From Candidatus Poribacteria bacterium (GTDB taxonomy: Bacteria; Poribacteria; WGA-4E; WGA-3G), in NCBI GenBank assembly GCA_965214095.1, contig OZ243938.1, positions 2,176,001 to 2,240,000 of the forward strand: a stretch of DNA of 64,000 nt. Reading direction: 5' to 3'. This document shows, in pieces, positions 1 to 64,000 of the stretch; the first letter of the stretch is position 1, and every line of letters starts with the position of its first letter. Both the position numbers and the translations under genes were made by a program. The notes beneath the pieces are model-generated. The model saw nothing but the letters and a program-made list of their open reading frames with translations, had not been told where the DNA came from and did not search any database.

Positions 1-3000
1 GTAACAGCAATGGTATCAACGCCACCCCTATTATCACGAACGGTGATGGTAACTGAATAAGATGCCTTATCTTCACGGTCAAGTGCTGACTTCGTCTTTA
101 ACTGACCTGTTCCGTCATCAATATCAAACGATGCATCGTCTGTCCCACCAAGACTGTATGTGAGGGTATCCCCGTCTTGGTCTGTTGCGGATACTTGGTT
201 TCCGATATTCTGATTAGCCGCGGTATTTTCAGCAACGGAACGTGTTATGCTTGCCCCTTCTGTAAATACTGGCGCATCATTTTGATTGCTGATATTGATG
301 GTAACATCAATAGAATCACTGCCGCCTCTGTTGTCTGTGACAGAAACAGAAACAGAATAGGTCGCTTTCGTTTCAAAATCCAGAGCATCCTTTGTTTTGA
401 TCTGTCCAGAACTATCATCGATATCAAACGATGCATCATCTGTCCCACCGAGACTGTATGTGAGGCTTGTGTCATCCTGATCAGTCGCGGCGACTGGCGT
501 GCCGATATTTTGATCAGCCGCGGTATTTTCAGCAACGGAACGGGTTGTGCTTGTGCCATCGCTAAATATTGGAGCATCATTCACATTGCTGAGATTGATG
601 GTAACATCAATTGAATCGCTACCCCCATTATTATCGGTGACAGATACGGTAACGGAATATCTCGGTTTCGTTTCAAAATCCAGCGGTGTTTTTGTTTTGA
701 TCTGTCCAGAGGTATCGTCAATATCAAACGATGCAGCATCTGTGCCGGTAAGACTGTAGTCCAATGTATCGTCATCCGCATCCTCAGCGGCGACTGGCGT
801 GCCTACATCGGTATCTGCTGGACTGTTTTCAGCTACGCTGCGGGTTGTCGTCGCGCCATCCGTAAATGTAGGCGCATTATTTCCAACAATTACCTCTGTG
901 ACTTCAATGGTGACAGCAATGCTATCACTACCGCCTCTGTTATCTGTAACAGACACAGTAACAGAATGGGTCGGTTTATTACTAAAATCAAGTGCGGATT
1001 TCGTTTTCAATTGCCCCGTGCCTGTGTCAATGTCAAACGAAGCAGCATCTGTGCCAGCAAGACCATAAGTCAGGTTACTGTCATCCTGGTCAGTCGCAGC
1101 AACTGGCGTGCCGATATTTTGATCAGCCGCGGTATTTTCAGCAACGGAACGGGTTGTGCTTGTCCCATCGCTAAATATTGGAGCATCATTCACATTGCTG
1201 ATATTGATGGTAACATCAATTGAATCGTCACCCCCATTGTTATCGGTGACAGATACGGTTACCGAGTATCTCGGTTTTGTTTCAAAATCCAGCGGAACTT
1301 TTGTTTTGATCTGTCCAGAACTATCATCAATATCAAACGATGCAGCATCTGTGCCGTTCAGACTATAAGTCAAAGTATCGTCATCCGCATCCTCAGCGGC
1401 AACTGGCGTGCCTACATCGGTATCTGCTGGACTGTTTTCAGCAACGATTCGGATTGCTGTCGCACCATCCGTAAATGTCGGTGCATTGTTTCCAACAATT
1501 ACCTCAGTGACTTCAATGGTCACAACAATGCTATCACTACCGCCTCTGTTGTCTGTGACAGATACAGTGACAGAGTGTATCGCTTTATTGTCAAAATCAA
1601 GTGCGGATTTCGTTTTCAATTGACCCGTGCCAGTGTCAATGTCAAACGATGCAGCATCCGTGCCACGAAGACTGTATGTGAGGTTTGCGTCATCTTGGTC
1701 AGTCGCAGTAACCGGACTACCGATATTGGTATTTGCTACGGCATTTTCTGGAACGGAACGGGTCGTGCTTATCCCTTCTGTGAATATCGGTGCATCGTTC
1801 ACATTAGAGACGGTTATCGTAACAGCAAGGGTGACAATACCACCGTTGTTATCATCAGCAGACACCACAACCGAATACGATGCTTTCATCTCATGATCAA
1901 GCGCATCCTTCGTTTTCAATTGACCGTTGTTTGGGTCGATGTCAAAGGATAACGCATCCACCCCACTGAGACGATAAGTCAGATTATGCCTGTCTTCATC
2001 CGTTGCAGAGACTGGCGTGCCGATATTGAGATTTGCGTTCGTATTTTCAGCGATGGTGCGCGAAACCGAACCCGATTCTGAAAACACCGGCACATCATTC
2101 TCATTCGTAATGCGTATTTCAACATCAATAGAAGTTGTTCCACCTCTATTATCAGTCGCCGTGATGATGACAGCATATAACGGCTTCGTTTCAAAGTTTA
2201 AGGCATCCTTCGTTCGCAATTGACCGCTTGTGCTATCTATATTAAAGTGCGTTTGATCTGTGCCACCGAGCAGATACGTCAGACTACTATCGTCATCATC
2301 CGTTGCTGCGACCGGTTCACCGATGTTAATTCCTGGTCCCGCATGCTCACGGATGGTGCGGGTTGTGTCCGTGCCATCAGCAAAAGCAGGCGAATCATTG
2401 TCATTCGTCACGTTGATTGTCACGGTGATCCTATCACTCTGATTATTGTCGCTCACGGTTACTATGACAACATATTGCGAATCATCTTCAAAGTCAAGTG
2501 GCGCAAGCGTTTTCAGTTGTCCCGAGTTCGCATCAATGCTGAATGAAGCCGCATCGGTGCCACTTAATACATACCGTAACTGATCACTATCGTCATCCGT
2601 CGCATAGATAGGATTGCCGATGTTTGTATTGGGTGCTGAGTTTTCTGCGATGGTACGGATTGTGCTGGTGCCCTCCGTAAATTCAGGGGCATTGTTAGAA
2701 GGCGTTTCATTGACATTGATTACGGATATCGTCACCGTGGTAGTGTCAGTTCCCTGCTTACTATCGTCCACGGTTATAGTTACCGAATAACGTGGTTTTG
2801 TTTCAAAATCCAAAGCTGAAAATGTGCGTAATTGACCAGTATCTGAATCAATACGAAATGCACTGCCGTCCGTCCCACTAAGGCTATAGATCAAAGTATC
2901 ATTGTCAAGATCCGTAGCAGAAACAGGACTACCGATAGCAACACCCGCGAGGGTATTTTCAGGGATTGAACGTGTTGTACTACTGCCTTCTGTGAACACT

Positions 3001-6000
3001 GGCGCGTTGTTCGTATATCTGAGTGTAATAACAACCGTAGTAGACGTGCTACTGCCGCTGCTATCGGTTACAATCACCGTAAACGTATAAGTGGTTTTCG
3101 AGGTGAAGTCAACAGATTCATTTGTGCTAATCTGTCCAGTGGATTCATCAATATCAAAGTATGATGCATCATCGCCACCAAGACTATAGGTCAATGAGTC
3201 GTTATCTTCATCGTTAGCAGACACTGCTGAACCGATGTCAACATTGGCAGAGATCACATTATCTGTAACCTCAATCCGAATGCTGCCACCTTCTGAAAAC
3301 TCAGGTGCATCGTTCTCATCTGTAACATAGATAGTGACATTGATTGTCGCAGTTAGTTTATTGTCGGATACGGAAACAATGACGTTATACGTATTCCTAT
3401 CTTCATAGTTCAACGTTGCCCTTGTTCTCAATTGACCGCTCGTTCTATCAATGTCAAATAGGGACGCATCTGTGCTACTCAGGCTATAGATGAGGGTGTC
3501 GTTATTGACATCTGTTGCGGACACAGGCGTGCCGATATTCGAGCCAACAGAAGCGTTTTCCGACACAGACCGAGACGTAGCCGTTCCATCCCTGAATACG
3601 GGTGCACTATTGATAGGACCTTCCACGATGTCAGTAATAAGGATTGTCACTGTTATTCTATCCACACCCAAATTGCCATCAGAGACAGAAATGGTTACGG
3701 AATAGTTGGATTTACCCTCATAGTCAAGCGGTGCTTGTGTTCGCAACTGTCCCGATGAACTATCAATGCTAAACGATGCGGCATCCTGTCCACTGAGGCT
3801 ATATGTCAATGTATCGTTATCGGTATCTCTCGCAGACACGGGGTTACCGATATTGACACCCGAGCCAGTGTTTTCAGCAATGGAACGGGTTGATGCAGCA
3901 CCTTCAACAAAGACAGGGGCGCGGTTTTCATTCACATCTCGGATATATATCGTGATCGCGATTGAATCGCTCCCACCATTCCCATCCGACACAGTAACAG
4001 TCACAGAATGGGTGGTTTTGCGTTCATAATCCAAAGATGCCTTGGTATAGATTTGCCCCGTTGTGCTATCAATACTAAATAGCGATGCATCCACACCGCT
4101 GAGTTTATAGGTCAATGTATCATTATCAGCATCGGTTGCGAAAATTGGATTACCAATCTTCACGCCCGATGCTGTGCTCTCCTGTATCGTTCGGGTGGCG
4201 CGTACACCTTCTGTCAATACAGGGGAACGATTTGGCGGGGACTCAAACACATTACGGACAATGATAGCAACTAAAATAGATGCTTCTCCACTATGACTAT
4301 CGGACACAGAGATCGTCACAAGATATGTGGATTTTTCTTCAAAGTCAAGCGGTGCTAATGTGCTGAGTTGCCCCGTTGCACTATCTATAAGAAACGACTC
4401 GACATCTGTGCCACCGAGCGTGTATGTCAATGTGTCGCCATCCGCATCTGTCGCAGACACAGGTTCTCCGATCTTAACACCGAAGGCAGTATTTTCTAAT
4501 ACCGTGCGGGCAGTGCTATCTCCTTCAGTGAACACAGGGGCATCGTTCGTGGCAACCTCATCTACATCAAGAATAAACACTTGAACAGTTATATTTTGAT
4601 TCGGATTCATACCGTCAGAGACGGATATGATGACTGAGTAGCTTGATTTGCTTTCATAATTTAACGGTGCGAGTGTTAGCAATTGCCCCGTTTCCGTATC
4701 AATGTTGAAAGCAGCAGCATCCTCGCCACTGAGCGTATAGGTCAAGGTGTCACCATCGGAATCCGTTGCAGATATCGGTATTCCAATATTTTCGCCTGCA
4801 TCCGTATTTTCAGACGCATAACGGAATGCTGTTCTCCCATCGCTAAATATAGGGGGTTTGTTGTCAAATACGTCTGTGATTGTAATCGTGACACGGATGC
4901 TATCTCTGGCGTTATATATATCCATCACAGAAACGAGAACTGAATACGATCTTTTGCGTTCAAAATCAAGCGGTGCGCGTGTTCGCAACTGTCCCGTTGT
5001 GGTTTCTATGTCAAATATCTCAGCATCTTCACCAGTGAGACGATAGGTGAGGGTATCCTCTTCCGCATCTGTCGCGGTGATAGGGCTGCCGATAGCACTC
5101 CCAGCAGCGGTATTTTCAGCAACAGAACGAGTCGTGTTCATACCCTCGGTAAATATAGGTGCAGTATTGAAACGCGGGATAATTTCTAATTGATAGTCGC
5201 TACCTTTTACAAGCACATACCCTCTATGTAATAGGGGTATAGTCGGCATCTCGCCTAATTCTACAGAAACAGGCTCCTTTGTGCCGGCATCGCGAGTTAC
5301 AGAGAACGGTCTACTTTCAACACTCCCCATCGGCAGTGCGATAGAAGTGATGCCGTCCTCAATTGTGCCATTCTCTATGCTAATCGGCACCTCAATGTCA
5401 AACGGGGCACCCGCAGGGATAATCACGTTGAATGTGCCATCCGCTAGTTTCTCTAATGAGACTGTGAGCGATAGCGGATCTACGCTGTTACCACTCAAAT
5501 CAAGCTCCTTCAGAGAGACCAGCCTGTAGAAAAGACCTTCAGGAAGTTCCTTAATCTCATTGTCTTTTAACGAAAGCGTGGAAAGTGAAAGCATCCCTCT
5601 GAAATCATAGCCTGTGAGTGAAGGAATATCCATATTACTCAGGTCAAGTGCCGTTATCTTCGCAAGGTCAATGTCTGTTATGTTATAGCAATCGGTAACA
5701 TGCGGAACCATCATATTGATCGCATCTGCGACCTGTTTTGTGCGATTACAAACGGTTGATTTCGCGATGACATACCCGAAGTGACCTACAGGTATTCTCG
5801 GCAAAACACCGAAAGTCACATCAATTTCAGCGGATGACTCCGCAACAAAGATGGAACTTATCAAACTCCCTTTCGGTATAGTTACCATAAGCCTTGAAGT
5901 CGTTACCAAACCGTGTTTTATTTCAATCGGGACAACTATATCAAAAGGTGCCCCCGTAGGCACGAAGGCTCGATATTTGCCTTTACTCTCCTTTAGCATT

Positions 6001-7982
6001 GAGACAACCAGCGGGAACGGTTCAAGCGTGTTTCTTCCAAGTCGTAACTTTTTCAGGGACGTTAACCCTTCAAAGATGCCGAAAGGAAGTGAAGTCAGTT
6101 GATTGTCGTGCAGATTGATACTTTCTAAACCTGTCAAGCCGGAGAAATCTCCGATCTTGAGTGCTGTCAGCCCGCTTTCTCGTAGGACGAGTTCAGTGAT
6201 CGTTGCTAAATCCGCATCGGTTACTTCCTCCGCAGAATCGACATCCGGGAGTGCGTCAACAATCGCATCACGCACGGCAGGTGTCCGTTCACTTACAGGA
6301 ACTATCATCGGCACATAACCGATGTCATCCGTATTGATTAGAGCAATCAGCACACTGATACTATCAGAAACAGCACCATCCGTTACGAACACTTTCAGAA
6401 AACATACAGACTTCTTTTCATAATCCAGTGCGGATTTCGTCTTTATTTGTCCTGTTTCAGAATTGAGAGTAAATAGGTGTGCATCCGCGCCGTCTAAGGT
6501 ATAGGTCAAACTATCCTCGTCCATATCCGTCGCGGAGACAGCAGGACCGACATTAACACCGGAGGGTGTATTCTCTGGAATCCTACGAATAGCAAACGCA
6601 CCTTCAGGAAACACGGGTGCCCTATTTGTAACCACATCAATAATGACGATTATAGTATCTGTCAGACTACCATCTGAAACTGTAAGATTGAGATAATAGG
6701 TAGATTTGGTTTTGTAGTCTACAGCGGGTTTTGCTTTCAATTGTCCCGTTGCGGTGTCAATATCAAAAAATGCAGCATCTGCACCGTCTATGCTAAACGT
6801 CAAAGTATCTTTATTCGCATCCGTTGCGGAGACAGGTTCACCGATGGCAGTGCCTGCTATGATGTTATCTGATATTGACCGCCTGGCAATTTCCCCTGAG
6901 AATACGGGTGCTTTGTTTTCTGGCACTTCAATGACAACAACGATTTCGTCTGTTAACTTACCATCAGATACTTTCAGCGTTAGATAATAGGATGACTTGA
7001 CGGTGTAGTCTGTTGATGCTTTCGCTTTCAACTGTCCGTTTGTTGTATCAACATCAAATAGGGCAGCATCCTGTCCACTCAAACTATAGGTGAGTGTATC
7101 ATTTTCAGGATCTGTCGCAGATATAGGTTCCCCGATATTTTCACCCGCCGCTATATTCCGTTTCAAAGAACGCATGGCGATGATACCTTCGCTGAACTCT
7201 GGTGAGGTATTCGGTTCAACTTTCAACACGAGCGGGAGGAGGTCAGACTTGCGGAGATAATACCCAAGATGGATTGCTGGTAACCTTGATAAGGTACTGA
7301 TGTCTACAGATATTTGCTGCGTGGTGCCGGGTGTGCGAGTTACCGTGATGGTTTCGCTGTATAATTTACCGATGGGTATTTTCAGGTTGAACGTATCTCT
7401 CGGCACAGTGCCGCCAGTGATTGTCACGGACACTGTGATATTGAAAGGCGCGCCGGTGGGCATTTCCGCTCTAAATTGGTCGTTTTCAACCGATTTTAGC
7501 GAAACAGCAATCGGAAAAGGACGCAGCAGATTCTGGCTTAATCGCAATGTTTGTAAGGATGTCAAGCCTTCAAATATCTTCGCGGGTAAACGTCTCAATT
7601 TATTGTTAGATAGATTGAGATTTTTCAGTCCTGTTAACCCTGAGAAATCTCCCGTTTTCAATGTAGAGATGTTCTTTGATGCGAGTGTCAGTTCTTGAAT
7701 TTTAGTGAGATGTGTTTCATTTATATCTTCCGCGGCACTCACATCCGGCACGGCTGCAACGATGGCATCTCGTACCTGTTGTGTGCGGTCACTTACCGGT
7801 GTAATGTCAGCATATCCTATATGATTTATGGACAGACCTATCAGCAGGAGTGCCAGAAAGGATATGGTGCTTATTCTATTCAGACTGAGGTTTCGTTGAT
7901 TTGGGTTGTTTGGGTTTACAGAATTGGTTTCTTTTAATTTTTGTTTTTCTTTATTTATATTAATTGTTTTCTGTAAATTCAA
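1..7982 (-). CDS. Giant secreted adhesin-like protein: 3 leucine-rich-repeat modules and about 20 cadherin-like repeats; 3' end lies outside the window
   Basis: Absent from the ORF track because there is no stop in the window. My manual translation reads in the same frame at both ends. TTG start at 7982 after AAGGAGA; hydrophobic signal segment (SFLALLLIGLSINHIGYA/D); LRR blocks (GDFSGLTGLKNLNLSNNKLRRLPAKIFEGLTSL); repeated NxAPxFxEG..RSVAEN..IGxPVxATDxDxDxLTYSLxGxDAxxFDID..GQLxTKxxLDFE units. Confidence 0.9.
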   Translation of the reverse strand, partial: MNLQKTININKEKQKLKETNSVNPNNPNQRNLSLNRISTISFLALLLIGLSINHIGYADITPVSDRTQQVRDAIVAAVPDVSAAEDINETHLTKIQELTLASKNISTLKTGDFSGLTGLKNLNLSNNKLRRLPAKIFEGLTSLQTLRLSQNLLRPFPIAVSLKSVENDQFRAEMPTGAPFNITVSVTITGGTVPRDTFNLKIPIGKLYSETITVTRTPGTTQQISVDISTLSRLPAIHLGYYLRKSDLLPLVLKVEPNTSPEFSEGIIAMRSLKRNIAAGENIGEPISATDPENDTLTYSLSGQDAALFDVDTTNGQLKAKASTDYTVKSSYYLTLKVSDGKLTDEIVVVIEVPENKAPVFSGEIARRSISDNIIAGTAIGEPVSATDANKDTLTFSIDGADAAFFDIDTATGQLKAKPAVDYKTKSTYYLNLTVSDGSLTDTIIVIIDVVTNRAPVFPEGAFAIRRIPENTPSGVNVGPAVSATDMDEDSLTYTLDGADAHLFTLNSETGQIKTKSALDYEKKSVCFLKVFVTDGAVSDSISVLIALINTDDIGYVPMIVPVSERTPAVRDAIVDALPDVDSAEEVTDADLATITELVLRESGLTALKIGDFSGLTGLESINLHDNQLTSLPFGIFEGLTSLKKLRLGRNTLEPFPLVVSMLKESKGKYRAFVPTGAPFDIVVPIEIKHGLVTTSRLMVTIPKGSLISSIFVAESSAEIDVTFGVLPRIPVGHFGYVIAKSTVCNRTKQVADAINMMVPHVTDCYNITDIDLAKITALDLSNMDIPSLTGYDFRGMLSLSTLSLKDNEIKELPEGLFYRLVSLKELDLSGNSVDPLSLTVSLEKLADGTFNVIIPAGAPFDIEVPISIENGTIEDGITSIALPMGSVESRPFSVTRDAGTKEPVSVELGEMPTIPLLHRGYVLVKGSDYQLEIIPRFNTAPIFTEGMNTTRSVAENTAAGSAIGSPITATDAEEDTLTYRLTGEDAEIFDIETTTGQLRTRAPLDFERKRSYSVLVSVMDIYNARDSIRVTITITDVFDNKPPIFSDGRTAFRYASENTDAGENIGIPISATDSDGDTLTYTLSGEDAAAFNIDTETGQLLTLAPLNYESKSSYSVIISVSDGMNPNQNITVQVFILDVDEVATNDAPVFTEGDSTARTVLENTAFGVKIGEPVSATDADGDTLTYTLGGTDVESFLIDSATGQLSTLAPLDFEEKSTYLVTISVSDSHSGEASILVAIIVRNVFESPPNRSPVLTEGVRATRTIQESTASGVKIGNPIFATDADNDTLTYKLSGVDASLFSIDSTTGQIYTKASLDYERKTTHSVTVTVSDGNGGSDSIAITIYIRDVNENRAPVFVEGAASTRSIAENTGSGVNIGNPVSARDTDNDTLTYSLSGQDAASFSIDSSSGQLRTQAPLDYEGKSNYSVTISVSDGNLGVDRITVTILITDIVEGPINSAPVFRDGTATSRSVSENASVGSNIGTPVSATDVNNDTLIYSLSSTDASLFDIDRTSGQLRTRATLNYEDRNTYNVIVSVSDNKLTATINVTIYVTDENDAPEFSEGGSIRIEVTDNVISANVDIGSAVSANDEDNDSLTYSLGGDDASYFDIDESTGQISTNESVDFTSKTTYTFTVIVTDSSGSSTSTTVVITLRYTNNAPVFTEGSSTTRSIPENTLAGVAIGSPVSATDLDNDTLIYSLSGTDGSAFRIDSDTGQLRTFSALDFETKPRYSVTITVDDSKQGTDTTTVTISVINVNETPSNNAPEFTEGTSTIRTIAENSAPNTNIGNPIYATDDDSDQLRYVLSGTDAASFSIDANSGQLKTLAPLDFEDDSQYVVIVTVSDNNQSDRITVTINVTNDNDSPAFADGTDTTRTIREHAGPGINIGEPVAATDDDDSSLTYLLGGTDQTHFNIDSTSGQLRTKDALNFETKPLYAVIITATDNRGGTTSIDVEIRITNENDVPVFSESGSVSRTIAENTNANLNIGTPVSATDEDRHNLTYRLSGVDALSFDIDPNNGQLKTKDALDHEMKASYSVVVSADDNNGGIVTLAVTITVSNVNDAPIFTEGISTTRSVPENAVANTNIGSPVTATDQDDANLTYSLRGTDAASFDIDTGTGQLKTKSALDFDNKAIHSVTVSVTDNRGGSDSIVVTIEVTEVIVGNNAPTFTDGATAIRIVAENSPADTDVGTPVAAEDADDDTLTYSLNGTDAASFDIDDSSGQIKTKVPLDFETKPRYSVTVSVTDNNGGDDSIDVTINISNVNDAPIFSDGTSTTRSVAENTAADQNIGTPVAATDQDDSNLTYGLAGTDAASFDIDTGTGQLKTKSALDFSNKPTHSVTVSVTDNRGGSDSIAVTIEVTEVIVGNNAPTFTDGATTTRSVAENSPADTDVGTPVAAEDADDDTLDYSLTGTDAASFDIDDTSGQIKTKTPLDFETKPRYSVTVSVTDNNGGSDSIDVTINLSNVNDAPIFSDGTSTTRSVAENTAADQNIGTPVAATDQDDTSLTYSLGGTDDASFDIDDSSGQIKTKDALDFETKATYSVSVSVTDNRGGSDSIDVTINISNQNDAPVFTEGASITRSVAENTAANQNIGNQVSATDQDGDTLTYSLGGTDDASFDIDDGTGQLKTKSALDREDKASYSVTITVRDNRGGVDTIAV
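470..1659. repeat. Intragenic tandem duplication, period 609 bp (two cadherin domains)
   Basis: Sequence from 481 is near-identical to sequence from 1090; shadow ORF pairs 547/1156 and 799/1408 are each offset by 609. Ends are approximate. Confidence 0.85.
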
Positions 7983-8064
7983 TCATTTCTCCTTTATTAT
8001 GTTAGCCATAATGAGTCACAATTTATTTTTCATTACATTAAACATATTTGTCCCTCCTGATATT

Positions 8065-8094
8065 ATTATATATTAGTATATCATTTATTGTCAA
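8065..8094 (-). promoter_or_regulatory. Sigma70-type promoter of the adhesin gene
   Basis: TTGACA (8094-8089), 18 nt spacer, TATAAT (8070-8065) on the minus strand. Confidence 0.6.
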
Positions 8095-8343
8095 ACATTT
8101 TTTATTATTGTTTGGTGTAGAATTTCGGATGTGTGCGGAGCATGTCCGAGGCGTGGCACGGAGACACTGCGCAACGATGTGTGGACTGTTTATCCCTAAA
8201 TTGATGTTTGTGGTAAAATCGGAAAGTCCTGAAAATCCTGGTTCAGACAAAATCCCTGAAAATCCGAGATTCATATACAACCCTTGCATTCAATAAAGTA
8301 GAGTTCAAGATTATCTCCATCACAACACAGAAACAGAAAAATT

Positions 8344-8478
8344 GTATATCTACATGAAGATTAAGAAATAAATCAGGTAATTTCCTTGAGAAGTCCAGTG
8401 CGGTTAGGAAACCGCACCTACCGGGTTTGGGTAAATGAGAATTACCCGTTTAATAAATTAATCTTCATCAAGATATAC
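8344..8478. mobile_element. MITE-like element with 21-bp imperfect terminal inverted repeats, carrying a REP hairpin
   Basis: GTATATCTACATGAAGATTAA ... TTAATCTTCATCAAGATATAC; internal GTGCGGTTAGGAAACCGCACCTACC at 8398-8422. Confidence 0.6.
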
Positions 8479-8569
8479 CCAAAGCAGAAAATACATAAGC
8501 CAAACAAATTGTCCCCCGTGTCCCCTTATCTCTCGGCTCAGAGAACCTTGACCTTGCAAAAGAAACATT

Positions 8570-9114
8570 CTTACAACGCGGATTTGCTTATATCCGACAA
8601 GAGGACGATATTCACCGATGGACACAATCTGAATAAGCGGATCGTCCAGGTTGAATTGGAACGATTGACGGATAGACGGATCGTTTTGATAGCAGGCGCG
8701 CCACTTCCCAACATCACAAACAGACAGGAAACTGCCATCTTCGACTGGGAAGATTTTGAGATCGCAGGCGGATTAGATAAACTCCTTGAAATCATCGCAA
8801 TACGCGAACGTTTTGAACAGGAACGCGAAAACCTAACAGCAGACTCCAGCAGAGAGGAAGTGCAACGCGTATTGGAGTGTTCTCAAAGACAAGCAAACCG
8901 CGTCTTGCAAAGACTTAGAGGTGGGAATATCCCACGTAAAACCTTCAAAGAGCAAATCCTTTCTCTCCTCACGGATGGCGAGAAAAAAACAGCCGAAATC
9001 ACCGCTGCCATTGACGGACATCCAGAAGCGATACAACACGAACTCACCCGCCTTGTAGAGGCAGATGAAATTGTCAGAATCCGCCGCGGTGTATATGCAT
9101 TACCAAAACAATAG
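8570..9114 (+). pseudogene. Probable 3' remnant of a larger gene ending in a winged-helix (AbiEi-antitoxin-like) domain
   Basis: The predicted start (8386) lies inside a repeat element and there is no good RBS/ATG. The C-terminus EQILSLL..KTAEITAAI..ELTRLVEADEIVRIRRGVYALP is wHTH-like. The 5' boundary is approximate. Confidence 0.5.
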
Positions 9115-9254
9115 CGTAATACAACGCTATTTAATGTTGAAGCCACCCATGCAAAATATTATCCACTGTAGGTCCGGTTTCCTAACCTCATCCACAGTGG
9201 ATAGAAAAGCGGGACACGGATGCCCCGCATTACAATGATTGACGGTATTTGCAC

Positions 9255-9950
9255 TTATCGGGAGTTCTTGATGCCTCCCCATGTCGTTGTGAGCTTAGCT
9301 TTAGGGTCTACGGGATAACTATCGTCGCCGAAGAACTCAATCTCGCCAATTTGAAAGTACGCCCCACCCGGGTTCGCTACGGTGTTAAAAGTAACATGCC
9401 GAAAAAACCGATACCCGACTTTTTGAACATCGAAATCTTCTCCTGCATCAAAACGGACGACTTGCAGTCGCTGATCCCAAAAACTATCGCCGTCGTGAGA
9501 AAAGATGGTTGTAAACTCCTCACCATCGTTAGAGCCCTGAATTTCCCACTCTATAGGATCCCTTGCAGGAGTATCGTTCGCTGAAGATACGGTGAAGTGT
9601 GTCAATGCGTATATCTCATCAAACTCAGCTGTTATATGTAGGCCTTCCTCCGGAATGCCTCCAGCAGGTCCTCAGCACCACTTAGCATTGCCGCCACCAA
9701 GTATGTTATCAAAGACGTTAAACGCAGATTCACCGCCTCCGAATCCGGGTTCATCGTTAGCAGTGAAGATGGCGTTGTAACCTTCATCTGCATCCGCCGC
9801 GCCATCGTCTTCTGGGTCTGTTAGGTCACCGCCAAGCAGTGATTCCGTACCTACTCCCAAGATTTCCTCCGCCTGGGCTATCTGGCTTGTGCCGACAACA
9901 AAAAGTGCCATCATCAACACAAAACCCGCTAATACCACAATATTTTTCAT
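9255..9950 (-). CDS. Secreted discoidin/F5-8 type C-like protein with in-frame UGA (putative selenoprotein, 231 aa)
   Basis: ORFs 9672..9950 and 9255..9605 are in the same frame, joined by TGA (9674-9672) plus 22 sense codons. Signal peptide and RBS AGGAG; motif SSANDTPARDPIEWEIQGSNDG..YRFFR..FQIGEIEFFG; C-terminal KLTTTWGGIK. Confidence 0.8.
9640..9660 (-). promoter_or_regulatory. Candidate bacterial SECIS hairpin
   Basis: AGGC-A-UUCC-GGA-GGAA-G-GCCU begins 11 nt after the UGA; the apical loop starts with G. Confidence 0.6.
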
Positions 9951-10128
9951 TATGTGTGATCTCCTCTAAAGAAATGAATCTCACGTTTACGTGAGTTCAA
10001 ATTAATTGTATGTATTATAACTAATCTTTACTAATCTATTTTCCATCGTAACAAATTACCAAAAATTAGTCAATATTATTTTTGAAGGTGCCAAGATTGT
10101 TTAGTTATCGGTTTTTGTTCAATATTAT

Positions 10129-10413
10129 TCACAACAACTTCGCAAAAATCATGTAACGGAACATCAAAATGCAGGGCACACTCACAAATACCACAACATT
10201 CGCAAAAATCTCATATCTTCTCACATCATGGTGAGGTTTCATCTGTTTCCACCGGGTGATGAACGCCGATGCACCACCCCATATCCCAAGACATATACCA
10301 ACATCGCAAATAATAAGGTTCATACCGCTTGTAATGAACTTCAGCAGAAAACAGACAATCCCCAAACTCATTGACCAAGTGATGAGGAACGAGTCGGAAG
10401 TCAAAATAGACAT
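10129..10413 (-). CDS. Small hypothetical membrane protein
   Basis: 94 aa, three hydrophobic stretches, RBS AGGGGAG upstream of ATG. Confidence 0.5.
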   Translation of the reverse strand: MSILTSDSFLITWSMSLGIVCFLLKFITSGMNLIICDVGICLGIWGGASAFITRWKQMKPHHDVRRYEIFANVVVFVSVPCILMFRYMIFAKLL

Positions 10414-10861
10414 AACTCTCCCCTTTCCTGATACTTCACTATCAGTTCATAAATATTTTTGCCATATCTATGCAATATCCTTGCCAATTCAATAAACCCT
10501 ACTGTTATAGGGTTTATAAAGATCGCACACATAACATTCTGCCGTAACATACAAGTTATGCATACCTCCACACAATTTATGCATGTTGTATGAACAAATA
10601 TTGCGTGTTTTTCTGTTTTGAACAACAATATTTGCGTATTTCGTGCCTTGATGCCGTTACCTGATACCGCACGAAATGTGATGTCTGATTTGATGAAGTC
10701 CGTTACGTTTGTGTCAAAAACCATGTTGATGCTGAATGTACCGCTATGAACTGTTATGTAGTTGGTAATATTTGCGTTAATCATGGTAAGCCATATCCTT
10801 GATAAATCTGAAAGAATATGTGAAACTTAACAATATTTTCTAACACGATGGAGAGAGCAGC

Positions 10862-11386
10862 ATGAAATATTGCCATTATATAAGTATATTGTTAATTCCA
10901 TTTATTGCCTGTTATATGATGTTCGGGTGCGGTGAACCGACTGATACTGTGCTTGATGTGATGCAACCGACCGTTGTTGTGGACGACCCACCACCTACCA
11001 CGACACCAACTAATCCGAATTCTGTTGTGATAGAGATTAATACACCACCAGAAATTATTGATCGCGATCCTGATACTGAATTACCAGTGTTTGATACTGC
11101 GCGAGAAGCCATTAGGGACGATGACATTGACCAACATATAGATGATATGGATGTCTGGATTAAAGAGAACTGTGGTAAAGTTGTTCATACTGACCCGATA
11201 CTTCCTGTTCAGATTCTGTTCACCGACCGTGAGGAGCGAGATAGATATATAGATTTCATTCAAGAAGAACTGGAATACGTGAGAATTAATCCTGACGATA
11301 TGCATGAGGTTGACGGTGATATCTACTTTTTTCTCCGTTTTGAGGTCAATCGTGAAGAAGCAACGAAGCCTGAGAACTGTGAGTAA
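10862..11386 (+). CDS. Hypothetical lipoprotein
   Basis: Signal peptide ending MFG-C, Pro/Thr-rich linker, RBS GGAGAG. Confidence 0.7.
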   Translation: MKYCHYISILLIPFIACYMMFGCGEPTDTVLDVMQPTVVVDDPPPTTTPTNPNSVVIEINTPPEIIDRDPDTELPVFDTAREAIRDDDIDQHIDDMDVWIKENCGKVVHTDPILPVQILFTDREERDRYIDFIQEELEYVRINPDDMHEVDGDIYFFLRFEVNREEATKPENCE

Positions 11387-11521
11387 TTTGGTCTGTTTGT
11401 AGTCGCGCAATTTATTCCGTCTCTTCCATTCTCCGCGTCATCTGTGGCATCCGAAAAAATCAGGAGTCAGAATGAAATCGTGGTTGAAAACATTCCAACA
11501 CTGCTTTCATGTAAACACTTC

Positions 11522-12223
11522 CTACTGAGTTAATTCTTCGATTCTCCGTATTGCATCTTGAGCGTCCATATCTCGGTCTTCCACCATTTCCTCCACTACT
11601 ATCTCAGCTGCCTTTTCCCGTTTTATTATTGCGTCGAGTTCAGCGGATGCTTCCTTAGAATATTCTGAGAGTATTTCAAGGGCATCCTTTTTCCGCTCTC
11701 TTAGATCTTTCTGCTTCTCATTCATCTCACGGACAGCGTCAAAGTCTACAGGTCTTGCTGCCAGAATGGGTATAGACTCTTCAATTAATTCAGGAATTGC
11801 TAACTGTATCTCATCATACTCTTTTAGGGCTGCGGCAGCTTTGGGAGGTAGATTTTCTACGATGATGTCGCTGAATACTGGGTGGACAGTCACATTAGCT
11901 GTATTATCGGTTTCTTCAGGTGTGAGCGTGTCTATAGGTTGCGGTGTTTCACTGGGTTCCATTTCTCCATCTGTGTTGTCACTCCTCTTTTCAGATGTGT
12001 CTTTAGGTAGGTTGTCCAGTTCTACTGGTGTGCTTTTATCTGCCTTTTTCTGTTTTATAGACGCGGTTTTCGGTGATGTGTCCGGTTCTACTGATGTGTC
12101 ATTATATACATTTACCGGCTCAGCATTCATTACTTTGAGATAGTGATGTCGCCAAAATCCGATACCAGTAGCAACGATAGCAACGGCAATGAGAATTATA
12201 GTGAAACGAAATGTCTTTTTCAT
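11522..12223 (-). CDS. Hypothetical membrane-anchored protein
   Basis: N-terminal TM helix, acidic low-complexity linker, helical C-terminus; RBS AGGAAGG. Confidence 0.75.
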   Translation of the reverse strand: MKKTFRFTIILIAVAIVATGIGFWRHHYLKVMNAEPVNVYNDTSVEPDTSPKTASIKQKKADKSTPVELDNLPKDTSEKRSDNTDGEMEPSETPQPIDTLTPEETDNTANVTVHPVFSDIIVENLPPKAAAALKEYDEIQLAIPELIEESIPILAARPVDFDAVREMNEKQKDLRERKKDALEILSEYSKEASAELDAIIKREKAAEIVVEEMVEDRDMDAQDAIRRIEELTQ

Positions 12224-12370
12224 TTTTACCTTCCTTTTGTATCATTAACTGTTAGTATGTGCGATTAAAATTGCTTATACCGAACTCTAATATTATATGC
12301 TAACTTGACTATTGATTTCAATATATGTTCGTGGTCCCCTTTGTTGTAAGGTTTCAAACTCCGATGCATA

Positions 12371-12394
12371 GTAGTAGGCACACGCCGTGTGCCG
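12371..12394 (+). repeat. REP family 'GTAGTAGGCACAC-nnn-GTGTGCCG' (7 copies: 12371, 15824, 23748, 25153, 25358, 26710, 33892)
   Basis: GTAG-led palindrome GGCACAC/GTGTGCC recurring in intergenic regions in both orientations. Confidence 0.85.
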
Positions 12395-12397
12395 TTC

Positions 12398-12541
12398 TGT
12401 CTGAACCAGGATGGACAGAATTAGTAGATTTCCAGGATTAGAGACTGAAATATCAAAGTGCCATTCAAAAGATAAAGGTCAAACAGTAGATAGGGACATT
12501 GGAGTTCCAAACTCCTAATCCTGAAAATCCTGGTTCTGACA
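12398..12541. repeat. Inverted-repeat-bounded element, TGTCTGAACCAGG family
   Basis: Ends TGTCTGAACCAGG / CCTGGTTCTGACA; internal TATCAAAGTGCCAT..CAAAA..ATAAA.GTCAA shared with the copy at 23567-23744. Confidence 0.8.
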
Positions 12542-12551
12542 ATAATACCTT

Positions 12552-12580
12552 TTGACAAACCAATCTCAAAATTATATAAT
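12552..12580 (+). promoter_or_regulatory. Consensus sigma70 promoter of the FRG-TPR operon
   Basis: TTGACA (12552-12557), 17 nt, TATAAT (12575-12580). Confidence 0.8.
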
Positions 12581-12624
12581 AATCAGAAAACATACGCGGA
12601 GGATTACAATAGGCATAACACACA

Positions 12625-13398
12625 ATGAACACACCTATTCAAATAACAAACCTAAAAGATTACATTGACAAATTAAATGAAAGAGCAGAACCCGGAGTAA
12701 GTTATCTATATCGTGGACAAGAAAATGCAGATTGGTTAATCACCAGTAGTGGCTATCGACGTGTTTTACAAGAACAATCCGTTGCTGACACAAGAGTTTT
12801 AGCAGTATCGTTCGTCCGGTATCTGATACAGATAATTGATGAGGTGCGACTCAAATATCCGACTACCTATATGGATATGTCTCCAATGGAGTGCATGGCA
12901 CATCTGCAGCATAACAGAGTAGCTACAGGACTGATAGATTTCACATACAACCCACTTGTCGCACTCTGGTTTGCATGTGATAGGCACGAGGATAAGGATG
13001 GAAAGGTTTTTGTATTAGAAAACGATAGTGATAAAATTGAAGAAATAAAACGAATAATTGACCTTCAACAGAACCTTGATGTGTTGTTTGATATGAATCA
13101 ACCGAAGTGGTATCTCTGGACACCGACTTTGGACAGTAATGTCGTAGATACGCAACGGATGACGATACAGCAGTCTGTATTTCTATTCGGTTTGCCTGTG
13201 GTAACTGCCGAAATGAAAATGCAAGAAATAGTCATCTCTTATCAACATAAAGAACTAATAAGAAGTGAATTGGACAATATGGCAATTTCAGAAATAACAT
13301 TGTTCTCAGATCTACTCGGTTTCTTTGAAAGAAACACACATGCACACCCATACGATCTTCCACCTAACACATCAGATGAAGGAGAAAATCAGCAATGA
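12625..13398 (+). CDS. FRG domain protein
   Basis: YLYRGQ, LQHxxxATGLIDFTxNPLVALWFAC and RMxIQQSVF motifs. Confidence 0.9.
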   Translation: MNTPIQITNLKDYIDKLNERAEPGVSYLYRGQENADWLITSSGYRRVLQEQSVADTRVLAVSFVRYLIQIIDEVRLKYPTTYMDMSPMECMAHLQHNRVATGLIDFTYNPLVALWFACDRHEDKDGKVFVLENDSDKIEEIKRIIDLQQNLDVLFDMNQPKWYLWTPTLDSNVVDTQRMTIQQSVFLFGLPVVTAEMKMQEIVISYQHKELIRSELDNMAISEITLFSDLLGFFERNTHAHPYDLPPNTSDEGENQQ

Positions 13399-14603
13399 CA
13401 GACATACAATCCCGCACAGATAATAAATTCAGAAAATATTTCGACTACGCAACTGATATGTTAGTAAGAAAACAATACGATGAAGCTATTGCAAATTACA
13501 ACAAGGCAATTAGGCTTATTCCAGACGATGAAAAATTATTTAGAGAAAAATCATATAGTTTTCTTGGTCTCGCTTTCTATGAGAAGGGCGAACCTGATCG
13601 TGCTATTGAATTCTACAACAAATCATTAGAACTCATACCTGACAATGCGGATGTATTGTACTATTTTGGTAATGCATACTTGGCAAAGGGTGAGGTTGAC
13701 ATTGCCCTTGACTACCTCAACAAATCATTAGAACTTGATCCTTATAGTTCTAATACATACAGCAGTCGTGGGAATGCCTATCTACAAAAAGGTCAGGAAA
13801 ATCTCGCTATCACTGACTATACCAAAGCATTAGAACTCAGATACGACAATACCAAAGCCCTACAGAACCGGGCTGCTCTATACATCACGAGAAACGAGGC
13901 AGACCTTGCTCTGGCCGATCTCAACAAATTAGTTGAAGTCAGACCGAATCTTGCTGATGGATATTACCATCGGGGCATGGCACTGAAGTTGAAAGGGAAA
14001 CTTGACCATGCGATTGATGACTACACAAAAGCGATTAAACTCAAACCTGACTTTGTTGATGCCTATCTTGAACGTGGTATTGTCTATAATAAAAAAGGTG
14101 AGTTTGACCCAGCGATTATAGATTTTGAGAACGCAATTGAACTCGATCCGAGTAACTTCAAAGGGTATAACAACAGAGGGATTGCCTACAGAATAAAACG
14201 GGAATACGACCTTGCTCTCAATGATTTTAACAGAGGAATTGAACTTGACGCTGATAACTTTAAACTTTATGTTAACCGCGGCACCGTTTACACTAACACA
14301 TCTGACTTTGATCTTGCAATCAATGATTTCAACAAGGCATTAGAACTCAATCCTAATGATCCTGTCGCTTATTACAATCGTGGAGTTGCCAACGCGTGCA
14401 AAGGTGAACTTGATACTGCCTATCAAGATTATACGAAAGCCATTGAGCTTTATCCAGATTTTGTGGAAGCGTATGCTGCGCGCGGGAAACTCCTCAAGAA
14501 AAAAGGTGAATTGAAAAATGCAATTGAAGATTTCAACAGAGTCTTAGAAATAAACAAGATTACTACAGAGGCTATATTGACCCCTTCCCAGTATTCAGCA
14601 TAA
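13395..14603 (+). CDS. Tetratricopeptide repeat protein (about 11 TPRs)
   Basis: 34-aa repeats AYxNRGxAYxxKGExDxAIxDFNKAIELxP; ATGA overlap with the FRG gene. Confidence 0.95.
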   Translation: MTDIQSRTDNKFRKYFDYATDMLVRKQYDEAIANYNKAIRLIPDDEKLFREKSYSFLGLAFYEKGEPDRAIEFYNKSLELIPDNADVLYYFGNAYLAKGEVDIALDYLNKSLELDPYSSNTYSSRGNAYLQKGQENLAITDYTKALELRYDNTKALQNRAALYITRNEADLALADLNKLVEVRPNLADGYYHRGMALKLKGKLDHAIDDYTKAIKLKPDFVDAYLERGIVYNKKGEFDPAIIDFENAIELDPSNFKGYNNRGIAYRIKREYDLALNDFNRGIELDADNFKLYVNRGTVYTNTSDFDLAINDFNKALELNPNDPVAYYNRGVANACKGELDTAYQDYTKAIELYPDFVEAYAARGKLLKKKGELKNAIEDFNRVLEINKITTEAILTPSQYSA

Positions 14604-14707
14604 TACAATAACTTCAACCACGATTTCTTTATTGTCTGAACCAGGCTATTCACAACAACCTATGATAAAATACCAACAAACAAAACCAAAATCAAGGAAT
14701 CCCAACC

Positions 14708-15775
14708 ATGAAATATCCGATAAAAACACAAAAACGGATCCTCTTTATGTCCGTTGCGATAGTATTCTTGTTGGTCTCACTCCAAAATGTCAGTTTCGCT
14801 TTCGGAAAAAGCAAAATATATTGGACACAATGGAATACAATCAGTAGGGCAAATCTGGACGGATCCAACGTTGAAGATGTCATCACAGACCGTTATTTAC
14901 CAGAAGACATTGCGATAGACACACAGAACGGCAAGATATTCTGGATTGAAACGAATGTAGCCGAAGTCGACAACGTCAAACTTGGCACCGGCACAATACA
15001 CAGTGCAGACCCTAATGGTAAGAATATAAAAGAAATAAGCACAGGATATAAAGTTCCACTTGAGGGAGGAAATAGCGGACTGGATTGTTTTCATGGGGTA
15101 TGCAAAGGATACATCCAACCGGAAGGGCAACCAGAAGTTGAATTAGATCCTGAACAACTTTTTAATCCATTCTCCATCGCAATAGATACTGAGAAAAACA
15201 AAATATATTGGGTTGATGAATTTCATGACAACTTTCAACGTGCGAACATTGATGGATCCAAAGTTGAAAATATACGCGACATACGAGGCATAAGAAGAAA
15301 GGATATAGAATTAGATTTGAAGAGAAATAAACTATATTGGCTTTCAGGTAGTTCAATTAGAAGAATGGATGTTAATGGAGACCAGATTGAAGATATTATT
15401 GTAAGATGGAATCCATTTATATTAAACTTTGGTCTGGACGTGACAGCACAACATATCTATTGGACAAGTTCAAGTAGAGGCATAATCCACCGCTCGAATT
15501 TCAATGGAGGTGACATTCAGGAAATTGTCACAGATTTGAAAGAACCCTATCATATCATTGTTGACGCAGAATCACAAAAACTCTACTGGGCAAGTTGGGA
15601 TCGCCAGACAAGCCTCTACAAAATCCAACAAGCGAATCTCGACGGCACAGATGTCACAGATATCGTTACCGATTTACAGAGAATAAATGGACTCGCTTTA
15701 GATACAGCAGGCATATACAATGTTTCATCCAAGGATAAGCTAACAACGACTTGGGGAAACATAAAAGTTGAGTGA
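14708..15775 (+). CDS. Secreted YWTD (LDL-receptor class B-like) beta-propeller protein
   Basis: Signal peptide; repeats KIYWT..ISRANLDGSNVEDVIT, IAIDT..KIYW; C-terminal KLTTTWGNIK. Confidence 0.9.
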   Translation: MKYPIKTQKRILFMSVAIVFLLVSLQNVSFAFGKSKIYWTQWNTISRANLDGSNVEDVITDRYLPEDIAIDTQNGKIFWIETNVAEVDNVKLGTGTIHSADPNGKNIKEISTGYKVPLEGGNSGLDCFHGVCKGYIQPEGQPEVELDPEQLFNPFSIAIDTEKNKIYWVDEFHDNFQRANIDGSKVENIRDIRGIRRKDIELDLKRNKLYWLSGSSIRRMDVNGDQIEDIIVRWNPFILNFGLDVTAQHIYWTSSSRGIIHRSNFNGGDIQEIVTDLKEPYHIIVDAESQKLYWASWDRQTSLYKIQQANLDGTDVTDIVTDLQRINGLALDTAGIYNVSSKDKLTTTWGNIKVE

Positions 15776-15893
15776 CATCTGCCTCTCTTACATTATAGGA
15801 GCACTTTCCAACCGCAATGCAAAGTAATAGGCAGACTCCGTGTGCCGTTCTGTTATTAGTTGGAGCGATTTCCAACCCCGAATATACCCGCTT

Positions 15894-15965
15894 GTAGTCG
15901 CGCAATTCATTGCGCCTCGGACATTCTCCGCGTCATCCCAGAAATCCGTGAAAATCCGAGATTCA
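15894..15965 (+). repeat. REP family 'GTAGTCGCGCAATTCATTGCGC' (copies at 11399, 15894, 18974, 25299, 31655, 38483)
   Basis: GTAG plus GCGCAAT/ATTGCGC palindrome; the 15894 and 18974 copies share about 72 nt including CTCGGACATTCTCCGCGTCATCC..AAAATCCGAGATTCA. Confidence 0.85.
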
Positions 15966-16113
15966 CAACCAAAACCCACGATTCAAATCATGCACCGATA
16001 TGTGCAACAACAATCCACGATGCACATAATTGTGCAGCACGACAGCAATTCAGCAGACTGCAATTGGCACATAAATTGCTCTTTAATCAGTAGAATAACT
16101 GAAGGAGAAATCC

Positions 16114-17115
16114 ATGCGAATACTACAAACGACGTTATGTATCAGTCTCATCCTGCTATGTGCAGCAACAACCACCGCAAAAATCGTATTCAGTGCTGAC
16201 TCTAAAATCTATGTGATGAATGACAACGGTAGAAACATCACACAAATCAACGACAATCCATACTCAGAATTGCGACCAGTATGGGCACCCAACGGTAGAC
16301 GCATCGTTTTTATGCGGGACACAACACCGAATGACTACGGCACTCATCCCGACATTTTCATCATGAATGCCAATGGAACCAATGCCCATCAACTCTCGGA
16401 CGGTGTAGGACCAACACGTGAGCTAAGAGTTTCACCTAACGGTAAAATAATCCTCTACCACACCAGTCTGACAGGACTCTATACAATAGATATTGACACT
16501 CGCGAAGTAAATATGATAATCAGAAACCATGTCTATTACTGCGATTGGTCCCCGGATGGAACGCAGATTGTCTTTATCAATGACGACCACGATATTATTG
16601 AGAAGAACATCTGGTTTGTGGATGCAAATGGAGAGAACATGCGTCAATGGACACACCCCGACCCTGATAAAGGTGAGATACATCGTTTCTTTCCGCGATG
16701 GTCGCCGGATGGGAAACAAATATTGTATTCTGAAATGGACATTGATGTAGAAAGAATTGATAGGGACGATGGCGGTTTTGGTCTTCGCATTCAGGCTGAC
16801 GAAACGTTTCGGATTATCATTCAGAACATAGATGATGACAGCACGCGGACACTCAAAATACCTGAAAATTGGTATCCATCATCTCTTGCTTGGATGGATG
16901 GACAGCAGGCTGTGCTTTTCAGTGCCTATGAATATGAGAGAGATCGCCATGGTCCTATTGAAATAAAGATATACAAATATGATCTCGCCACAGATGAGAT
17001 AACATTCTTGACAGAAGGTTCGAATCCGCATTGGAATGGCGGCGCATTACCTATCTCACCTGATGGCAAGCAATCAGTGCGTTGGGCGGAATTGAAGAGA
17101 GCATATACGGAATAA
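16114..17115 (+). CDS. Secreted TolB-like (PD40/WD40-like) beta-propeller protein
   Basis: Signal peptide; repeats IYVMNDNG, PVWAPNGRRIVF, WSPDGTQIVF, WSPDGKQILY. Confidence 0.9.
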   Translation: MRILQTTLCISLILLCAATTTAKIVFSADSKIYVMNDNGRNITQINDNPYSELRPVWAPNGRRIVFMRDTTPNDYGTHPDIFIMNANGTNAHQLSDGVGPTRELRVSPNGKIILYHTSLTGLYTIDIDTREVNMIIRNHVYYCDWSPDGTQIVFINDDHDIIEKNIWFVDANGENMRQWTHPDPDKGEIHRFFPRWSPDGKQILYSEMDIDVERIDRDDGGFGLRIQADETFRIIIQNIDDDSTRTLKIPENWYPSSLAWMDGQQAVLFSAYEYERDRHGPIEIKIYKYDLATDEITFLTEGSNPHWNGGALPISPDGKQSVRWAELKRAYTE

Positions 17116-17116
17116 T

Positions 17117-17261
17117 TGTCTGAACCAAGATTTGCAGGATTAGTAGATGGACAAGATTATGAGTTTGACTCTACAAACTGCCTTTCAAAAGTTGATGCTT
17201 CTTACTTGCAAAGAACATACGATATATCAAAATCACAATCCTGAAAATCCTGGTTCAGACA
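17117..17261. repeat. Inverted-repeat-bounded element, TGTCTGAACCAGG family
   Basis: TGTCTGAACCAAGATTTGCAGGATT ... AATCCTGAAAATCCTGGTTCAGACA between convergent genes. Confidence 0.8.
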
Positions 17262-17278
17262 TCTCCAACAAGCCAACG

Positions 17279-18268
17279 TTACAGCAATCCCGCTGCGCGG
17301 AGCACCGTCTCCTGAACCATAAACTCGTGTTCAAGCGAACGATCCGGCGATTTCTCACCCCGAATATCCGCAACAAAAGCACGAAGGCTCTCAACATAAC
17401 GCGGACGCGCCTCCACAGACACCGTCTGCCATCCTTTCGCATATCCATCACGTTCCTCGTCAAGACACAGGCGTAACGCAGGCGGTTCAAGCGGTTCAAG
17501 AATAGCACTGCCGCGCGTGCCGTAGACTTCCAATCGTCTTGACTTCCCCGAATCAATCTCCAACGCAGTCGATTCCAGAATCGCCAACGCTCTCGGATAT
17601 TCAAACACAGCCGCCGTATTGTTCCGATACCACGGTACATCGTGTCCATCGTGCCTTGTGAACGGAGTCACCCGTGTCGGTCGTCCCAGCAAAGCAACGA
17701 TAATATCTGTCAGATGACACGCAAGGATAAACATAATCCCACCAGAATGTTCCCCCAGAGAATCCCAACGTTGCCAATGTGCAGCATTGGACCGCCCCGT
17801 TGAAATCCTCCCACGCACCGAGAAAATCTCACCGAGTTTACCAGTATGCACCCACTCAAGAATGAACTGGAAACCCGCATTATATCTGAACATATAACCG
17901 AGTTGCACCAGTAGTTTTTTATCTCTCGCTAACACCAACACATCTCGAAAAGCATCGAGATTATCGCCTGCAGGTTTATCAAACCAGACATGCTTGTCAT
18001 GTTCGAGTATCTCCTTTGCGAAACCGAGGTTCTGCGAGACGCGACCTTGTGCTGCAACACCAACAATCGTATCATCTTCCAGAATCTCTTCTTTACTTGA
18101 AAACCAATGCACCCCATCATAGACACCGTTTTGACCGATAGTCTCACGGACTTCAGCTGAGGGTTCAAAGACACCAGCGAACTCAACATCATCACTTTCC
18201 TTCATCACACGCGCCTTACCAGATGCGTGGTCATGCGAAATACCGTATTGTGCAAGTTTTATTTTCAT
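17279..18268 (-). CDS. Gfo/Idh/MocA family oxidoreductase
   Basis: N-terminal Rossmann-type start, KHVWFDKPAG, QLGYMFRYN, CHLTD, EVYGTRG motifs. Confidence 0.9.
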   Translation of the reverse strand: MKIKLAQYGISHDHASGKARVMKESDDVEFAGVFEPSAEVRETIGQNGVYDGVHWFSSKEEILEDDTIVGVAAQGRVSQNLGFAKEILEHDKHVWFDKPAGDNLDAFRDVLVLARDKKLLVQLGYMFRYNAGFQFILEWVHTGKLGEIFSVRGRISTGRSNAAHWQRWDSLGEHSGGIMFILACHLTDIIVALLGRPTRVTPFTRHDGHDVPWYRNNTAAVFEYPRALAILESTALEIDSGKSRRLEVYGTRGSAILEPLEPPALRLCLDEERDGYAKGWQTVSVEARPRYVESLRAFVADIRGEKSPDRSLEHEFMVQETVLRAAGLL

Positions 18269-18368
18269 TGAATCTCCTCCTTAAAGGTCAACCCCAATTC
18301 TATCATAGATACTAACTTTTGGAAACATGAAGTGCGCCTACGAACGCGGACAATGTTCTAAAATTGAT

Positions 18369-18842
18369 CTAATCTATTGCCTCTGATAACTTACGCATTG
18401 CCGCTTGATATAACGCTCTGCCTTGGTTTTCAAAAGGTCCCGGATTGGACAAATTTTCTGGGTATTCCGAGAATAACTTCGCTTCACTGACTTCGTTAAG
18501 GTCTGTTGGACTCCCTAAAGTTTTGATCTCTCCCAAGTATGCGATCCCCCAGTATTCGAGATTATACATGAAGCAGTGAATATAACAAAGCACTTCCGGA
18601 TTTTTCATCGTTGCCCCGGTTTCCTCAAGGAGTTCACGGTATGCGGTTTCTTCAATCGTCTCCTCGGATTCAACGCGTCCACCGGGCAATACCCAAATAT
18701 CCTCATCACGCCATTTACAAAAAAGTATCCGATTTTCTTGATAAGCGGTACAATTAACAAACTTGATTTGTCCTAAGTCTGCCGGCGGTACTCCAAAATG
18801 GAGGAACATATACCCATCCTTTTCCTCAATCCTTGCAACCAT
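18369..18842 (-). CDS. NUDIX hydrolase
   Basis: Nudix box PGGRVESEETIEETAYRELLEETG. Confidence 0.92.
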   Translation of the reverse strand: MVARIEEKDGYMFLHFGVPPADLGQIKFVNCTAYQENRILFCKWRDEDIWVLPGGRVESEETIEETAYRELLEETGATMKNPEVLCYIHCFMYNLEYWGIAYLGEIKTLGSPTDLNEVSEAKLFSEYPENLSNPGPFENQGRALYQAAMRKLSEAID

Positions 18843-19192
18843 TTTTATGCTCCGTGTAATTCAAATTCAATTGATATTATACTTACCAATTCTATCATAG
18901 ATGTTGACTTTTGAAAATATAGTATTCTGCATCGCTCACAGTCGCGCTTTCCAACCGCGCTCTCTTACCGTTCGTAGTCGCGCAATTCATTCCGCCTCGG
19001 ACATTCTCCGCGTCATCCGAGACATCCGTCAAAATCCGAGATTCAGAAACGAATTCCACGATATATTAACCTATTCCAATTCCAATTGAATACACTTGAA
19101 ATCCATCAGCATATATGCTAAATTAAAATCAGAAAAACGTACTATTCCCACACACTCTCAAAAAGACAAACCAAATTATAGCGGAGTCATCA

Positions 19193-20878
19193 ATGCCAAC
19201 ACTCGAATTCAAAGGAAAACAACACATTTATGCTCACCATCTCACCGTCCCCTACCGACCCCTTGAAACTGATGAATCCCGTTCCTGCAACCCAACTGGA
19301 GAAGACGACAACCTAATTATCCACGGCGACAACCTACATGCCCTCAAAGCACTCCTACCCCGCTATGCAAATAGAATCAAATGTATCTACATAGATCCTC
19401 CATATAATACAGGTAGTCAGGCATGGGTTTACAATGACCGCGTGAACAGTCCGATGATGCAAGCGTGGTTTGCTCAAAATAGTCCAGTTGACGGTGAAGA
19501 CCTTGAACGACACGATAAATGGCTTTGCATGATGTGGACACGCCTACATTTGCTACGCGAGTTACTTTCCGATGATGGCGTTATTTTCGTTTCCATTGAC
19601 CATCATGAGCAACACCATTTACGAATGATAATGGACGAAATATTTGGTGTTGATACATTTATTGCTTGTCTTGCAGCTGTTCTTAATCTAAAGGGAAGTC
19701 GGGACAATAGAGGTTTCACTACAACACATGAAAGCGTCCTTGTTTATGAGAAAGTTGCTAAATCAGCATTTTTACATGAAGTGCCATTGCACGATGATGA
19801 AATTGATGATTGGCTTGAAGATGACGTGGGATGGTACAAGCAAGGTGCAAATCTGAAGTACAGTGGAGAAAACGCTCCTAGAGAAAAAAGACCAAATCTC
19901 TTTTATCCTATATACGTTCATGAAGATGGTACAGTTAGAGTAGAACCAAAATCTGAAGCATCAACAGAACTTTGGCCAATTGCTGATAGAGATAAAGAAG
20001 TTACTTGGCGCTGGAGCCGAGATACTGTTGCAGCAAATCCAAAAGAGATTCTGGCTGTGCGATCAGGGGATAAATGGATGTTATATAAGAAACAACGACC
20101 TCCAGTTGGGATTGTTCCCTCAAAAAAACCAAAGTCAACATTTTATTCACCTAAGTACTCTGCAACTACTGCGACTACTATTGTAAAAGAAATATTTGAC
20201 AATACAAGAATATTTGATTATCCGAAATCTCCACATTTTTTACGTGACTTAATAAGTATTTCTGGGGTCGGTCCTGACGACATCATCCTCGACTCCTTCG
20301 CCGGCAGTGGCACAACCGCACACGCAGTCCTTGCCCTCAACAAAGAAGACGGTGGTAACCGTAAGTTTATCCTCATTGAATGCGAAGACTATGCAGACAC
20401 CATCACCGCAGAACGTGTCCGACGCGTTATCAACGGTGTCCCCGATGCCAATGACGATACACTGCGCGAAGGGTTAGGCGGGACATTCACATACTGTACA
20501 TTAGGTGAACCAGTTGAAATGGAAGCAATGCTCACTGGAGAAAGTCTACCTGAATACGCCACACTCGCTGCATATCTATTACATACTACCTCTGGCATCT
20601 CTGTTGGCAACGACACCTTAACCCAACAAAACAGTGACGGACTCTTTTATAGCAATGATGACTATGACTACTACCTCATCTACCAACCTAACTTGGAATT
20701 CCTCCGCAGCGACAACGCAATCTTCAACTTAGTCCGAGCAGAACGGATTAGAGATGTATGTAGCCAAAACGGGAAAAAAGCAATCGTCTACGCAGCTGGT
20801 AAATACATCGGACAACGTGATCTCACAACTATGGGAATAACATTCTGTCAACTTCCCGATGCACTACATGAAAGATAA
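19193..20878 (+). CDS. mod: Type III restriction-modification methyltransferase (Mod)
   Basis: IIHGDNL, IYIDPPYNTG, DSFAGSGTT (beta-class order), central variable region; adjacent to res. Confidence 0.93.
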   Translation: MPTLEFKGKQHIYAHHLTVPYRPLETDESRSCNPTGEDDNLIIHGDNLHALKALLPRYANRIKCIYIDPPYNTGSQAWVYNDRVNSPMMQAWFAQNSPVDGEDLERHDKWLCMMWTRLHLLRELLSDDGVIFVSIDHHEQHHLRMIMDEIFGVDTFIACLAAVLNLKGSRDNRGFTTTHESVLVYEKVAKSAFLHEVPLHDDEIDDWLEDDVGWYKQGANLKYSGENAPREKRPNLFYPIYVHEDGTVRVEPKSEASTELWPIADRDKEVTWRWSRDTVAANPKEILAVRSGDKWMLYKKQRPPVGIVPSKKPKSTFYSPKYSATTATTIVKEIFDNTRIFDYPKSPHFLRDLISISGVGPDDIILDSFAGSGTTAHAVLALNKEDGGNRKFILIECEDYADTITAERVRRVINGVPDANDDTLREGLGGTFTYCTLGEPVEMEAMLTGESLPEYATLAAYLLHTTSGISVGNDTLTQQNSDGLFYSNDDYDYYLIYQPNLEFLRSDNAIFNLVRAERIRDVCSQNGKKAIVYAAGKYIGQRDLTTMGITFCQLPDALHER

Positions 20879-20890
20879 GGAAACATCACC

Positions 20891-23449
20891 ATGATGGAAC
20901 TAAAAAACTACCAACGCAATGCACTTGACGCATTCACACATTGGTTAGAAACACTCGAAAAAACAAAGCAAGACCTACAAAACATGCTGGACATGATCCA
21001 ACAAACCCAAACCAATATACCCATTCCCGATCAACTTCGCAACTATCCCAGAACAACATGGCAAACCTTAAAAGCAAATTGTGAGATTCCACACCCCAAC
21101 ATTGAATACGTCGACAGAACAGATGAAGCAAACCGACCCATACCACACATCTGCTTCAAAGTGCCAACAGGTGGCGGTAAAACTTTAATCGCTGCATCCG
21201 CATTAGAACGCGTGCCTTGGCAACGCGGTTTAGTCCTATGGATTGTCCCTACAAAAGCAATTTATGCTCAGACCAAAGCAGCACTGTGGAATAAAGACCA
21301 CCCGTATCGCAAAATAATACAACGGGCAGCAGCAGGCAGAGTCAAAATGCTCGAAAAAGAGGACATATTCAACAGCGACGACATCGCCAATTATCTCTGT
21401 GTCATGCTCCTCATGCTCCCCGCAACAAATAGGCAACGCGGAAGAGAATTCCTACGCATGTTTCGGGATACAGGACGATACCCGACCTTTTTTCCCGACA
21501 GCGATAACGTTTTCGGTGATAGATACCTACTAAATCAACACACCGATCTAGAGTGCCATCCAGAAACCGAAGGCGGACACGTAAAACATAGTCTGTTCAA
21601 TGTCTTTAAAATCCTACGTCCCGTTGTCGTTTTAGATGAAGCACACAAGGCTTACGGCACCAGAAGTCTTGAAGCAAGACAAGAATTTGCACGATCCATA
21701 AATAGACTTGATCCACGAATGGTCATTGAACTTTCCGCAACCCCCAACAGTGGCATCAGTAACCTACTCGTTGACATCCACGGTACCGATCTCAAAAGAG
21801 AGGAGATGATAAAACTTCCCATACAGGTTACAGCATTTCAAAACGCTGAATGGCAATTGACATTGGGAGAAGCAGCGGATGAACTCATACGACTTGACGC
21901 TGAGGCAAGAGCCTTTCAAGCAAATACTGGTCGCTACATCCGACCCATAGCTGTCGTACGTGTAGAGCGAACAGGCAGAGACCAACGAGATACCGAACAT
22001 ATTCACGCGGAAGATGTGCGCGAATATCTCACGCAAACACTGCACGTCCCTGCTGAAGCTGTTCGTGTTAAATCCGCTGAAAACGACGAAATCCAAAACG
22101 AAGACCTACTCTCTGAATACTCACAAGTCCGTTGGATCATTACAAAATCCGCACTCATGGAAGGATGGGATTGTCCTTTCGCATACCTTTTAGTCATGTT
22201 GGACAATACACAAGCACAGAGAGCAATTACCCAACTCGTGGGACGTGTAATGCGACAACCCCATGCGCAACTTACTGGCATTGAACCCCTAGACCAATCC
22301 TATGTTTATTGTAATAACACTGAGGTTGGCACTGTTGTAGAACAAGTTAGAAATGGATTGGAAAAGGAAGGACTAACAGGATTAGTAGACGAAATCAGTG
22401 GAACATCAGGCACACAGCAAGAGATAGAGGCAATCCGTGAGGTAACTGTTGAACGCCGCTCACAGTTTCAAGGTGAGGAAATTTACCTGCCAATGGTCCT
22501 GCACAAAAAAGATGATGATTGGATCCAACTCAACTATCAGGCACATATCCTGCCGAATGTTAATTGGGCAGAAATTCCACCACCAGATCCGAATGCTTCC
22601 GCACCACAAACTCCACGTAGACAGACTGATTCGGTGGATGTGGAGGACACGCAATCAGGGAACTATCAAGAACAAGAACTGCACATTGAAAAGGTCGTTA
22701 GTATCTCTGATTTCGCACACCGACTATCAGATATTGTGCCAAACATGTGGCAAGCAGCCCGAATCGCTCAAGAGATGTACGACCATCTAATTGCTGGACA
22801 AACTGATGAAGACATCTTTGATAGACGTTCATACCTCGTTCATGTTCTACGTGAGCATGTCAAGAATGAAGTGGAAACCCAGACGGAACAGATATTCCAT
22901 AGAAAATTAGACCGCGGTCAAATCCGTTTTGACTTAGAAACACGCGAACCGAATTATAGGATAGTAGATAGTTATGAGATAGAAGTTCACTCAGATAGAC
23001 TACTAAATCGTAATTATCAACCTGTGCAACTCAGTCTATTTGAACCCATTTTTGACCAACAATTTGAAAACGACGACGAAAAGAAATTCGCATACTATCT
23101 GGATGAAGAACGTGCAATGCGTTGGTGGCATCGTGTTGCAGCACGACAACGCGGAGATTATTATGTGCAAGGTTGGAAACGCGGACGTATTTATCCCGAT
23201 TTCGTTGCTATGACACAAAATATCGGTGGTATCACACAAGTCTTAATATGTGATACAAAGGGTGAACACCTCAGTGGCAACCTTGACACCGAATACAAAC
23301 GAAAAGTATTAGAGACACTTGAGGGAGCATTCAACACCGCTGGCAGAATGATTGTAAATGACGGCGTACAAGCCCAAGGCATCTTTCAATTGGTTTTCAA
23401 CGAACAGGAGCGATTGGAAATATCCGCTCGGATCAACTCACCATCGTAG
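20891..23449 (+). CDS. res: Type III restriction endonuclease (Res, SF2 helicase plus PD-(D/E)xK)
   Basis: PTGGGKT Walker A, DEAH, ELSATP, EGWDCP, QLVGRVMR, C-terminal YPDF..DTKG. Confidence 0.93.
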   Translation: MMELKNYQRNALDAFTHWLETLEKTKQDLQNMLDMIQQTQTNIPIPDQLRNYPRTTWQTLKANCEIPHPNIEYVDRTDEANRPIPHICFKVPTGGGKTLIAASALERVPWQRGLVLWIVPTKAIYAQTKAALWNKDHPYRKIIQRAAAGRVKMLEKEDIFNSDDIANYLCVMLLMLPATNRQRGREFLRMFRDTGRYPTFFPDSDNVFGDRYLLNQHTDLECHPETEGGHVKHSLFNVFKILRPVVVLDEAHKAYGTRSLEARQEFARSINRLDPRMVIELSATPNSGISNLLVDIHGTDLKREEMIKLPIQVTAFQNAEWQLTLGEAADELIRLDAEARAFQANTGRYIRPIAVVRVERTGRDQRDTEHIHAEDVREYLTQTLHVPAEAVRVKSAENDEIQNEDLLSEYSQVRWIITKSALMEGWDCPFAYLLVMLDNTQAQRAITQLVGRVMRQPHAQLTGIEPLDQSYVYCNNTEVGTVVEQVRNGLEKEGLTGLVDEISGTSGTQQEIEAIREVTVERRSQFQGEEIYLPMVLHKKDDDWIQLNYQAHILPNVNWAEIPPPDPNASAPQTPRRQTDSVDVEDTQSGNYQEQELHIEKVVSISDFAHRLSDIVPNMWQAARIAQEMYDHLIAGQTDEDIFDRRSYLVHVLREHVKNEVETQTEQIFHRKLDRGQIRFDLETREPNYRIVDSYEIEVHSDRLLNRNYQPVQLSLFEPIFDQQFENDDEKKFAYYLDEERAMRWWHRVAARQRGDYYVQGWKRGRIYPDFVAMTQNIGGITQVLICDTKGEHLSGNLDTEYKRKVLETLEGAFNTAGRMIVNDGVQAQGIFQLVFNEQERLEISARINSPS

Positions 23450-23469
23450 CATCAATCCAAATAGCTACC

Positions 23470-23805
23470 ATATTGTAGGAGCGGTTTCCAACCGCGATTA
23501 CACACCATCACACCGTAGGCGCGCTTTATAAGCGCACTCTTTGTAGCATCAGTTTCCAACCCTAATTGTCTGAACCAGGATTTTCAGGATACAAGGATGA
23601 ACAGGATAAGAGACAAAAGGTATCAAAGTGCCATCCAAAAATAAACGTCAACCTATAAATAGGAACATCAAAGTCCCAAACTCCCAATCCTGAAAATCTA
23701 CTAATCCTGAAAATCTACTAATCCTGCAAATCCTGGTTCAGACATAACGGCACACGGAGTGTGCCTACTACTATGCATCGCAGTTCAAAACCGCTCCTAC
23801 AATAG
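23470..23805. repeat. Mosaic of REP hairpins plus a TGTCTGAACCAGG element (23567-23744) containing a 17-bp tandem repeat
   Basis: GTAGGAGCGGTTTCCAACCGCG, GTAGGCGCGCTTTATAAGCGCAC, AATCCTGAAAATCTACT x2 (23686-23719), GGCACACGGAGTGTGCCTACTAC. Confidence 0.8.
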
Positions 23806-23843
23806 ATAAGGCGCGGAGAAAGCGAAAACAGATATCCACGCAA

Positions 23844-24944
23844 CTACGGATTTATTTTTTTGATTAGATGATCAAAAGGACTCTCACCATACTTGCGTAT
23901 AAGGTTGCCTGAGGTGGCATCCCAAAGTTGAATGTGGTATGAACCGACCGTTCCAATGGTGTTAGCATCCGGACTGAATGCTAAACCATATCCCTGTGTG
24001 CGAAGTTTTAATATTTTACGTTTCTTAAGGGTGTTCGCATCCCATAGGTAGACCTCTCCGTAAACATTAATGCCGGCAAGTGTATTCCCATCCGGCGTGA
24101 ACTTCAAGGTATTGACCGATGGTGATCTATATTGGTTTGTTTGATTGAATGTGATGATCCGCTTGATGTGTTTCCCGGTGTCCACACGCCATGCGTGAAT
24201 AGCACCGATTGAATTGCCAGTAAACAGCCTTTTTCCATCCGGACTGAAGGTAACTGCTGTGACATTCGGTGTATGTGCTTTAATCACACCCCGTTGATCG
24301 AATGTTTGTATTTTACGTCCAGTGTGTGCATCCCACAGATTTGCACTTCCCCAACTACCGGATGCGATCATGTTCCCATCCGGACTAAACATAACGCTGT
24401 AGACCACCCCTAAACTCCCTTTTATTGTCAGAAGGTGCTTGCCAGACTGCACATCCCACACGCGGATTGTCTTGTCCTGACTCCCGCTTACTATTCGTTT
24501 GCCATCTGGACTGAATGCGATGCTGTTGATAAAACCTTGATGTCCCAATAGAACGCCCGCTTCACCTAACCGATCCCGTATACCAATGCCGTTATCAATA
24601 TCCCCGGCATCCCATAGTCGCACAATGGAACGAAAACTCCCCGTAACAATTGTTTTGCTATCAGGACTAAACGCAAAGCAGCGAACAGACTTCGGATGTG
24701 CGAAGTTCTCAAGTTCATTCCCATTCTGTGCATCGTATAATTTGAAACCTCCTCTAAATCCGAACAAAGCTGCGAAAATCTTACCATCAGGAGAAAACTT
24801 GATGCCATCCATTGTGCTCATATATCCACCCGGTCTGGTCTTGACAGGTAAATGTCCTTGCGGTATCCTTTGGGCGAACAGTGTTGTTGTGCCTGCTAAT
24901 GCTATGATGAGTGTAATACATATCAAAGTCAATTTGGTTTTCAT
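23844..24944 (-). CDS. Secreted WD40 repeat protein
   Basis: Start reassigned to MKTKLTLI (RBS GGAGA); repeats GHxxxINSIAFSPDGKRIVSGSQDKTIRVWD. Confidence 0.92.
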   Translation of the reverse strand: MKTKLTLICITLIIALAGTTTLFAQRIPQGHLPVKTRPGGYMSTMDGIKFSPDGKIFAALFGFRGGFKLYDAQNGNELENFAHPKSVRCFAFSPDSKTIVTGSFRSIVRLWDAGDIDNGIGIRDRLGEAGVLLGHQGFINSIAFSPDGKRIVSGSQDKTIRVWDVQSGKHLLTIKGSLGVVYSVMFSPDGNMIASGSWGSANLWDAHTGRKIQTFDQRGVIKAHTPNVTAVTFSPDGKRLFTGNSIGAIHAWRVDTGKHIKRIITFNQTNQYRSPSVNTLKFTPDGNTLAGINVYGEVYLWDANTLKKRKILKLRTQGYGLAFSPDANTIGTVGSYHIQLWDATSGNLIRKYGESPFDHLIKKINP

Positions 24945-25004
24945 GTGTTTATTCTCCAGTGTGGGGTTGTTAGAATATCTATTATAACATATTCTTGGAT
25001 TTTG

Positions 25005-25460
25005 TTGTAGGAGCGGTTTTCTTCTCTTGCTGGAGCGGCTTTCAACCACGATTATCCACTTCTCACATTCATAGGCGAGGTTTCCAACCTCGCTCTTACA
25101 TTATTGGAGCCGTTCCTCCTCTTATTAAAGCACTTTTCAACCGCAATGCAAAGTAGTAGGCACACGCCGTGTGCCGTTCCTTCTCTTGTTGGAGTGGTTT
25201 TCAACCACGATTACCATCCCCGATTGTAGGGCGGGGTCTCCGTGCCCCGACAGGCTGCCATTGTTGGAGTGGTTTCCCAACCCCAAGAAAAATCCCTCGT
25301 AGTCGCGCAATTCATTGCGCCTCTTCCATTCTCCAGCAAATCCTGGTTCAGAGATAACGGCACACGGAGTGTGCCTACTACTATGCATCTCAGTTTTCAA
25401 CCGCTCCAACAATGTGTGTGTGGAGTCCGTTTCTTATCCAGCAAAACCTGGTTCAGACAG
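25005..25460. repeat. Dense BIME-like REP mosaic (about 10 hairpins of several families)
   Basis: Successive GTAG/GTTG-led palindromes, e.g. GGAGCGGTTTTC, GCGAGGTTTCCAACCTCGC, GGCACAC x2, CGGGGTCTCCGTGCCCCG, GCGCAATTCATTGCGC. Confidence 0.8.
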
Positions 25461-25472
25461 ATGCAAACTCAC

Positions 25473-26375
25473 CTAACTCCTATGCTTCAAAGCACCCCAC
25501 ACCGTTGGCAATTTCTGAGCAGCTTCTACAGCCAAACCGATACCTGATTTATAATTGCGAAACACTTCTTCCTCAGTCAACGCACGATCATATATCCGCA
25601 CATCATCAAAAATACCATTAAAAAACGCCGATGCCTTCCCCTCATTATTCACAGCACCCAGAAAGAAAGGTTCAACAACTGCCTCAATATTTTCTCTTGA
25701 GTGACAAGTGCGTGTTTTGTAAAATACATTGCCGTCGATATAAACTGTATCTATATAGCAGCCTCTCCCCGCATCCTCTATAAAATCTTCATCGTCTTCT
25801 TCAGTAATAGGTCTTGTTGTATACACTATCTGATGCCACTCACCATCAGATAGAGGAACCACACTGCCAGAGGTACTTTGACTACAAGCGGCATCGTCTA
25901 TATGAAAACGTTCAATCGTAATCCAATCTTGTGCTGTCTGAGGGTCCTCATCAAGACCGACATCAAACTTAGCATTGATAAGGATGCCATTGCCACCGTG
26001 CCAATCAAAACAACCGTGCAGAACCACTCTATAAATTGCACTCCATTCATTCGTATATGTTGTATTTATCCAGGCTTCAAATGTATATGGACCGAGTTGA
26101 CTTCCAAAATTACCAACGTTCGGCAGAATTACATACTCACCATTTCCATCTAATTCAAGTCCTCCTCTAACGTATCCATCAACTTTTTTCGGTGTTCCGA
26201 CAGTTGTTGCATCATTTTCTCCCCAGACATCTTCGGCACTGTTCCCCCGAATTGTTTCCTGATCAAAAGTCCAATAACTCACCAATCCATCTGTTACGAT
26301 AGTCTCAGCGAATGTGTTGATAGTGACCATTAGACCGACGATTGTGATTGTTAATAGCAAGTTAAGATTCTTCAT
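25473..26375 (-). CDS. Secreted LamG/concanavalin-like domain protein
   Basis: Start MKNLNL (RBS AAGGAG); GLVSYWTFD, TFEAWI, DGEWHQIV, FNGIFDDVRIYDRALTEEEV; C-terminal KLPTVWGALK. Confidence 0.9.
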   Translation of the reverse strand: MKNLNLLLTITIVGLMVTINTFAETIVTDGLVSYWTFDQETIRGNSAEDVWGENDATTVGTPKKVDGYVRGGLELDGNGEYVILPNVGNFGSQLGPYTFEAWINTTYTNEWSAIYRVVLHGCFDWHGGNGILINAKFDVGLDEDPQTAQDWITIERFHIDDAACSQSTSGSVVPLSDGEWHQIVYTTRPITEEDDEDFIEDAGRGCYIDTVYIDGNVFYKTRTCHSRENIEAVVEPFFLGAVNNEGKASAFFNGIFDDVRIYDRALTEEEVFRNYKSGIGLAVEAAQKLPTVWGALKHRS

Positions 26376-26564
26376 GATTTTTCTCCTTGTTTGATTTTGC
26401 AGGATGAGAGTATGACTGAGATTATAGCCAACAACCCGCTGCACATGTATGTGCGAATTGCAGGGGCTTATTTAACCTGCCTCAATGAATAATTAGATTC
26501 AACGATAAATTAGTTTCTGAAGTTTACCTATCCATCCTGATTCAGATAGAAAGGCGTGACACAG

Positions 26565-26765
26565 AGACCGCGATTACCATCCCGATTGTAGGTCGGGGTC
26601 TCCGTGCCCCGACAGGTCTGAGAATTGAGGTAACGGGCGGGCACAGAGACCCGCCCCTACAATAGAGGGTGTGTGGAAATCGCGGTTCAAAACCGATCCA
26701 ACAAGAGAACGGCACACGGAGTGTGCCTACTACTATGCATCGCACTTCAAAACCGCTCCAACAAA
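26565..26765. repeat. REP mosaic between divergent genes
   Basis: GATTACCATCCCGATTGTAGG.CGGGGTCTCCGTGCCCCGACAGG shared with about 25209-25255; GGGCGGGCACAGAGACCCGCCCCTAC; GGCACACGGAGTGTGCCTACTAC. Confidence 0.8.
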
Positions 26766-26767
26766 CC

Positions 26768-26796
26768 TTGGATACCCACAAAAAACATGTTATAAT
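26768..26796 (+). promoter_or_regulatory. Sigma70 promoter with extended -10, probably leaderless transcript
   Basis: TTGGAT, 17 nt, TATAAT preceded by TG; ATG 6 nt downstream and no SD. Confidence 0.6.
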
Positions 26797-26802
26797 ATGC
26801 AA

Positions 26803-28671
26803 ATGACACACAGAATAATCACAATCATCACAGCACTGCTGCTAACAATCACACACATCAGCATCGCACAAGTACGGACACTTCCACCCTTTGAACGAGT
26901 GAAAGGTGCAATCGCACGGCTCGGAAAAGGAGAACTCAAACGCGTCCAGTATTCACCAGATGGCACGCAGCTTGCAGTCGGAAGTTCCATCGGCACGTGG
27001 ATATACGATACAACCACTTGGCAACCCAGCCACCTCCTCACAATAAGAGATAGGGGTGTATCACACTTTGCCTATCATCCAGAGAAAAACATAATCGTAA
27101 CGAATGATAGTGATGGCACCCTAAATCTGTGGGATACGGAAACAGGCAAAATGGAACGAGAATTGTCCTCTGCAGCTACCACACGAAGTGTCGTCTTCAA
27201 TCCGAATGGAAACACACTGGCAATAGTTGTATATGCTTTGAGAATCGGTGTATTGGACACGGAAAAGAAGGAAGATGCACGTTACTTCAGTAAACCATCG
27301 GGTCATGCAAATCATATAAATTGTCTTGCTTTCAATCCGAATGGATATATGCTCGCCGCTGGAGAGGAATCGGGAAAGATCGCACTCTGGGACACGGTGA
27401 ATCGTAAACATATACTGGACCTGGGTAAGAAGCGGTCTGCGGTTACATCTGCTGTATTCAACAACGATGGCAGCATCCTCGCTACTGTGAACAAATCAGA
27501 CAGTGCTGTCCGCCTATGGGATATGAATACAATACAACAGATACAGACACTAAAGCCAAAAGAGAACGCGAGGCGTATCAATCACATTGCATACAGTGCG
27601 GATGGCGGTCTATTAGCCGCTGCGTGCATCAACGGGGCTATCCATTTGTGGGATGTGAATACATATCAACATATCAAAACACTCACACACAAGGGTGTGC
27701 GGTCTGTTTCGTTCAGTCCCGACCTACGCACACTCGCCAGTTCAGGCTCCGACGGCACCGTCCGTGTATGGAACATCTTCACAGGTGAAAACACACAGAC
27801 GATTGAGGGTTTTTATGGGAAATACCTCTGTTTTGCCGTGAGTCCCGATGGTAAAACAATCGCATGCCAAGGAAATAATAAGACCATCTATCTATTCGAC
27901 GCCGCAACCGGGGCATTACAGAAGACAGTCAGTAGACCGGAACATAGAACTGCAATAAAACTCGCCTACAGTCCTGACGGTAAAACATTCGCTGCAGCAG
28001 ACACTGATGACACAATATCACTATTTGATGCGGATACAGGTAAGGAGAAAAAGAGAATAGAAACAGATATCGGGAAAGTTAAGTGTGTTGCCTTTAGTCC
28101 CGATGGCAACACCGTCGTCAGTGGGAGTGCGGATAATAATGTCCGTTTATGGAACGCCAACACAGGTGAACTCAAACACACGCTAAAGGGACATAAAGAT
28201 AGTGTGATCACTATCGCCTTTAGTCCGGATGGAAACACCCTCGCCAGTGGTAGTATGGATAAGACTGTCCGCTTATGGGATGTCAACACGGTTGAGATAA
28301 AGACTGAGATCAGAAAACACGGTGCTCGTATCTCAGACCTTGCCTTCAGTCCTGATAGCAAAACACTCACATCTGTGGCATATAATCAGAACATCTATCT
28401 ATGGGATGTTGCAACGGGGAAACGGAACCTCGTTCTCAAGAAGACTCCTTCAAAGACACTCAGTGTTGTCTTCAGTCCGGATAGCAAGTTTCTGGCATTT
28501 GGTAGTACAATATATGGTGTTCTCATCTACGATGTCCGCGCAAAAAAGATAGTTCACAATTATACTGTGAGTTATCTATGGGTTGAACGTGTTGCATTTG
28601 CATCGGGTGGAAATACGCTTGTCAGTCGAGCACATGGTATGGTATATCTGTGGGATGTATCCACTTTTTGA
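26803..28671 (+). CDS. Secreted WD40 repeat protein (about 14 blades, double propeller)
   Basis: Signal peptide MTHRIITIITALLLTITHISIA; ARLGKG start motif; many AFSPDGxTLASGSxDxTVRLWD repeats. The ORF-track start (26671) lies in REP DNA. Confidence 0.92.
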   Translation: MTHRIITIITALLLTITHISIAQVRTLPPFERVKGAIARLGKGELKRVQYSPDGTQLAVGSSIGTWIYDTTTWQPSHLLTIRDRGVSHFAYHPEKNIIVTNDSDGTLNLWDTETGKMERELSSAATTRSVVFNPNGNTLAIVVYALRIGVLDTEKKEDARYFSKPSGHANHINCLAFNPNGYMLAAGEESGKIALWDTVNRKHILDLGKKRSAVTSAVFNNDGSILATVNKSDSAVRLWDMNTIQQIQTLKPKENARRINHIAYSADGGLLAAACINGAIHLWDVNTYQHIKTLTHKGVRSVSFSPDLRTLASSGSDGTVRVWNIFTGENTQTIEGFYGKYLCFAVSPDGKTIACQGNNKTIYLFDAATGALQKTVSRPEHRTAIKLAYSPDGKTFAAADTDDTISLFDADTGKEKKRIETDIGKVKCVAFSPDGNTVVSGSADNNVRLWNANTGELKHTLKGHKDSVITIAFSPDGNTLASGSMDKTVRLWDVNTVEIKTEIRKHGARISDLAFSPDSKTLTSVAYNQNIYLWDVATGKRNLVLKKTPSKTLSVVFSPDSKFLAFGSTIYGVLIYDVRAKKIVHNYTVSYLWVERVAFASGGNTLVSRAHGMVYLWDVSTF

Positions 28672-28713
28672 AATGTATCTATGGTAAATGTATAACAAAA
28701 TACGTTAAAATAA

Positions 28714-28806
28714 CCTAAGTTGCCACCTTTGTAGCATAATCTGCCAGATTGTGCCTGATTGAAAACGGTGTTTGCATGCCTAAAAGTTTGTAGGTAGCAA
28801 CTTGAG
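28714..28806. mobile_element. 93-bp MITE with 15-bp imperfect TIRs and 9-bp target duplication, carrying a REP
   Basis: CCTAAGTTGCCACCT / AGGTAGCAACTTGAG flanked by TTAAAATAA (28705-28713 and 28807-28815); internal GTAGCATAATCTGCCAGATTGTGC. Confidence 0.75.
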
Positions 28807-28868
28807 TTAAAATAACAAACAAGAGGACAGACATGAAATATCTAACGTCAACACTGACATACACAATT

Positions 28869-28946
28869 GTAGGTCGGGTAGAGGCACGAAACCCGACATG
28901 AACCCATTTATCATCAATAAAATCGGGTTTCGTTCCTCTACCCGAC
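28869..28946. repeat. REP doublet (REPIN-like inverted pair)
   Basis: GTAGGTCGGGTAGAGGCACGAAACCCGAC ... TCGGGTTTCGTTCCTCTACCCGAC. Confidence 0.75.
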
Positions 28947-29100
28947 GGACAATGTCCGAATGGACACTCCACTAGAGTTGGATGATTATACAACCCCAAT
29001 ATATAAAAATTACCCATTTACAATTCATCTTGCCAAATATACATTTTCCATTGTATACTATTTGCAAACAAAAATAATCTTTTGAAGGAGAATTTATAAA

Positions 29101-29985
29101 ATGAAAACCTCTTTTTCAATCTTCAGTAGCATAACATTATTGATATTATGTTTGTTTTTTCCTCTAACTGGCTCAACACAACAGCAACCCAATGAGAATT
29201 CAATAATAAAAGATATTTCGTTAACGCATATTGATGGGAACACGACACTAAACTTAGATCTTTCTAAGCATTTAGGTCTAACCAATACTGAATTAAAAAA
29301 ACTTGCTGATAGTTTATCTATAGGCGTGTTAGAGAAAACACCTGACACGGCTAAAGGTGTAACCATTGAGATGTTGAAACCTATAGAGTCGACCTTTCAT
29401 CCAAACGCGCTTGTGCTTCGTGAAATCATAACATATCCCGCAAAAGTCATGGGTGTCCTATATGAATCTAGAAAGGAAAAATGGTTAAATAGCAAAGATT
29501 TATCGGAAAAATTAGTAGAAGAGTTTGATAAGGTTAAAACTCCGTTTCAATCAGAGATAATCTCACCCCAAAATACTATCTTGATAAAAATATACAACAC
29601 CACCAAAAGCCGCATCAATCTAAAAAATTGGAAAATTCGTTTTACTTACGGCACGATGCCTGATGACAATACTGAACGCGTAATTGATAGGATGAGTAAT
29701 GTGATTGTTGGGGAGTGGAAACCAGCAAAATCACCCAAACCTGTAGAACCGCTATATGAATCCTATGGTGTTACATTATCACGCAAGATTGATTTTGAAC
29801 TTCTCAATGATACAACAAAAACGCAGAATGAGCAATTGTCTGCTATTTCAGATGGAACACGTAAAATAGGTTGGGAAATCAAGAAATCACCTAATTTATC
29901 TTCATGGGTTGAAATCCAAGACCTCACTGGACAATTGAAACACATGAAAGATCCGTTAATACTTGTCATTCCAAATAAAAAGTGA
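29101..29985 (+). CDS. Hypothetical secreted protein
   Basis: Signal peptide, RBS AAGGAG; segment IKIYNTTKSRINLKNWKI weakly resembles lamin-tail domains. Confidence 0.7.
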   Translation: MKTSFSIFSSITLLILCLFFPLTGSTQQQPNENSIIKDISLTHIDGNTTLNLDLSKHLGLTNTELKKLADSLSIGVLEKTPDTAKGVTIEMLKPIESTFHPNALVLREIITYPAKVMGVLYESRKEKWLNSKDLSEKLVEEFDKVKTPFQSEIISPQNTILIKIYNTTKSRINLKNWKIRFTYGTMPDDNTERVIDRMSNVIVGEWKPAKSPKPVEPLYESYGVTLSRKIDFELLNDTTKTQNEQLSAISDGTRKIGWEIKKSPNLSSWVEIQDLTGQLKHMKDPLILVIPNKK

Positions 29986-30099
29986 ATATTGAAGATTTAC
30001 CAAAGGTTGATACGCGAGTCATCATTAAACCTCGCAAACAAGGCGACGAGAACCAGTTACCAACAGATGACAGGTAAAAATTCAAAAGGAGAGATTGAC

Positions 30100-30600
30100 T
30101 TGTTTCGCTTACAATTGAGAATTCGAGTAGTCATAATTATCTGTATCTGTACTCTCACGCTACTTGCATGCGGGACAGGAGAAATCCAGAACTTTGAAGG
30201 TATCAGCATTCTAACTGAACCACGTGTGAATCGGATAAACGTCACAATCCTTCTGACTGATCAAAATGGGATCCCACTTATTTGGAACCAAAGCATTCTC
30301 AGTCCAGGTGTCGGCGTAAGCACCATTTCTGATGCAGATTTTACCACAAATGCAAAAGTCTACTCCATGCTTAACGGTAAGATTCATCAGAAGGTTTATG
30401 ACGGTAGACTTATTGATGTGCGATGGGCACAGGAAGCGAATAACTTGGATAGGATGCTAAAGGCACAAATCCCACACAGGCTGATTGAAGAAGACCCCGA
30501 ACGCGATACATACATAGGGGTTGTCACTGTAGAAATAAAGACCGATAAACAAGGACCTTTTTCGGATACCGATGAAGAGGCAATTATTTATTCGAGGTAA
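30100..30600 (+). CDS. Hypothetical lipoprotein
   Basis: TTG start after AAGGAGAG; lipobox LLA-C. Confidence 0.7.
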   Translation: MFRLQLRIRVVIIICICTLTLLACGTGEIQNFEGISILTEPRVNRINVTILLTDQNGIPLIWNQSILSPGVGVSTISDADFTTNAKVYSMLNGKIHQKVYDGRLIDVRWAQEANNLDRMLKAQIPHRLIEEDPERDTYIGVVTVEIKTDKQGPFSDTDEEAIIYSR

Positions 30601-30602
30601 CG

Positions 30603-31460
30603 ATGCCAATCCACACACAAAACTATAGACATTGGGAAGGCACGTTGAATTCTCAAAACCGTGCACGGTGGTGGGTTATTGCCAAAGCAGAATTGAAAAT
30701 ACTCGCTAAACGAAAAATCGTCCGACTAATAGTCGCAATTCCTCCTGTAATCTACTTCTTAGCACACGCAATTCTTATCTACCTTGGAAATCTATTTGAA
30801 AATATAACTTTGCCGTTTGAAATTGATCCGGGATTTTTTCAGAGTTATCTCTTTAGAATGCCTGCCCTATCAGGGTTTCTTGTTGCACTTATATCCATAT
30901 TTGGCGGTGCGGGGTTAATCGCAGATGATCTAAGAAGCAATGCACTTTCACTTTATCTATCCAAACCCATTACATGGTATGACTATCTTATCGGGAAATT
31001 CATTGTAGTCGGAACATTACTTGTCTGTTTGACGTTGATACCAGGTCTATTACTATTCTTGGAACACACCTTGTTAGCAGACTTTACGTTTTTTAAAGAA
31101 CATTATTGGGCAATCTTCTCTATAATAACCTATTCAGTAATAATTACTGTCATCACGAGTCTATTGATGTTGTTTTTCTCATCACTGACGACCAATTCCC
31201 GCTACGCTACAATTGGCTTTTGTGCTGTTTGGTTTGGGTTGCCAGTGATTGCGCTTATATTAAAAGAGGCGTTTTCAATGAGTACAGTCTCTATTGTCTC
31301 AATTTGGGCAAATTATGACATACTTGGAAGTGTGCTCTTTGGCGAGTCTCCCGACTTTGATATACACTGGAGTTGGACAATTCTCGTCCTATCTGCATTG
31401 ACTGCTGTCTGTCTCTTCGTTCTCCGTCTACGAATACGTGCAGTCCAAATCGTAAAATAG
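30603..31460 (+). CDS. ABC-2 type transporter permease
   Basis: Six TM segments; IADDLRSNALSLYLSKPITWYDYLIGK motif. Confidence 0.88.
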   Translation: MPIHTQNYRHWEGTLNSQNRARWWVIAKAELKILAKRKIVRLIVAIPPVIYFLAHAILIYLGNLFENITLPFEIDPGFFQSYLFRMPALSGFLVALISIFGGAGLIADDLRSNALSLYLSKPITWYDYLIGKFIVVGTLLVCLTLIPGLLLFLEHTLLADFTFFKEHYWAIFSIITYSVIITVITSLLMLFFSSLTTNSRYATIGFCAVWFGLPVIALILKEAFSMSTVSIVSIWANYDILGSVLFGESPDFDIHWSWTILVLSALTAVCLFVLRLRIRAVQIVK

Positions 31461-31539
31461 ACACCAACATAAGTATATTATTGTTGGAGTGGTTTCTAAC
31501 CACGATATTATACCATTTCTATAGTAGGCATTAGAATTA

Positions 31540-31603
31540 ATCGGACACTTTGCACCAGCGAGGTTAGGAAACCTCGTCTACTATGGGTGGAAAGTGTCCG
31601 ATT
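31540..31603. repeat. Inverted-repeat-bounded element with internal REP
   Basis: AATCGGACACTTT ... AAAGTGTCCGATT around GCGAGGTTAGGAAACCTCGTCTAC. Confidence 0.65.
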
Positions 31604-31773
31604 ATTTTTAGGTTTCACCATAAATAAAACTTCTCATTACCGAAACAGGTGTTCGTAGTCGCGCAATTCATTGCGCCTCTCACATTCACTAAGCGCAATT
31701 CACACGCCTCTTACATGTGTCCATAAATATTTATACAAACTCCCAAAGGTGATTTTCTTAACCAGAATTGACA

Positions 31774-32631
31774 CTACTTTAATCGCGCACCATTCGCATC
31801 CCACATCTCTACTTCAGTATAGTTCTGTGGTGGTGTTATCGGCGTAAGAGTTGGCACCCAATCTGGTCGAAACTGTTGAACCAACCGAACTGCATTTTTA
31901 TACGCAATCCGTTCTTTCGTCTCGTCGTCAAGTTGTGATTCTTCAATTTGTGATTGAACCAACCGAAAATCGTAATACGGCAGATCACTACCGAACATAA
32001 TCTGCTCATTGCCGAGGTTATTCACGAGATGCTCTAAGTTCCAACTTTCATCTCCTACAGGCTTTTGGGCAACATCATACCAAATATTCTCTTGCTTGGC
32101 ACAATGTGCAATCGCATCAAGTTGACCCGCTTTACTCATTGAAACATGTCCGATGATGAAAGTTATTGATGGAAACCTGGCCGCATACGCAGCGATATTT
32201 TGCGTGGAACCCGCTTGATGCAGTAGACACAATCCGTTGTGCATAGCAACGACTTCAAGGAACGTATGCAATTCAGCACCTAATGAATGTCCCGACAACG
32301 CTGGATGACATACAAAACCGACTAAACTGTCCTCCTGCATGGCTCTGTCAAGTTCATCCACACCCGCTTGTTCATGTCGCACTTCTGCGATGCCAAGTCC
32401 GATAGGGAATCGTTCTGGATATTTCCTGCATGCATTAGCAATTGTCTCGTTCTGTAATCGTGTGTCCAATACGCCGCGTGCCTGTGGCCCCCCAGCTGTA
32501 GGACACGGGATCGCACCGATCACATCTGCAGAAGCCATCCGCGCTAAACATTTGCCAACACTCTGACCAATAACCGGCGCACGCGATACCGTCATACCGA
32601 TATGACAATGAACATCAAAATAGGAACGCAT
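31774..32631 (-). CDS. Amidohydrolase_2 family metallo-hydrolase
   Basis: DVHCH, IIGH, IMFGSDLPY and IAYKNAVRL motifs; start MRSYF after GAGGAGG. Confidence 0.88.
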   Translation of the reverse strand: MRSYFDVHCHIGMTVSRAPVIGQSVGKCLARMASADVIGAIPCPTAGGPQARGVLDTRLQNETIANACRKYPERFPIGLGIAEVRHEQAGVDELDRAMQEDSLVGFVCHPALSGHSLGAELHTFLEVVAMHNGLCLLHQAGSTQNIAAYAARFPSITFIIGHVSMSKAGQLDAIAHCAKQENIWYDVAQKPVGDESWNLEHLVNNLGNEQIMFGSDLPYYDFRLVQSQIEESQLDDETKERIAYKNAVRLVQQFRPDWVPTLTPITPPQNYTEVEMWDANGARLK

Positions 32632-32646
32632 AAGTCCTCCTCTCAA

Positions 32647-33414
32647 TCAAAAATCAGGAACTGGTTCATAAGAATTAAAGCCATCTGTCCTATCTTCACC
32701 TTGCAACAAATAAATCTTGTGTGTTGAACGCCACTCAGCACCGGGATAACGAACATTTGCCGGCATATAGCGCATCGTGTAACCACACCGTCGTTTTTGG
32801 GATACATTCGGACTGGAGTTGTGGATCGTCCATGCATCGTGAAAATGACATTCTCCGACCTCTAACTCCAAATGCACTGCCTTTGATTCGTCTAAGTCTT
32901 CCTCCACAACTTCACTGCCAAAAAGATTGTTTCCTCGTTTCACCGCTTCATAGCGACGATCACGATGGTTATGGCTTCCGGAAATAACCCGCATGCAACC
33001 GTTTTCAACTTTGGATTCATCAACTGCAAGCCACATGGTAATAACATGCATCGGATCAAGAGATTCACCCCAATATACACCATCCTGATGCCACGGTACC
33101 GCCATGCCATCATTTTTACGTTTGCTAATAAAGTGACTTGACCAAAGCAAGATATCCGGTCCAATAAAACGTTCAATCACCTTCAATACATTTGGATGTG
33201 TGAGATATTTGAAAAGGTAAGGATGCTCAAAGTGAGGCACATCCATCTGTTCAGGACGTTTGCCTTCTGGTAAATTTTCAATCATCGCATCTACATAATC
33301 ACGGAGTTCATCTAACTCCGTCTCTGAAAAGATACGTCCAAAAGTAAGATATCCGTTTTCCTTGTAAAATGTAACCTGTTCGTCAGAAACTGTTGTTTCA
33401 ACTTGCCAACTCAT
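32647..33414 (-). CDS. Phytanoyl-CoA dioxygenase (PhyH) family Fe(II)/2-OG dioxygenase
   Basis: FYKENGY, WHQD, WLAVD..ENGCMRVISGSH, HNSSPN..RR. Confidence 0.92.
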   Translation of the reverse strand: MSWQVETTVSDEQVTFYKENGYLTFGRIFSETELDELRDYVDAMIENLPEGKRPEQMDVPHFEHPYLFKYLTHPNVLKVIERFIGPDILLWSSHFISKRKNDGMAVPWHQDGVYWGESLDPMHVITMWLAVDESKVENGCMRVISGSHNHRDRRYEAVKRGNNLFGSEVVEEDLDESKAVHLELEVGECHFHDAWTIHNSSPNVSQKRRCGYTMRYMPANVRYPGAEWRSTHKIYLLQGEDRTDGFNSYEPVPDF

Positions 33415-33524
33415 GTGCCACCCGTTTTCACAAAATGAAGTTAAAATAATGTTCGTCAAAGTATATCACATCACTGTTTTGTTGACTACATTCAATTTCT
33501 AATCTAACGTGAGTTTGATAATTA

Positions 33525-33638
33525 ATACCATTTCTAATAGAAAACGCCGCATGTTTGTACCACAAACTGCCAGTTTGTGCAGTCCTTCAAGAGATTCTTA
33601 ACAAATGTTAATGGGACAAACATTTATAGAAATGGTAT
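33525..33638. mobile_element. Nested MITE, ATACCATTTCT family
   Basis: ATACCATTTCTA / TAGAAATGGTAT; internal GTACCACAAACTGCCAGTTTGTGC hairpin; related ends at 31510 and 38442-38550. Confidence 0.7.
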
Positions 33639-33770
33639 AACATGACAGAGATAAATTGAACAGAGAACCGGCATATTTGCATAAAAAAAATCGTTATTTT
33701 GGTGTTTTTAACCCGCTAAATCCCCTTACAAGGGAGACTTTAAGAGCAAATGTGGAAGTCCTAACTATTT

Positions 33771-33961
33771 GAGGGGTGTGCATAAATATATGGCTCATCA
33801 ACACAGGTCCGAACAGACTTCAGAGCCCGCTTGATTTATAGAAATGCCGTTTGTCGTCCCACAATTCATTGTGCGTCTTTGAACTTGTGGACGGCACACG
33901 GAGTGTGCCTGCTACTTTCTAAGAGCATATTTTATATCGGAATTCTTTATGCACACCCCTC
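33771..33961. mobile_element. Nested MITE with perfect 16-bp TIR and 8-bp target duplication
   Basis: GAGGGGTGTGCATAAA / TTTATGCACACCCCTC flanked by AACTATTT (33763-33770 and 33962-33969); internal GGCACAC REP. Confidence 0.85.
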
Positions 33962-34462
33962 AACTATTTATCAAACTCACGTTAATCTAATGAACAGAAC
34001 TATTCAATAGGCATGATTCACTGTTGTAGGAGTTTCATTAAGTTTAAATATATTGGTAATCTAGTAGAAAAAACGGTTGTAGGGGTAGGGTTTCCCTGTC
34101 CGCATACTACCGAATTAATAAAATACTTATCATCTAACCTCGACAAATGCAATATCAGCATTTTGTTTTGATTTAGATTTATTACAAGACAGAATCATGC
34201 AAAATCACTGGTTATGTATTTTTTAGACAATTTATACTTGATTTTTTTTAGCAATTTTGTATCATATTAAAAAGGCAGTAAAATCACTATTATGTGAATG
34301 AAGTGCCATCGATTTTTTAGACCATAATTTCGTAAAGTTAAGACAAGTATTCTTTCTCAAATTCAATAGGTGTCAAATAACCTACTAACAAGATTGTAAT
34401 TATATCACAATCTTATCTTAGGTAGTGGTCTAGATTTTCGATGGCAGTACAGGAGGTGAATA

Positions 34463-35440
34463 ATGGTCATGCAACGTCTCACCTTATGTTGCTTGTTATT
34501 CTTGTTGCCGGCACTCACGCACGCAAAGATCGTTTTCAAGGCTGGCTCACATATTTATGTGATGGACGATGATGGGCGTAACGCCAAAATATTAGTCAAA
34601 AGAGGAGACGCACAGAGTGTCTGGTGGCCTGTTTGGTCTCCTGATGGCAAGCAAGTTGCTTTTGGTAAGAGTCTGCGAGTAGAACGGGGGCAACCACAAA
34701 AGTTAGCTTTATTTATCATTAATAGCGATGGCAGCAATGAACGCAGGCTCACCGACGACAACGAGGAGAATCTTAATGGAAGTCGTCTTTTTGAGGGAAA
34801 GTGTTCTTGGTCACCGGATGGGAAACACATGGTATTCACAAGCCCCCGGCTTGCCAAACCGGGAAATGCTCAAAACGATGCCTGGCGGATAAATATAGAA
34901 ACAAAAGCGTTAAAGCGACTCACGCGCACAGTTTCATTGACAACAGCAGTGGCTTGGTCCCCGGATGGTAAATATATTGCGTATAGGGACGACATCACCG
35001 GGCGTACCACAATCCATCTGATGCGTGCCGATGGTAGCGGACAGCATGAACTTGTGCCTGGGCAGGCAAACCATTTCCGTAGGTCTCCGCGTTGGTCTGT
35101 TGATAGCCAGTCTGTTGTGTATTACGAATGGAATGGTCATTCAACAAAATTTGTCATTCATAATATAAAAAATGACAAACGACGAGTCGTAGATGCACCC
35201 GACAACTGGAGACTCCACAGTGCGTGTTTTATGGGCAGAAAATATCTGTTGATTTCAGCAAAGCCTCCGAACACTGAGAAGCATGACATTTACCGCTATC
35301 ATCTTGTTACTGGTGAAATGGTCAACCTGACAAACACGCCTGCTGTAGATGATTACGGACCAGATTGGATAGACGATGATGTGTTATCGGTAACACCACA
35401 AGATAAAAAAAAAGTGACGTGGGGGGCACTCAAGGAGTAA
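34463..35440 (+). CDS. Secreted TolB-like (PD40) beta-propeller protein
   Basis: Signal peptide; HIYVMDDDG, WSPDGKQVAF, WSPDGKYIAY; C-terminal KKKVTWGALK; paralog of 16114..17115. Confidence 0.9.
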   Translation: MVMQRLTLCCLLFLLPALTHAKIVFKAGSHIYVMDDDGRNAKILVKRGDAQSVWWPVWSPDGKQVAFGKSLRVERGQPQKLALFIINSDGSNERRLTDDNEENLNGSRLFEGKCSWSPDGKHMVFTSPRLAKPGNAQNDAWRINIETKALKRLTRTVSLTTAVAWSPDGKYIAYRDDITGRTTIHLMRADGSGQHELVPGQANHFRRSPRWSVDSQSVVYYEWNGHSTKFVIHNIKNDKRRVVDAPDNWRLHSACFMGRKYLLISAKPPNTEKHDIYRYHLVTGEMVNLTNTPAVDDYGPDWIDDDVLSVTPQDKKKVTWGALKE

Positions 35441-35466
35441 GCCCGTAATCTATAAACAACCTTTTT

Positions 35467-35499
35467 AGGTAGGTATCCTTTTGGGTATCTGCCTTTTTT
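35467..35499 (+). terminator. Rho-independent terminator
   Basis: AGGTAGGTATCC-TTTT-GGGTATCTGCCT followed by a T run, 26 nt after the stop. Confidence 0.8.
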
Positions 35500-35684
35500 G
35501 TTTTAACATTACGGACTGTCCTTTTTTTCATAGAAAGTTGAGGGTGCTAATCCGCCAGCTTTTTTGCGTTCCCATCCATCCTTATACCAAATTAACCTAA
35601 TCGTCCGGGCAGGGTTCCCCTGTCCGCCCGTGTTCTCAGCATCAAAAACAGGACAGATCTCGTTAATTTGGTATAATACTCCAC

Positions 35685-35714
35685 TTGACAAAGAGACACT
35701 GCACATGATAGACT
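35685..35714 (+). promoter_or_regulatory. Sigma70 promoter, probably leaderless glycerate kinase transcript
   Basis: TTGACA, 18 nt, TAGACT preceded by TG; ATG 7 nt downstream and no SD. Confidence 0.6.
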
Positions 35715-35721
35715 TTCAACC

Positions 35722-36870
35722 ATGAAGATAGTAGTAGCACCTGATTCATTCAAGGGAAGTGTCACTGCCTTGCAAGCCGCAAATGCTATTGAACAAGGAC
35801 TTCGTCGTGTGTTCCCAAATGCCGTTATAGATAAAGTTCCAATGGCAGATGGTGGAGAAGGCACAGTGCAATCCCTCGTTGATGCAACAGGTGGACATAT
35901 TCAAACACAACGCGTTTTAGGTCCACTTGGCAACGAGGTAGATGCAGAATTCGGTATCCTTGCAGATGGAGAGACAGCAGTAATTGAGATGGCAGCTGCG
36001 TCCGGTTTAACGCTTGTTCCACCAAACAAACGGAACCCACTTCACACGACTACCTATGGCACAGGACAACTCATTTACGCTGCTTTGCAGGCAGGATGCG
36101 GTCGTTTAATCATCGGTATCGGCGGTAGTGCGACCAACGATGGTGGTGCAGGAATGGCAGAAGCACTCGGTGTTCAATTCCTAAACACAGATGGAAAACC
36201 GATTGAACGCGGTGGCGGTGGACTGAGTGAACTATCTTCCATAGAAATAGCAGGACTACACCCGAAAATTGCGGATACAGAAACTGTTGTTGCTTGTGAT
36301 GTTAATAACCCATTGACCGGTCCTGATGGGGCATCACATGTCTACGGTCCGCAGAAAGGTGCAACACCTGAGATGGTGAAAACACTTGATGCACATCTTA
36401 AACATTACGACAAGGTGTTGACACAGACATTTGGACAATCCTTCAACGACATTCCGGGTGCTGGTGCTGCGGGTGGGTTAGGTGCAGGGTTGATGGCATT
36501 TCTCAACGCAGAATTGAAGCTCGGTGTTGATATTATGATTGACACTGTGAAACTCAGAGAGCGGATGAAAGACGCGTCCTTTGTTATCACTGGGGAAGGG
36601 CAATTGGATTTTCAAACTGCATTTGGAAAGACACCTGTTGGGGTTGCGAAGGTAGCAAAAGAAGATAACATCCCTGTCATAGCAATAGCAGGTGGTATCG
36701 GGGAAGGGGCAGAAGCAGTTTATGATGCAGGTATTGATGCAATGCTCGGCATCGTGCAAGCACCGATGTCCCTTGACGATGCAGTTGCCGATGCACCGCA
36801 ATTGATTGCTGATACAGCAGAGCAGGCTGCAAGATTAATCGCTATTGGAAACTTATATGGTGAAATATGA
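35722..36870 (+). CDS. glxK: Glycerate kinase (GlxK/GarK family)
   Basis: MKIVVAPDSFKGS, PMADGGEGT, GIGGSATNDGGAG, YGPQKGA, ITGEGQLDFQTAFGK. Confidence 0.95.
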   Translation: MKIVVAPDSFKGSVTALQAANAIEQGLRRVFPNAVIDKVPMADGGEGTVQSLVDATGGHIQTQRVLGPLGNEVDAEFGILADGETAVIEMAAASGLTLVPPNKRNPLHTTTYGTGQLIYAALQAGCGRLIIGIGGSATNDGGAGMAEALGVQFLNTDGKPIERGGGGLSELSSIEIAGLHPKIADTETVVACDVNNPLTGPDGASHVYGPQKGATPEMVKTLDAHLKHYDKVLTQTFGQSFNDIPGAGAAGGLGAGLMAFLNAELKLGVDIMIDTVKLRERMKDASFVITGEGQLDFQTAFGKTPVGVAKVAKEDNIPVIAIAGGIGEGAEAVYDAGIDAMLGIVQAPMSLDDAVADAPQLIADTAEQAARLIAIGNLYGEI

Positions 36871-36881
36871 AATAGATGATA

Positions 36882-36908
36882 GTTGGCGCGCTTTGAAAGC
36901 GCGCCAAC
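36882..36908. terminator. Perfect palindrome between convergent genes (REP-like hairpin or bidirectional terminator)
   Basis: GTTGGCGCGCTTT-G-AAAGCGCGCCAAC; related to the repeat at 23515. Confidence 0.55.
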
Positions 36909-36956
36909 CAATTAACACAGAAATGAAGACTAAAAAGAACTCATACGAAATGCCTA

Positions 36957-38294
36957 CTATCCTAACAACACAGGAGTATCTTTCATAAAATCATCAACCT
37001 CGTTCTGCCATCTCTTCAGTTCAGTCGCCAATGATTTGACCCGTTCTGTGTGTTCAGGAAGTTCAGCAAGATTATTTGTTTCCCAAGGGTCTTTCTCTAA
37101 ATCAAACAACTGGAGGTAGTTCGTGCCTTTGCCAGTATCTTCAGAGACATAATAGCGAATGAGTTTCCAACGTCCATCACTTACTGTGCGATGGATGTCT
37201 TTATACGCCGCGAAAACCGTGTCACGAACCTTATCAACACAACCTTCCATCAATGGAACTAAGCTACAACCTTCAACAGTATCAGGACAGTCAACATTGG
37301 TAAGGTCACACAAGGTCGGGAATAGATCGTAGAGATAGGTCAATGCATCAACTGATTGTCCATCGGGAATACCCGGTCCTGCGAATATTGATGGTACGCG
37401 TATGCTGTGGCTATAAAGATTCTGTTTACCCAGTAACCCGTGTTGTCCCACAGCAAGTCCGTGGTCTGCAGTATAAATAACGATGGTATTTTCAAGCTGT
37501 CCTTTGTCTTCTAACGTCTGGATGACACGTCCCATTTCGTAATCTTGACTGCTGATCATACCGTAGTAATCGGCAATATGTTGTTGGACGATTTCTGGGG
37601 TGCGTGGGAACGGTGCTAACACCTCATCCCGAATCCGCATCTCTCCGTTGTCAAACGGGTGTTCGTCAATGTAGTTCTCTGGAACAGGAATATCTTCACG
37701 TTTATACATCGTTGCGTATTCACCGGGTGGTGTGCGTGGATCGTGCGGGGAAGTAAAGGAGAGATAAACGAAAAACGGGTCAGTTTGGTCGTAGTTTTCT
37801 ATAAAATCTACAGCGGAGTCTGTAAACAGTGTTGTAGAGAATTTATCGCCAATATATCTATCATCTTTCGGGTATGCACCTGTCGGATCAAAATCAAAAA
37901 TTGGCACTTTATATTGATTACCCATGCCGCCGAAGAAAATGGTCGCGGCATCATCAAAACTATTAGTAAACGTTTGCCTGTCATTGTGCCATTTGCCACT
38001 AAAAAATGTGTGGTACCCCGCTTCACGCATGACCTGTGGCCAAACAGCCAAATCTCGGTTAATTTGGTTGCCTCCGCTACGGAAAAGGTTAGCACTTGTA
38101 AGCACAGCAGCACGACTCGGCACACAAACTGCTCCAACGAGAGATCCCATGATGTGGGTTTGATGGAACGTAGTGCCACGTTCCATGAGTGAGTCCATTG
38201 TCGGTGTTTTCACCGTCGGATCACCCATACCAGCAATGGCATCCCAACGATGGTCATCGGCAATCATAAATAATATATTAGGTTGTGAAGGCAT
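36957..38294 (-). CDS. Formylglycine-dependent sulfatase
   Basis: PNILFMIADD, CVPSR signature, GKWH, PHDP, ADHG. Confidence 0.95.
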   Translation of the reverse strand: MPSQPNILFMIADDHRWDAIAGMGDPTVKTPTMDSLMERGTTFHQTHIMGSLVGAVCVPSRAAVLTSANLFRSGGNQINRDLAVWPQVMREAGYHTFFSGKWHNDRQTFTNSFDDAATIFFGGMGNQYKVPIFDFDPTGAYPKDDRYIGDKFSTTLFTDSAVDFIENYDQTDPFFVYLSFTSPHDPRTPPGEYATMYKREDIPVPENYIDEHPFDNGEMRIRDEVLAPFPRTPEIVQQHIADYYGMISSQDYEMGRVIQTLEDKGQLENTIVIYTADHGLAVGQHGLLGKQNLYSHSIRVPSIFAGPGIPDGQSVDALTYLYDLFPTLCDLTNVDCPDTVEGCSLVPLMEGCVDKVRDTVFAAYKDIHRTVSDGRWKLIRYYVSEDTGKGTNYLQLFDLEKDPWETNNLAELPEHTERVKSLATELKRWQNEVDDFMKDTPVLLG

Positions 38295-38441
38295 GATGTC
38301 TCCTATTATTGGTTATCAGTTTTCGGTTAGAAGAAGTTTACTCTGGACTGAATACCATTATATCACATTAACCTTGTTTTATATTGTTTTTTCTGTTTCT
38401 AAGCATGCAGGAAACAGGAATCTGAGTCTACGATCTGAGTA

Positions 38442-38550
38442 ATACCATTTCTGAAAAAATCTCATAAAGAAACAAATTGTTCGTAGTCGCGCAATTCATT
38501 GCGCCTCTTACATTCATATTTGAAGAGAATAATATTATTAGAAGTGGTAT
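38442..38550. mobile_element. MITE, ATACCATTTCT family, carrying a REP
   Basis: ATACCATTTCT / AGAAGTGGTAT; internal GTAGTCGCGCAATTCATTGCGC at 38483. Confidence 0.65.
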
Positions 38551-38580
38551 AATTGTGTAACACTCAGAGAGGAGTTTCTG

Positions 38581-39726
38581 ATGAAAATTGCAACAATTGA
38601 ACAGTTTTACCCACGTCGACGGACACGACTCGTAAAGATTACAACAGACACTGGCATCATTGGGTGGGGTGAAACAACACTTGAAGGAAAACCGAAAAGC
38701 ACGTGGGCAGCAGTGGAAGAACTGACTGACTATTTTATCGGTAAAGACCCATTACGTATCGAACATCATTGGCAGCATGTCTACCGATCCGCTTTCTTCC
38801 GTGGTGGTAATATCTTGATGTCTGCTCTATCAGGCATTGATCAAGCATTGTGGGATATTGCTGGTAAATACCACGGTATTCCCACCTACCAACTCTTAGG
38901 GGGAGCAATGCGTGACCGTATTCGCGTTTACGCACACTGGGGTATCGGCAGCTTAACTGACGAAGGAAAAGCATCTGCAAAAGAACGACTGGATTATTTA
39001 CAGAAAAAAGGTGGATATACTGCGTTTAAAAGCGGTCCAGGTGGTAAGTGGCGTGGTCATGAACCGCCTGCAGTGATTGATGCTTTTGTTGAACGCGCCT
39101 ATCTCATGCGCGAATGGGTCGGTCCCGATGTTGAACTCGCCTTCGATTTTCACGGCAAAATGACACCTGCACTCGCCATTGAAATCTGCCATGAACTCAA
39201 AGGTATGCGTCCGATGTTCGTTGAAGAACCTGTTCCACAAGAGAACGTTGATGCTCTCAAATTAGTATCTGACCATGTGCCGTTTCCAATTGCTACTGGT
39301 GAACGGTTGCTGACCCGATGGGGTTTCCGTGAGGTGTTTGAAAAACAGGCAGTCGCATACATACAACCTGATACTTCCCATGCTGGTGGCATTACCGAAC
39401 TGAAAAAGATAGCGAATATGGCGGAAGTCTACTACATGCATATCGCTCCACATTGCGCGATTGGACCGGTGGCATTTTCTGCATCTTTACATGTAGATGC
39501 TGTAGTGCCAAATTTCCTTATCCAAGAACAGATTGATGTAGGTTTAGGGGATGGGTTGTTCACTGAAGATTGGCAGGTGAATGATGGACACATTGAACTA
39601 CCGATGAAACCGGGACTTGGATTTGAAATTGATGAAAAGGAAGCAGAACAAATCCTTGACACCTATCCCGAAGAACTCGGTGGAGAGTATTATTATGCGA
39701 CCGACGGTAGTGTAGCAGATTGGTAG
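38581..39726 (+). CDS. dgoD: Galactonate dehydratase-like enzyme (mandelate racemase/enolase superfamily)
   Basis: GWGETTLEG, SGIDQALWDIAGK, DFHGK, FVEEP, IATGERL, IQPD.SHAGGITE, C-terminal DGSVADW; substrate not proven. Confidence 0.8.
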   Translation: MKIATIEQFYPRRRTRLVKITTDTGIIGWGETTLEGKPKSTWAAVEELTDYFIGKDPLRIEHHWQHVYRSAFFRGGNILMSALSGIDQALWDIAGKYHGIPTYQLLGGAMRDRIRVYAHWGIGSLTDEGKASAKERLDYLQKKGGYTAFKSGPGGKWRGHEPPAVIDAFVERAYLMREWVGPDVELAFDFHGKMTPALAIEICHELKGMRPMFVEEPVPQENVDALKLVSDHVPFPIATGERLLTRWGFREVFEKQAVAYIQPDTSHAGGITELKKIANMAEVYYMHIAPHCAIGPVAFSASLHVDAVVPNFLIQEQIDVGLGDGLFTEDWQVNDGHIELPMKPGLGFEIDEKEAEQILDTYPEELGGEYYYATDGSVADW

Positions 39727-39770
39727 ATCAACAGTCGGTTTTTGAGTATGATGTTCTACCTAACGACTTG

Positions 39771-40370
39771 CTACGGTTCTTGTAAACGTTGGAATAAACC
39801 AAAGAAAATCTGCTGATAATAGGTGAGTCCTGCATAGAGACGTTTCTTTTCTTGATTTTCACCTATTTTTTCGTAGAATGTCCTGTCAATATATCCGGTA
39901 ATCAATTGCCACCCTTGTGTATTTGAGCCATTGCTGTCACGATAAGCATTTGTATAGACAACCGATTCTTCACCCAACCAAACCATGCCACCGTCTTGAA
40001 GGGTTCTTGTAGGTTCACCGAGTGTTCTGAGCAATTCTTGACGAAACACGTTATCAGGTTCGTTTATCGCTTGCGGTTCAAGCGTCATATATCCTGCCGC
40101 TTTGAGACGATATGTTCCAAGTTCTTTACTGAAGCAATACACGAGCAGAAGAGGAACACCTTTGTATTGAATTTCGTAAACTAACGCGCCATTTGCCCTT
40201 GTGTGGATTGTTTTGTCCCTTTCTTTGAACTTAATCATTTCTACTGTGTTTCCCCACCACGCTTTTCTGAAGTGCGGTTGTGCATTCAGTGAGTTTTGCA
40301 AAGCAGGTATGCAACTTGAGATTAAACTGCATAAAACAAAAATGAAAATGATTTCAATTGTTTTTCTCAT
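39771..40370 (-). CDS. Hypothetical lipoprotein
   Basis: Start MRKTIE after GGAG; lipobox ISS-C; FRKAWWG motif. Confidence 0.7.
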   Translation of the reverse strand: MRKTIEIIFIFVLCSLISSCIPALQNSLNAQPHFRKAWWGNTVEMIKFKERDKTIHTRANGALVYEIQYKGVPLLLVYCFSKELGTYRLKAAGYMTLEPQAINEPDNVFRQELLRTLGEPTRTLQDGGMVWLGEESVVYTNAYRDSNGSNTQGWQLITGYIDRTFYEKIGENQEKKRLYAGLTYYQQIFFGLFQRLQEP

Positions 40371-40416
40371 AAGACATGTCTCCACTGCTGCAAAATAGCG
40401 TCTGCCAGAAGAATTC

Positions 40417-41163
40417 CTAAACAACAGATTTACGATGGGACACATAAGGCGGTTCAAGCATCAACTTCTGATCTTCTTCTGTCATCAACTCGCGGAGTGC
40501 ATCGTCATATCTACCCTGTCCCCATGACGCATGTCCCGGGGAATACTTGAATAGAATTGAGCGACGTTCATGTGTAGCAGTCCACGGCAAAGTGCCGTGC
40601 GTCAACGCTTCTGTGAAGATAACAGCATCACCTGCCTTCTGATGCACGGGTGCCATACATGTTTTGTTTTCCACTACGGGTCGGAACTGCGGTGGACACG
40701 GATAGTTGCTTTTATGACTACCCGGAATACAACAGAATCCTCCGTGTCCAGGAAGCATATCTGTCAATGCCCATGAAACTACGGTTAATCCGTTATACAT
40801 CCGATCATTCCTGAAAACATAGTACTGCGATGGATCATAAGGAGTTCCACCACCATGTAGTGTCCCACCGGGGTTGCCATCTATCATCAAGATACCGTAG
40901 ACATGATCAAGTCGGAATTTTGGACCGACAATCTCTGCTAAACACGGCATGATGCGCGGGTGATTGAGTAGATTCCGAAACGCATCGTCTTCCCAACTCA
41001 GAAAACCACCGAATCGTTGGGAATGGATGTTATTATCTGCAGGGGCAGCATAGTCCTGTGCGTCAATCAGAGCGTTCAGTTGTGCAAGTTCATCTTCATC
41101 TAAAACACCTTCTATATTGACATATCCCCACAAGTCAAACAGATATTTTTCTTCAGCATTCAT
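40417..41163 (-). CDS. PhyH family dioxygenase
   Basis: EKYLFDLWGY, LHGG, GGFCCIPGSHKSN, AGDAVIFTEALTHGTLPW..ERR. Confidence 0.9.
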   Translation of the reverse strand: MNAEEKYLFDLWGYVNIEGVLDEDELAQLNALIDAQDYAAPADNNIHSQRFGGFLSWEDDAFRNLLNHPRIMPCLAEIVGPKFRLDHVYGILMIDGNPGGTLHGGGTPYDPSQYYVFRNDRMYNGLTVVSWALTDMLPGHGGFCCIPGSHKSNYPCPPQFRPVVENKTCMAPVHQKAGDAVIFTEALTHGTLPWTATHERRSILFKYSPGHASWGQGRYDDALRELMTEEDQKLMLEPPYVSHRKSVV

Positions 41164-41182
41164 ACAGACATCTCCGTTGCTG

Positions 41183-41506
41183 TTATTGATGTGGTGAACG
41201 TGAGGTCGGTTCAAGTCGTGTTACAACGATCTTTGATCGGTCAATCAGTTCACCGACTCGTGCTGAGATTTCGTTGACCCATCGGTCATCTTCATAAACC
41301 GCAGCGTAAAGTTGTTCCCGTTGTTCTTCGCTTTCAAACCGTCGGATCCAGACATAAAGGTCATCCTCTTCTTCACCGACGAAACTCCCGATGACGACCA
41401 TTCCTTTGGAAATCTGGAACGGAATGACCGTTTCTTCCATGTATTTCACCCAATTGTCGCGTTGTCCGGGTTGCGTTCGATATTGACGTAATTCAAAAAA
41501 TGCCAT
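41183..41506 (-). CDS. NIPSNAP family protein
   Basis: FFELRQY..PG, GMVVIGSF, YVWIRRFESEEQR, LEPT..SP. Confidence 0.9.
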   Translation of the reverse strand: MAFFELRQYRTQPGQRDNWVKYMEETVIPFQISKGMVVIGSFVGEEEDDLYVWIRRFESEEQREQLYAAVYEDDRWVNEISARVGELIDRSKIVVTRLEPTSRSPHQ

Positions 41507-41534
41507 ATAAATCTCCTTGTTATTTTAATTCAGA

Positions 41535-44500
41535 TTACAACCTATCATAACCATAGCCATTCCCAGTTATCTCAAAGAGTGCAGATGCAGCAAGGAAATG
41601 GATATCCGCATCTGTGTCTTCTAAGACTGTCTCCAGCATCTGTGTTGAGCTGCCGTTTTTTGCGTCACCGAGTGCTCGGATGATGTCAAGACGGAAAGCC
41701 CGTTCTGTTTGTTCAGCATGCAATTCTGTCAGTTTTTCCACGAGAGCAGAGACCCCTTGATCGTCCGCAATCTTACCAAGAGCACGTGCAGCATCTCTCC
41801 GTATTTCAATATGGTTGTCTTCGTTATTCATGATTTCAATGATCGGGTCAGTTGTGGTAGCATCCGCGAGTTCACCTAATGCTTGTGTTGCCAATCTTCG
41901 GACATCTTTGTTATCTTCATTTTCTCCGTTTGCGACAAGAACAAGATCCTGCAGCAAAGCAATTGTGCCTGTTTCTCCAATTTTCCGCGCTGTATCTTTC
42001 CGAGTGTCCACATCCGTATCAGAAAGTGCTTCTCTCATCTGATCCACATCCAAGGACCGAGCGCGTGCCAATGCAACGGACGCAGCATTTCTGATAGGAT
42101 TACCTTCCCATTTGTCATCTGAACGTTCCTGCATCTTTTCAGCGATGAATTCAGGTAGGTTTAATTTTTTTGCTGACCTGACGATAACTTCCCAACTCCA
42201 ATTCCTTTTGCGATCATTAAGTGCTAAATTGCGTCTATTTCCAGCATCTTCAAGGGCAACGATAAATTCAGTGTCGTCAACGATACGATTAGCAAGTGCA
42301 TTTGCCGCTTCTGTGCCCTCAATTGCCCCGAGTGCTATTGCAGCTTTGATACGAGGGGAGGCGTTTGCCAATAATGCTGTGCTGGCATCTAAAGGAATAC
42401 GTTTATCTGCTAAGATTGTGACAAGATGTGGTATAGCTGCTGTACTCTTTAATTTACCGAGTGCTGTGATTGCATTGTTGGAGATATTACCGATTCGGAT
42501 ATCCATTGCACGGATAAGGAGGTTTTCCGAAGCAGTATCACCGATGTTTCCGAGAGCGGTGACAGCAGCGGCGCGAATAGCATCTGTCTCTAACTGATTT
42601 TCCACCATTTCACTTAGTTTAGGAACAGCCTTTGAATCTTTTATGCCTCCCAATGCAGCTACTGCTTGTAACCGAACAGCACTGTTCTCATCATTTAGGG
42701 CACCACGTAGGACAGGTGCTGAACGTTCATCACGAAGGGCATTTAACGAAGCAGCTGCAGCAGCACGAATAGATACCGATTCATCTTGATTTTCAAGGAT
42801 TTCAATCAAAGGTTCCACTGTCTTTCGGTCTTTAAAACCACCAAGCCGAGTTACTGCTTCTTTTCTTATCACATAACTCGAATTCTCCAACTCAGCAAGC
42901 ATTGTGTCTAACGCAGAAGCCTGATGAATAACACCAAGCATATAAACGATTGCCCAATGAGTCCATTCGTCGTCAACGGATTTGAGTGCATCAAGGAGGA
43001 GATTAGTCGTTGTTTCATTTCCATTTGTAATAAGTGCACCGATTACCTCGTTTTGAACAGATTGAACTTCATGACCATCTTCAAAACTACCGCGTCCTTT
43101 TTTAACGATGTCAACAAGTGCTTTATCAACGAGTGTAGGACTTATTTCACGAAGTGCTCTTGTGGCTTCAAGACGCGCGGTTTCATATTTATCGTTCTTG
43201 ATAATATCAAGTAACGGATCAGCACTTTTTGTTGATTTGATTGTACCTAATGCGATAGCTGCTTCTTGCCGCACGACTCCCTGTTTGTCCTTCTTCAGTG
43301 CAGTAATTAGTGCATCAACTGCACTATCACCACCAACCCTGCCGAGTGCCCATGCAGCACTCCGTCGCACAGTTGCGCGTTGGTCATCTGCTAATGCATT
43401 CACAAGCGGTTCAACGACAGTGTCACCATTGAAAATACCGAGTGCGCGTGCCACCTCGCTCCGCACAAGACTTGGGATAGGTTTAAGTTCACCCCATATA
43501 CGATAATACGGTTTCGGATAATCACCTGTCCATTCAATGTTCAGAGAATCGAGGTGTGTCCTAAGGACATCAAGGGTTTTATACTGTCGTTTCATGTGAC
43601 GTTGGAAATCTGATATGTCATCAAATTCCATGGATAGCACCCAAAAAAGAATGGGAAGCGTGTCTGTATCCTTTATACGACTGAGCACCTTTACGGCATT
43701 TGCGCGGATAATAGCACTTGTTTCGTCGCTTAGCATCAGCAATAGCATCGGTTGGGTGGCATCTGGAGGTTTCAACTGCCATAAAGCATTAATCGCCGCA
43801 GACCGGACTGTCTCCCGACGCAGTTTGTCCATTGAAATCGCAATCAACTTACGTGTAGTTTCTTCAGAGGAGACATTGATTTTTCCGAGTGCTTCTGCTG
43901 CTTGGGTAACTGTCGTATCATCCAGTTGAAGTGCATCGGCAAGTGCAGTCACAGCAGCGTTGTTGGGACCCCGTGCATACATATTGCCAAGACCTTTTGC
44001 AGCAATAGCCTTAATCTCTTTGTTCACATCACTCGTTAAGATGTCAATAAACAGAGGAATCGCACGACGATCACCTATCGTACTCAGAGCGTTTGCAGAC
44101 TCCAGTTTCACACGGTATTCAGCAGTTTGGAGTGCGTCTATAAGTGCTGGCACTGCTAATCCTCGCATTGAAGTTAGCGAGGCGAGGGCTGCACCTTTCA
44201 GGTCTTCGTCTGCAAGCAGTTGAATTATGGGCAGCACCGCTGATTCTGCTCTAAGTCTTCCCAAAGTATCAATCGCAGCGGATTGTGCGCGTAAGCGGTA
44301 TTTTTTCATCCACGCGTCATCAATATAAGCACTAGCGATATAACTGTATTGATCAGAATAACCATCATCTACATCGGGAATAATGTTATGGGCACGTGTT
44401 TCAAGCACTGCTAAAAGTGGAACAATGGTGGATTGACCGATTCTATTCAAGGCATCTATGGCGGTATTTTGCACGTAACTATTAGAATCTGCTAAGAGTT

Positions 44501-45389
44501 TGATGAGATCGTCAACTGCTGCTTCTGCTTGGAGTTTACCGAGAAGTTTCGCCGCGTGCATTCGCACCTGCGCATTGTTGTTCCTTGTTGCTAACTGAAG
44601 TATCGGTACTATTTCAGCATTCGGTTGGAACTTGGGTTTGCAGAGTTTACCAACTGCGACGATAGCACTATAGGAAACTTCAGGTGTTTCATCCGTTTTG
44701 GTGAGAATTGATTTGTATGTTGGTATGAGTTCACTGTTTTGTAGTGAACCTAATTCGCGTATCGCTGCTTTTTTAATCTGTGGATCTTGGTGTTGGGTGG
44801 CGTTTGTTAATAGCGTAACAAAGTTTGAATTTGTCTCTGTTTGACTTCGTAGTTGTCCCAACAGTTGTCTAACCGATTGGAGAACTGCGGGTTGATAGCA
44901 TTTCTGTGACTCTAAGATGCCAGTTACAACTACCGCATTCGCTTTCTTTGCCAAATCCGAGAGCAGATCAGGACGTTTTTCAACAGCCATTGCAAGTGTA
45001 ATTGCCAATAATCCGGATATAGAATTCCGAGATCGGATAAGGCGTTCCTGTTGGTCAAGTTCATCTGAATCTGGGTCTTCAAGAATTGAGATTGTCTGAA
45101 TACCAGCATTCAATGTTTCAAGATGTGTCAATGCTTGACCGATGGCTTGATGCCAACTATTTGTATCCGTGTTGTCTCGTAGCTGAAGCAAACGGTCAAG
45201 ATGGACTGCTTCCTGAATCTTAGAATCGTTAGCGCGCGATTTTTGAACTGCAGATTCTGCTGCAGCAAAATCTCCTTGAACGATTGCTTGCCTTGCATCA
45301 AGAATACCCTTATCCTCTTTTTCACCGCACCCACTAAAAAGTGCGACACAAAAAATGAGGTGGATACAGATAATAGTGAATTGTTTCAT
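41535..45389 (-). CDS. Large HEAT-repeat lipoprotein (about 1284 aa)
   Basis: Start MKQFT; lipobox FSG-C; many VRxxAAxALGxIxDxxAVxxLIxxL repeats. Confidence 0.88.
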   Translation of the reverse strand: MKQFTIICIHLIFCVALFSGCGEKEDKGILDARQAIVQGDFAAAESAVQKSRANDSKIQEAVHLDRLLQLRDNTDTNSWHQAIGQALTHLETLNAGIQTISILEDPDSDELDQQERLIRSRNSISGLLAITLAMAVEKRPDLLSDLAKKANAVVVTGILESQKCYQPAVLQSVRQLLGQLRSQTETNSNFVTLLTNATQHQDPQIKKAAIRELGSLQNSELIPTYKSILTKTDETPEVSYSAIVAVGKLCKPKFQPNAEIVPILQLATRNNNAQVRMHAAKLLGKLQAEAAVDDLIKLLADSNSYVQNTAIDALNRIGQSTIVPLLAVLETRAHNIIPDVDDGYSDQYSYIASAYIDDAWMKKYRLRAQSAAIDTLGRLRAESAVLPIIQLLADEDLKGAALASLTSMRGLAVPALIDALQTAEYRVKLESANALSTIGDRRAIPLFIDILTSDVNKEIKAIAAKGLGNMYARGPNNAAVTALADALQLDDTTVTQAAEALGKINVSSEETTRKLIAISMDKLRRETVRSAAINALWQLKPPDATQPMLLLMLSDETSAIIRANAVKVLSRIKDTDTLPILFWVLSMEFDDISDFQRHMKRQYKTLDVLRTHLDSLNIEWTGDYPKPYYRIWGELKPIPSLVRSEVARALGIFNGDTVVEPLVNALADDQRATVRRSAAWALGRVGGDSAVDALITALKKDKQGVVRQEAAIALGTIKSTKSADPLLDIIKNDKYETARLEATRALREISPTLVDKALVDIVKKGRGSFEDGHEVQSVQNEVIGALITNGNETTTNLLLDALKSVDDEWTHWAIVYMLGVIHQASALDTMLAELENSSYVIRKEAVTRLGGFKDRKTVEPLIEILENQDESVSIRAAAAASLNALRDERSAPVLRGALNDENSAVRLQAVAALGGIKDSKAVPKLSEMVENQLETDAIRAAAVTALGNIGDTASENLLIRAMDIRIGNISNNAITALGKLKSTAAIPHLVTILADKRIPLDASTALLANASPRIKAAIALGAIEGTEAANALANRIVDDTEFIVALEDAGNRRNLALNDRKRNWSWEVIVRSAKKLNLPEFIAEKMQERSDDKWEGNPIRNAASVALARARSLDVDQMREALSDTDVDTRKDTARKIGETGTIALLQDLVLVANGENEDNKDVRRLATQALGELADATTTDPIIEIMNNEDNHIEIRRDAARALGKIADDQGVSALVEKLTELHAEQTERAFRLDIIRALGDAKNGSSTQMLETVLEDTDADIHFLAASALFEITGNGYGYDRL

Positions 45390-45420
45390 CGTGTATTTTC
45401 TCAATAACATAAAAGAGTGT

Positions 45421-48400
45421 CTACTCCCCTGCAATTACCAATTTCGTCAGATCGGCTACGGCATAGATATGTTTTGCTATACGACTTAGCAATGCTAATC
45501 TATTACTACGAAGGTCAGCATCTTCTGCCATTACAAGAACATCGTCAAAAAACTTATCTATTGCGGGTTGCAGTTCTGCTAACTGTTTCAAAAGTTCTGA
45601 ATATTCTCTCAACTGGATACTTTTCTCAAAATTAGGTTCTGCTTCGGTGATATATGCGTTTAACTCTTTTTCAGCATCATCTTTTAGCAACCCAGTATCC
45701 ACTGTTTCTGGTGCATTTTCAGGCAAAATCCTAAGCACACGATTGAGTGCATTATATATGTCTTCAAAATTGGATGTCAAGCGAAATTCAGCAAGTGCAC
45801 CTGCACGTTTGAGAATATCTGTAATATCAACATCACCGGCTGCTAATACTGCATCAGCAAGGTCAGGGGTATATTTCTGTGTTTGTAAGATAACACGTAG
45901 ACGTTCTTTGATGAAATTCAGAACACTTGTTTTCGTGTCGTCAACTAAATCCACATCATATAGTGAGATAGCTTTTTCTACTACTGGATCTAATGAGAGT
46001 GGAAGCTGCCGATCTTGTAGAATACGTATTGTGCCGAGGACATGCCGTCGTAAAGAATACGGGTCTTGCGAACCAGTCGGCCGTTCCTCTATGCCGAAGT
46101 ATCCTACTATGGTATCAATTTTGTCAGCGATCGCAAGTATTGCACCTACATCGGTTTCGGGCAGTGGTGTATCCGCACCCAATGGTTGGTAATGTTCAGC
46201 GATAGCGTCAGCGACCTCTGCAGTTTCACCAGAATTTTGAGCGTAGTACCTTCCCGTAATCCCCTGTAGTGATGGGAATTCTATGACCATTTGTGTGGTC
46301 AAATCTGCTTTACAAAGCAACGCAGCACGTTCTACGTGATGGGTGGTAGTTTCCGATAACTTCAATTCTGTGGTAATAAACTTCACCAATGCCTTCATAC
46401 GATTTGCCTTATCCAAAAGCGAACCGAGTTTAGCATGAAAGACGACCGCACCTAAACGTTCAACTTTATCAGCGAGATTCGTCTTCTGATCTGCACTATA
46501 GAAGAATTCAGCATCGTTGAGTCGTGCATGTAGCACACGTTCATTACCGTGCCGAACGCCATCAATATTACCATCTGTTCCGTTGGAAATAGTGATGAAT
46601 TTTGGTGCAAGTTCAGCCTCACTTTTCCACATCGGAAAATAACGTTGATGCTTTTTCATCGCAGTAATCAACACTTCAGGTGGTAGTTCCAAATGAGACG
46701 CGCTGAAATTTCCGACAATAGGTTGAGGATTTTCTACGAGATAGTTTACCGTATTCAACAATTCCTCATCTATCACAGGCAAACATCCTTCGACTTCAAA
46801 AGCTTTCCGCACCTGTTTTTCTATAGTGTCACGTCGTTGCTTGTGACATACGATAACATCAACTTCCTGCAATTTCTGAATATAGTTGTCCACGTCTGCG
46901 GATGACAAAGTGATCGGTTCAGGATGCAAAGAACGGTGACCATAAGTGATATTACTTGCATGTGCTGCACCGTAAGTGCAGTTGACAACTACATCTCCGA
47001 GGAGTGCTACAAGCCAACGAATAGGACGGGCAAAACGAGCAAATGTGTGTGGTTCTGCTGAATCTGTTTCCCACCGCATCGTTTTCGGAAAGCGAAGTGC
47101 TTCAACCCATTCGGGTAGGAGTGTTTCCAATAGTTCCTGTGTTGACAATCCTTCTTCAAGTTTGGAGACAGCAATGTATTCGCCACGTTCGGTTTCAACA
47201 ATGCGAATGTCTGAGAGTTCAACACCTTGTGATTTTGCAAAACCGATGGCTGCCTTTGTTGGTTCTCCATTTTCATCGTAAGCAATGCTTTTAGGTGGTC
47301 CAACGATTTCTGTTTCCACACTTTCCTGCAGCGTTTTGATGTCTTTGATAGTCAGTGTTATCCGTCTCGGTGTGCCGAAGGTCTGAATTTCGCCAAACGG
47401 AATTCTATGTTCTTCGAGGGAATCGACCGCTATTTTCCTGAGTTGGTCAAGGGCAGGTGGCACATAACTCGCAGGTATCTCCTCCGTGCCGATTTCAAAT
47501 AGAAGGTCTGCGGTTTCCGAAAGGTTAGATACCTCAGCTGAAGTTGCTTCAGTGCGGTCAGAAACCGCACCTACCGTGGTAGGGGCAGCCTCTGTGTCAA
47601 ATCGTCCCATTAGGGGATGTCCCATCTCTTCACGCTGTGTAACGTACGCACGCGCGATCCGTTGTGCAAGTCTACGCACGCGTTCAATATAACTCACCCG
47701 TTCCGTGACGCTGATAACGCCGCGAGCATCCAGCATGTTGAAGGTATGGGAACATTTCAGAACATGGTCGGTAGCGGGAAGAACTAAACCGGCATCAAGA
47801 CACGCGTGTGTTTCTTTTTCATAGGTGCTAAATTGGTCAAACAGCATGTCAACGTTGGCGTGTTCAAAGTTGTAGGTTGAGTATTCCACTTCGCTTTGAT
47901 GGTGGACATCACCGTAGTTCAGGTGTTCATTCCAACGAATATCAAAAAATGTATCAACATCCTGTAGATAAAGTGCGATTCGTTCAAGTCCGTAGGTAAT
48001 CTCAGCACAAATCGGGGCGAGGTCTATGCTACCCATCTGTTGGAAATAGGTGAACTGTGTAACTTCTGCACCGTTCCACCAGACTTCCCAACCGAGTCCA
48101 GAGGCACCGAGTGTCGGTGATTCCCAGTCGTCTTCTACAAAGCGGATGTCGTTCTTACGGGGTGATATGCCGAGATGGTAAAGACTTTCAAGGTAGAGTG
48201 GCAGCACATTTTCGGGTGCTGGTTTGAGTATGACTTGATATTGGTAGTATGCCCCGAGACGGAAAGGGTTTTCTGCGTATCTGCCATCGGTGGGTCGCCT
48301 CACAGGTTCTATGTATGCTACATTCCAAGGTTCTGGTCCGAGGCATCGTAAAAATGTAGCGGGGTTAAATGTCCCTGCGCCGACTTCTATATCGCATGGT

Positions 48401-48468
48401 TGTTGAATTATACATCCTTGTTCTGCCCAAAATTTCTCTAATGCTAATATTATTTCTTGTAAGGTCAT
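45421..48468 (-). CDS. glyQS: Glycine--tRNA ligase, fused alpha and beta subunits
   Basis: Alpha motifs [40 protein letters not shown]; beta motifs [30 protein letters not shown]; one ORF; start MTLQEII. Confidence 0.97.
47521..47598. repeat. REP-derived sequence inside glyQS at the alpha-beta junction
   Basis: CAGTGCGGTCAGAAACCGCACCTACCG (47550-47576) versus intergenic CAGTGCGGTTAGGAAACCGCACCTACCG (8396-8423). Confidence 0.8.
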
Positions 48469-48547
48469 ATCTGTTGTTTGTTGTCTGCTCCGTTTCTGTT
48501 GGTTGTTTCGGATATTTATTTTAGCATGAGAGAGACATTTTAAGCAA

Positions 48548-48585
48548 AGGATTTTCAAGACAGTAATAAATGTCTTGAAAATCCT
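48548..48585. terminator. Perfect 15-bp inverted repeat upstream of the glyQS promoter (terminator or operator)
   Basis: AGGATTTTCAAGACA-8nt-TGTCTTGAAAATCCT, followed on the minus strand by TTGCTT-18nt-TAAAAT. Confidence 0.5.
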
Positions 48586-48711
48586 CAAGGAGTTTCTTGA
48601 AGTCGCTCAGCAGCCTCCGACCCAAGAAATAAAACCAAAATGATTATCAGTAGCGATGTTCGTAATTACCAATTGCGGCAAATTAGAATGGTTTGGAGAA
48701 ATAAAGATATT

Positions 48712-48966
48712 TCAACTAATCCCTATGAAAACCCAAGGAGATAACATATAGTGCATTCCTTCCGGTAGTTCGCCAGTATAATGTATGGCTGCGCTTCCTT
48801 CATAATTACCGGAAACTTCATGAATATCGTCTCTCGATTTGCTATGAGCAAAGACAACCCCTGACAACAGTTCGGTATTTTCGCTGATTTCACAGTCAAT
48901 GATAAACAACCATTGATCAGGATATTTCTCAGTCATCTCTTCAAGAGGCATACGTTCATTAGACAT
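48712..48966 (-). CDS. Small hypothetical protein (DUF5678-like)
   Basis: RBS AAGGAG; KYPDQWL..GVVFAHSKSRDDI..YTG pattern; family assigned from memory only. Confidence 0.65.
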   Translation of the reverse strand: MSNERMPLEEMTEKYPDQWLFIIDCEISENTELLSGVVFAHSKSRDDIHEVSGNYEGSAAIHYTGELPEGMHYMLSPWVFIGIS

Positions 48967-49070
48967 TTATGCTTCTCCTTGAAAAAGCATACATACATCG
49001 CAGTCCCTGTTAAAATCAATAACATTATACCGAATGTTAGTGACTATTGTCAAATTATTTCAATAATGCA

Positions 49071-49577
49071 GGGTGTGTAAAGTTTTTGGCACAGAGATAT
49101 AAACTTCCGTTTCTTTAGTCCCGTAGGGACGGAATGTTTATAGAAAACGTTATCCGGACCCTTCTTTAGTTCCGTAGGAACGGAATGTTTGGACTTTGTT
49201 TAGGTTATCCACATTCCGTTCCATAGGTGTCAATTTAGTGTAAATTAGGCGTTTTCCCCAGGACGGTAGGTTCGGTTTCCTAACCGAACCGGATCCTACG
49301 CGAGAACCTCTAAGAAGGTATTTGGCACAGAGCCGGTTCGGTTAGGAAACCGAACCTACCGGCACTGGAAGGACGCTAAATTGACGCTTATAGGTTATCC
49401 ACATTCCGTTCCTACGGAACTCAAGAGATTCAATGCGCTGTTTTCTATAAACATAGCGTCCCTACGGGACTGAAGAACGTATTGCAAAAGTTAGAGTGGA
49501 TATGACAACGGCTAAGTAGGAACAGTCCGGCATCCGACAATATCAGCAGATTCTTTTGCCAAAAACTTTACACATCC
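49071..49577. mobile_element. 507-bp composite MITE with 21-bp TIRs and 9-bp target duplication
   Basis: GGGTGTGTAAAGTTTTTGGCA / TGCCAAAAACTTTACACATCC flanked by AATAATGCA (49062-49070 and 49578-49586). Confidence 0.9.
49223..49391. mobile_element. Nested MITE with 19-bp imperfect TIR, 21-bp flanking direct repeat and internal REP doublet
   Basis: ATAGGTGTCAATTTAGTGT / ACGCTAAATTGACGCTTAT; AGGTTATCCACATTCCGTTCC on both sides; GGTAGGTTCGGTTTCCTAACCGAACC and its reverse complement inside. Confidence 0.85.
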
Positions 49578-49681
49578 AATAATGCATAGAAGTTAGAGTT
49601 GTGACTTACAAAGTTGTTTAATTCCCTACATTTATTGAAACGAATGGAGTATAATTGATAATCAAATATGGAGGATATCTA

Positions 49682-50020
49682 ATGAGAGAAATGGGAAACT
49701 GGCGCGAATACCAAATTGAAAGACTCGCTAAAGACCGCGAAGCTGCAATTGACTATCTCCAACTGACATTGGAAGAATACCAAATTGACGGTGACCTTCC
49801 TTTTTTTCTAAAGGGACTTCGCACCTTTATAGAATCACAGGGAGGCGTTTCTGAACTTTCCAAACGAACCGGTATCAAATCCGAGATCCTCTCAGGTATC
49901 CTATCTGACGAGAATGCCCCTCGATTTGACATTCTCAGAACTATGCTGAATGCACTTGAGTGTCAGTTGTTGGTTGCACCTTTAACACTTACGAATGTTA
50001 GCATTGAGATCCAAGTGTGA
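49682..50020 (+). CDS. Addiction-module antidote-like HTH protein (orphan antitoxin)
   Basis: Start MREMG after GGAGG; AIDYL..LEE..D..FLKGLR..ESQGGVSELSKRTGI..LS..APRFD.L..LNAL pattern. Confidence 0.8.
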   Translation: MREMGNWREYQIERLAKDREAAIDYLQLTLEEYQIDGDLPFFLKGLRTFIESQGGVSELSKRTGIKSEILSGILSDENAPRFDILRTMLNALECQLLVAPLTLTNVSIEIQV

Positions 50021-50049
50021 TTCAAACCTCTTCACTTCTTTCAACTTAA

Positions 50050-51450
50050 TCATTTCAGCAACGACCAATCAGGCTCATCTTCAGGATTACCAAGCGGACC
50101 GTGGGCATTACGAACAATACGTCGTTGCGCGTCATACCAATCCGTATAACTTGTTGCAGGTTGGAGTTTATCGTTTCGCGCATCCATAAGATTTAAGAGT
50201 GTCCTTTCCATCTCATCTGCCAATGTTTTGGTGTCAGGATTGTCAATCAGGTTGTTCATCTGCAGTGGGTCTGCTTCAATGTCATACAACATCTGTTTCC
50301 CATCAAGCCACCGTGCGTAACTATGGGATTTTGTGCGGACACCACGCCATTCATCACCATCCACAAAGTAATCGTAGGTCGCACCGAAGTTCATCGTCAA
50401 AACAGCGTCCTGTTCAAAAGCATCCGTTTCACCACGCCAAGATGCTGACAAATCATAACCTTCTACTGTCCGAGGTGTCTGAATTCCACATAAACCGCAG
50501 AGTGATGGGAATAGATCAACAGGAGATGTAAGTGTGTCGCACGTGCGGTTGCCTTCAAAAACACCGGGAAGCCGCATTATCAACGGCACCTTGATGGATT
50601 CCTCGTAAGGTTTCTTCTTTGCCCAAAAATTGATCCCTTGGGCACCACCTTGCGTGCCATGATCAGACCCAAAAACAAGTAACGTATTTTCCACACGTCC
50701 TGTTCTTTCAAGGTATGCCATCAGTTCACCGAGCATATCATCAACTGCTAACGTCATTGCGAGGTAATGGCGGTAAATCTTTAAGGATTGTTCTCGCTGT
50801 TTATCTGGCACGTTTTCAGGTAGGTGAAGTTCTTCAGGCAGTCGGTCATAGTATTTTTGTGGTGCATACTCGTAAGGTGTACTATGTGCTTGATGTGGAG
50901 AGATAAACAGACAAAATGGTGTATCATCGTTAACTTCATCCATAAACTGAAAGGCATATCGGTTGAGTGCATCAGTTTCATATCCTTCCCATCTTTCATT
51001 TCGCCAGTTATCAAGATTAACAGTGCCGTTGAAATAATCGGTATGAAAGTTATAGCCGCGCCAATGTTGGAAACCGAGTCGGTCACGTCCTTCTGGGACA
51101 TAATCGCGTCCGCCGATTTCTGGGAATGAACCTGTGTGCAAATGCCATTTACCAACCCACGCGGTGCGATAACTGTTTCGACTGAATACATCACCGAGTC
51201 CGATCTCATCGTGTCGGGTATTGACGAAGTTTATGAGATGTCCAGTTGTCTGTGGGTGTCGTCCGGTGAGTAGCATAGAACGGTAAGGTGTGCAGACAGG
51301 TGCAGTTGCGATTGCGTTGGAGAACACAGTGCCTTCCTGTGCGAGTTGGTCAATGTGTGGTGTTTCAATCTGTGTTTCACCATATACAGGCAAGGAACAA
51401 GCACGGATTTGATCAGAAAGGAGATAAACAATGTTGGGTGTGTTTGTCAT
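50050..51450 (-). CDS. Formylglycine-dependent sulfatase
   Basis: PNIVYLLSDQ, CTPYR signature, GKWHL, SDHG. Confidence 0.93.
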   Translation of the reverse strand: MTNTPNIVYLLSDQIRACSLPVYGETQIETPHIDQLAQEGTVFSNAIATAPVCTPYRSMLLTGRHPQTTGHLINFVNTRHDEIGLGDVFSRNSYRTAWVGKWHLHTGSFPEIGGRDYVPEGRDRLGFQHWRGYNFHTDYFNGTVNLDNWRNERWEGYETDALNRYAFQFMDEVNDDTPFCLFISPHQAHSTPYEYAPQKYYDRLPEELHLPENVPDKQREQSLKIYRHYLAMTLAVDDMLGELMAYLERTGRVENTLLVFGSDHGTQGGAQGINFWAKKKPYEESIKVPLIMRLPGVFEGNRTCDTLTSPVDLFPSLCGLCGIQTPRTVEGYDLSASWRGETDAFEQDAVLTMNFGATYDYFVDGDEWRGVRTKSHSYARWLDGKQMLYDIEADPLQMNNLIDNPDTKTLADEMERTLLNLMDARNDKLQPATSYTDWYDAQRRIVRNAHGPLGNPEDEPDWSLLK

Positions 51451-51531
51451 ATCAGATGTCTTATTATATGTCGTGTACAAATATAGGCAGGAAATATACC
51501 CACCTAATCAAACTTGGAGAATGAAACGGAA

Positions 51532-52677
51532 TTAAAACTTTAATCCTACACTAACACGATGTGCGTCATTCAGGTATCCGAAATCTGCGAATGCGTAATC
51601 CAACAATAACATAGTGTTACCAAACTTTAAATGTATTCCCAAACCGAGAGTCAACCCCTCTTCATCATCACTGTGGTCAGGACCTAAACGGAATTTATAG
51701 CCTGCCCGAAGTGCCGCCATCTTTCTGTACCAGTATTCTGCGCCGAGATTCAGACGTTCACTGTTGTCATTTGGATGGTTACCATCAAGTGCGATAGTGA
51801 GAAGGTTGCTTTCATCATCAATTAAATCATAAGCGACTCCGAGTCGGAAATTTGAAGGCAGCGGAAATTCAACGGTATCCAACTCCGCTTTAACCGATGG
51901 ATTCGTTGTATCTGGGTGCGGTGTATATTCTGCCAGTTGTTCATTTCCCGCAACTTCGGTACCCGACTCAAGATCAGGACCGCTGAAACGCATCTCAGGA
52001 CCAAAATTAGAGAAAGACATCCCGATCCGGAGGCTACGCCATCCTGTATGATATAGGGTGCCAACATCTAAAGCAACGCCTCTGGCACTTTCCCGATGAA
52101 TCTGCTGATGGATATATTTGGCATTGATACCAAAGGAGAGATTAACACCGGATTCTTTTTGATAGAGTTGTCTGGAATACGCTACCGAGACTGCAGTATC
52201 CCACGCGGAATACCAAAGTCCAGTGCCATCAGGGAAGTCAAGATTAGTGATTTCCGTATCGGGAACGTTGAGGAAAGTTACACTTGCCCCTAACGTTCCG
52301 ACCTTTTCTATTGGTATTGCAAAAGCGAGATAGTTGTATCGCACGTCCGCAAGCCAAATCGTGTGTGTATCTGAAAAGCTTGTCTTTTCAAGCTGACTCA
52401 AACCTGCTGGATTCCAATAGATGGTCGTAACATCGTTGGCAATTGCACCAAATGCACCGCCTAAACTATCGACACGAGCACCCGGTCCGATCTTGAGAAA
52501 TTGTGCCCCCGCAGTTCCCACATTCGTTGTCGCATAACTGGGAACTATCAGTGAAAATATGAGAGCCACCATGAGAATAAACGTGAATAATGGAGTATGA
52601 TAGCACTGCGTATCTGCTTTTCGTCCCTTTGTTAACCTACAGTCCTGTCCATCTTGATATAAAGTAACATTGTGCAT
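51532..52677 (-). CDS. PorV/PorQ-like (UPF0164-type) outer membrane beta-barrel
   Basis: GTAGAQFLKIGPGAR..LGGAF.AIAND..IYWNPAGL, LP..FRLG, ALRAGY, C-terminal HRVSVGLKF. Confidence 0.85.
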   Translation of the reverse strand: MHNVTLYQDGQDCRLTKGRKADTQCYHTPLFTFILMVALIFSLIVPSYATTNVGTAGAQFLKIGPGARVDSLGGAFGAIANDVTTIYWNPAGLSQLEKTSFSDTHTIWLADVRYNYLAFAIPIEKVGTLGASVTFLNVPDTEITNLDFPDGTGLWYSAWDTAVSVAYSRQLYQKESGVNLSFGINAKYIHQQIHRESARGVALDVGTLYHTGWRSLRIGMSFSNFGPEMRFSGPDLESGTEVAGNEQLAEYTPHPDTTNPSVKAELDTVEFPLPSNFRLGVAYDLIDDESNLLTIALDGNHPNDNSERLNLGAEYWYRKMAALRAGYKFRLGPDHSDDEEGLTLGLGIHLKFGNTMLLLDYAFADFGYLNDAHRVSVGLKF

Positions 52678-52701
52678 GTGTATCTCCTTAATCGTGTTCC
52701 T

Positions 52702-55700
52702 TTATCGGATGATTGCAAATCGTCCGACCTTATTTCCGATGACTTCATCATTTTCATCTTGTGCTTCAACATGAAAGATATAAACACCACTGGCAAGAGC
52801 TTGATTATAGCGGTTGAGTAGATCAAATTCCGCTGTCCCACCTTTGTCTCCTTGTGCTAATCGTTCATCAGGACTGAATGCATCGGTGCTGTCGTGTTTG
52901 ATTTCACGCACCAATTCCCCTGCCAACGTATAGATTCGGATTGTGCAATGTGGTGGAAGTCGCATGAAGAAAATCTTATCTGATCCTTCAACAGTTTCCG
53001 CTTTGTTTGTAACAAAGTATGGGTTTGGAACGACCCGAATGCGATCGAGATCTTCTTTGATATTATCTGCTTCAAGCGATTCTTTTTCTGTGGTGAGTAG
53101 CTGCTCATCTCCGTTCTGTGGTGCGCTGATACCTCCCATTTCAACAGTAAATACATCACCAGCAGAAATCCCTCCATTCGGATCAAAAATGTAAACATAA
53201 GCACCACGAATGAATATCCTGAAGAATCCTTCTGTGTCCTGAGGTACGTATTCATCGCTCCAGCCTGCCCCTGTTAGGATGGCATATCCATCAGCACGTT
53301 GGTCATTGAACTTAATTTCTTCACCCGTAGTTTCGTCTACGACTTTGACATGCGTATCGTCTGTAAACGTAATGGTGTAGGTGTGTGGACGGTAATAGGT
53401 TGACCACCAGACGTTGGGCCATGTGTTTTCGCCAAAGCCGGGGGACTCTATTGTCGCTGACCAGCCTGCGACTGTACCTGCGGTCAGTTGGACATCGTTA
53501 ATCGGATTTTCCGATGGAGTGCCGTAAGAAATGTCAACTCCTGTCAGTTTCAATATCACCCCATCAAACATTGGGGTACGGACTTCAACAGCCTCTTGAT
53601 GTTCCGGGTCATACCAACCAAAACTTTGCTTTTCAACGACCGTTTGATTTGTTGTTGTGTTGACAATCTCATAGGTAGGAGGTAGGTAGCCAGGACCTGT
53701 GATGTATGCCGCCGCTCCAGTCTGTTCAGCACCATACCAAACAATCTTATATTGATGTCCAGTAACTTTGTCTGGTGCTATCACCATGGGTTCAACAGAA
53801 ACAGTTACATCCCCGTTTGGCACCAATTCAGCGGTAGGTTCTTTATACCCGGCAGGATGTGCGCGTGGAACAACATGAACCATCGTTTCAATTTGGCTGC
53901 TTTCCATTGCTGGCAGTGCCTTCTTAGGGTTACCTGTATCGTAAGAGGTAACCGCATAAGTATATTGGATGCCATTGGTTAAGCCAACGTCTGTATAGAA
54001 ATTCTTGATACCCGAATCTTCACCAAGTGCCTGGGATGTAGTTGAAACGACTTGGAAAATATCCCCAGCCACGGGTGGTCCTTCAGGTCCATCCGTAATT
54101 GTAACATATAATCCACCGAAATATATCTGTTCACCAGAGCGGTATGTTCCATCAGGATGCGGTTCACCTGTATCAGGATTCTTGACCACAACATACCCTC
54201 CTCCATTTGCTGGGAATTCGGGGTTATATGTCATCACTTCCCAAAGTGTTGTATTTATTATCTCGAATTCTGTGCTGGAATTGAATTTGATAGCATAGGT
54301 CGCATTCTTGAAGAAATCTGCGAAAAAGGGTTCATCTCCCATGTTTTCAATAGTAGCATCCGACTGCTTGCCAACGTGTGCGACAGTAAAGTAATTACCA
54401 GTAGCACTCGGTTGATCAAACTCCATCAATAATTCCCAATCTTCCACAGGTTTGCCAGTGTTTTCATCATAAGCAGTATCCCGTCTATAAACCCTATAAC
54501 CTTCAAATATCTTCTCTGAATCGGTGGGATCAACATATTCTTCAATATTCTTTTCAACTTCGTTATCCACCCATAGACCAGTACTATCCCATACGAGAGA
54601 GACCTGTCCATCTGCAGGATAAGCCGTTACCATCGGTGAGGGTGGTGGAGCTGGGGCAATGTAATCATCGTCATATAACTTCTGTGCCCAATCTGATGCT
54701 ACCTGTAAACCTGCTAAACCTTCGCCAATAGCCACTGCTACAATGACATTAAATGTCTGACCAGGGGCAAGTGTTTGAATTGGACCGTATGATTGGATAA
54801 ATCGTTGGTCGTCATAGTTCGCCGGAAGTGGTTCAACCCCGGGCGTACTGATAAGCGCATACATCTCAGCATCGGTTGTTGGATCTGTGTCAATAGTAAT
54901 CCGCTTGTGTGCAGTAAAAGGTATTTTAGCTATTTCATCTTCTGAATTCTCACCCAAGTACGCATCAAGCACACGTAAACCGATGTATCCCGGTGCAGAG
55001 GCGTTAGAAAACCCGTAAGAGAGATAACGGTTGGGATGATCACCTGGATTGAGACTGTCGGGTGTTTGGTCTAAAGCAACGAAGTCATCTGCTGAGTAAC
55101 TTGCTGTTCCTGTCTCGTTACTTGAGACATCCACATCATAACGAAAAGCCATGAAAACATCTTCAAGTGTGTCGCTACCTACATTTTTGACATTATACTC
55201 AAGAATAAAGAAGTCATAAAGTGGTGCATAACTCCATTGAAATCCGTTGACTTCAAGTTCTAATCCGAGTATCAACCCTTTATTTGCTTCAGGATTAGTA
55301 TCAGTGCATTTGAAGCGAATAGATTGGTTTGTCGGTGTGCCTTTTGTGGTTACACCGGGTTTGCGAATATACACCTCATCTCTTGTTCCATATATTGTTG
55401 GGTCAAATTCTTCATCAGTTATATGGTCAATAGGCCAGATTTCACTCTGTCTACCATCTGACTCGGCGACACCAACTTCACCATTCCTTTTCGCACCGAT
55501 CCAGATGTCACCTTCAAAGATGTAGGAATCGTTTGTACCTGCTGGCCACCACCCTGATGGATTGGCTGTTGGATTCCTTGGATATCCAACGACTGTTGTG
55601 TTGAAAATAGCAGAGGACAAATTTCCTACGTCCAATGCTTTCCAATCTTCACCTGCATTCACCGAAAATGCGGTAAATGCTAAGACCGTAAATAATAGAC

Positions 55701-55719
55701 TATATCGCAGTATCTTCAT
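52702..55719 (-). CDS. Large secreted protein with FN3-like segments and a T9SS-CTD-like C-terminus
   Basis: Start MKILRY with signal peptide; APAPPPSP..DGQVSLVWD, FEGYRVYR, YTYAVTSYD; C-terminal IRVVPNPY..IRIYTLAGELVREI..LASGVYIFHVE. Confidence 0.85.
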   Translation of the reverse strand: MKILRYSLLFTVLAFTAFSVNAGEDWKALDVGNLSSAIFNTTVVGYPRNPTANPSGWWPAGTNDSYIFEGDIWIGAKRNGEVGVAESDGRQSEIWPIDHITDEEFDPTIYGTRDEVYIRKPGVTTKGTPTNQSIRFKCTDTNPEANKGLILGLELEVNGFQWSYAPLYDFFILEYNVKNVGSDTLEDVFMAFRYDVDVSSNETGTASYSADDFVALDQTPDSLNPGDHPNRYLSYGFSNASAPGYIGLRVLDAYLGENSEDEIAKIPFTAHKRITIDTDPTTDAEMYALISTPGVEPLPANYDDQRFIQSYGPIQTLAPGQTFNVIVAVAIGEGLAGLQVASDWAQKLYDDDYIAPAPPPSPMVTAYPADGQVSLVWDSTGLWVDNEVEKNIEEYVDPTDSEKIFEGYRVYRRDTAYDENTGKPVEDWELLMEFDQPSATGNYFTVAHVGKQSDATIENMGDEPFFADFFKNATYAIKFNSSTEFEIINTTLWEVMTYNPEFPANGGGYVVVKNPDTGEPHPDGTYRSGEQIYFGGLYVTITDGPEGPPVAGDIFQVVSTTSQALGEDSGIKNFYTDVGLTNGIQYTYAVTSYDTGNPKKALPAMESSQIETMVHVVPRAHPAGYKEPTAELVPNGDVTVSVEPMVIAPDKVTGHQYKIVWYGAEQTGAAAYITGPGYLPPTYEIVNTTTNQTVVEKQSFGWYDPEHQEAVEVRTPMFDGVILKLTGVDISYGTPSENPINDVQLTAGTVAGWSATIESPGFGENTWPNVWWSTYYRPHTYTITFTDDTHVKVVDETTGEEIKFNDQRADGYAILTGAGWSDEYVPQDTEGFFRIFIRGAYVYIFDPNGGISAGDVFTVEMGGISAPQNGDEQLLTTEKESLEADNIKEDLDRIRVVPNPYFVTNKAETVEGSDKIFFMRLPPHCTIRIYTLAGELVREIKHDSTDAFSPDERLAQGDKGGTAEFDLLNRYNQALASGVYIFHVEAQDENDEVIGNKVGRFAIIR

Positions 55720-55784
55720 ATAAACTGACCTCCATGTTACAGTGCTTGAACACAAATCATCTAAACAGAAATGTTATAGAGAAT

Positions 55785-56159
55785 TTATGAAGCAGCTTGT
55801 AACGAATATGGTTGAATTAAAATATCCGCAGGAATTCCAAGACCTTTGTGTAATCTACGAATCATGTCCAAAGATAATGTGAGTTGTCGATTCAAGATGT
55901 CTGATACAGAGGAGCGGGAACCAAGATAGGGAACAAGGTCCTGCTCAGAAAGACCTTGACTCTCCATGTAATGAAGAATAGCATCAATTGGATCTGTTTG
56001 TGGTATAGGGTGATGTTCTTCTTCATAAGCCTCCACAAGTGTGACAAGTACATCAAGCATATCACCTTCTGGTGAACCATAACCCGCGTCCCAAAGTAGA
56101 TCTATACTTTTTAGAGCAGCATCGTAGTCTGCTTCTGTTTTAATCGGTTTAATTTTCAT
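55785..56159 (-). CDS. higA: HigA-type antitoxin (HTH)
   Basis: MKIKPIKTEADYDAAL..LDVLVTLVEAYEEEH..DPIDAI..SRSSVSDILN..LSLDMIRRLH..GIPADIL. Confidence 0.9.
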   Translation of the reverse strand: MKIKPIKTEADYDAALKSIDLLWDAGYGSPEGDMLDVLVTLVEAYEEEHHPIPQTDPIDAILHYMESQGLSEQDLVPYLGSRSSVSDILNRQLTLSLDMIRRLHKGLGIPADILIQPYSLQAAS

Positions 56160-56168
56160 GTCAATCCC

Positions 56169-56462
56169 TCAGACCGTAGTAGAGTCAATCTTATTAAATT
56201 CTTCATGTGTCCCGATAAATCGGATATAGACAATACTCTATTGATATCTTATTGTTACTACTAAACGGTAGATATTTCCCTTAATGTTGAATACTACACG
56301 GTTATTTGCGAGAAAACTTGCATTTCGATAAGCGTTCTTTACATCTGAAGGTGTTTTCCACTCTGCACGTTTCACATAATTGTACCATGCTTGGAGCGGA
56401 CGCTCAGCATCTGGATGTTTGGACCAATATTCCCTTAGTGCACGACGTGATATTATCCTCAT
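56169..56462 (-). pseudogene. higB: HigB toxin interrupted by an in-frame TAG at codon 75
   Basis: MRIISRRALREYW..RVVFNIKGN.YRLVV..YQ-TAG-SIVYIRFIGTHEEFNKID; the conserved C-terminus continues in frame to TGA at 56171-56169. Confidence 0.85.
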
Positions 56463-56510
56463 ACCTATATTATACCATATAAAGTAGGGTTTTCACTTCA
56501 GCAAAAAATA

Positions 56511-58457
56511 TCATTCTGCTTCTGTGATTTCAAAAATCCTATACCTCTGTTTATTGCCATTACCAACGTCTATTTCTTCTTCAATATACAGCGGATAACT
56601 GTACTCTCTATCTGTAACAGAGAATAGATATGGAATAGCACCAGCCTGTCGTGCCTCCTTTGCTTTCGTTTCAAGAATTTTTTGTTCGGCATCGTTTGTG
56701 ATTTTCAGTGGATATGTTGACCTATCAGCATAATACATCAAATCAAAATGTGCACCTGTTCGCTGCTCATCAAGGAAAAAACAGACATTTTTTGGCATCT
56801 CCTGTTGAATACGTTCACCACTTTGGACATATAATGGAATCTGTGCATTACGTTCAGTAACATTGTAGGCTGCCTGGACATACCTCCCCGCATAAAACAG
56901 CGCAAGCATAAGTGCAACAACACGCACCCCCATCCATACCCATCTCTGCCACTCTTTTTGACGTAATAATTGATAGACACCAAAGAAAATTGCAAGTAGC
57001 AACCCAAATGCCATCAGTTGCTCAACAATGATGAAGTGTTTGTGTATGAAAGGTGCAAAACCTTTGATGTTATCAAATTGAAGAAAGCCTATTCCTTTCC
57101 CACTTACTGCTAAAGATAACCACTTTCTGTTATGAACAAGTGTGCCTCCAATGGATATAACGGCAATAGACAGCATCATCCCACCCCAAATTGCTGTCCA
57201 GAACCAGCCTTGTTGTTCTGCTATCATACTACCTCTTGGTGGAAACAGATTGCTCGCCATAGATTCGGTATCTCGGTGTTGATATGCCCTACTGATGATA
57301 GCTGCCAAACACATTACCAATGCTGGCACGGAAATCATTGTCGCAGATGGAGTTTTCGTTTGTGCAAGTGTGTGTGGCAAAATTACACCGATACCCCACG
57401 CCAAAACAAACAGTTCCGATAATCGCCAATGCCTGAACCTGACTACAAGCAAGCATAACACAGCTGCAAATATTGCAGCATAGATGAATGGATAGAACAG
57501 TGGCATATATTCAAACAATGGTCGGTCCCATGACGCTGCCCAACCTTCAACATTCGTATTGAGATGGTCAAGAACGCGTTTATGTTCCCATATAAATTCC
57601 TTCGGATATTTTATTAAACAATAGATTGTCCAAGGTGCGACAGTCCCAACACCAGCAAGGAGTTGTATGACGACATCACTGAGTCGAATCTTCACATTTT
57701 CTTCATCTGATACGGCTTCACCTACTTTTTCTTGAGCCTCTAACGGAGTCGTTTGAATTCTTTTCGCTCTGTATTTGCGTATTATCCGTTTGCATAACGC
57801 AACAGACCAAACGACAGCAGCAAGACCGAATGTAATCAGTGCCAGATAACTCTTTGAGAGATAAGCGATTCCCATCGCCACCCCTGATAGGATATAATTC
57901 CTCCTTTTGCCGCTGCGTATGCCACGAAGCAAAAACCAACACGATACTTGCACCCATAGAAGCAACGCAATATCTATGTGATCCGAATAACGATAACCGT
58001 GAACTGAAGCAAAGAGAAAAGGATTAAACGCCTGAAGGAACGCTGCGATAAGGCCTGCACGTTTATCAAATAGATCAGAAGCGATCCTAAATGTCAACCA
58101 TGCTGACAGCATAAGACTGATGGCAGATGGCAAACGTAGTGCGAAAGCGTTGATACCAAAGATAAAGTGTGATAGACATATTTGCCACATAGCCACAGGT
58201 GGTTTGTGTAGCCAGATGTGGTTGTTTCCCCAATGTTTGTAATCATATTCAAGCCACGGTTGATCGTAAAGCGTGAATTTTAACGGATGTTTTGTTAGAT
58301 TCCGAGCGACTATCGCATGAAAACCTTCATCCCAAAAGTGGATCTTGCTGTGTCCAAGGTTTCGCAATACTAATACAAAAGATGCAATCAGAATACATAA
58401 GAGTATTATTTTTATATGTATATTTTTGCTATTTATGAATGAGTTCTCAAAAATCAT
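56511..58457 (-). CDS. ArnT/PMT-like (GT-C fold) membrane glycosyltransferase
   Basis: WDEGFHAIVARN, WLHKPP, FGINAFALRLPSA, many TM helices. Confidence 0.85.
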   Translation of the reverse strand: MIFENSFINSKNIHIKIILLCILIASFVLVLRNLGHSKIHFWDEGFHAIVARNLTKHPLKFTLYDQPWLEYDYKHWGNNHIWLHKPPVAMWQICLSHFIFGINAFALRLPSAISLMLSAWLTFRIASDLFDKRAGLIAAFLQAFNPFLFASVHGYRYSDHIDIALLLWVQVSCWFLLRGIRSGKRRNYILSGVAMGIAYLSKSYLALITFGLAAVVWSVALCKRIIRKYRAKRIQTTPLEAQEKVGEAVSDEENVKIRLSDVVIQLLAGVGTVAPWTIYCLIKYPKEFIWEHKRVLDHLNTNVEGWAASWDRPLFEYMPLFYPFIYAAIFAAVLCLLVVRFRHWRLSELFVLAWGIGVILPHTLAQTKTPSATMISVPALVMCLAAIISRAYQHRDTESMASNLFPPRGSMIAEQQGWFWTAIWGGMMLSIAVISIGGTLVHNRKWLSLAVSGKGIGFLQFDNIKGFAPFIHKHFIIVEQLMAFGLLLAIFFGVYQLLRQKEWQRWVWMGVRVVALMLALFYAGRYVQAAYNVTERNAQIPLYVQSGERIQQEMPKNVCFFLDEQRTGAHFDLMYYADRSTYPLKITNDAEQKILETKAKEARQAGAIPYLFSVTDREYSYPLYIEEEIDVGNGNKQRYRIFEITEAE

Positions 58458-58513
58458 CTGTGTTATGCAATTTACCGACCTGTAACTTTCTAATAAGTAT
58501 TATCACCCAGTTT

Positions 58514-59119
58514 TTATAATAAATACAATATCCCAATTCCACCGATGACCATAAACACTCCCGTAATCAGATAAAAGATAAAGGTGATAAGTTTTATTGG
58601 TCCGGATGAAAGACTGAAATGGTTATTCATTTCTGTGACTATTTTTGAAAGCACAGAACGGTGTTCACGTTGTTTAATCTTAATCATTCCTGACCCCAAC
58701 CAAGACTGAATAGCAACTTGCAAATCCGCATCTATAGATGTCAACCGAATGGTAGATAAGGATTCTTCGTAAGGTAACTGAAGTTTTTCAAGAGCAGCAA
58801 GGAGTGCTTCACGGAATGTCGTATCAGTTATGCCATAGGCAGCATATCCTTTCAGAGCGAAAAACATCATGACAAGAACAACAGAAAATATGGCAGGATT
58901 TAGCCAATCCATCAAATCCATGTCATATATCGAAAAAAAGAATGGCATTATTATGCTTGGTACAAAACCAACTAACATGACTAATAACAACCATCTATTT
59001 GATAGCAAGAACGGATTTTTCGTTACAATGCCGCGTAACCCTATAATCAAGAAAAATGCCGCCATCACACCAAACATAATCGGCAAGAAAATTGAATACA
59101 TTTGGATACTAAAGTCCAT
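58514..59119 (-). CDS. Hypothetical membrane protein
   Basis: Four hydrophobic helices; RBS AAGGAG. Confidence 0.75.
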   Translation of the reverse strand: MDFSIQMYSIFLPIMFGVMAAFFLIIGLRGIVTKNPFLLSNRWLLLVMLVGFVPSIIMPFFFSIYDMDLMDWLNPAIFSVVLVMMFFALKGYAAYGITDTTFREALLAALEKLQLPYEESLSTIRLTSIDADLQVAIQSWLGSGMIKIKQREHRSVLSKIVTEMNNHFSLSSGPIKLITFIFYLITGVFMVIGGIGILYLL

Positions 59120-59193
59120 ATTTTTACTCCTTAAACGACTGCGGTAGGTGTGGTTTCTGACATCACATTATTTCACAATTGCTTGTATCAAAC

Positions 59194-60195
59194 TTATACC
59201 CATCCATCTTCAATCATCAGTGTTAGCGGTGATTCCATCTCTTCCATTGGGAATTGGACGCGCCTTCTCTTCCGAGATGACTCATAAATTGCCATAAGAA
59301 GTTCAAGCGTAGCATACCCACATTTACCACTTGAGCGGTGTTCTCGGTCTTCTTCAATGGCAATGATCATGTCTCGTACAGGTGTAATCCCTGGTGGTAG
59401 TTCCGGTGTTGTCCATGCCCCACCGGTTTCTTCGTTTCGGTATCGGATTCCCGGTCCACCGGGAGCTGCAAGTTCTATTTCACCTTCTGTGCCATAGCAA
59501 TAGATATGGTGATAACCTGGGGCAGTGTCGTTGCCAGATTCAATGATGCCACGCACGTTATCTTCAAACTTGAAGTAACCGACTGCAAAGTCTTCGGAGT
59601 GCAAATCATATTTTGTGGGTGTGCCGATACGTTCAATCTGTCCAATCACCCAACTGACAGGAGTGTCACCGTGTAGATACAACATCAGATCAACGGTATG
59701 TGTAGCGTTATCCTTCAGATCACCCCCGCCACAGATGCCGTGAATTCGGAAAAGATCCCCGATAGCACCGTCAGCAATCATTTGTCTTGCATGCTGATAG
59801 GGTGTGCTAAAACGCACCTGATGGTCAATAGCCAACTTCACACCGTTCTCTGAACACGACTCAAGCATTCCTTTTGCTTGTCCGAGGTTCTCTGCCATCG
59901 GTTTTTCTGACAGAATACCTTTCACACCGTGTTTGGCTGTTTCAATCACAAGTGGTGCATGGTGTTTCGGGCGCGTGCAGACAGACACCAGATCTATATC
60001 TTCTGTTTGCAGCATTTCAATGAAATCTGTGTATCGTCCTTCTACTTCATACTTTTCGCCATAGGCATTAAGCCGTTCTTCATCAATATCTGCAATAGCG
60101 GTTATTTTTGCCCGCGGTTCATTCACATACCACCCAGCGTGCATGTGTGAAATCCCGCCGCATCCGATGATCGCAACATTATATATCTTATCCAT
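59194..60195 (-). CDS. Gfo/Idh/MocA family oxidoreductase
   Basis: AIIGCGGIS, ILSEKPMA, HQVRF, THTVD, YGTEG. Confidence 0.92.
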   Translation of the reverse strand: MDKIYNVAIIGCGGISHMHAGWYVNEPRAKITAIADIDEERLNAYGEKYEVEGRYTDFIEMLQTEDIDLVSVCTRPKHHAPLVIETAKHGVKGILSEKPMAENLGQAKGMLESCSENGVKLAIDHQVRFSTPYQHARQMIADGAIGDLFRIHGICGGGDLKDNATHTVDLMLYLHGDTPVSWVIGQIERIGTPTKYDLHSEDFAVGYFKFEDNVRGIIESGNDTAPGYHHIYCYGTEGEIELAAPGGPGIRYRNEETGGAWTTPELPPGITPVRDMIIAIEEDREHRSSGKCGYATLELLMAIYESSRKRRRVQFPMEEMESPLTLMIEDGWV

Positions 60196-60213
60196 TGTAA
60201 GTTCCTTTCATTA

Positions 60214-61299
60214 CTATAAGTCAGATTCGTTAAGTTTATTATAGATGTCAGTACCCACACTTACTAATTTCTCTCGGATTTCATCCCAATCATCTCGATC
60301 ATTTTTCCCTTTGTCAAGGACTGGGAATTTAACTCTAATCTCCGTGGATGTGTCTGTGTTTTCATATTTGTAATCTGATTTTGAAAATAATCCGACTACT
60401 TTGTCCCTAAGATGCGAAGGGTTTTCTCCCCAGAAGTATAGTTGAATGTAACATGCCCTATTAACAAGTCTGAACCACATTTCAACATCACCAATTGTCT
60501 TACCCTCCATCCATCCAACATAACGTAGTAATGTCGGTTTCCCAGTGAAAAGTTTTCCGAGTTCACCTTGAAGAATTGGTATCCAAAATTCACTATACTC
60601 ATCATCAATTTTCTCGTTAGTGTTGGCATCATCATCTTTTTGTCCACGCGCGCTAATTTCCCAAATGTATGTGTCAACGTCTCGGACAGAAAGCCCTAAC
60701 TGTGTCGAAGATACTTCTAAGATGTTAAGTGCTTCAAGGGCTGAAACGTCTCGGTCTAAGAGATTTGAAACGAATCTGATAATATGCACATCGGGTTTTG
60801 TGGTATCCGCACCAAAAAGCATGCGAAGGTATTGAAAACCTGCAATGCCAAAACCACTAATGTTCAAATCTTGGTATTCATGTGGTTTAGCATTAATTGC
60901 CCACTGTTTAAGAGTTTTTTCTTCTTGAACATCAGATGTTTCCTCAACGATTTTGCAGACAAAGTCCACAACTGATTGAAGAGTATTTGCGCGATCTTCA
61001 TAATTGAAATTGAGTTCTTGTTGCATAAACGCGTGAGGAGTCGCATAACTTTTCATGAGACTTGCTAATTCGTTTATAGTGCTTATGTCAGGATGTTTCT
61101 CAACGAATGCATCTAACCGTGGGACTACAAACGCGTCGTATTTTCTGTTGAGGGAAAGGACACAGTCAATGACAAGTACTGCAGTTGATCTTGACCACGC
61201 TGGATCTACAGTTCCGTAGCCACGAACATCAGGTCCGAGTCGTCTTACACCTTCCGCAACAGCATCTAAATCAGCCTTTTCAATACCAATGTCCTTCAT
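60214..61299 (-). CDS. Hypothetical protein: HhH-GPD glycosylase-like N-domain plus DUF4268-like C-domain
   Basis: ISGFGIAGFQYLRMLFGADTTKPDVHI (HhH hairpin plus conserved Asp); C-terminal YSEFW..DDWDEIREKL. Domain calls are by eye. Confidence 0.6.
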   Translation of the reverse strand: MKDIGIEKADLDAVAEGVRRLGPDVRGYGTVDPAWSRSTAVLVIDCVLSLNRKYDAFVVPRLDAFVEKHPDISTINELASLMKSYATPHAFMQQELNFNYEDRANTLQSVVDFVCKIVEETSDVQEEKTLKQWAINAKPHEYQDLNISGFGIAGFQYLRMLFGADTTKPDVHIIRFVSNLLDRDVSALEALNILEVSSTQLGLSVRDVDTYIWEISARGQKDDDANTNEKIDDEYSEFWIPILQGELGKLFTGKPTLLRYVGWMEGKTIGDVEMWFRLVNRACYIQLYFWGENPSHLRDKVVGLFSKSDYKYENTDTSTEIRVKFPVLDKGKNDRDDWDEIREKLVSVGTDIYNKLNESDL

Positions 61300-61311
61300 T
61301 CTAAATTCTCC

Positions 61312-64000
61312 CTAAAAATCCAAACTCACACCCATCATAATCAGACGCGGAGAACTCCACGAAGCCGGATTGGAATGCTTCTGTGCAGTCAACGGAATAC
61401 CATAACGATCATACGTAACTGCATCAAGTATGTTATATAAGTTTTTCGTGTTGAAGATATTCCGAATATCCGCAAAGAAGGTATACGTCATCCCACCAAC
61501 ACGACTCCGTTTGCTAACAAGCGCATCAACATTGTAAGTCGCAGGATACCGTTTTGAGTTAATCGCCGGTTTAACCGGTGCTCTCGGATTTGGTGTGTAG
61601 GGTAAACCACTGCCATATCTACCGACAAAGTTAACAGCAGAAGTAAATGGCAATTGAATGTCTAATGTTGCGGAAACAATATGACGTTGATCCCAAGACA
61701 ACGGATGACTTTCAGTCACTTCAGGCTGCTGACGGTAGTAAAGCAGGTATCCCAGATTTCGACTGGAACCTTTACCTTTTGCCACAGAATAGGTATAACT
61801 CAGCATACCAGAAACTGGGCTCCTACCTGTCCGCCATTTACGAATTGTGAGTTCAAATCCCTGAACGCGTCCGTAAATATCATTGAAGAAATAACTATAA
61901 TCGTTGGATATATCTACATGGATACTATTGACAAGGTTTTGAATGTCTTTGGTAAATCCTGTGATGTCAACTGTTAAATCATCCGTGAATTGCTGGGCAA
62001 TTCCGACTTCATAAGCGATAGTCCTTTCAGGTTCCAAATCAGGATTACCTCGTCTACGGATTGCCCCTCGCATATCAAAATTAAGGTTTTCATACAGATC
62101 ATCACCGCGTGGTATCTGATAATAATGTCCATAAGTAAAGTGCAACTTTGCTCTTTCTGTAATCGGGAACGAAATACCAAGTCGTGGTGCGACCATGTGT
62201 TTCGTTGATGCCTCAACTGGATTATTGATAATTGGCAGCCCAACCGAATAGGTACTATCGTCTAATTTTATTGTACCATCCTCTTCGTTTAGGACAAGTG
62301 GATCTTCCGGTTCTTCGGGTGAGATACCGTCTGGATTATAAATATCATACCGCAACCCAGCATTGACAATCATGCCTTCATATTCCATCTTATCTTGTGC
62401 ATATAGACTGACAGATGTAGGTGTAACATCGTAATACTCCATATACAGGTTTGAACTTCCGTAATTCGTTGTTCCGAGATTGTAGAGATGGTTCGCTGAG
62501 AATTCAATACCGGACTGGATTTGATGATTTTCCGTAACTTGACTTGCAAAAACTCCCTTGAGAATGGATGTCGTGGAATTGCGGGTAACCCAGAAGTTGT
62601 TATCTCCAGCAACATCATAAGTTGTGTCATTATACGCATGTTGTGCGGGGTTTCTAATTCTTCCCTCTTCTTGATTCTGCTCAAAAGATTTTTCAGGATC
62701 ATACGCGTTATCTTCGAATGTTTTGTTCAACGGATCCCACAGTTTACTAGGCTGATTACTATCGTAGGAACGGTGAAATTGTCCAAACGTTAAGGTCCAA
62801 AATGTCCCTGAGTTGATATTGTGTGAAAGTTGAACGGAAAGGCTTCGACCATCTCTGTTATCCACTTCAATTGCGTTGGGTATGAAACGGAGACTTCCAC
62901 CAGCGTTGTTAAATTCACGTATGTCATAAAGTCCACTTGCAGTCAGTTTAATTTGCGGTGTCACTTCAAACTTGAGTTTGCCTTGTAGTGTGTGTCCACC
63001 GCTATTACTATTAGGCAGATAACTTTCATCTCTACGTAACTGACTGGCGAAGGAGAATGTCAACCGATTGCCTAATATCGGACCACTCAGCGCGAACTCT
63101 CCGATGCGACTCGGAGATAACCCGTATTTTTTGGTGTTGTTGAATAATCCGCTATATTGCTCCAAATCCACAATGTAACCATCTATCAGCGTAACCTGTT
63201 TTTTCTCATAGTCAATCACTGTGCCATCAGCGTCCATGAATGGTTGACGTTCCATAATGGCTTCACCCGTTTCTTCATTCACTATGGCTTCACCCGTTTC
63301 TGGATCAGTCACGGGTTGTAATGGGTTTTCGGTCCTATCCGCATATACGTTAGAACCTGGAGATATTTCTTTGAAGATGATCTGATCATCACCTTCTCGT
63401 TCAGCCAATTCACCAACTGTGACAGGGTTCCCGCGATAGGGTGTCTGATAATCGTAAGGTTCACCGATAAATATACCCCTGAAAGGTTCAAGTGCTACTG
63501 GTCGGAAACCGTTGTCTGGGTCTAACCAAGATCCGTAATAGGGGTCACCATGGTGCTGTCCCCATTGCCCTACCCGATATCTAATCCTACCAGAGAATTT
63601 ATTTGTGCCAGCTTTCGTAATAAGATTAATCACACCAGATTGTGCATCACCGTGTTCCGCATTAAAACCACCAGTGATAACCTCCATCTGTTCAAGTGCA
63701 TTTGTGCTAATCTGCAATCCCATACCTCTAAAAATTGGATCATTCACTGGAATACCATCAATCAGGTATTTAATCTCCATTGACCTACCACCGCGTATAT
63801 GTAGCGAACCAGATGAATTAAGCACAGCAACACCCGCTTGTGTTTGGAGAATGCCGTTCACGGTATCGCGCGGCATGGAGGCAATTTCGTCTGCTTCAAT
63901 AATACGCGTGGTCTGCGTCACATCCTTTTTAATCAGGGGTTTGGTCGCGGTTACTGTTACGCCTTCAAGTTCCATTACCTCTGTAGCATCTAATGCGAAG
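61312..64000 (-). CDS. TonB-dependent receptor (5' end outside the window)
   Basis: LHIRGGR..YLIDG..V.DP, ITGGFNAEHGDAQSGVINLITK plug; PRLGISFPI, GNPDLEPE, C-terminal GVSLDF; frame stays open to the window edge. Confidence 0.93.
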   Translation of the reverse strand, partial: FALDATEVMELEGVTVTATKPLIKKDVTQTTRIIEADEIASMPRDTVNGILQTQAGVAVLNSSGSLHIRGGRSMEIKYLIDGIPVNDPIFRGMGLQISTNALEQMEVITGGFNAEHGDAQSGVINLITKAGTNKFSGRIRYRVGQWGQHHGDPYYGSWLDPDNGFRPVALEPFRGIFIGEPYDYQTPYRGNPVTVGELAEREGDDQIIFKEISPGSNVYADRTENPLQPVTDPETGEAIVNEETGEAIMERQPFMDADGTVIDYEKKQVTLIDGYIVDLEQYSGLFNNTKKYGLSPSRIGEFALSGPILGNRLTFSFASQLRRDESYLPNSNSGGHTLQGKLKFEVTPQIKLTASGLYDIREFNNAGGSLRFIPNAIEVDNRDGRSLSVQLSHNINSGTFWTLTFGQFHRSYDSNQPSKLWDPLNKTFEDNAYDPEKSFEQNQEEGRIRNPAQHAYNDTTYDVAGDNNFWVTRNSTTSILKGVFASQVTENHQIQSGIEFSANHLYNLGTTNYGSSNLYMEYYDVTPTSVSLYAQDKMEYEGMIVNAGLRYDIYNPDGISPEEPEDPLVLNEEDGTIKLDDSTYSVGLPIINNPVEASTKHMVAPRLGISFPITERAKLHFTYGHYYQIPRGDDLYENLNFDMRGAIRRRGNPDLEPERTIAYEVGIAQQFTDDLTVDITGFTKDIQNLVNSIHVDISNDYSYFFNDIYGRVQGFELTIRKWRTGRSPVSGMLSYTYSVAKGKGSSRNLGYLLYYRQQPEVTESHPLSWDQRHIVSATLDIQLPFTSAVNFVGRYGSGLPYTPNPRAPVKPAINSKRYPATYNVDALVSKRSRVGGMTYTFFADIRNIFNTKNLYNILDAVTYDRYGIPLTAQKHSNPASWSSPRLIMMGVSLDF

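Follow-up and report, generated by a model that had tools for sequence, protein, structure and literature searches.

A probable selenoprotein family with an adjacent Cys-Sec pair in a secreted CBM32-type domain of Poribacteria

A small secreted protein of sugar-binding type, encoded by a sponge-associated member of Candidatus Poribacteria, almost certainly has selenocysteine (Sec) beside a cysteine, as judged by comparing its gene with those of its relatives. The gene lies on the reverse strand of contig OZ243938.1, within the 64,000-nucleotide stretch of DNA analysed here (the window). It is very probably an intact gene and a member of a new bacterial selenoprotein family, in which UGA is decoded as Sec and the product is a secreted CBM32-type protein, rather than a pair of open reading frames or a pseudogene.

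Translation of the reverse strand between 9255 and 9950 yields a frame of 231 residues whose single internal stop is the TGA at 9672–9674, in the context GGGNAKWC-TGA-GPAGGIPEEGLHITAEF; a TAA at 9255–9257 closes the frame. The original prediction of a 231-codon frame interrupted solely by TGA is thus borne out. An open reading frame list made with translation table 11 splits the frame into 9672..9950 (92 amino acids) and 9255..9605 (116 amino acids), and in public collections both halves are stored as separate proteins, the C-terminal halves in relatives being labelled 'hypothetical protein'. The first half begins, as had been claimed, with what looks by eye like a Sec-type signal peptide, MKNIVVLAGFVLMMALFVVGTSQIAQA followed by EE. 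No NCBIfam model matches the protein. Some sources give the Cys homologs the name PEP-CTERM; this identity was rejected, as neither Pfam nor NCBIfam gave a match (PF07589 / TIGR02595, E-values up to 1) and the C-terminal tail has no hydrophobic helix. The structure model described below has a pLDDT under 50 in this tail (residues 219–231). The features of the locus are collected in Table 1.

Table 1. Features of the Cys-Sec gene and its flanks, in window coordinates.
Feature	Position	Strand	Basis
Whole putative selenoprotein gene of 231 codons, closed by TAA, with a single UGA read through	9255..9950	-	Frame translation; full-length Cys homologs of 231-232 amino acids
Predicted signal peptide covering codons 1-27, with a hydrophobic core and AQA ahead of EE	9870..9950	-	By-eye reading; helix 2-19 in structure model
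TGC codon of Cys92, which opens the vicinal pair	9675..9677	-	KWC kept in 27/27 TGA forms
UGA as probable Sec93, matching the invariant second Cys of KWCCG	9672..9674	-	Translation and homolog alignment
Putative SECIS-type hairpin AGGC-A-UUCC-GGA-GGAA-G-GCCU, in which GGA at 9649-9651 forms the apical loop	9640..9660	-	Reverse complement
Predicted CBM32/discoidin-like beta-sandwich domain, approximately residues 29-210, spanning the UGA	9321..9866	-	AF2 pLDDT at least 94, Foldseek, sequence match to 7nsn
C-terminal tail VDPKAKLTTTWGGIKNSR, a tag common to 83 open frames in the source genome	9258..9311	-	Genome comparison
Terminator-like G+C hairpin followed by T run, 27 nt past the stop	9209..9228	-	Consensus scan only
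Ribosome-binding site AGAGGAGA, about 10 nt upstream of ATG	9960..9967	-	Read from sequence
Promoter-like hexamers TTGACT-17-TACGAT	10045..10073	-	Consensus match, no commoner than in shuffles

The position of the TGA is the central piece of evidence. It aligns with the second Cys of a KWCCG motif that is invariant in 26 of 26 aligned homologs; furthermore, among 165 domain copies of distant relatives, drawn from 50%-identity cluster representatives, 156 have CC and 130 contain exactly two cysteines. A search of 101 genomes of the same family recovered 28 homologous copies with an in-frame TGA, 27 of which have it at exactly the codon equivalent to 9672–9674 and all read TGC-TGA-GGN. These 27 gene copies are distributed over 22 species genomes of one genus, to which the Sec form is limited among the 101 genomes, and the TGA is consequently not private to the source organism. 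The source genome holds two matches to the family, 74% identical paralogs that both have TGA at this site, and no Cys copy. In relatives, the TGA form often has a tandem Cys paralog (L023, L054, L056, L062, L071). TGA forms are spread over several clades of the gene tree, one clade of 13 members being entirely Sec (100/100 support), and well-supported branches require at least three switches between Cys and Sec. Comparison of 25 full-length TGA forms (299 of 300 pairs) gives dN/dS values of 0.22 before the TGA and 0.25 after it at a dS of approximately 0.5, and further stops or frameshifts are absent from all 25. On these estimates purifying selection acts alike on the regions upstream and downstream. 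Comparative-genomic work on bacterial selenoprotein genes (PMC12013277, PMC13188914) looks for an in-frame UGA that matches a Cys in homologs and is flanked on both sides by conserved sequence, and this is the pattern found here.

A hairpin had been predicted 11 nt after the UGA with its loop at 20 nt, and it is present as described: the structure starts some 11–12 nt after the codon and its C-G-closed GGA triloop lies at 20 nt. The stem comprises 4+4 bp and the MFE of the 45 nt following the UGA is -11.8. The published bSECIS rules call for a loop of 3–9 nt, an upper stem of at least 4 bp, a G in the first two loop positions, a distance of 16–37 nt from the UGA and an MFE of at most -7.5 kcal/mol (PMC13188914, section 5), and the hairpin of the source gene conforms to all of them. 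Over positions +10 to +42 the median MFE is -9.3 kcal/mol for the 27 TGA forms, and for 33 Cys forms it is -5.4 (p = 1.8e-9 by a one-sided Mann-Whitney test that ignores the relatedness of the sequences). The G that closes the loop ends the codon after Pro, a synonymous site, in all 27 TGA forms versus 6 of the 33 Cys forms. A descriptor defined post hoc (C-G-closed G(G/U)N triloop, at least four pairs, 16–22 nt past the codon) is matched by 26 of 27 TGA forms, 1 of 33 Cys forms and 5 of the 9 Prx-like selenoprotein genes of the source genome, whose hairpins are of a similar type; in the 26 TGA forms a GGN triloop, closed by C-G, sits 17–20 nt past the codon. Genome-wide the descriptor follows 515 of 226,100 TGA trinucleotides. 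Because so small a share (0.23%) is followed by it and the TGA is shared at the same codon in 27 of 28 copies, the hairpin is, on this comparison, beyond what chance would supply, even if the statistics overstate independence, the descriptor being post hoc and the compared sequences related. Covariation, which was also looked for, is weak: 83.6% of cells are paired around an invariant core and 2 of 9 pairs are altered on both sides, a number equalled in 61 of 500 shuffles. The weak covariation and the invariant core point to a stem that overlaps the conserved peptide. The expectation of a covarying hairpin thus held as regards its tie to the TGA forms and much less as regards covariation, and it is the contrast between Sec and Cys forms that carries the support. 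Rfam gave no match within window positions 1–14000.

The source genome is equipped to insert Sec. All four genes whose presence had been made a test of the prediction were found above curated cut-offs: selA (616 bits), selB (355 bits), a tRNA-Sec adjoining selB (78 bits) and a Sec-type selD that itself has an in-frame TGA. In the source genome selB and tRNA-Sec occupy C1:4987445–4989585. In-frame TGA also occurs at UxxC/CxxU-type motifs in 9 of 26 AhpC/TSA matches and in one SelW-like gene. With at least 13 genes bearing a Sec-type TGA, the source organism is, by its genome sequence, a heavy Sec user. The machinery cannot separate Sec from Cys lineages because selA is nearly universal, being found in 96 of the 101 family genomes; it is present in 21 of the 22 TGA-bearing species genomes and missing in one (G058, 95% complete, 300 contigs). 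TGA ends 446 of 2,226 open frames of at least 300 codons genome-wide and 9 of 36 frames of at least 200 codons in the window; since it serves as an ordinary stop in both, global recoding is absent, as the original prediction had it.

The domain that spans the UGA is, according to the structure model, of the CBM32/discoidin fold. The AF2 model, computed with Cys in place of Sec from a diverse 47-row alignment, has a mean pLDDT of 89.3; a first model, built from 27 close homologs, was dropped (pLDDT 56.6, below 50 around the Cys-Sec site). It predicts an eight-stranded beta-sandwich superimposable on solved CBM32 modules, to which Foldseek assigns a probability of 1.0 (for instance 4a44, target-normalised TM 0.73), with 253 PDB matches at E ≤0.001 led by 7nsn, 4a44 and 2j1a. 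The F5/8 type C fold proposed in the original prediction is thus supported by structural comparison and falls short in Pfam, where PF00754 scores 26.3 bits against a gathering score of 28.2; because of this sub-threshold score the assignment rests on the structure model. Many close homologs have a precomputed PF00754 match, and distant multidomain relatives score 30–118 bits. The motifs SaND..RDP..W..GSnDG..W and EIE.fG are held in common with CBM32/F5/8 type C modules (4a44, 2j1a and the 7nsn domains). Unlike these modules, the protein has a KWCC/KWCU signature and a long acidic N-terminal extension (LTDPEDDG...) that aligns with no solved chain; a PDB sequence search aligned only the C-terminal two thirds, to the discoidin-like domains of 7nsn, and found no solved relative of the KWCC region. 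In relatives the domain sits in multidomain surface proteins together with PA14, TSP3, PKD, cadherin-like, dockerin and LamG domains. Cys92 and Sec93, which are adjacent, would be the only thiol-type residues of the mature protein, and from the general anatomy of discoidin domains we take them to lie at the binding face.

Other explanations of the TGA can be weighed against this body of evidence. A sequencing or assembly error at 9672–9674 is exceedingly improbable: no support for one was found, the same codon occurs in 21 other genome assemblies, and the contigs of two runs from two samples (X1 and X3, word depths 247 and 147) show 0 differences over 9573–10000, although these samples may be the ones behind the window assembly. 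The check on reads across the codon that the original prediction had called for is answered to that extent. RNA-library contigs from relatives also bridge the site, X18 record 15 with 44 differences over 9559–9892 and X19 record 22 with 22 over 9577–9791, and no difference falls at 9672–9674 among the matches listed. They are compatible with transcription of TGA-bearing relatives and are not taken as evidence for it, because DNA may be present in RNA libraries. A nonsense pseudogene, produced by a TGC to TGA mutation in a redundant member of a paralogous family, would require a single base change, and ordinary broken copies do exist in the family, one where TGA replaces the invariant Trp135 (L053) and another with an in-frame TAG (G083). 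A chance lesion of this kind would hardly recur at one codon across 22 species genomes spread over several clades, occupy both copies in the source genome and leave the downstream half constrained and free of further stops or frameshifts, and we regard a pseudogene as very unlikely.

The remaining alternative, somewhat less improbable than a pseudogene and still unlikely, is that the UGA is used without Sec: a near-cognate tRNA for Trp or Cys might read through it, tRNA-Sec might carry Cys at low selenium, or the codon might be a regulated stop, with a 92-residue peptide as the main product and full-length protein as the minor one. UGA is the leakiest stop codon, the frequent tandem Cys paralogs would fit dosage or conditional use, and the case for Sec is comparative throughout. 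Against such decoding, the codon replaces an invariant Cys and not a residue at a tolerant position, the source genome has no Cys copy to fall back on, and the hairpin matches the SECIS elements of this genome in position and loop and is missing from the Cys forms. Moreover, a 92-residue product would, on the structure model, split a single beta-sandwich. Decoding of the UGA as Sec is the reading favoured by every refutation test proposed in the original prediction that was run.

The Cys-Sec-Gly tripeptide has a well-known counterpart. Mammalian thioredoxin reductase, a cytosolic flavoenzyme, has a Gly-Cys-Sec-Gly redox centre at its extreme C-terminus, which receives its electrons from an N-terminal CVNVGC/FAD centre. 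The local sequence is alike and would similarly be able to close an eight-membered selenenylsulfide ring, whereas in the poribacterial protein the motif is internal (residues 92–94 of 231), the protein is predicted to be secreted and Pfam and NCBIfam detect no flavin or thioredoxin-fold domain. The tripeptide alone is held in common, and a GCUG centre of the thioredoxin reductase type is absent.

Closer parallels are found among predicted bacterial selenoproteins with a CU motif, namely MerB-like SaoL, HgcA, CopZ-like 2Fe-2S protein form 2, SaoC, MbdU and KCU-star (PMC13188914, Table 1), for several of which binding of soft metals or organometals has been suggested. These likewise have Sec directly after Cys, are bSECIS-directed and were found through Cys/Sec pairs in homologs; none has a discoidin/CBM32 fold, whereas here CU replaces a family-wide CC in a lectin-type domain predicted to be extracellular. 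No metal-handling gene was seen adjoining the Cys-Sec gene in the window. Exported or outer-membrane selenoproteins have been predicted too, including DsbA-like, DsbG-like and thiol:disulfide interchange proteins, an FCYXU TonB-dependent receptor, an MtrB/PioB-type barrel and SaoB/SaoX binding proteins (PMC13188914). They resemble the present case in that the Sec-bearing protein leaves the cytoplasm, and differ in being mostly thioredoxin-fold oxidoreductases, transporters and barrels, with no free-standing lectin-type module among them. The original prediction considered an exported Sec protein of this kind atypical; the case is less atypical than first thought because exported selenoproteins and CU motifs had already been predicted.

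The family is not among the 119 selenoprotein families of a 2026 catalogue, most of which are thioredoxin-fold or other redox or metal proteins (PMC13188914; its supplementary tables may list more). The terms discoidin, lectin, Poribacteria, carbohydrate-binding, secreted and signal peptide have 0 occurrences in that paper, as do discoidin, lectin, Poribacteria, carbohydrate and secreted in PMC12013277, and a literature search confined to sources outside subscription journals found no discoidin or lectin selenoprotein. For the sulfur version of the pair, passages of PMC12102755 on vicinal disulfides, citing Richardson et al. 2017, describe contacts with sugar rings, as in the 1wd4 arabinofuranosidase, and list ligand binding, stabilisation and switching of conformation as roles. 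The likeness lies in adjacent Cys-Cys in a carbohydrate-binding setting; these passages describe no selenium analogue, and a ring in contact with a ligand is here a proposal.

A mechanism can be outlined on this basis. The organism's own SelB/tRNA-Sec system would recode the UGA to selenocysteine under the direction of the short hairpin in the coding sequence, and the N-terminal signal peptide would export the product, which after maturation would consist of one lectin-like domain of CBM32/discoidin type and a short C-terminal tag. Cys92-Sec93 would stand in for the Cys-Cys pair that marks the domain family. Outside the cell the pair may form a ring through a vicinal selenenylsulfide, where a Gly-rich loop begins past the conserved Trp. 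At the binding face this ring might contact the ligand, act as a redox switch, or both, and Sec might let it exchange faster and resist irreversible over-oxidation. Selenium insertion, export, the role of the pair, the Se-S bond and the ligand are what we infer. That Sec acts here outside catalysis, its selenenylsulfide touching the ligand or acting as a redox gate in a secreted lectin, is a tentative idea, more doubtful than probable.

Sec in a free-standing exported module of CBM32 type would widen the range of folds and cell compartments that use selenium, and the new family would add a selenoprotein that is no ordinary redox enzyme. Since Cys-Sec genes are deposited as two hypothetical open reading frames, annotation of Poribacteria undercounts them. 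The Cys and Sec versions, often side by side in one genome, amount to a clean natural experiment and bear on the choice of selenium over sulfur in a vicinal pair. Should the tentative role hold, the protein would become the first carbohydrate-binding module to contain selenium, its Cys paralogs in tandem in relatives would serve as back-ups that need no selenium, and a sponge symbiont's binding of glycans or matrix would be switched by the extracellular redox state or shielded from oxidative damage.

Translation of the candidate gene bears out the original prediction that two annotated open reading frames (ORFs) form a single frame broken by TGA at codon 93 (Sec93), directly after Cys92; the local reading is ...LGGGNAKWC-[TGA]-GPAGGIPEEGLHITAEF.... 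Under translation table 11 the gene is split into ORFs of 92 and 116 amino acids, and it is deposited in this split form in public collections, where the C-terminal halves of its relatives are labelled 'hypothetical protein' of Candidatus Poribacteria bacterium. The N-terminus, judged by eye, looks like a Sec-type signal peptide, with a hydrophobic core and AQA followed by EE. The hairpin that had been proposed 3′ of the TGA was found exactly as described.

Features of the selenoprotein gene and its surroundings (positions in the window)
Feature	Position	Strand	Remarks
Giant open frame, at least 2,660 codons	3-7982	-	open at window start; just downstream of the selenoprotein gene, same strand
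242-aa ORF	8386-9114	+	separates the giant adhesin gene from the selenoprotein gene
Selenoprotein gene	9255-9950	-	one frame of 231 codons; terminal TAA
SECIS-type hairpin	9640-9660	-	AGGC-A-UUCC-GGA-GGAA-G-GCCU (reverse complement)
TGA, Sec93	9672-9674	-	sole internal stop
Ribosome-binding site, GGAG-type	~10 nt 5′ of ATG	-	read from sequence
Terminator-like hairpin	27 nt 3′ of selenoprotein gene stop		
Tail-bearing ORF	14708-15775	+	ends ...SSKDKLTTTWGNIKVE; LDL-receptor class B repeat

Of the 320 relatives found among 5.8 billion proteins, the best 120 are mostly uninterrupted, 226–235 residues long and 66–81% identical; the few with a name among these 120 are Candidatus Poribacteria. Aligned with the read-through product, 26 of 26 of these relatives have Cys at the position of the TGA, within an invariant K-W-C-C-G. 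The domain is widespread: among 1.84 billion cluster representatives, a profile-free scan yielded 1,618 matches at E ≤ 0.001 and 185 at ≤ 1e-30, many of them large multidomain proteins. Among 165 near-full-length domain copies excised from the 149 best matches, Cys-Cys directly follows Lys-Trp in 156 and exactly two cysteines are present in 130, so that the vicinal pair is the hallmark of this domain subfamily.

The TGA is not private to the window's own genome (5.25 Mb, four contigs), which harbours two copies of the gene with 74% mutual identity. The second copy (C1:635945-636613, C1 being a contig) contains a single TGA in the same place, NAKWC-U-GPANLPAGG. Across 101 same-family genomes sampled, 28 of the matches listed carry an in-frame TGA, and all 28 fall in one genus, g1, which accounts for 40 of the genomes searched (39 and the window's own) and for which all TGA-bearing matches were retrieved. 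The sequence at the Sec93 codon is TGC-TGA-GGN in 27 of these 28 copies, from 22 species genomes, and 33 Cys forms, with TGC or TGT at the site, occupy the same loci as the TGA forms. A phylum-wide sample of 151 genomes contained close homologs in two families only and TGA forms only in g1. The one exception among the 28 copies, a Cys-form homolog in a relative's genome (locus L053, G014:C3:623242-623934, reverse strand), has a TGA where the invariant Trp135 would stand (...DPTE-TGA-EVQGS), which would be either an ordinary nonsense mutation or a sequencing error; it provides a natural control for the appearance of a random TGA in the family.

The TGA forms are spread over several clades of a maximum-likelihood tree of 58 copies (two partial copies shorter than 200 residues were left out), and one all-Sec clade of 13 has 100/100 support. 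The well-supported branches require three or more Cys/Sec switches, and the parsimony count is five. Tandem Sec and Cys paralogs, two or three copies within ~3 kb, are found at loci L023 (G044), L054 (G084), L056 (G042), L062 (G038) and L071 (G046), the G numbers denoting relatives' genomes. These may represent selenium-dependent and selenium-independent pairs, or gene conversion between copies; a Cys paralog beside a Sec form would fit a selenium-independent back-up. The window's genome contains Sec forms only, without a Cys copy.

The hairpin occurs in two versions: GGC-A-UUCC-GGN-GGAA-G-GCC, with its loop 20 nt past the UGA, in the 231-aa type, and CCUUCC-GGC-GG(G/A)AGG, with its loop 17 nt past the UGA, in the 225–227-aa type. 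Altogether 83.6% of hairpin cells are paired, versus 29–60% when the 3′ partner is slid by 1–3 columns. An invariant core leaves little classical covariation: only two of nine pairs have changed on both sides, a count reached by 61 of 500 shuffles. The Cys forms encode a nearly identical peptide and hence offer an informative contrast. Over positions +10 to +42 the median minimum free energy (MFE) is −9.3 kcal/mol for the 27 TGA forms and −5.4 for the 33 Cys forms (Mann-Whitney, one-sided: p 1.8e-9, uncorrected for kinship of the sequences). The loop is closed by a G at the third position of the codon following Pro in 27/27 TGA forms versus 6/33 Cys forms, and IPEEG is encoded as the hairpin-forming ATT CCG GAG GAA GGC in 9/9 TGA forms with this peptide versus 0/11 such Cys forms.

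The bSECIS model, in the part of PMC13188914 that describes it, comprises a loop of 3–9 nt, typically N1-G-[G/U]-N-N2, with G in the first two loop positions, an upper stem of at least 4 bp, a spacing of 16–37 nt and an MFE of −7.5 or lower; the hairpin of the selenoprotein gene agrees with every criterion published there. A descriptor defined after the sequences were seen (C-G-closed G[G/U]N triloop, at least four pairs, 16–22 nt past the codon) matches 26 of the 27 TGA forms, one of the 33 Cys forms, itself the sister of a Sec form, and 515 of the 226,100 TGA trinucleotides in the genome. It also matches five of the nine Prx-like genes of this genome with a UxxC-type TGA, in which a GGA, GGU or GUU triloop closed by C-G tops a 6–7 bp stem 21 nt past the UGA. 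The established selenoprotein genes of the organism use the same kind of element.

The organism has the machinery for Sec: selA (616 bits), selB (355 bits) and selD (361 bits) all score over curated cut-offs, and tRNA-Sec (78 bits) lies directly 3′ of selB. Sec-type TGA codons in selD itself, where one is usual, in a SelW-like gene (CxxU) and in 9 of 26 AhpC/TSA matches point to a rich selenoproteome. Directly 5′ of selB lies a Prx-like gene whose frame contains a TGA (FYRGWWUPVC); together, this gene, selB and tRNA-Sec occupy C1:4985955-4989585 (loci L003, L013 and L081).

Other explanations of the TGA can be weighed. Global recoding was already discounted by the original prediction, and of the genome's 2,226 long open frames 446 indeed end in TGA. 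A decaying family would be expected to look different from the one observed: among 25 full-length TGA forms (299 of 300 pairs used, dS ~0.5) dN/dS is 0.25 downstream of the TGA and 0.22 in the portion of the mature protein that precedes it, and no further stops are present. The TGA forms thus look like living genes; a pseudogene is effectively excluded, and so is an assembly error at the TGA. Use of UGA independently of Sec makes up most of the small remaining doubt. The Sec interpretation is supported by the pairing of Cys with TGA, the conservation of the TGA, the hairpin and the Sec machinery, and the gene very probably encodes Sec.

The Pfam F5/8 type C match is sub-threshold (26.3 versus 28.2 bits) and an NCBIfam scan of the selenoprotein gave no matching model. 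AlphaFold2, supplied with a 47-row alignment including 40–60% identical relatives and with Cys standing in for Sec93, models one beta-sandwich spanning the TGA (mean pLDDT 89.3; at least 94 for residues 30–210). Foldseek returned 253 PDB matches at E ≤ 0.001, headed by discoidin-like domains of the GH92 mannosidase 7nsn, the sole clear PDB match by sequence, together with CBM32 modules that bind galactose or GalNAc, for example 4a44 and 2j1a. A short strand in the model comprises Trp91 and Cys92; the 11-residue Gly-rich loop that follows (residues 93–103) starts with Sec93 and runs into the first long strand. Distant relatives combine the domain with PA14, TSP3, PKD, cadherin-like, RTX, dockerin and LamG domains, as extracellular adhesins and glycan-binding proteins do. 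The neighbouring giant frame carries LRR_8 and eukaryote-type cadherin domains within its first 800 residues, typical of eukaryote-like surface proteins of sponge symbionts, and the 242-aa ORF has a weak C-terminal match to an AbiEi antitoxin-type transcriptional regulator (26.2 bits, cut-off 25).

In the model the protein ends in 18 disordered residues (...VDPKAKLTTTWGGIKNSR). This tail, with the pattern V-[DE]-P-x-x-K-L-T-T-T-W-G-x-[IL]-K, is common to 83 open frames of at least 80 codons in the genome, mostly of 215–300 aa, and is therefore probably a proteome-wide sorting or anchoring tag lacking a transmembrane helix. In the selenoprotein it was matched by no Pfam or NCBIfam model, and these scans rule out a PEP-CTERM signal as its identity.

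A standard bacterial Sec-recoding arrangement is thus present in the gene for a predicted exported CBM32-type module, where Sec replaces the second Cys of the family-defining vicinal pair. As the only thiol-type residues of an exported protein, Cys92 and Sec93 should close to an eight-membered ring, which would be a vicinal disulfide in the Cys forms and a selenenylsulfide in the Sec forms. The latter would resemble in its local chemistry the Cys-Sec-Gly of thioredoxin reductase, which can close to such a ring. Vicinal disulfides are reported to serve in ligand binding (typically they contact a sugar ring on its bare face, 1wd4 being an example), in structural stabilisation or as a conformational switch (PMC12102755). 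We infer that the pair quite possibly acts as a ring in the binding loop with a ligand-contact or structural role, perhaps redox-gated. A true redox-active centre operating on extracellular thiols, disulfides or peroxides is a less likely reading, and a soft-metal site would be slightly less likely still, suggested by analogy with several CU-motif selenoproteins for which such binding has been proposed (PMC13188914).

A 2026 catalogue listing 119 families and subfamilies of prokaryotic selenoproteins includes CU-motif and exported or outer-membrane members, and no family in its Table 1 is of the discoidin, F5/8 type C or CBM kind (PMC13188914); full-text searches covering the main text of open-access articles retrieved no discoidin- or lectin-type selenoprotein. 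The gene is therefore filed as a new selenoprotein family, in which the recoding mechanism is ordinary and the setting, a non-thioredoxin, lectin-type, secreted domain, is unusual.
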